21,459 nt of DNA from Selaginella moellendorffii (Eukaryota > Plantae > Lycopodiophyta), in contig NW_003314337.1 in assembly GCF_000143415.4 (NCBI RefSeq), positions 282,439 to 303,897 on the forward strand, in the 5' to 3' direction. Positions within the stretch are counted from its first letter, which is position 1. Every line of letters begins with the position of its first letter. The position numbers were made by a program, and so were the translations under genes. Below are positions 1 through 21,459 of the stretch, in pieces. Below the pieces are notes generated by a model. The model worked only from the letters and a program-made list of their open reading frames with translations. It did not search any database and had not been told where the DNA came from.

Positions 1-203
1 AAGTATATCACCATTGATGTTGGCATTGGAAGGTCCTAGAAGTGGGCCTATCCTTCCGGAGTAGCATGTCGAGAGGACATGGCTATCCACTCAAGTTCAT
101 GCGTGAACTTGTGCACGATATGGTGGATGGAAAAGGGGCCAATAAAGGAACGACTTTGGGATCTTGGGAACAGTATATGGTTTTCCTCCGAAAGTTGAGG
201 ATG

Positions 204-303
204 NNNNNNNNNNNNNNNNNNNNNNNNNNNNNNNNNNNNNNNNNNNNNNNNNNNNNNNNNNNNNNNNNNNNNNNNNNNNNNNNNNNNNNNNNNNNNNNNN
301 NNN
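204..303. other. Assembly gap (100 N)
   Basis: N run. Confidence 1.
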
Positions 304-667
304 TATAGTTGGGATCACGGGAAAGATAGAGACTCCAAAACAATAAAGGAGTCACAAGATTATCCTCATATAGTTGAGGTTGGTGCTCATGAATGTAAGA
401 CCAGAAGTAATGACCGTGGGAGGTCAAATACGGAAGAGGACTCAAGTCCTTGAAATGGTAGCCGGGGCTACCTTTAATAAATGCTGGACCAACCCAAGGA
501 CTAGGGGTGTACTCAGAGGATGAGTTGGTATTTTCATCACATAGACAAGTGGTCCTAAGGGGCAAAAGGTTGCCCCAAGAGAACAAATCAAGTGTCAAAG
601 TAACACTTGCAAAGATGGTCCTTGTGAGGAGGACCTGAATACAAGAAGTTGTATTCCAGTGAGCTAG

Positions 668-1318
668 TGTGAGACACAAAATCCCTAGGCCCCAAAGTGG
701 AGCCGGAAGGGCGCCACATGGTAGTGGCCGAAGCGAGAGCCAAACGAGCGTAACATGTTTGGACCAAAAGCTCCGACTTGAAAAGTCAAGAGCGGGAGTG
801 GAACTCCCAACGAAGTGCTCGAGGAACGAGCACGAAGCGAGCAAAAGGCGAGGCTCCAAAAAGGGACCCAAAAGGACCAACACATGACATGTGGGAGTGT
901 CCGAGATGGAGTCCGAAGTGGAGTCCGAGGTGGACCCGAGTTGGAGTCCGAAGTGGAGTCCGAGATGGACCCGAGATGGACCCGAAATGGAGTCCGAGAT
1001 GGAGTCCAAGATGGACCCAAGATGGACCCGAGATGGAGTCCGAGATGGAGTCCGAGATGGAGTCCGAGATGGACCCGAGATGGAGTCCGAGTTGGAGTCC
1101 GAGATGGAGTCCGAGATGGACCCGAGATGGACCCGAAATGGAGTCCGAGATGGAGTCCGAGATGGACCCGAAATGGAGTCCGAGATGGAGTCCGAGATGG
1201 ACCCGAGATGGAGTCCGAGATGGAGTCCGAGATGGACCCGAGATGGACCCGAGATGGAGTCCGAGATGGAGTCCGAGATGGAGTCCGAGATGGAGTCCGA
1301 AGTCGAGACCGAGACCGG

Positions 1319-1350
<32 letters not shown>

Positions 1351-2466
1351 TCGGGACCGAGACCGAGACCGAGGCCGAGGCCGAGACCGAGCCCGAGCCC
1401 GAGTCCGAGTCCGAATCCGAATCCGAGTCCGAGTCCGAGTCCGAGTCCGAGTCCGAGTCCGGAGCCTGAGAGGGTGAAAGCCCAAAGCGTTCGTCTCCCA
1501 GACCCTGGGGGGTTTGGTGAGCTCCAAAAGTATAGTAGGGGGAGGACTGCAGTGGAGCCAGTTTGGCCAGGAAAGGCCAGTTTGGCCCAGGAAGGCCAGA
1601 CCCAGTGTTGGGTGATGAACTGACCACTGGGAAGTCCAAGACTAGAGTGAATACGGACCGACAAGCGGGGTAGCTTGGTGAAGTGTTCAAGAGCCGGCTC
1701 TAGTTCCCCCGGGAGATCGACTGGCCGATGCTCCCAGTCCAAGTGTGGGTGGCACTACCTACTTGGATACCAGGCGTGGCTCAACGGAACCTCGCTCTAA
1801 GCCCATGGCTAGAGCACCTAAAGGCGATAGGTGGGGAGAGTACCCAGGTGGCTCGCGTAAGGCCACGGTGTTCCGAAATGTCGTCCCAAAGGCCCAGACT
1901 GTGGAAAGGAAGAGGAGCAGTCCTCTGGGGTAGTGACCAAGGACGCAGTCGTGTGGTGAGGAAGTCCCAGAGGACCGTGGGACTTAGGGGTCGGGCCTGT
2001 GGGCCTCGATCCAGTGGCAGTGTTGGCAAACACGGCCAGGGGCAGAAAGGGACTTGGTAGGAACTGACAAAGGGACTTTGGGGAAGGCGATTCCCTAGGT
2101 CTGTGGGCATCCTAAGGATGCTAAGGAGTGGATCCAGGATGACCCCTCGTAGACAGATGGCCCAGTCTTGGAGAGACGGGATGGTGATGCAAGTGGTATT
2201 GGACCATTTGCGCAGCAAAGGTGAATGGGCATGGCCTTAGCGTAACAGGCCGAGATGTCAGTGGTACCTTTGGGTGTCGGTCATGGGATCGGACACGTGG
2301 AGCACTTGGACCAAGTGCAAAGGTTGAGTGGCATGGATGCCATTCTCGGGGCTAGCAAGCCCCAAGTCCTGAATGGGACTTATGGAGGTTGTGAATGAGA
2401 CTCCTCCAAGTGGTCGGAGGTGTGGTTAAGTGACTAAAGTAGAATGGAAAAATTTAGTCACCTACA
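668..2466 (+). mobile_element. Solo LTR (1799 bp) of the large-LTR family
   Basis: TGTGAG...CCTACA termini; 5-bp duplication GCTAG at 663-667 and 2467-2471; about 95% identical (by eye, outside the array) to 5044-6780; no canonical TGG PBS after it and no PPT before it. Confidence 0.9.
901..1470 (+). repeat. Compound tandem array inside LTR: 34 units of CCGAGATGGAGT (12 bp) / CCGAGATGGAC (11 bp), then (CCGAGA)n and (CCGAGT)n
   Basis: 11/12-mer block 901-1296 (22 x 12 + 12 x 11 = 396 bp); hexamer block about 1304-1458. Confidence 0.97.
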
Positions 2467-3530
2467 GCTAGCACCTCAAAAATAGGACCTTATGGGTCGT
2501 TGGATTAGCAAAAGTCCAAAATGCTGGATGACTCAAGTGGAGTCAGGGAATGGTCTTAAGGGATTGGTTGAGGCATTTGGACTGAGGTGTATGGCGCCCT
2601 ATGAAGTATGGGGAGGATCATAAGATCCAAGTATGAGAACAGTAGGTATCTCATTGATGGCAGAATGTGCCATACTAAAGTTGTGGGAAAGATATTCCCA
2701 GAAGAAAGCAACTTTGACCCAGGTTTGGGTGCAAACTCTATGGTGTGGTGCTAACAGATAGTTAGCATGAGGAACAATTATATTGGTCTTGGCAAAGACC
2801 TAGACACTAGTAAGGAGTGTCATAAGGATAGGCTCGTGGGGGCTCGAGGGTGTTGCCGCTAGCAACCGTGATGCCATGGAGAGTCTAAAATATGGAATTG
2901 TTCATGTTAGACTATATGGTAATTGGAAAGCTTGCAAAAAGGGAGGCCTTAGCAAGCTAAAGGACAGAGTTCCTTCAAGGTTCCCAAAGATGATTCTAGG
3001 TAGCTTAGTACCTAGAAAGGCCAAGCGTAAATGGTTCAAGGAACGCCCGAAATCAGAATGGCGCAGCAGAAGCGTGGTCTTGAAGCTTGCCATGAGGCAA
3101 GGCTATCAAGGTTAGGGAAGTAGTTTCCGAGTGTTCAAAGAGAGGGCTTTGAATGAAAGTCGATGATCAAGGGCTTTCACGCTTGTGCAGAAACCATGTT
3201 ACAGTGGTCGGAGGGCTTGCCAAAGCGAGATTTGCAAGTCAGGGGAATAAATACCCTAGTTGAAGGTGATAACTTCAAAAGGGGTGGGCCATGAGGCCAA
3301 GCATGGAGGAGTCCATGCATGATCATAGACTTGTCAAGTGAGAGGGCTTGGTAGTGTGGAGGAACTAGGTTCCTAAGCTATGATCTGTAGCGCGCTTTGA
3401 GTATAAGTTGGTGCACCGGCGTGGGAGTCACGCCAGGCATCCTGGGTGATGCCGTCCGTAGATGCATATAAGGAGGTTGGGTTTGAGTCCCGACCCTCTA
3501 GTGCTTGGGTTCGAGTCCCAAATTGCTAGG

Positions 3531-3822
3531 GTGTGGTGATGGTTTGGAATATGAGGACACTCATATTTCGGTGGTCATGGACTCTCAGTGAGGAGACTGG
3601 TTTGGGCACACCGCCAAGCGAGGGATGCCTCGGAGTCGTGATGCACGGTTAGATTGCTTAGAGTGAAAGCTCGGCATATCTAACTTGAACACTTTGGTGC
3701 AAAGGGCACCAAGGACGTGGTGAATGAGATGGGGACACCCAGTCTCAATTGCTATGGATCCTTGGCCGGAAGAGCTGGCTTGGGCGCACCGCCAAGCGTG
3801 GGGGATGCCCCCGGGGTCATAG
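3531..3822 (+). repeat. Diverged ~180-bp direct duplication containing hairpins
   Basis: GTGGTGA..ATGRGGACAC..ATGGA..CTGGYTTGGGCRCACCGCCAAGCG..GGGATGCC..CGGRGTC at about 3533-3640 and 3717-3820. Confidence 0.8.
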
Positions 3823-4855
3823 TCAACAACTTAGAAGGGTCTGGAAGACCTAGTCCCTATTGGTAGACTTATTAAGGGGTCAAGATGAGATCACTAGGTG
3901 ATCTTGTGGCTAAACAAGGACAAGGTCTTTGTTTGGGTTAAGGGATATGATTCCTAGTTCAAAGTGTTGATTTGAACTACTGATAATGGTGTGGCTTGGT
4001 CAAGGTGACCAAGTGGGAAGAGCATCTATGGGAAATGAGCTATGTCACGGCTATGGCATAGTAAGTCTGAGGAAAGTAGTCTCTATAAAAGATCCAAGGG
4101 AAGGTCTCAAAAGTTGGGCCGTGGATAGAGCACACAGTAGGAAATGCTAAAGAGACGTACTAGGGGTGAGCACCCTTTGGATTTGGCAAAGTAAAGTCTT
4201 TGCTATGGAATCAAGAGGATACCTCGACAATGGAGGTAATGATCCGATGTTGTTAGGTGCAACAATCCAAGGATAGGAGTAAAAGACGAGTGCCCAAGAT
4301 AGGGCTGTGGAATCCATTGGAAAGAATTCAAGTGGCAAAGTTAGCCAAGGAATACTAATGTGTTTGATGCTAACGGATTGCGGAAAAAGAAGTGGACTTC
4401 CAAGGATAGATTCCCAAGTGCTCCGATTTGGCGAAGTAAAAGCTCCAAGTGAGGAGTGGCAAAGTAGCCAAAAGATAGGGCCGTGGACAGCCCTAGCACA
4501 AATAATGATAAATGGAACGTAATGCCAATGGTGGCACAAAAATAGAAAAGAGGATGAGGGTGCTCTCGAGTAGAGAACTTCCTAGGAGGGGAAGTGGAGT
4601 TGCACAAAATGTGCAAGGCAAGGTGTCGGAGACACCTAGGAAATTGACTCCAAAAAGTCAAGAGTAAACGTTCCAAAGTGCAAAGGTAGATCAATGGAAT
4701 CTGTGACTACTCAAGAATGAGTAGTGGAATTGAGTTAGAGAGGGTGTCTCTAACGGGTTTAGCAAGAATTGAACCAATAAAAAGGGAACAAACCACCCCA
4801 GGTGGTCAAGTGAGTCTCTAAGTTGGAGAGACTATCCTCCTTAGAGGATGGGCAA

Positions 4856-4942
4856 GGCATGGTGAGCCTTTGGTGTCGAACCATTGACGAATATGGAGAA
4901 GGCATGGTGAGCCTTCAATGTCAAACCATTGACAAATATTGG
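4856..4942 (+). repeat. 45-bp-period tandem duplication
   Basis: GGCATGGTGAGCCTT...TGTC.AACCATTGAC.AATAT at 4856 and 4901. Confidence 0.9.
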
Positions 4943-5002
4943 CTAGGGGTCAAGGATGGAAATGGTAACACATGCGGGTGTTACTTTATAAATTGGTTTA
5001 CC

Positions 5003-5043
5003 GTTCGATGAGGACATCGAACTTCGTCTATGGGTGGTGGAGT
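5003..5043 (+). promoter_or_regulatory. Pre-PPT hairpin and polypurine tract of the large element
   Basis: GTTCGATG-AGGA-CATCGAAC perfect 8-bp stem (5003-5022); GGGTGGTGGAG (5032-5042) one base before the LTR TG. Confidence 0.75.
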
Positions 5044-6780
5044 TGTGAGACACAAAATCCCTAGGCCCCAAAGTGGAGCCGGAAAGGGTGCCACGTGGTA
5101 GTGGCCGAAGCAAAAGCCCAAACGAGTGTAACACGTTTGGACTAAAAGCTCTGACTTGGAAGGTCGAGAGCGGGAGTGGAACTCCCAACAAAGTGCTCAA
5201 GGAGCGAGCACGAAGCGAGCAATAAGCAAGGCTCCAAAAAGGGACCCAAAAAGGACCAACACACGACATGTGGAAGTGTCCGAGATGGAGTCCGAGGCGG
5301 ACCCTAGTTGGAGTCCGAGATGGACCCGAAGTGGAGTCCGATATGGAGTCCAAAGTGGAGTCCGAGATGGACCCGAAGTGGAGTCCAATATGGAGTCCGA
5401 AGTGGAGTCCGAGATGGAGTCCGATATGGAGTCCGAGATGGACCCGAAGTGGAGTCCGAGATGGAGTCCGATATGGAGTCTGAGATGGACCCGAAGTGGA
5501 GTCCGAGATGGACCCGAGATGGAGTCCGAGATGGAGTCCGAGATGGACCCGAGATGGAGTCTGAGATGGAGTCCGAGGTGGACCGAGACGGAGTCTGAGA
5601 TGGAGTCCGAGATGGAGTCCGAGAAGGATCCGAGATGGAGTCCGAGGTCGAGACTGAGACCGGGACCGAGACCGAGACCAAGATTGGGACCGGGACCGAG
5701 ACTGAGACCGAGGCCAAGGCTGAGACCAAGCCCGAGCCCGAGTCCGAGTCCGAGTCCGAGTCCGAGTCCGAGTTCGAGTCTGAGAGGGTGAAAGCCCAAA
5801 GCGTTCGTCTCCCAGACCCTGGGGGGTTTGGTGAGCTCCAAAAGTATAGTAAGGGGGAGGACTGCAGTGGAGCCAGTTTGGCCAGGAAAGGCCAGTTTGG
5901 CCCAAGAAGGCCAGACCCAGTGTTGGGTGATGAACTGACCACTGGGAAGTCCAAGACTAGAGTGAATACGGACTGACAAGCGGGGTAGCTTGGTGAAGTG
6001 TTCAAGAGCCGGCTCTAGTTCCCCCGGGAGATCGACTGGCCGATGCTCCCAGTCCAAGTGTGGGTGGCACTACCTACTTGGATACCAGGCGTGGCTCAAC
6101 GGAACCTCGCTCTAAGCCCATGGCTAGAGCACCTAAAGGCAAAAGGTGGGGAAAGTACCCAGGTGGCTCGCGTAAGGCCACGGTGTTCCGAAATGTTGTC
6201 CCAAAGGCCCAGACTGTGGAAAGGAAGAGGAGCAGTCCTCTGGGGTAGTGATCAAAGACACAGTCATGTGGTGAGGAAGTCCCAGAGGACCGTGGGACTT
6301 AGTGGTCGGGCTTGTGGGCCTCAATCTAGTGGCAGTGTTGGCAAACACGGCCAGGGGCAGAAAGGGACTTGGTAGGAACTGACAAAGGGACTTTGGGGAA
6401 GGCAATTCCCCAGGTCATTGGGCATCCTAAGGATGCTAAGGAGTGGATCTAGGATGACCACTCGTGGATACATGGCCCAGTCTTGGAGAGACGAGGTGGT
6501 GATGCAAGTGGTGTTGGACCACTAGTGCAGCAAAGGTGAATGGGCATGGCCTTAGCGTAATGGGCCAAGATGTCAATGGTACCTTTGGGTGTCGGTCTTG
6601 GGACCGGACACGTGGATCACTTGGACCAGGTGCAAGTGTTGAGTGGCATGGATGCCATTCTTGGGGCTAGCAAGTCCCAAGTCCTGAATTGGACTGATGG
6701 AGGTTGCGAATGAGACTCCTCCAAGTGGTCGGAGGTGTGGTTAAGTGACTAAAGTAGAATGGAAAAATTAGTCGCCTATA
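5044..6780 (+). repeat. 3' LTR (1737 bp) of the large element
   Basis: TGTGAG...CCTATA (CA mutated to TA); colinear with 668-2466; flanks GGAGT and GTTCA differ, so it is not a solo LTR. Confidence 0.9.
5280..5784 (+). repeat. Compound CCGAG-core tandem array inside the second LTR
   Basis: 31 units at 5280-5641 (22 x 12, 8 x 11, 1 x 10), then CCGAGA/CCGAGT hexamers. Confidence 0.97.
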
Positions 6781-7458
6781 GTTCACATACTTCGCAATCA
6801 TCCCTTTAAATGTTCAAACGAGCCGTTCCACTAGACCGTTTAATTGTGGATGATAAGCACTCGTGAAAGTGTGGCATATCCCCAACTGAGACGTCAAAAC
6901 ATGAAATACTTCAGCCATAAATGTGGGACCATTATCTAAAAGAATCTGCTCTGGATAAAAATGCTGGAACACCACTCGATTGAGGAAGAAGTATCTAACA
7001 GCAGTTGCAAAGGCATTAGCAAGAGCACCAACTTCCACCCAACAAGTCAAGTAGTTAAAAGCAATAATAACATACTCATTGCTAGCAGTCGACTGTGGAA
7101 AAGGTCCCATAAAATCAAATGCCACCAACTCAAATGGACGGGAAATTGCAATTGACTCCAACTGTCCTTCCGCAGCACGAGGGGGAGTATTACGAGCTTG
7201 GCACCAAATGCAGCTACGCACATACCAGATAATATCACGTGGCATCTTCGGCTAATAGAAAGACCTATACAGCTTCTCGGTTACACGACGATGTACTATA
7301 TGCCCACCTAGAACAGGAAAATCATGGTAGGCATGGAGAAACCACAGAATAACGATAGAAGGCACCACCAGCCATAAATGATCATCAGGATTTGCCCCCA
7401 CAAAATAAAGAAGGCCGTCTTCAAGGCAATATAGAGAATGTAAATGCCGAAAAGGCAA
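6781..7458 (-). pseudogene. Integrase remnant (zinc-binding HHCC and catalytic core)
   Basis: HAYHDFPVLGGH, YVRSCIWCQ, RPFELVAFDFMGPFP, QILLDNGPTF, TSAYHPQLNGLVER; split across frames. Confidence 0.95.
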
Positions 7459-7649
7459 GTAATCAACAAGTGATGTAGGATTCTCAAACCCATCTCGAAG
7501 CCTTTGAATCCACGGCTCAATCTTTTAAACCTTAGGAACCTCATCAAGAGAAGGTAGATCTTACTCTGCACCTTGTGGATACTAAATGTCAAGTACAACA
7601 ACTGCCGAAGGCACAGAATCCTCGTTGATAGCACTTTGAGATCCACAAA

Positions 7650-8560
7650 CACCCGCTACTAATCCGGAGACTAGATGAAAGATGATGTTGATGACTTCAG
7701 CAATGCTTGCAACAATGTAGTGCGATCAGAAAGATGATCCATAAACCGACCGAGATACTACCTTACCCAAGAAGCGCTGCACATCATTCACACCCTTCGG
7801 AGTAAGGAACTTTAGAACAGCCACAAGTTTGTCAGGATCAACTTGCAAACCCTCACGAGAAATATGATACCCAAGATAAATTGTGTCCTTGGACCCAAAC
7901 ACACACTTTGACCACTTCAACTTTAAACCAATGTCACGTAGTTGATCCAACACTTTACAAATATCACGAATGTGCTTCTCCCACATCCCTCCAAGTGGAT
8001 CAAGACATCATCAATAAAGTCAGTAGTCACCTCTAGCATATGGCAAAGAACTTCATCCATCATCTACTAGAAAGTTGTTGGAGCATTGTTCAAACCAAAC
8101 AGCATCACCAAGAACTCGTACAAACCAAATAATGTACGAAAAATAGTCTTAGGAATATCTTCTTCAGCCATCAGTACTTGCCAGTACCCAAAAGCAAGTT
8201 CCAGCTTGGTGAACCAACGACTTCGCCCCAGACGATCTAGGAGATCAACAGTGTGAGGAAGAGGGTACACATCTGGGATCGTCACTTCGTTTAATGGACA
8301 ATAATCGATGCAAAAATGAATAATCCCATCGGGCTTCGTCACAAGATGAGGTTCACATGCCCAAGGACTCCGCAACTTCCGAATAACACCCTTCTCTAAC
8401 ATCTCCTTGATGTTTGCACGTAAAATCTTGATCTCCTTGGGTGACCGACGACAAACAGGAACCTTGATTGAACGAGCATCCCCAGTTAGAATCAGATGAC
8501 GTGTGGCAATCTTGGCCCCAGACGATAGGTCAAATTCAAAGAGATCAGAATACTCCTTCA
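7650..8560 (-). pseudogene. Reverse transcriptase remnant (RNase H deleted downstream)
   Basis: EMLEKGVIR..SPW, FCIDYCPLN, DVYPLP, GYWQV, LFGLNNAPTTF, DFIDDVLI, GLKLKWSKCVF, YLGYHIS. Confidence 0.95.
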
Positions 8561-8759
8561 TGAGCCAGTCAACTGCTGCAACACAAAGATCGTCGGAGGG
8601 ATCGGAAAAGGGAAGCGCAGAACAAGATGGAAACACAGGAGGAAATAGTGGGGGAACAAAAGTAATGGAAGCAGAGGTAGAAGTAGAGGGACGAAGAGGT
8701 ACGGATGTGAGAGGAATGGAGGAAAGATAAGGGAGTATGAGATAAGGGGGAGAAGCCTC

Positions 8760-9083
8760 AAAGTCACACTTGGCATGATTGCGCTGCAACCAATCCATAC
8801 CAAGAATGAGGTCAAAAGCTTGACTCGGCACCACCTACAATGACTGCAACTCAAGCTCGAGATCGCCCACATGCACAACCAGGTCTGCCTCATCCCATGC
8901 ACATGCATGTGTACGGCCATTGTCATAAAGAATGAAAACTGGTTCCACTGCACGATGCAAGTCTAGACGGCAACCTGTGGCAACAGGTCGAGCAATAGAA
9001 AATAAATTTGAACCTGTATCAACCAACACAGAGAGAATAATAGGAGATCTTTTGATATAAAAATGAGCTTGGAAAGTAAACAC
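8760..9083 (-). pseudogene. Aspartic protease remnant
   Basis: SVLVDTGSN active-site motif and FDLILGMDWL motif; interrupted. Confidence 0.92.
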
Positions 9084-9140
9084 TGGATGAACCGATGCCG
9101 AGTGAACCCCTTGATGATACTCTCGAAAGAAAGATGAAGG

Positions 9141-10074
9141 CTATTATTCGCGCGACTCCTCATTTCCTAGATACATCTTGGGGTCCAAACCTTCCACTGC
9201 AGCAGCACCAATGGGACGTTGCTAATGCAAGATCTCTACCTAGGAAATGGGGGTCTCCATTCGGAAAACACTGACAATGCCGATAAGTATGACCAACTTC
9301 ATCACACGCCTAGTAATGAACATCATAGCCACGACTACATCCTCGCCCTTGTCCTTGGACTCGAGCAGTAGTAGCATCAACCTCCATTGGAACAGGACCA
9401 TCACCCATAAGAAGTGGAGTTGAAGGACATGCAGTGAGAAGTGGAAGAGGCGACATCTCATAACATTGTGCCAAGCAAAGAGCATCGTCAAGGGTGGTGG
9501 GAGTAAGTGCATGCATAAGCCCGACAAGATCTTGACGAAGTACTGGCCACAACATTCCGAGCTTGATCCGCTCCGACATATTTGGCTCCACACGAAGCAA
9601 AAGACTTCGGAAACGAATGCCAAATTGCATCACCGACTCAGATGGCCCTTGGCAAAGACGATGCAATTGTTGGAAGGCATCATCACAGTCATTAGCATGT
9701 CCGAAAGTGTGTTTGAAGACGTCTGGGAGAACACTCCAATCCCCACGAGTGGCTACGCTCAAACCATTATACCACTGCAGCGCCGTCCCTTGGAGACACA
9801 TAGGAAACTCACACAAATGCCGAGCATCATCCCAAGAATGATATGTGGCAATCACTATGAAGTGATCGAACCAATGGTACACATCATCCCTAGGTTTTTT
9901 GCGAAAGAACTCCAGCCGAACGCGAGGATTGGCACCAAGAGCAGAAAGAGTTGGACCACGTGTCATAAACGCCGCCATCAATTGAGTTTGGTTGTTCAAT
10001 TGCAAGTGTATAGCATCAAGCAATTGTACCAACTGTTGCTCCAGAGTCAAAGGAGGAGATTGCTGATCTGCCAT
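9141..10074 (-). pseudogene. gag: Gag remnant
   Basis: LQGTALQWY, LCQGPSESV..F..RF, GPVPMEVDA, degenerate zinc knuckle (CDEVGHTYRHC) after a premature stop. Confidence 0.92.
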
Positions 10075-10290
10075 GAAGATGAACAAAAAAGAAAGAGCAA
10101 GAAAAGAGAAATGACAAAAAGCTAGAAGGAAATGGTAGATCTAGACAATGCAAAAAGCTAGATGTAAACCAAAATCCTGAAAGGAAAGAACAAAAGAAAG
10201 GACATGGAAAAAGCTAGATCTAGACGATGCAAAAGCTAAATCTAAACCAAAGTCCTAAATCCAAGCACTCTTCAGAGACAATCAAAGTTG

Positions 10291-10306
10291 CCTCTCACTT
10301 CCACCA
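10291..10306 (-). promoter_or_regulatory. Primer binding site, copy A (probably tRNA-Ala type, degenerate)
   Basis: TGGTGGAAGTGAGAGG one base after the LTR; resembles the complement of the plant tRNA-Ala 3' end (TGGTGGAGATGCGGGG, recalled from memory). Confidence 0.6.
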
Positions 10307-10307
10307 A

Positions 10308-10483
10308 TATGAGTGTTTGGAATATGGAAAGGGAATACAAAAAATGTGCATATCATTTAGCCTAGAAACCCTAGTTTATATACAGGAGTGAAGGGTCCTG
10401 ATTGAAACCAATCTGACAGCTACCAAAATCCCACTACGCTAATATTAATATACGGCATTGTAGTCATACACTTGGCCCTCACA
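10308..10483 (-). repeat. 5' LTR of gypsy copy A (176 bp)
   Basis: Reverse complement TGTGAGGG...CACTCATA matches 10934-11108 and 15261-15436; contains TATATAAA. Confidence 0.92.
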
Positions 10484-10933
10484 AATATTCTCAAAAGGAT
10501 ATTAATAATCTTTACTATATAAAGAATCTATCTTTTTAAACTCTTCAAGTGTTTTCTTTGTTATATGCATAATCACCTATAAGATAGAAAACAAAAGCAC
10601 ATTATTAAAATATTATTTAAATATAAAAATATTAATAGAAAAAAATTTATTTTACTATATTTTAAAGAAAATAACTATAAATTTTATAGATTTTTATTGA
10701 AAATATATATATTTTACTTTTAACAGTGTTTTAGGGGTATTTCTATGATTTAAAAATAAAACATACATAAATATTTTTATTATTTATTTTTTATAAATAT
10801 TTTTCTTGCTGTGAAAAAGTTAATATTTTAATAATTATACTTTTTCATCTTAAAAATTTAGTCTGATTCATTAATATTAAATTCTTTAAACTTTAAATAA
10901 AGTAATCTATCTTTTTTATTAAATAATTCATAT

Positions 10934-11108
10934 TATGAGATGCAAGTGTACAGCTACAATGCCGTATACTAATATTAGCATAATGGGATTTTAGTAGCGA
11001 TTGGATTAGTTTCAATCCAGATCATTTGCTCCTGTTATAAACTAGGGTTTTCGGGTTAATTGATATGCATAATTTTTTTGTTCCCTTTCCATATTCCATG
11101 CACTCACA
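10934..11108 (+). repeat. 5' LTR of gypsy copy B
   Basis: TATGAG (TG mutated to TA)...CACTCACA; TATAAA at 11036-11041; followed by PBS TGGTAGATATGAAGGG (11110-11125). Confidence 0.9.
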
Positions 11109-11341
11109 TTGGTAGATATGAAGGGCACTTTTCATTGTCCTTGATGAGTGTTTGGATTTAGGATTTTGGTTTAAATCTAGCTTTTGCATTGTCTAGATTT
11201 AATTTTTTTTTCATTTCCTTTCTTTTGTTCTTTCTTTTAAGATTTTGGTTTAAATTTAGCTTTTCGATTGTCTAGATCTCCCTTTCCTTCTAGTTTTTTT
11301 CTCATTTCTCTTCTTTTCTTTTTTCCTTTTCATTCATCTTC

Positions 11342-12278
11342 ATGGCAGAGTAGTAGTCTCTTCCTCCTTTGACTCTAGAGAAAATAGTTGGTGCAATTGC
11401 TTGATGCTATGCGATTGCAATTGAATAACCAAATTTAATTGATGGTGGCATTCATGACACGTGGTACAGCTCCTCCTGCTCTTGGTGCCAATCCTCGCAT
11501 TCAGCCAGAATTCTTTCGTGGGAATCCTAGGGATAATGTGTATCATTGGTTGAATCACTTCACGGTGATTACCATATATCATTTTTGGGATAATGCTTGA
11601 CACTTGCATGAGTTTCCCATGTGTCTCCAAAGGATGGTGTTGCAATGGTACAATGGTTTGAGCACATCCACTTATGGGCATTAGAGTATTCTCCCGAACA
11701 TCTTTAAACACACATTTAGACATACCAATGATTATGATGATGCCTTCCAACAATTGCATCGTCTTCGTTAAGGGCCATTTGAGTCGGTGATGCAATTTGG
11801 CATCTATTTCCAAAGCTTTTTGCTTCGTGTGGAGCCAAATATGTCAGAGCGGATCAAACTAAGAATATTATGACCAGCACTTCATCAAGATTTTGTTGGA
11901 CTTGTGTTTACACTTGCTCTAGCCACCCTTGATGATGCTCTTCGCTTAGCACAATATTATGAGACATCCTCTTCCACTTTTCGCTGCACATCATTTTGCT
12001 CCACTTCTTGTGGGTGATGGTCTTGTTTTAATAGAAGTTGATGCTACTGCTGCTTGAGTCCAATGACAAGGGCAAGACATGGTCGTAATTGTGATGTTTA
12101 TTGTTGGGTATGTGATGATGTTGGTCACACTTATCAGTGTTGTCAACATTTTTCAGATTGGTGACCTCCATTTCTAGGGTGGAGACTTTACCATCAACAA
12201 TATCCTATTGGTGCTGATACAGTGGAAGGTCTAGACACAAAGATGTATTTGGGAAACAAAGAGTCATGCAAGTAATAG
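11342..12278 (+). pseudogene. gag: Gag remnant with CCHC zinc knuckle
   Basis: Colinear with copy A gag; CWVCDDVGHTYQCC (Cx2Cx4Hx4C) at 12102-12143; many stops. Confidence 0.9.
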
Positions 12279-12319
12279 GACTTTGAGTGAATAAGTCAAT
12301 GACCCCTCTACCTTTCTAT

Positions 12320-15150
12320 ATTGTAGTGGTTGACTGGCTCATGAAAGAGTATGCCAATCTCTTTGAATGTGATATATTGCCTAGGGCCAAGATTGCCACA
12401 TGTCATCCAATTCCAACTGGGGATGTTTGTCTAATCAAGGTTTCTATTTGTTGTCAGTCATCTAAAGAGATCAAGATTTTATGTGCAAATGTCAATGAGG
12501 TGTTGGAAAAAGGTGTTATTCAAAAGTCATAGAATCCTTGGACATATGAACCACATCTTGTGATGAAGCCTGATGGGAGTATTCATTTCTACATTAACTA
12601 TCGTCCATTAAACAAAGTGATAATCCCATGTGTACCCTCTTCCTCACACTACTGATCTCTTGGATCATCTGAGGAGAAGTCGTTGATTCACCAAACTAGA
12701 TCTTGCTTCTGGATATTGGTAAGTACTAATAGTTGAAGAAGATATTTTTAAGACTACTTTTTGTACACCGTTTGGTTTATACGAGTTCTTGGTGATGCCG
12801 TTTGGTTTGAATAATGCCCTAGCAACTTTCCAGTGGATGATGGACAAAGTTCTTTGTGATATGTCGGAAGTGACTACTGACTTCATTGATGATGTCTTGA
12901 TCCACTCGAAAGGGGCATGGGAGGAACACGTCCGTGATGTTTGTAAAGTGTTGGATCAGCTACAAAAAGTTGGTTTAAAGTTGAAGTAGTTAAAGTGCGT
13001 GTTTGGGTCTAAGGACACAACTTATTTTGGGTATTATATTTCTTGTGAGGGTTTGCAAGTTAATCCTGATAAACTTATGGCTATTTTAAAGTTCTCTATT
13101 CCGAAGTGTGTGAATAATGTGCAGTGCTTTCTAGGCAAGGTGCAGTATCTTGGACATTTTGTGGATCATCTTTTTGATTGCACTGCACCATTACTAGCGT
13201 TGGTAAAGTCATCAAAGTCATCTTTCATCTAGTCTTTAGATTATGAGCAGGCGTTCATGGATTTTAAAGAATTATTAACGATTCCTCCGGTTTTAGCATA
13301 TCTTGACTACACTCAACCTTTTATTTTGTGCATGGATGTTTTTGATATTGGTCTTGGAGGTGTGTTGATGCAAGAGAGCCTGAGTGTGTTTGGTCAGCAC
13401 CATCCCATTGTGTATATAAACTATATATTATAACTAACGAAGGTGAACTACTCCATGATAGAGAAGGAGTGTTTAGTAATAGTATAGGGTTTCGAGAAAC
13501 TTCATGCATATCTACATGTTTCTCAGATGTTACTAGAAGGTGATCATATTGCCATTACTTCATTATTGAAGTGGGCTTTGAAGCTTTAGATATATGATTT
13601 TGATGTTATTCATCGCCTAGGGAGTTTTATGGTTGATGCTAATGCCCTTTCTCGAGCTCCTCTTCCTTCTTTACTCTTTTATCATGTTTCTGATGAGCTT
13701 GTTGTTCTAGCATCTGTGGATTTTTTCGACAAGGATTTTATGCAGTTGGTAGTTGCTATATTTGATGTTCAGTATCCACAAGGTATAGAGCAAAATCTAT
13801 TTTCTCTTGATGAGGTTCGTGAGGCTCAAAAGATTGAGCCATGAATTTGAAGGCTTTAAGATGAGTTTGAGAATCCTACATCACTTGTTAATGACTGTAG
13901 TACACCTTATCTCTCTCCCCTTAAGCCAACTGGAAAAGGGGCAATTGCTTGATGAGAGAGCCCTTAGTGGCTATTTTATCCCCATTTATCTCCCAAGGTT
14001 CCAAGGATCCATAGTGATAGTATATCCAAATCTCATCCTATGATCACATGTGCTACAATGACTTACCATTCCGGCATTTACATTCTCAATATCACTTTAA
14101 AGATGGCCTTCTTTATTTTGTGAAGAGGGTTCCTAATGATTCTTTATGGTTAGTGGTGCCTTCCATCTTTATTCTGTGATTTCTCCATGCCTACCATGAT
14201 TCTCTTGTTTTATGCGAGCATATGGGACATTGTTGTGTGACCGAGAAACTGTGCAGATGTTTTTATTGGCTAGAGAGGCAACGTAATATTATTCAGTATG
14301 TGCATAACTCCGTTTGGTGCCAAACTCATAATACTCCCCTTCGTGCTACAAAAGGACAGTTGAAGTCAATTGTAATTTCCCATTCGTTTGAGTTGGTGTT
14401 GTTTGATCTTTTAAGACCTTTTCCATGATTAACTGCTGACAATGAATATATTATTATTACTTCTAACTATTTGACTCGTTAGGTGGAAGTTGGTGTTTTT
14501 GCTAGTGCCTTTGCAACTACTATTGGATACTTACTTCTCAATCAAGTGGTGTTCCAGCATTCTTGTCTAGAGCAGATTCTTTCAAATAATGGTCTTACAT
14601 TTATGGCTGAGGCATTTCATATTTTGATGTCTCAGTATGATTGCGAAATACATAAACTTTTAGCATTCGGATTGGGATGGTTATTTGCCGTTTCTTTGGT
14701 ATGCATATGTCACAAAGGTGCAAATTTTTGTTAGTGCTTCACCATATAAATTCTTATATGGTCATGATCCAATATTATCAATGGAGTTGGGTTTACCTTC
14801 ATGGTTACTATAAGCTACTAATGCTAGGTCATGGGATCAGTATTTAATGAGCATTCTTCCATTTGTTCGAGCAGAGTCTGTTAAACACTTAGGCCGCATA
14901 CAAGTGGGACAACAATGGCGTACTCCCATCATTATCCAGCTATGAAGTACAAAGTGGATTACTTGGTGTTAGTTTGTTTTTCCTATCTTACGGTACATAG
15001 TTTATCTAAGGGGCTTTTTGCTTAGTGGAAAGGATCGTATCGGGTGTTGTGGCAAGTTAGACCACAAGTTTATGAGGTTCAATATGGCCGATCCTCTAGA
15101 AATTGTGCATGTGCAACGATTGAAATGCTTCATACAAAGGGATCAAGAAT
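12320..15150 (+). pseudogene. pol: Pol remnant: RT, RNase H, integrase with GPY/F; protease deleted
   Basis: VMPFGLNNALATFQ, DFIDDVLIHS, RNase H (FILCMDVFDIGLGGVLMQ; NYSMIEKECL; DANALSR), integrase (FELVLFDLLRPFP), WKGSYRVL..VHVQRLK; no chromodomain seen. Confidence 0.93.
13896..14057 (-). mobile_element. 162-bp solo LTR inserted in pol of copy B
   Basis: TGTAGTACA...TGTGCTACA termini (8/9 inverted repeat); TSD ATGAC at 13891-13895 and 14058-14062; copy A shows the empty site (about 7460-7465). Strand is inferred from similarity to the Cassandra LTR. Confidence 0.9.
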
Positions 15151-15244
15151 AGTTAATACCACTTAGAGATCTACCGATGCCTCCTTTTGATGTTCCTCTA
15201 GATCCCAGCCTATCTACAAGAGAATTCTGATGGTCTAATTATTT

Positions 15245-15260
15245 GGAGAGGAGGGGATGA
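15245..15260 (+). promoter_or_regulatory. Polypurine tract of copy B
   Basis: GGAGAGGAGGGGATGA immediately before the 3' LTR. Confidence 0.9.
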
Positions 15261-15436
15261 TGTGAGGTCCAAATGTACAGTTACAATGCCGTATACTAAT
15301 ATTAGTGTAATGGGATTTTAGTAACCATTGGATTGGTTTTAATCCAGACCAGTCGCTCTTGTATATAAATTAAGGTTTTTGGGCTAATTAATATGCATAT
15401 TTTTTGTATTCCCCTTCCATATTCCATGCATTCATT
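15261..15436 (+). repeat. 3' LTR of gypsy copy B
   Basis: TGTGAGG start; aligns end to end with 10934-11108; right end uncertain by 2 bp. Confidence 0.9.
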
Positions 15437-15700
15437 ATACAACTATTACCTTTAATATGAAATATTGTATATAATCCTATTTAATTAGTCTATATATACA
15501 AGAAACATAGCAAGAAACACACAACATTCATTAATATAAATAAAATACTAGAATCTTAATTTCAAAAGACTTCTTTTTATGAATGAAATGAAATTTCACA
15601 AAAACAATATATATTCTTCCACTCCCTTATTCACTCTTGTATTTTGTTACTAAGGAGTTTATTATTTTTATATTAGTGAATTTTCTAAATGAAAATGCAG

Positions 15701-15807
15701 AAAAAAATTTCAAAATTCCCATAGAAGAAATCCAACTGAACACAAGGATTAGCAATAAAAGCATAGGAGCTGCACTATATAACAGTTGTGATGAAATGAA
15801 AAACCAA
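15701..15807 (+). other. Candidate host-gene exon (unknown product)
   Basis: TGCAG| acceptor and |GTATTA donor; open frame KNFKIPIEEIQLNTRISNKSIGAALYNSCDEMKNQ; no homology recognised. Confidence 0.25.
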
Positions 15808-16716
15808 GTATTAAATAAAAATATTTTATTTTTCATAAATATTTCATATTGTTCATTGTCTAATTAGTTTAATGAAAGGATACAATTAAAATATATATTG
15901 AAATAAATCCTGAGTTTTTAATTTGACAAAATTTCTTGTGATCATCAGAATCCATCCTTATTTTATTTATTTTCTAGGAGTTGGTTTTCACACTTGAAAA
16001 TATTTTTTTAGTAATAAAAATGAAGAAAATAAATTAAATTTTAACCATTTTAACCACCTTCACAATGAAAAAAAATGAATAACTATGCAAAGCAAACACA
16101 TATGTAAGAATAATATATCCTTATTTATCCCATTAAATTCTTCTAAATTTAAACATACTCTGATGAGATTGTTTTTAAATTTAATTTAGATATAAATTGT
16201 TGTGTAAATGGATGCTAGCATTTTATGTTCCTAATGCATAACATTAAACAAAATAAAACTATATTAACTTTATTTGTCCATCTAATTTATTAATTGAGAA
16301 TGTATAGTATAAATAATTAAAGAAAGTTTCATTGTTTTACATGAGTGGTTCTATGATTATAGCAATTTATATAAATTTAAAACTTCTGGGATTTAAAAAG
16401 TTTTAAAGGAATTATATTTATCTGTTTTTTAAATAAAAATTATATCATTAGACTAACTTGTTAAAAACAAAAGCAATCACATCAAATACAAAAAGTATAT
16501 AAATACTTTTTAATTTCTAATTAAAACTTGTCAAACACTACTAAATCTAATAATAAAGTGTTTTAAATATAAAATCTGATGAAGAAACAATTACTATTGC
16601 ATAACTGGTTTTAGAGTCAATTGTTGATAGAATATATTCTTTTGTTGTTTTTTAAACTTCAAAAATGAAGTTACTGTAAGGTCTGTAACTATACTATAGC
16701 CTGACAAGTTAGGTTA

Positions 16717-16830
16717 AGCAGGATGGGGGGACAACAAGGAGATGATATGGCTCACAATCTCAAAAAATTTATAACTACCATACCACAAGCCCTTAAGGTA
16801 TTCATCTGCTTGCTGTCCCCTCGTCCTGCT
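16717..16830. repeat. Foldback: 29-bp inverted repeat with 56-bp spacer (MITE-like or pre-miRNA-like)
   Basis: AGCAGGATGGGGGGACAACAAGGAGATGA (16717-16745) vs the reverse complement of 16802-16830: 25/29 identical. Confidence 0.85.
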
Positions 16831-17065
16831 ATAGTTTTTTGCCAAAAGGATTATATAGAAAACTATAAATGAAAATGAGGTCTATAAAGAAAAGTTTAAT
16901 GTTGAAGAACTTTGATAATAAAAAACTTACCTCTAGATTGATTCTCAATTTTCCCAAATAAGGCAATATGTAAGACTCTTACACTTGAATAGTTTGATGC
17001 TATACCAAATAGGCTTTAGAATAATGAAGACATCGTCAACTAACTCTCATAAAGAATATCATTGA

Positions 17066-17165
17066 NNNNNNNNNNNNNNNNNNNNNNNNNNNNNNNNNNN
17101 NNNNNNNNNNNNNNNNNNNNNNNNNNNNNNNNNNNNNNNNNNNNNNNNNNNNNNNNNNNNNNNNN
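17066..17165. other. Assembly gap (100 N)
   Basis: N run. Confidence 1.
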
Positions 17166-17312
17166 TCCATATTTAGTCAGTTTTCGTGATTGTCTTATAT
17201 TTTTTAGGATTGAGGTGAAAACCCAAAGCATGTGTTCTTCACACGGGATGGGGGGGAGGGGTTTCAAATGTATAGTAAAATAGTGGATAGGTTGAGCATA
17301 GTTGATTGGCTC

Positions 17313-17616
17313 CTATTAGTCTTGGCATTGGCATGCTAAAAGTTCTAGGATTTTTCCAGGCAACTCCATGCTCCTATCCTTACACTCTTAGGGTTGTATA
17401 CCCAAGAGTCATTCTATGCTTTACTTCTTTTGTTGGCTTCATGTTTAAGAGTTTGGCTCCATCTTTTTGTTTAGTGGCTCAAGGCTTTGAAACTTGTGTT
17501 CCTCTTCACTACCCTTAGATATATGGTATATGGCATGTGAAGGGTTAAGGTTTTGTGCAATGGTTATTTTATGGTAAACCACTATAAGGTAAAGGGTGAA
17601 AACTACATGCATTATA
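17313..17616 (+). repeat. Old ~300-bp dispersed repeat, copy 1 (possible LTR relic)
   Basis: Colinear blocks shared with 19859-20144: GTCTTG..ATTGG, TCTAGGATT, ATTCTATG, GCTCAAG, TACCCTT, TGGTTATTTTAT.GTAAA, GGTAAAG.GTGAAAAC. Confidence 0.7.
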
Positions 17617-17640
17617 ACAGTCTATTTTTTAATTGCTATA

Positions 17641-18019
17641 ACATATATATATATATACATATATACATACATATATACATACATATATACATACATATAT
17701 ATATACATATATATATACATACATATATATATACATATATGTATGTATATATGTATATGTATATGTATACATATATGTATGTATATATGTATGTATATAT
17801 GTATGTATATATGTATATATGTATGTATATATATATGTATGTATATATATGTATATATGTATGTATATATGTATATATATATATGTATGTATGTATGTAT
17901 ATATGTATGTATATATGTATGTATATATGTATGTATGTATATATGTATGTATATATGTATGTATGTATATATGTATGTATATATATATGTGTATGTATGT
18001 ATGTATATATATATGTATG

Positions 18020-18053
<34 letters not shown>

Positions 18054-18054
18054 T
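17641..18054. repeat. Compound (AT)n/(ATAC)n/(ATGT)n microsatellite
   Basis: Read directly; ATAC-type up to about 17737, ATGT-type afterwards. Confidence 0.98.
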
Positions 18055-18524
18055 TACCTCTCTTTTTTACCTTTTACCCTTTCCCAATATTTTATTATTT
18101 TTCAGCCTAAGCTACCTTCTTCTGTTCCTAGTGTTTACTCCTTATTTACAGTGTTTCCTTCTTTTAGCATATTGATCATTTATAACTCTTATGATTCTCA
18201 TTCTCAGTCTAGTGTTTTTTGTCCTCCTCATTCAAATCTAGATGTTGAGAATATATGTGATGTTGAGAGTCTTGCTTTTGTTTTGTTAGTACAGTCTTTG
18301 ATCAGTTCTAATATTGAGTATTTTCTTGTTGGCCCTTTTAGATATTGTTTTTTATTATCACGACAGTAAAAGATTGGTATTATTGAACCCTTTATTAGTC
18401 CCTCTTGTTCAAGTGTTAGTAAATTGGACTTAGCATCTATATTGGCCATATGAGGGGGTTCCAAATATATAGTAAGAATAGTGGGTATGTTAGGCATGGC
18501 TGACCAACCTAAGATATAATTTAG

Positions 18525-19133
18525 TGTAAACAACCAAAGAGAACGACTTGAGAAACGATCCATGGGGTTCAAATATAGAGGGAAAGGGCCCATGAACAAG
18601 AGTGCACCCCCTTTTCCAATCGATTAAGGGTCTTGGGATATTTGGGTTAAGCGTCCTTGGGTTTGAATAGTGTTGGGCTGGGTGACCTCCCGGAAGTCCA
18701 AATTCAAGAGCTTACATTTGGTATCGAAGCTTACATTTGGTATCAGAGCGGTCTCGGGTCCGACTCTGTTGATTGGCTAGGGGAATCACACCACATGTTG
18801 ATTGACATCTGGCTGGTCCAGTTTGCTCCCACTGGGCTCGACCCGAGGGGTAGGGTGTCAAGAGAGCGGGGCTCTCGAGAGAGCTGCGGCTCTCAGCTTC
18901 CGTTCATGAGGGCGTGAACTTGCAAGGAAGCGTGGTGGATTGTAAGCAACCAAAGAGAACGACTTGAGAAACGATCCATGGGGTTCAAATATAGAGGGAA
19001 AGGGCCCATGAACAAGAGTGCACCCCCTTTTCCAATCGGTTAAAGGTCTTGGGATATTTGGATTAAGCGTCCTTGGGTTTGAATAGTACTGGGCTGGGTG
19101 ACCTCCTGGGAAGTCTAAACTTAGGAGCTTACA
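18525..19133 (+). mobile_element. Cassandra TRIM (non-autonomous LTR retrotransposon with 5S rRNA-derived LTR segment), complete
   Basis: LTRs 18525-18716 and 18941-19133 (TGTAA...TTACA); PBS TGGTATCAGAGC (tRNA-iMet) at 18738-18749; PPT before 18941; TSD TTTAG on both sides; no coding capacity. Confidence 0.96.
18646..18699 (+). promoter_or_regulatory. 5S rRNA-derived Pol III internal promoter segment (A box, IE, C box) in the Cassandra LTR; further copies at 19062-19115 (+), 19216-19270 (-), 19600-19654 (-)
   Basis: Consensus GTTAAGCGTCCTTGGGTTTGAATAGTACTGGGCTGGGTGACCTCCCGGGAAGTCC matches the 3' half of plant 5S rRNA. Confidence 0.92.
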
Positions 19134-19198
19134 TTTAGCTCCCCACTTGTGTGTTTGTTTTTATTTTGCATTTGGCTAGCTCAAGCTCTATACCATAC

Positions 19199-19776
19199 TG
19201 TAAGCTCTTGAGTTTGGACTTCCCGGGAAGTCACCCAGCCCAGTACCATTCAAACCCAAGGACGCTAACCCTNNNNNNNNNNNNNNNNNNNNNNNNNNNN
19301 NNNNNNNNNNNNNNNNNNNNNNNNNNNNNNNNNNNNNNNNNNNNNNNNNNNNNNNNNNNNNNNNNNNNNNNNTTACAATCCACCATGCTTCCCTGCAAGT
19401 TCACGCCCTCGTGAACGGAAGCTGAGAGCCGCAGCTCTCCCGAGAGCCCCGCTCTCTTGACACCCTACCCCTCGGGTCGAGCCCAGTGGGAGCAAACTAG
19501 ACCAGCCAGATGTCAATCAACATGTGGTGTGATTCCCTTAGCCAACCAACAGAGTCGGACCTGAGACCTCTCTGATACCAAATGTAAGCTCCTGAGTTTG
19601 GACTTCCCGGGAGGTCACCCAGCCCAGTACTATTCAAACCCAAGGACGCTTAACCCCAAATATCCCAAAACCCTTAACCGATTGGAAAAGGGGGTGCACT
19701 CTTGTTCATGGGCCCTTTCCCTCTATATTTGAACCCCATGGATCGTCTCTTAAGTCATTCCCTTTGGTTGCTTACA
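19199..19776 (-). mobile_element. Cassandra TRIM, second copy, inverted
   Basis: 5' LTR 19583-19776; PBS (TCTGATACCA on +) ending at 19580; internal 19378-19582; 3' LTR 19199-19377 spanning an N gap; TSD CATAC at 19194-19198 and 19777-19781. Confidence 0.95.
19273..19372. other. Assembly gap (100 N) inside a Cassandra LTR; about 115 bp expected from the sister LTR
   Basis: N run; both flanks match the LTR and the TSDs match across the gap. Confidence 0.95.
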
Positions 19777-19858
19777 CATACTAGCTAATTCCTATATCTT
19801 TGCATTAGGATGTTAGTATGTTGAAATAGTGCTAGACTTTGTTTGACTTAGTTTTACA

Positions 19859-20144
19859 TGTTGGTCTTGATATTGGATGTTGAATGCTCTAGGATTGTTT
19901 TAATATCACTTTGTGCTTTTGTACCTTTGCTCATTAGGTTCAATGCTCAAAAGTTATTCTATGTTCTAATCACTTCACTCTTTAGTTATATGCTTGGAAA
20001 TTTAGCTTTACATCTTCCTTTAGCCCTAAAGCTCAAGTTTCGCTCCATTACCCTTGGCTTACATGTCCAGGGGTTACGTTCCATTTTGTGGTTATTTTAT
20101 AGTAAATCAGTATAGGGTAAAGAGTGAAAACCATATGTGCTACA
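19859..20144 (+). repeat. Old ~290-bp dispersed repeat, copy 2 (ends TGTGCTACA, LTR-like)
   Basis: Colinear with 17313-17616; similarity stops at TACA. Confidence 0.7.
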
Positions 20145-20796
20145 ATCACTTTTGCCAAAATTTTAGGTTAAGTGCATATCCCCACTTGTGAATGCTTGTA
20201 AAAGCTTTTATTTTACCATTGATATTGAGGAATTTATGTGTTCTTTTCAGAATGTAGACGTTTTTATTAATTTTCTAATCTAAAGTGTTGAGTTGTCAAT
20301 TAAGAAGGTTGAGTAATGTGAATCTTTTGCTTATATTATGGTGGCCAAAGTATTTTATAACAAGAAGTTCTATGTTTTCCAATATTTAAGCATATGTTTT
20401 TATTTTTTTCCCCATTTATGCATTGACAGCTACTGAAACATCCTATTATAATGCTTCTTTATTCACTTTTTATTTTTCCATAATTTTTCTTCCTCAATTT
20501 TTTTCACTTTCTCTTTTTTACTTTGAAGCTTCAAACTTTTTTTTCTTTAGAGGAGGGGCTAGAGGGGATGGACAAGAGTCTAGCTCCAATGATGGAGTGA
20601 GGACAAACAAATATAATAGTGGAGTGAGGACAAATAACATGGATTCTGAAATAAGGATAAGTATAGTAAGCCAAAGGGAACATTCTACCCTAATATAATA
20701 AAGTTTAACAGATGCAATAGTGGAATGAGGTTGAATATAGATAGTGGAATGAAGATAAGCATAGTCAATTTGAATGAAGCCAATACTTTAGAATGT

Positions 20797-21459
20797 TTTT
20801 CTTTTTCGAGGGAATAAGAAGAATATTAAGGATGAATGGAATGATTTTGACCTCCCATATGTAGTGTTGGATGAGGATGATAGTTATAAATTTAAATTAA
20901 TATAGGTATTAAATTTTAACCAAAAGGAAGATGCAAAAGTAAGTTTTATTTATGGTCATAAGTTTGAGTTAATAGTGGTCTTAGAGGATTGTCGATAGGA
21001 AGACTTAAAAATGGGATATATTATTTGTGGTAATGGTGTTTTATGGATTATAATGAATTTCAAAGTTTTTTGTTTTGGTTCAAAATTATAGCTTTAAGGT
21101 TGGTTAGAGCATTGGCAATTACATATAGAGTTGCAATTAATTTATCAAAATTCCTTAGCTAATTGATGTTGATTGTGGTTTTGTTTTTTCAAAGGGAATA
21201 AAAAGGATATTGAGGATGAATGGAATGATTTTGACCTCTTATATATATGGTGCTAGATGAGGATGAAAATTGTAAATCTAAGTTAATATAGTTTAAAATT
21301 TTGATTGAAGGGAAGATGTAAAGGTAAGTTTTGTTTAAATCTCAAAAAATCATCGACAGGAAGACTTAAAGATGAGGGAGGTTAAAGCTTTGGTAGCTAC
21401 ACCCGGAGTTATCATTAGTTTGCCAAGATTCCCTAGCTAACTGATGCTTGTGCCATGAC
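20797..21459 (+). repeat. Diverged tandem duplication, period about 384 bp (second unit has internal deletions and runs to the window end)
   Basis: GGATGAATGGAATGATTTTGACCTC at 20830 and 21214; shared GATGAGGATGA, GGAAGATG..GTAAGTTTT, AGGAAGACTTAAA, ATTCC.TAGCTAA.TGATG. Confidence 0.9.

Follow-up and report, generated by a model that had tools for sequence, protein, structure and literature searches.

Elements of the Window

The window, the whole stretch of 21,459 nucleotides that was analyzed, contains a large LTR element of the LARD type with an LTR of the same family nested inside it, two copies of a small-LTR Ty3/gypsy element, and two short elements of the Cassandra type. The features are listed below with the evidence used to delimit each of them.

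1–203, followed by an N gap at 204–303: short piece at the start of the window (self-comparison, ORF listing, and Pfam scans)
1–177, plus strand: diverged Cassandra-like interior, the probable leader of the LARD (alignment to Cassandra)
304–667: non-coding stretch (self-comparison, ORF listing, and Pfam scans)
668–2466, plus strand: 1.8-kb LTR copy of the LARD family, a nested solo LTR (self-comparison and 5-bp duplication)
2472–5043, plus strand: non-coding LARD interior, the continuation of 304–667 across the solo-LTR insertion (Pfam, tblastx, and GC skew)
5001–5049, plus strand: LARD 3′ cassette (hairpin 5003–5022, spacer 5023–5031, tract 5032–5043, and LTR start 5044–5049)
5044–6780, plus strand: LARD 3′ LTR, TGTGAG...CCTATA, with GTTCA directly after it (self-comparison)
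6817–10483, minus strand: degenerate copy of the small-LTR Ty3/gypsy element (self-comparison, ORFs, and Pfam)
10934 to ~15437, plus strand: second copy of the small-LTR gypsy element (81–84% identity to the minus-strand copy)
15225–15266, plus strand: 3′ end of the small-LTR gypsy element, a comparison site without the cassette (classical polypurine tract and LTR start TGTGAG)
18525–19133, plus strand: Cassandra copy 1 (5S matches, iMet primer-binding site, and duplication TTTAG)
19199–19776, minus strand, spanning an N gap at 19273–19372: Cassandra copy 2 (5S match, primer-binding site, and duplication CATAC)

The plus-strand gypsy copy and the Cassandra pair are separated by AT-rich sequence that includes a compound microsatellite of ~550 bp at 17559–18110, which is self-complementary and has periods of 8–12 nt.

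Both short elements are Cassandra elements. Matches to the Rfam family 5S_rRNA were obtained in three of their LTRs with scores of 38.4, 32.3, and 29.3 bits; the N gap interrupts the fourth. Copy 1 is 609 bp long and carries no genes; it consists of LTRs of 192–193 bp at 18525–18716 and 18941–19133 and an interior of 224 bp that includes a 19-nt duplication. The iMet primer-binding site TGGTATCAGAGC is matched exactly at 18738–18749 in copy 1 and with one mismatch at 19569–19580 in copy 2. The 5-bp target duplications are perfect, TTTAG/TTTAG for copy 1 and CATAC/CATAC (plus strand) for copy 2. These properties agree with the described Cassandra TRIM lineage (Kalendar et al. 2008; PMC7215508; PMC10853983), which has short LTRs with a 5S-like segment, the same primer-binding site, a G/T-rich tract, 5-bp duplications, and a length of ~0.6 kb without genes. 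The two copies (18525–19776) are arranged tail to tail at a distance of ~65 bp. As each is flanked by a perfect 5-bp duplication of its own, they are independent insertions at nearly identical spots.

The 19-nt duplication in copy 1 is a tandem repeat of the boundary where the LTR ends and the primer site follows (18710–18749). It creates two sequences that resemble a primer site, at 18719–18730 with 2 mismatches and at 18738–18749 with none, and could be the trace of an aberrant strand transfer.

The LTRs of the large element are 1.74–1.80 kb long, in direct orientation, and of the TG...CA type at their ends; 668–2466 and 5044–6780 are 90% identical overall and 95.2% identical over 1 kb of unique sequence. 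An assignment of 668–2466 as the 5′ LTR of the large element was considered and rejected. This LTR is flanked on both sides by a perfect GCTAG (663–667 and 2467–2471), a match expected by chance in about one of 1000 cases. Its downstream end is followed by GCTAGCACCTC and not by a primer-binding site, and the flanks of a unit of 668–6780, GCTAG and GTTCA, would not match. Thus, an older element was later invaded by a member of its own family, which landed in the interior and is now represented by the solo LTR at 668–2466. The older LARD has its 3′ LTR at 5044–6780 and an interior that reaches back through 304–667; its 5′ LTR and primer-binding site lie upstream of window position 1. No site resembling the iMet primer site was found in the window outside of Cassandra. 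GC skew is uniformly positive across 1–6780, and the LARD interior is like the LTRs in this respect. The 3′ LTR adjoins the gypsy copy on the minus strand at a truncated integrase (6781–6817), and the order of nesting is therefore gypsy, then LARD, then solo LTR. The LARD and Cassandra copies found here are old, with LTR pairs that are 92–95% identical.

The large element is a non-autonomous LARD with an interior that has no coding capacity. The interior is called gene-less because none of the ten stop-free pieces from 1–667 and 2467–5043 matched a Pfam family and because 304–667 and 2472–5043 showed no tblastx similarity to the gag-pol genes of the window. The suggestion of the earlier note, that the large element is a lead to the autonomous partner of Cassandra, is not borne out by this interior, in which no Pfam domain and no gag-pol similarity (gag, protease, RT, RNase H, or integrase) was detected. 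In its long LTRs, its multikilobase interior without gag or pol, and its formation of a solo LTR, the element resembles the LARDs of Kalendar et al. 2004 as these are summarized in PMC7215508. It differs from other LARDs in the Cassandra-type sequence of its leader and 3′ end.

The LARD LTRs contain an array of 11–12-nt repeats of ~600 bp (855–1500 and 5245–5820). The array gives rise to long spurious ORFs on both strands and accounts for most of the difference in length between the LTRs at 668–2466 and 5044–6780. A protein search with an LTR ORF returned no match, and ten ORFs of the window are absent from the protein collection. A search of the LARD LTR for RNA families, 5S-like or other, gave weak matches below threshold only.

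The 3′ Cassette and the Probable Cassandra-like Leader

The LARD interior ends in a hairpin at 5003–5022 with 8 perfect pairs and the loop AGGA, a 9-nt spacer (5023–5031), and the G/T-rich tract GGGTGGTGGAGT (5032–5043), which abuts the LTR start TGTGAG at 5044. The same order is found in Cassandra copy 1, with a hairpin at 18902–18919 (7 pairs including one U·G, loop AGGG), a spacer, the tract GTGGTGGAT at 18932–18940, and the LTR start TGTAAG at 18941. On the minus strand, the hairpin of Cassandra copy 2 at 19399–19416 has 7 perfect pairs, as the earlier note had claimed for this stem, and the polypurine tract occupies 19378–19386. The cassette strings quoted in that note for 5001–5049 and 18900–18946 are likewise all present at those positions.

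A local alignment of LARD 5001–5049 with Cassandra 18900–18946 has 37 identical columns out of 50 and a score of 27. Among 981 tiles from outside Cassandra, the LARD cassette is the top match to the Cassandra cassette, with this score standing against a background of 12.8 ± 2.4. A position-matched test was conducted with the last 60 nt of the interior and 6 nt of the LTR, using 1000 dinucleotide shuffles and two scoring schemes. Scores of 27 (shuffled, 12.4 ± 2.1) and, with looser scoring, 40 (shuffled, 15.5 ± 3.1) were obtained for LARD versus Cassandra, and 0/1000 shuffles were as high under either scheme. Beyond the cassette, the final 200 nt of LARD interior are not significantly similar to Cassandra.

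The cassette sample comprises four copies, all from one window, that represent two or three families. A structure-consistent alignment of the four sequences has 28 of 28 cells paired. One stem pair varies between C-G, U·G, and U-A among the copies, and the extra G-C pair of the LARD stem appears as mirrored single-base indels relative to Cassandra; the two indels had been read earlier as one added G-C pair on opposite arms that leaves the pairing intact, and the alignment agrees with that reading. As a statistic, covariation among four sequences carries no weight (365/500 shuffles do equally well). The folding energies of the 46–48-nt cassette stretches are ordinary, with z values from −1.1 to −2.1. 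A covariance model of the hairpin was run over the 21 kb, and only four sites scored, at 19–31 bits, with the next different sequence at 12.2 bits; the model was trained on these same four sites, and the result thus holds by construction and is no independent test.

In a scan of viral-contig DNA, 120 chance matches to the hairpin motif were obtained, and the TGGTGGA tract was present in 0/120. A pattern scan of metagenomes for the cassette gave 15 matches, all of them chance-like. A minus-strand match to the cassette pattern and the 6 bases preceding it, at L015:1325–1365 in a metagenome contig of 69% GC that is presumably bacterial, was rejected as a coincidence. The matching segment cannot form the stem and sits in an apparent coding frame.

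A second perfect hairpin is found just upstream of the cassette hairpin in both elements, at 4965–4984 in the LARD and at 18879–18894 in Cassandra. The stems differ (7 and 6 bp, respectively), and TGCG is present in both loops.

The second-best match of the window to the Cassandra cassette is located at 93–128. The hairpin at 93–110 has 7 bp with the same GTTCA/TGAAC core in its arms, and TGGTGGAT follows 12 nt further on as a pseudo-PPT (120–128). The whole of 1–177 can be aligned to Cassandra, across its interior and ~45 nt into its LTR, with a score of 71, compared with 30 ± 5.7 for shuffled sequences, of which 0/1000 score as high. By this alignment, the window begins ~35 nt after the expected position of the primer-binding site. 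The segment 1–177 is the probable leader of the LARD, downstream of an off-window primer-binding site and separated from 304–667 by the N gap at 204–303. Since 1–177 is Cassandra-like, Cassandra and the LARD are related at both ends of the interior. The LARD 3′ cassette is closer to the Cassandra cassette than to the leader copy at 93–128, and the two sites with a hairpin and TGGTGGA, 93–128 and 5003–5043, bracket the LARD interior.

The homology of the leader to Cassandra runs past the pseudo-PPT at 129–177, where ~45 nt resemble the start of the Cassandra LTR. This suggests that the interior and the start of the LTR were captured as one block at 1–177.

Comparison with Other 3′ Ends

The small-LTR gypsy element has a classical polypurine tract, GGAGAGGAGGGGATGA, at 15245–15260. 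It is unlike the tract of the cassette, as had been stated earlier, and the primer site of this element is not iMet. The 3′ end of the gypsy element shows no similarity to the LARD and Cassandra cassettes (438–989/1000 shuffles do equally well). The LTR ends of the LARD and Cassandra had also been described as alike. They are alike, but the likeness is generic: the gypsy ends, TGTGAG...CTCACA, resemble those of the LARD and of Cassandra no less than the ends of these two resemble each other. The LTR termini carry no discriminating information, and the terminal part of the cassette is therefore uninformative. No chromodomain was seen in the decayed small-gypsy copies of the window, and a search of a protein collection with the gypsy PR-RT piece gave no match above 54% identity.

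A cross-species sample of plant gypsy 3′ ends, fetched via protein matches, yielded two complete elements (L136 and L139) from one Tekay-like family, too few to rank families. The Tekay-like chromovirus L136, from a plant assembly in ENA, combines an iMet primer-binding site and the LTR start TGTAAG with a 6-bp palindrome around TGGGACG, a spacer, and a polypurine tract. The distance from the palindrome apex to the LTR is 25 nt in L136, compared with 27–28 nt in the LARD and Cassandra. In sequence, however, the Tekay-like cassette has no significant match to either, with 169/1000 shuffles as good for the LARD and 77/1000 for Cassandra. The Tekay-like 3′ end (L136:13226–13270) resembles 15225–15266 of the small gypsy element instead, with 14/1000 shuffles as good. 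The GGAC-type palindrome of L136 is of the kind named in the earlier caveat that GAGGAC-type motifs are common before the polypurine tract of gypsy elements.

Judged from these alignments, the general layout may be common among chromovirus-type elements, with the LARD and Cassandra sharing one particular version of it relative to the two comparison families. Within this small sample, the specificity of the cassette is supported by its absence from two elements, the gypsy element of the window and a Tekay-like chromovirus found in a different plant.

Origin and Possible Function of the Cassette

We somewhat favor the explanation that two related non-autonomous families, the Cassandra TRIM and the LARD, have the 49-base cassette as their 3′ cis module, kept in both through the same or a closely related helper. 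Cassandra and the LARD are related, by shared descent or by recombination, and probably have one helper between them. That helper is not in this window, and the LARD is a fellow parasite of Cassandra and not its partner. The proposal of the earlier note, that the TRIM and the large element use the same or related RT and integrase, is in keeping with a cassette that is shared above chance, is specific in the small sample, and has a preserved stem; the sharing itself could also follow from common descent or recombination.

A serious, though less likely, alternative takes the cassette as a relic of common ancestry or of an old recombination that says nothing about the present mobilizer of either family. 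It agrees with the age of the copies, all of which are old, with the Cassandra-like leader at 1–177, where homology continues beyond the pseudo-PPT into LTR-like sequence, and with the titles of PMC4079214 and Maiwald 2021, in which Cassandra elements appear as recombination-prone. The rest of the final 200 nt before the 3′ LTR of the LARD has no significant likeness to Cassandra, yet the cassette stem was kept by compensating changes, which suggests selection on the cassette and argues against a relic. We regard it as improbable that the likeness is generic and holds no family-specific information, with pre-PPT hairpins having a GGAC-type apex, G-rich tracts, and TGTRAG ends being common to chromovirus-type elements. 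The similar architecture, apex-to-LTR distance, and iMet primer-binding site of L136 are what such a generic likeness would predict, as are the LTR termini shared with the gypsy element of the window. The shuffle tests speak against it for the two other families sampled: the LARD and Cassandra match each other at a level that no shuffle attains, the Tekay-like cassette matches neither of them significantly, and its nearest likeness is to the small gypsy element.

The cassette has also been considered as a decayed remnant of the sequence coding for the C terminus of a polyprotein, with its stop inside TGTGAG as in Tekay-like elements. A frame of the LARD does encode 15 residues up to a stop codon within the LTR start, and L136 has a similar short frame that ends at the TAA in TGTAAG. 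The LARD frame is closed 17 codons upstream, however, and no common frame survives the single-base indels that separate the LARD from Cassandra, with base pairing conserved and not codons. The coding explanation is very improbable and was rejected on these grounds. A chance resemblance between two G-rich 3′ ends is the least credible of the explanations. The segment is short and there were several element pairs to choose from, but the score was reached by 0/1000 shuffles at a position fixed in advance and is the top one among 981 tiles, the indels are mirrored in the stem, and a third related site is found at 93–128.

The cassette is composed of a short stem-loop, a ~10-nt spacer, and a G/T-rich polypurine tract that abuts the TGTRAG end of the LTR. 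In the favored explanation, that of a module kept through a common helper, the tract would serve as the RNase H-resistant primer of plus-strand DNA. The putative role of the hairpin would be to help define or protect the tract and the RNase H cut or to aid recognition by the helper proteins. The module may have come to both families from one ancestral lineage or by an exchange through template switching, and it would have been retained because the RT/RNase H and integrase of the same or a closely related helper copy both families. A stem kept by compensating changes fits a cis signal for which both families would rely on one RT/RNase H and integrase or on related ones.

Cassandra TRIMs are found across vascular plants, and their mobilizing element was unknown as of 2024 (PMC10886601, according to which nothing points to the responsible autonomous family). 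In the entries of supplementary table 2A of PMC10853983, the Cassandra tracts across plants are G-rich and interrupted by T, with GTGGTGGTGTA in barley and GGGGGTGGAT in Rosaceae. G/T-interrupted tracts are thus the rule in Cassandra, and the tract of the LARD is therefore of the Cassandra type. No published account was found of a conserved pre-PPT hairpin in Cassandra or of a LARD relative. The module in common with a second non-autonomous family provides a genome-wide search key (hairpin, spacer, tract, and LTR end) for carriers of gag-pol. Dasheng and RIRE2 in rice are a non-autonomous and an autonomous element whose pairing is defined by shared primer-binding site, polypurine tract, and termini. 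There, as here, the helper is inferred from shared cis signals; here both sharers are non-autonomous. L136 has a GGAC-type palindrome, spacer, polypurine tract, TGTAAG, and iMet primer-binding site in common with the arrangement described here and differs in having no significant sequence similarity to the LARD/Cassandra cassette.

A bolder version of the favored explanation is put forward tentatively, and as a whole we consider it doubtful. The module of hairpin, spacer, and GTGGTGGA would be a helper-specific signal for plus-strand priming and recognition that marks one guild of parasites; the Cassandra interior would have formed when a jump between the bracketing hairpin sites fused the leader of the LARD to its 3′ end; and any autonomous chromovirus of this genome that carries the module would be the helper long sought for Cassandra. 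The kinship of the LARD and Cassandra suggests how the interior of a TRIM can arise from a larger element. A rice TRIM, OsajRetroS10, is derived from the larger element OsajLTRA10, with a "duplicated internal sequence" at the deletion break (PMC4717578). As in that system, the miniature element here shares its interior ends with a larger element bearing a repeated short internal sequence, here the hairpin sites at 93–128 and 5003–5043. In the rice pair the LTRs are shared and the large element is autonomous, whereas the LTRs of Cassandra and the LARD are unrelated and the large element is gene-less.

Follow-up and report, generated by a model that had tools for sequence, protein, structure and literature searches.

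Two Cassandra elements and one isolated 162-bp LTR lie in a 21,459-nucleotide stretch of Selaginella moellendorffii DNA (contig NW_003314337.1; hereafter the window). A first-pass annotation took the isolated LTR for a relative of the Cassandra LTR lacking the captured 5S segment. Is this solo LTR related to Cassandra, and if so, did the two lineages part before the 5S module was captured, through its loss or in some other way? Whether Cassandra acquired its 5S module once or several times, and which element was the source, is an open question (Kojima, 2024, PMC10886601; Maiwald et al., 2024, PMC10853983). The features on which our analysis draws are collected in Table 1.

Table 1. Coordinates of the solo LTR, its host element and the Cassandra elements in the window.
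Feature	Position	Strand	Remarks
Empty target site	7459-7463	-	Uninserted; lies in the inverted paralogue of the Ty3/gypsy host
Host, old Ty3/gypsy-type element	10936-15435	+	LTRs of ~172 bp at 10936-11107 and 15263-15435, 86% alike
Target-site duplication (TSD), left copy ATGAC	13891-13895		Sequence and empty-site comparison
Solo LTR, 162 bp	13896-14057	- (sense)	Termini TGTAG..CTACA; no 5S or tRNA module
Core motif CCCCTTTTCCAGTTGGCTTAAGGGG (sense)	13917-13941	-	21/24 against the Cassandra motif abutting the 5S part; imperfect palindrome
Cassandra-alignable block	13919-14001	-	Against Cassandra LTR positions 16-106; TATA-like AAAATAG at ~13971-13980
TSD, right copy ATGAC	14058-14062		Sequence, empty-site comparison and 167-base skips in other host copies
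Complete Cassandra element 1	18525-19133	+	LTRs 18525-18716 and 18941-19133; PBS 18738-18749; TSD TTTAG
Cassandra element 2	19199-19776	-	5' LTR 19583-19776; PBS 19569-19580; TSD CATAC

The solo LTR is a genuine insertion, as shown by its TSD and by empty sites. Its edges are exact, with TGTAG starting at 13896 and CTACA ending at 14057, and the flanking 5-bp TSD is perfect. The inverted paralogue of the host element (reverse complement of 7320-7800) runs uninterrupted through the corresponding position with a single GATTAC, representing an empty site, and the inverted repeat I2 begins exactly at 14058. Other copies of the host element in public contigs skip exactly 167 bases (162 + 5), from 13889/13890 to 14057/14058. 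As expected of a solo LTR, the TG..CA ends form short terminal inverted repeats, the TSD is 5 bp long and the empty site is precise. The length of 162 bp fits the LTR range of TRIM elements (about 100-250 bp). A solo LTR per se is an ordinary genome feature.

The insertion is antisense to its host and sits downstream of the RNase H match in a decayed pol region, of which RVT_1 (12789-12989) and RT_RNaseH_2 (13257-13433) can still be recognized. Compared with predicted proteins, the host RT open reading frame finds nothing above 54% identity. Host sequence further downstream looks integrase-like by eye and has no Pfam match.

The 162-bp LTR represents an abundant, dispersed and independently mobile family. 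Between 64 and 69 public contigs per run lose homology exactly at 13896 and 14057 and continue into diverse flanks. These many sharp-edged copies, together with the TSD and the empty sites, bear out the earlier view that the LTR had moved on its own, with its own TG..CA ends and TSD. Among the contig matches listed, the sole majority difference inside the element is at 13991, and one contig that carries another organism label matches the element at 96%. In contigs of other family copies, the loose ends before 13894/13896 correspond to the reverse complement of TGGTATCAGAGCAAATGGCACAGGTTCGAT and those behind 14057 to the reverse complement of AAAGGGGGGTGAG, a G-rich polypurine tract (PPT). Other family copies carry the tRNA-iMet primer-binding site (PBS) TGGTATCAGAGC after a 2-base spacer following the LTR; the solo copy itself has no PBS, and the site is judged at the family level, the PBS- and PPT-type junctions being a consensus of contig loose ends and not single full-length copies. 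Because the PBS lies on one side and the PPT on the other, the sense strand of the solo LTR is the minus strand, and the presence of both indicates that the family replicates as any LTR element does.

The tRNA-iMet PBS that the annotation had proposed as a check is therefore present in the family, and it is not specific to Cassandra. Most LTR elements of plants have an iMet PBS and TG..CA ends, so that neither feature is diagnostic. The string GGTTCGAT follows the family's PBS, outside the LTR, and is presumably explained more simply as extended complementarity to the T-arm of tRNA-iMet. Searches of metagenome contigs returned 0 matches for the LTR-end plus PBS pattern and for the 25-base core, and the core also had 0 matches in viral contigs. 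A 48-aa open frame across the solo LTR has no word-sharing candidate among predicted proteins. The family is probably a TRIM, an assignment that leans on LTR size. With generic plant TRIMs (Witte et al., 2001; Gao et al., 2016, PMC4717578) the family has in common an LTR in the 100-250 bp range, an iMet PBS, a PPT and a 5-bp TSD; like them, it is present in many copies, often as solo LTRs and nested within other elements.

The solo LTR lacks the 5S-derived box A/box C module that defines Cassandra. Rfam at E <= 10 detects no 5S in 13850-14100 and nothing within the element, and ARAGORN finds no tRNA there. When as many as 3 mismatches are allowed, matches to the box A[18]box C pattern lie only at 18645, 19061 and 19613 of the window, all in Cassandra LTRs, and 13896-14057 has none to box C alone even with 2 mismatches allowed. 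The Rfam and box-pattern searches uphold the description of the LTR as 5S-less. A hidden Pol III module was considered on the basis of plus-strand A-box-like (~13966-13975) and B-box-like (~13997-14010) strings noticed by eye and was rejected, with nothing reported by ARAGORN or by Rfam at the same threshold. A remnant of 5S sequence in the 3' tail is not supported; the best local match of the tail is to Cassandra box A, at 9 of 13 positions, and is not significant (p 0.9).

The solo LTR and the Cassandra LTR share a colinear block upstream of the 5S part. The comparison partner is the LTR of Cassandra element 1, whose 5S-like part begins at 19044. Cassandra element 2 lies tail to tail with it, contains an N gap (19274-19373) and a partial 3' LTR from 19199, and holds the site at which the resemblance was first noticed. 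We verified this core match (13918-13941 against 19671-19693) at 21 of 24 columns. With the weaker colinear blocks described next to it, the alignment grows to 93 columns, of which 61 match, with several gaps; identity is 66-68% over 77-93 columns. The aligned block takes in almost all of the Cassandra LTR that precedes the 5S part and ends where that part starts, and relative to the PBS the match runs in the same direction in both families. In LTR sense, the core occupies bases 117-141 of 162, leaving 21 bases, close to the 20 or so first stated. The solo LTR opens with 55 bases that are unrelated to the 15 with which the Cassandra LTR opens, and to the right (3') of the core there is no similarity to Cassandra (p 0.9).

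The alignment is significant against shuffled sequence, the check by which the annotation had proposed to judge it. The Smith-Waterman score is 45-47, compared with 21.7 +/- 3.2 for dinucleotide shuffles; under two scoring schemes 0 of 2000 shuffles reach it, and two others give p 0.0025-0.004. Natural segments within the window (n = 192; mean 19.4, sd 3.5, maximum 34) do not reach it either (0/192). From this null, the Gumbel p is 2-4e-5 for a single comparison, with 0.004-0.008 expected across the window. Controls with the sequence reversed or on the opposite strand score 16-19. By blastn, the solo LTR and Cassandra are reciprocal best non-self matches in the window (E 0.009-0.014; next E 0.17-2). 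The three Cassandra LTR copies count as one comparison because they are 94-97% alike, and for a similarity noticed post hoc the window-wide E is only about 0.01. On these alignments, a distant kinship between the two LTRs is likely.

The resemblance could alternatively combine chance with generic promoter-type motifs (a G-run, a TATA-like box and a C/T-G/A palindrome) in an ordinary, unrelated short-LTR family. The core alone has an E of 0.03 in the window, like unrelated matches at 11390 and 3765. Part of the shared block consists of the G-run and the TATA-like motif, and other repeats of the window also carry TATA-context motifs, with loosely similar stretches at 17255-17312, at 18455-18512 and in the large LTR near 1520. 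The block to the left of the core, taken by itself, is colinear and suggestive only (p 0.017-0.07), and nothing is added to the right. The core hairpin is not thermodynamically special either: considered as a functional structure, it folds at -5 to -10 kcal/mol (z -0.2 to -1.4), no better than shuffles, and was rejected. The match also falls short of family-level LTR similarity, set at E < 1e-5 over 50 bp by Gao et al. (2016) and lying above 70% identity within a plant family in Maiwald et al. (2024). Chance does not, however, readily account for an extended alignment that outscores every one of the 2000 shuffles under two schemes and lies 11-13 score units above the best of the 192 natural comparisons, nor for a match that is at once reciprocal best, colinear and co-oriented with the PBS. 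The persistence of the match in all Cassandra copies argues in the same direction; a candidate kinship with the host LTR, in contrast, was rejected with a score of 32 to one host LTR and 17 to its 86%-identical partner, where the match vanishes. We therefore consider a chance resemblance rather unlikely.

The point at which the similarity halts bears on a second alternative, in which a Cassandra LTR lost its 5S module by deletion and was then re-amplified on a Pol II-type promoter. The similarity goes no further than the 5S border; after the core there are 87 bases in Cassandra and 21-23 in the solo LTR. The difference of ~65 bases comes close to the 5S core unit of about 70 bp given by Maiwald et al. 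(2024), who list loss as one option for their 5S-less elements. After a simple deletion, the sequence 3' of the module should nevertheless still align, and it does not. The 66% identity, together with 5' ends, a PPT and an internal start that differ between the two, further argues that the split is old and that the solo LTR is not a recent derivative. The family's post-PBS 18-mer has no match in the window, the internal regions of the two Cassandra elements included, and the window also lacks its PPT plus LTR-start junction. Maiwald et al. (2024) also deem promoter loss disadvantageous. Together, these points make origin by 5S loss quite improbable. The shared ancestry first proposed holds in part: an above-chance pre-5S similarity, co-oriented with respect to the PBS, stands, but a clean layout of a Cassandra minus its 5S is not supported by the sequence 3' of the core, the similarity remains below the level used for families, and the 18 post-PBS bases and the PPT differ from those of the local Cassandra elements.

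A third alternative is that the 162-bp LTR derives from an autonomous gag-pol element that mobilises Cassandra, the shared block then reflecting a helper-parasite relationship. TRIMs can have LTR sequence in common with autonomous relatives (Gao et al., 2016), coding elements with short LTRs exist in the window (the host Ty3/gypsy element with its 172-bp LTRs), and the PBS and its 2-base spacer are identical to those of Cassandra. Reported LTR identities between TRIMs and their helpers are, however, 79-98% (Gao et al., 2016) versus 66% here, and a Pol III TRIM should not have long LTR stretches in common with a Pol II helper (Kojima, 2024). No coding sequence is linked to the 162-bp LTR. We regard a helper origin as very improbable, the least probable of these readings.

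The explanation that best fits the whole, and which we hold to be reasonably probable, is an antisense-inserted solo LTR from a probable TRIM family that has an old LTR module in common with Cassandra. As the TSD and the empty sites show, a full element integrated antisense into the decayed pol of the older Ty3/gypsy element and produced the 5-bp duplication; recombination between its LTRs would then have cut it down to one LTR. The family presumably replicates with borrowed proteins. The central 83 bases of the LTR would be distantly homologous to nearly the entire pre-5S part of the Cassandra LTR, and two non-autonomous families would share one old LTR module, inherited from a common ancestor or exchanged by template switching. 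Cassandra would represent this shared module plus an added 5S module. The resemblance beats chance but is too short to tell which LTR came first; a sister lineage or module exchange is somewhat favored over recent loss of the 5S module. That the 162-bp family is a surviving pre-capture TRIM lineage whose LTR once received the 5S module is a more specific version of this and an unlikely one. Under such a pre-capture reading, the acceptor site would lie just 3' of the CCCCTTTTCC..AAGGGG core.

The family resembles the Cassandra lineage (Kalendar et al., 2008; Kalendar et al., 2020, PMC7215508; Maiwald et al., 2024) in its short LTR, TGTA..TACA ends and 5-bp TSD, in the identical iMet PBS 2 bases past the LTR, in a pre-5S block of ~90 bases in the same orientation and in a G-rich PPT of the GGGGGTGAG type, which is listed for rice and panicoid Cassandras. 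It differs in the absence of box A/box C, in LTR length (162 bp versus 192-194 bp) and in being only 66% identical within the shared block. Compared with the Cassandra copies of the window, its 5' 55 bases, 3' tail, PPT and internal-region start are all unrelated.

Similar to the solo-LTR family, the 5S-less Cassandra-like TRIMs of Asteraceae-Carduoideae are non-5S, short-LTR elements that co-exist with Cassandra and show partial kinship to it; they raise the same question of progenitor versus loss, and a TATA-like motif replaces the Pol III boxes (Maiwald et al., 2024). In those elements the internal region is shared and the LTRs differ, whereas here the shared part lies within the LTR, and it is the start of the internal region that differs. 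The plant that carries them is also another one, and the kinship described here is much weaker and comes from one solo copy. In the Helenus and Ajax elements ('TRIMp3'), a SINE-like Pol III module was inserted into an ancestral TRIM LTR (Kojima, 2024). This frame predicts module-free relatives like the 162-bp family, whose LTR has no module derived from a Pol III gene.

At present, the link to Cassandra is a lead and not a result. The only 5S-less relatives known from publications (Maiwald et al., 2024) have the internal region, and not the LTR, in common with Cassandra. An LTR family that can be aligned to Cassandra up to the 5S edge would allow a direct look at the junction of capture or loss, and the shared PBS and LTR block would also hint at a common helper. 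If true, the pre-capture reading would provide an LTR-level before-and-after pair for the origin of Cassandra.

The solo LTR, a 162-base element, is nested in an old plus-strand element of Ty3/gypsy type. The host element is bounded by direct repeats, with a purine-rich run ahead of the second, and encloses Pfam matches to RVT_1 and RT_RNaseH_2. Its LTRs are unusually short, its primer-binding site (PBS) region is decayed (TTGGTAGATATG) and its target-site duplication (TSD) is badly kept. The solo LTR lies antisense to pol, 3' of the RNase H match, in surrounding text that appears integrase-like by eye and for which Pfam returned no match. The Ty3/gypsy internal sequence is present as a large inverted duplication (6885-10037 versus 11383-14636, 81-84% alike) whose arms are old, oppositely oriented copies of a single family. 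Copy B contains everything that copy A has, and copy A has a deletion of ~460 bases that crosses the RNase H region. The RT ORF of the paralogous copy matches only Ty3/gypsy RT proteins from plants and metagenomes, at 54% identity or less.

The inverted paralogue of the host element is a textbook empty site for the solo LTR. It continues uninterrupted through the site with a single GATTAC where the occupied copy reads AATGAC, the element and ATGAC (13100-14200 aligned to the reverse complement of 7320-7800), and the inverted repeat I2, pairing 6885-7463 with 14058-14636, starts at the first base past the solo LTR. Independent empty sites are found in public contigs of organism A: 10, 4 and 5 contigs of runs X1-X3 make an exact 167-base skip (162 + 5) from 13889 to 14057, additional contigs of these runs skip from 13890 to 14058, and 35-49 contigs per run arrive at 14058 from host sequence without the solo LTR. 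An element integrated here with a 5-bp duplication and would have been reduced to a solo LTR via LTR-LTR recombination. Taken alone, the solo LTR is an ordinary feature.

Dispersed relatives were sought by aligning contigs of four runs (X1-X4) on 13600-14400 at an 80% likeness threshold. Homology breaks exactly before 13896 in 47-64 contigs in each of X1-X3 and exactly behind 14057 in 64-69 contigs in X1 and X2, tallies that cannot serve as family copy numbers. Flank consensus agreement is low at these edges (0.39-0.45), indicating many different flanks. Inside the element 13991 is the sole majority difference from this copy among the rows listed, with C making up 97% of depth, and an X4 contig carrying a second organism label spans 13904-14057 with 6 differences. 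The solo LTR is one member of a family that is abundant and independently mobile; the mobility that a first-pass annotation had read from its TG..CA ends and TSD is borne out by the ATGAC duplication, the empty sites and the family breaks at its exact ends. Neither searching metagenome and viral contigs for family patterns nor two protein-based approaches recovered further family copies.

Loose contig ends extend the family beyond its LTR. A subset of those before 13894/13896 reads ...GCCATTTGCTCTGATACCA, the reverse complement of TGGTATCAGAGCAAATGGC..., which is a tRNA-iMet PBS separated from the LTR by 2 bases; in the noisier X1 and X2 consensus this string is still present, eroded by transitions. 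At the contig junction at 13894-13896 the PBS is followed, 8 bases on, by CAGGTTCGAT, which looks equally good as T-arm complementarity and as a B-box. The string GGTTCGAT after the PBS may be extended complementarity to the plant initiator tRNA T-arm. Loose ends behind 14057, X4 included, read CTCACCCCCCTTT, the reverse complement of the polypurine tract (PPT) AAAGGGGGGTGAG. Since PBS-side ends lie before 13896 and PPT-side ends behind 14057, the solo LTR reads on the minus strand, the orientation in which it had initially been matched to Cassandra, a TRIM retrotransposon with a captured 5S promoter in its LTR. Other copies have the layout LTR, 2 bases, iMet PBS ... PPT, LTR, and so possess the tRNA-iMet PBS for which the first-pass annotation had proposed to look. 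The family would be non-autonomous and a TRIM.

Any 5S module is absent from the solo LTR, as its initial description as 5S-less had held: cmscan (E<=10) detected no 5S or tRNA in 13850-14100, ARAGORN found no tRNA in the solo LTR, and neither box pattern of the Kalendar search falls inside it. Judged by Cassandra's defining feature, it is not a Cassandra. The window also holds two complete Cassandra elements, arranged tail to tail with 65 bases between them and separate 5-bp TSDs, the second containing a 100-N assembly gap (19274-19373). Rfam 5S_rRNA matches at gathering score at 19044-19130, and the Kalendar pattern box A[18]box C matched three Cassandra LTRs with 2-3 mismatches. Box C in all local Cassandra LTRs is GGGCTGGGTGAC(C/T), C replacing A of the published RRRATRGGTRACY pattern. 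No host 5S gene lies within the window. In element 1 the LTR-end/PBS junction (18710-18749) is tandemly duplicated, with two occurrences of GCTTACATTTGGTATC at a distance of ~19 bases; only the second PBS is intact, the first being truncated.

Coordinates of the solo LTR, its host element and the local Cassandra elements
Feature	Position	Strand	Details
Solo LTR	13896-14057	-	plus strand TGTAGTAC...GTGCTACA
TSD of solo LTR	13891-13895, 14058-14062		ATGAC, directly flanking
Host LTRs	10936-11107, 15263-15435	+	direct repeats, ~172 bases, 86% alike, TG..CA ends
Pfam RVT_1	12789-12989		between host LTRs
Pfam RT_RNaseH_2	13257-13433		between host LTRs
Cassandra element 1	18525-19133	+	LTRs 18525-18716 and 18941-19133, PBS 18738-18749, TSD TTTAG
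Cassandra element 2	19199-19776	-	TSD CATAC, N gap
Cassandra box C copies	18675-18687, 19091-19103, 19229-19241, 19613-19625		

The resemblance to Cassandra centers on a core (13917-13941), a short motif similar to the Cassandra motif abutting the 5S part. Alignment reproduced the 21/24 match first noticed in the sequence, which alone has an E of 0.03 in the window, on par with unrelated matches. The weaker colinear blocks noticed beyond it are recovered in a local alignment of solo LTR 57-139 with Cassandra 16-106 in LTR sense (61/93 columns identical; Smith-Waterman score 45-47). Shuffling, the check suggested at the outset, places this alignment above chance: 2000 dinucleotide shuffles on both strands gave 21.7 +/- 3.2 and never reached the observed score under two schemes, with p of 0.0025 and 0.004 under two others. 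A natural-segment null of 192 non-overlapping comparisons on both strands (mean 19.4, sd 3.5, max 34) gave a Gumbel p of 2-4e-5 per comparison, or 0.004-0.008 expected window-wide, and reversed and opposite-strand Cassandra controls scored 16-19. With blastn 1/-1, the solo LTR and Cassandra are reciprocal best non-self matches (E 0.009-0.014; next E 0.17-2). The match persists in every Cassandra copy, these being 94-97% alike and amounting to one comparison. Left of the core alone, the colinear block GAAC..CTTG.GA..GAT..ATGGGG.T.AAATA has p 0.017-0.07; right of the core alone there is no similarity to Cassandra (p 0.9). Folding of the core palindrome is no better than that of shuffled sequence. 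Loosely similar G-run and TATA contexts are present in other repeats of the window, so part of the Cassandra signal may be generic promoter context. Judging from these alignments, the resemblance is probably real; it is still short, gapped and noticed post hoc. The host LTRs, also compared with the solo LTR, score 32 for one and 17 for its 86%-identical partner and behave as noise.

Several other repeats occupy the window. A ~60-base motif, GGGGTTyCAAATrTATAGTAA..AATAGTGG.., occurs twice 1.2 kb apart (17255-17312 and 18455-18512), the latter copy adjoining Cassandra element 1 upstream; it is loosely like the TATA context of the Cassandra LTR and of a large LTR near 1520. The LTRs of this large-LTR element (668-~1960 and 5044-~6260) contain long tandem arrays of 11-12-base units at ~840-1500 and 5245-5820, and a hairpin and GGGTGGTGGAG tract ahead of its 3' LTR resemble what precedes the 3' LTR of Cassandra. 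Direct repeats of ~76-90 bases (17534-17625 and 20062-20150, 75% alike, spacing 2528 bases) bracket both Cassandra elements and a compound (AT)n/(ATGT)n/(ATAC)n microsatellite of ~415 bases (17640-18055) whose strand sense switches near 17740. A tandem duplication of ~385 bases (20796-20916 and 21180-21302, 77-84% alike) is AT-rich with an exon-intron look.

The alignment spans nearly all of the pre-5S part of the Cassandra LTR. In LTR sense the Cassandra motif CCCCTTTTCCAATCGGTTAAGG occupies 84-106 and the Rfam 5S alignment begins at 104; the similarity ends 2 bases into it, 15 bases before box A. Past the core, Cassandra continues for 87 bases versus 21-23 in the solo LTR, in agreement with the ~20 bp first estimated. 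The ~65-base deficit is close to the ~70-bp 5S core unit that passages of Maiwald 2024 (PMC10853983) describe as common to all Cassandras. The 5' end of the solo LTR comprises 55 bases unrelated to Cassandra. A TATA-like motif in the shared block lies at Cassandra 47-53 and solo LTR 78-87; 5S-less Cassandra relatives in passages of Maiwald et al. (PMC10853983) have their TATA box at a distance of 48 nt from the start of the LTR. The PPT regions differ, local Cassandra reading ...GGAAGCGTGGTGGAT and the family GGGGGGTGAG, which resembles listed rice and panicoid Cassandra PPTs, G-rich PPTs being common. The family's 18 post-PBS bases and PPT/LTR junction are absent from the window, both Cassandra internal regions included.

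The first-pass annotation had proposed ancestry shared with Cassandra minus the 5S (pre-capture, 5S loss or partner). The missing 5S and the above-chance similarity stand, and the kinship itself is a moderately supported lead based on sequence comparison. The pair falls short of the threshold for grouping TRIM families (E<1e-5 over 50 bp; Gao 2016, PMC4717578). An old LTR module may be common to the family and Cassandra, whether by descent from a shared TRIM ancestor, which may predate or postdate capture of the 5S, or by template-switch exchange. According to a proposal by Kojima 2024 (PMC10886601), an ancestral TRIM becomes a Pol III TRIM when a SINE inserts into its LTR; the same paper points out that Cassandra has no known helper. 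5S-less Cassandra relatives are a concept already known: those in passages of Maiwald et al. (PMC10853983) have the internal region in common and a different LTR, with progenitor and loss origins both discussed there. The value of the lead hinges on genome-wide recovery of full-length family copies; if true, its novelty would be a kinship at the level of the LTR that stops at the 5S border.
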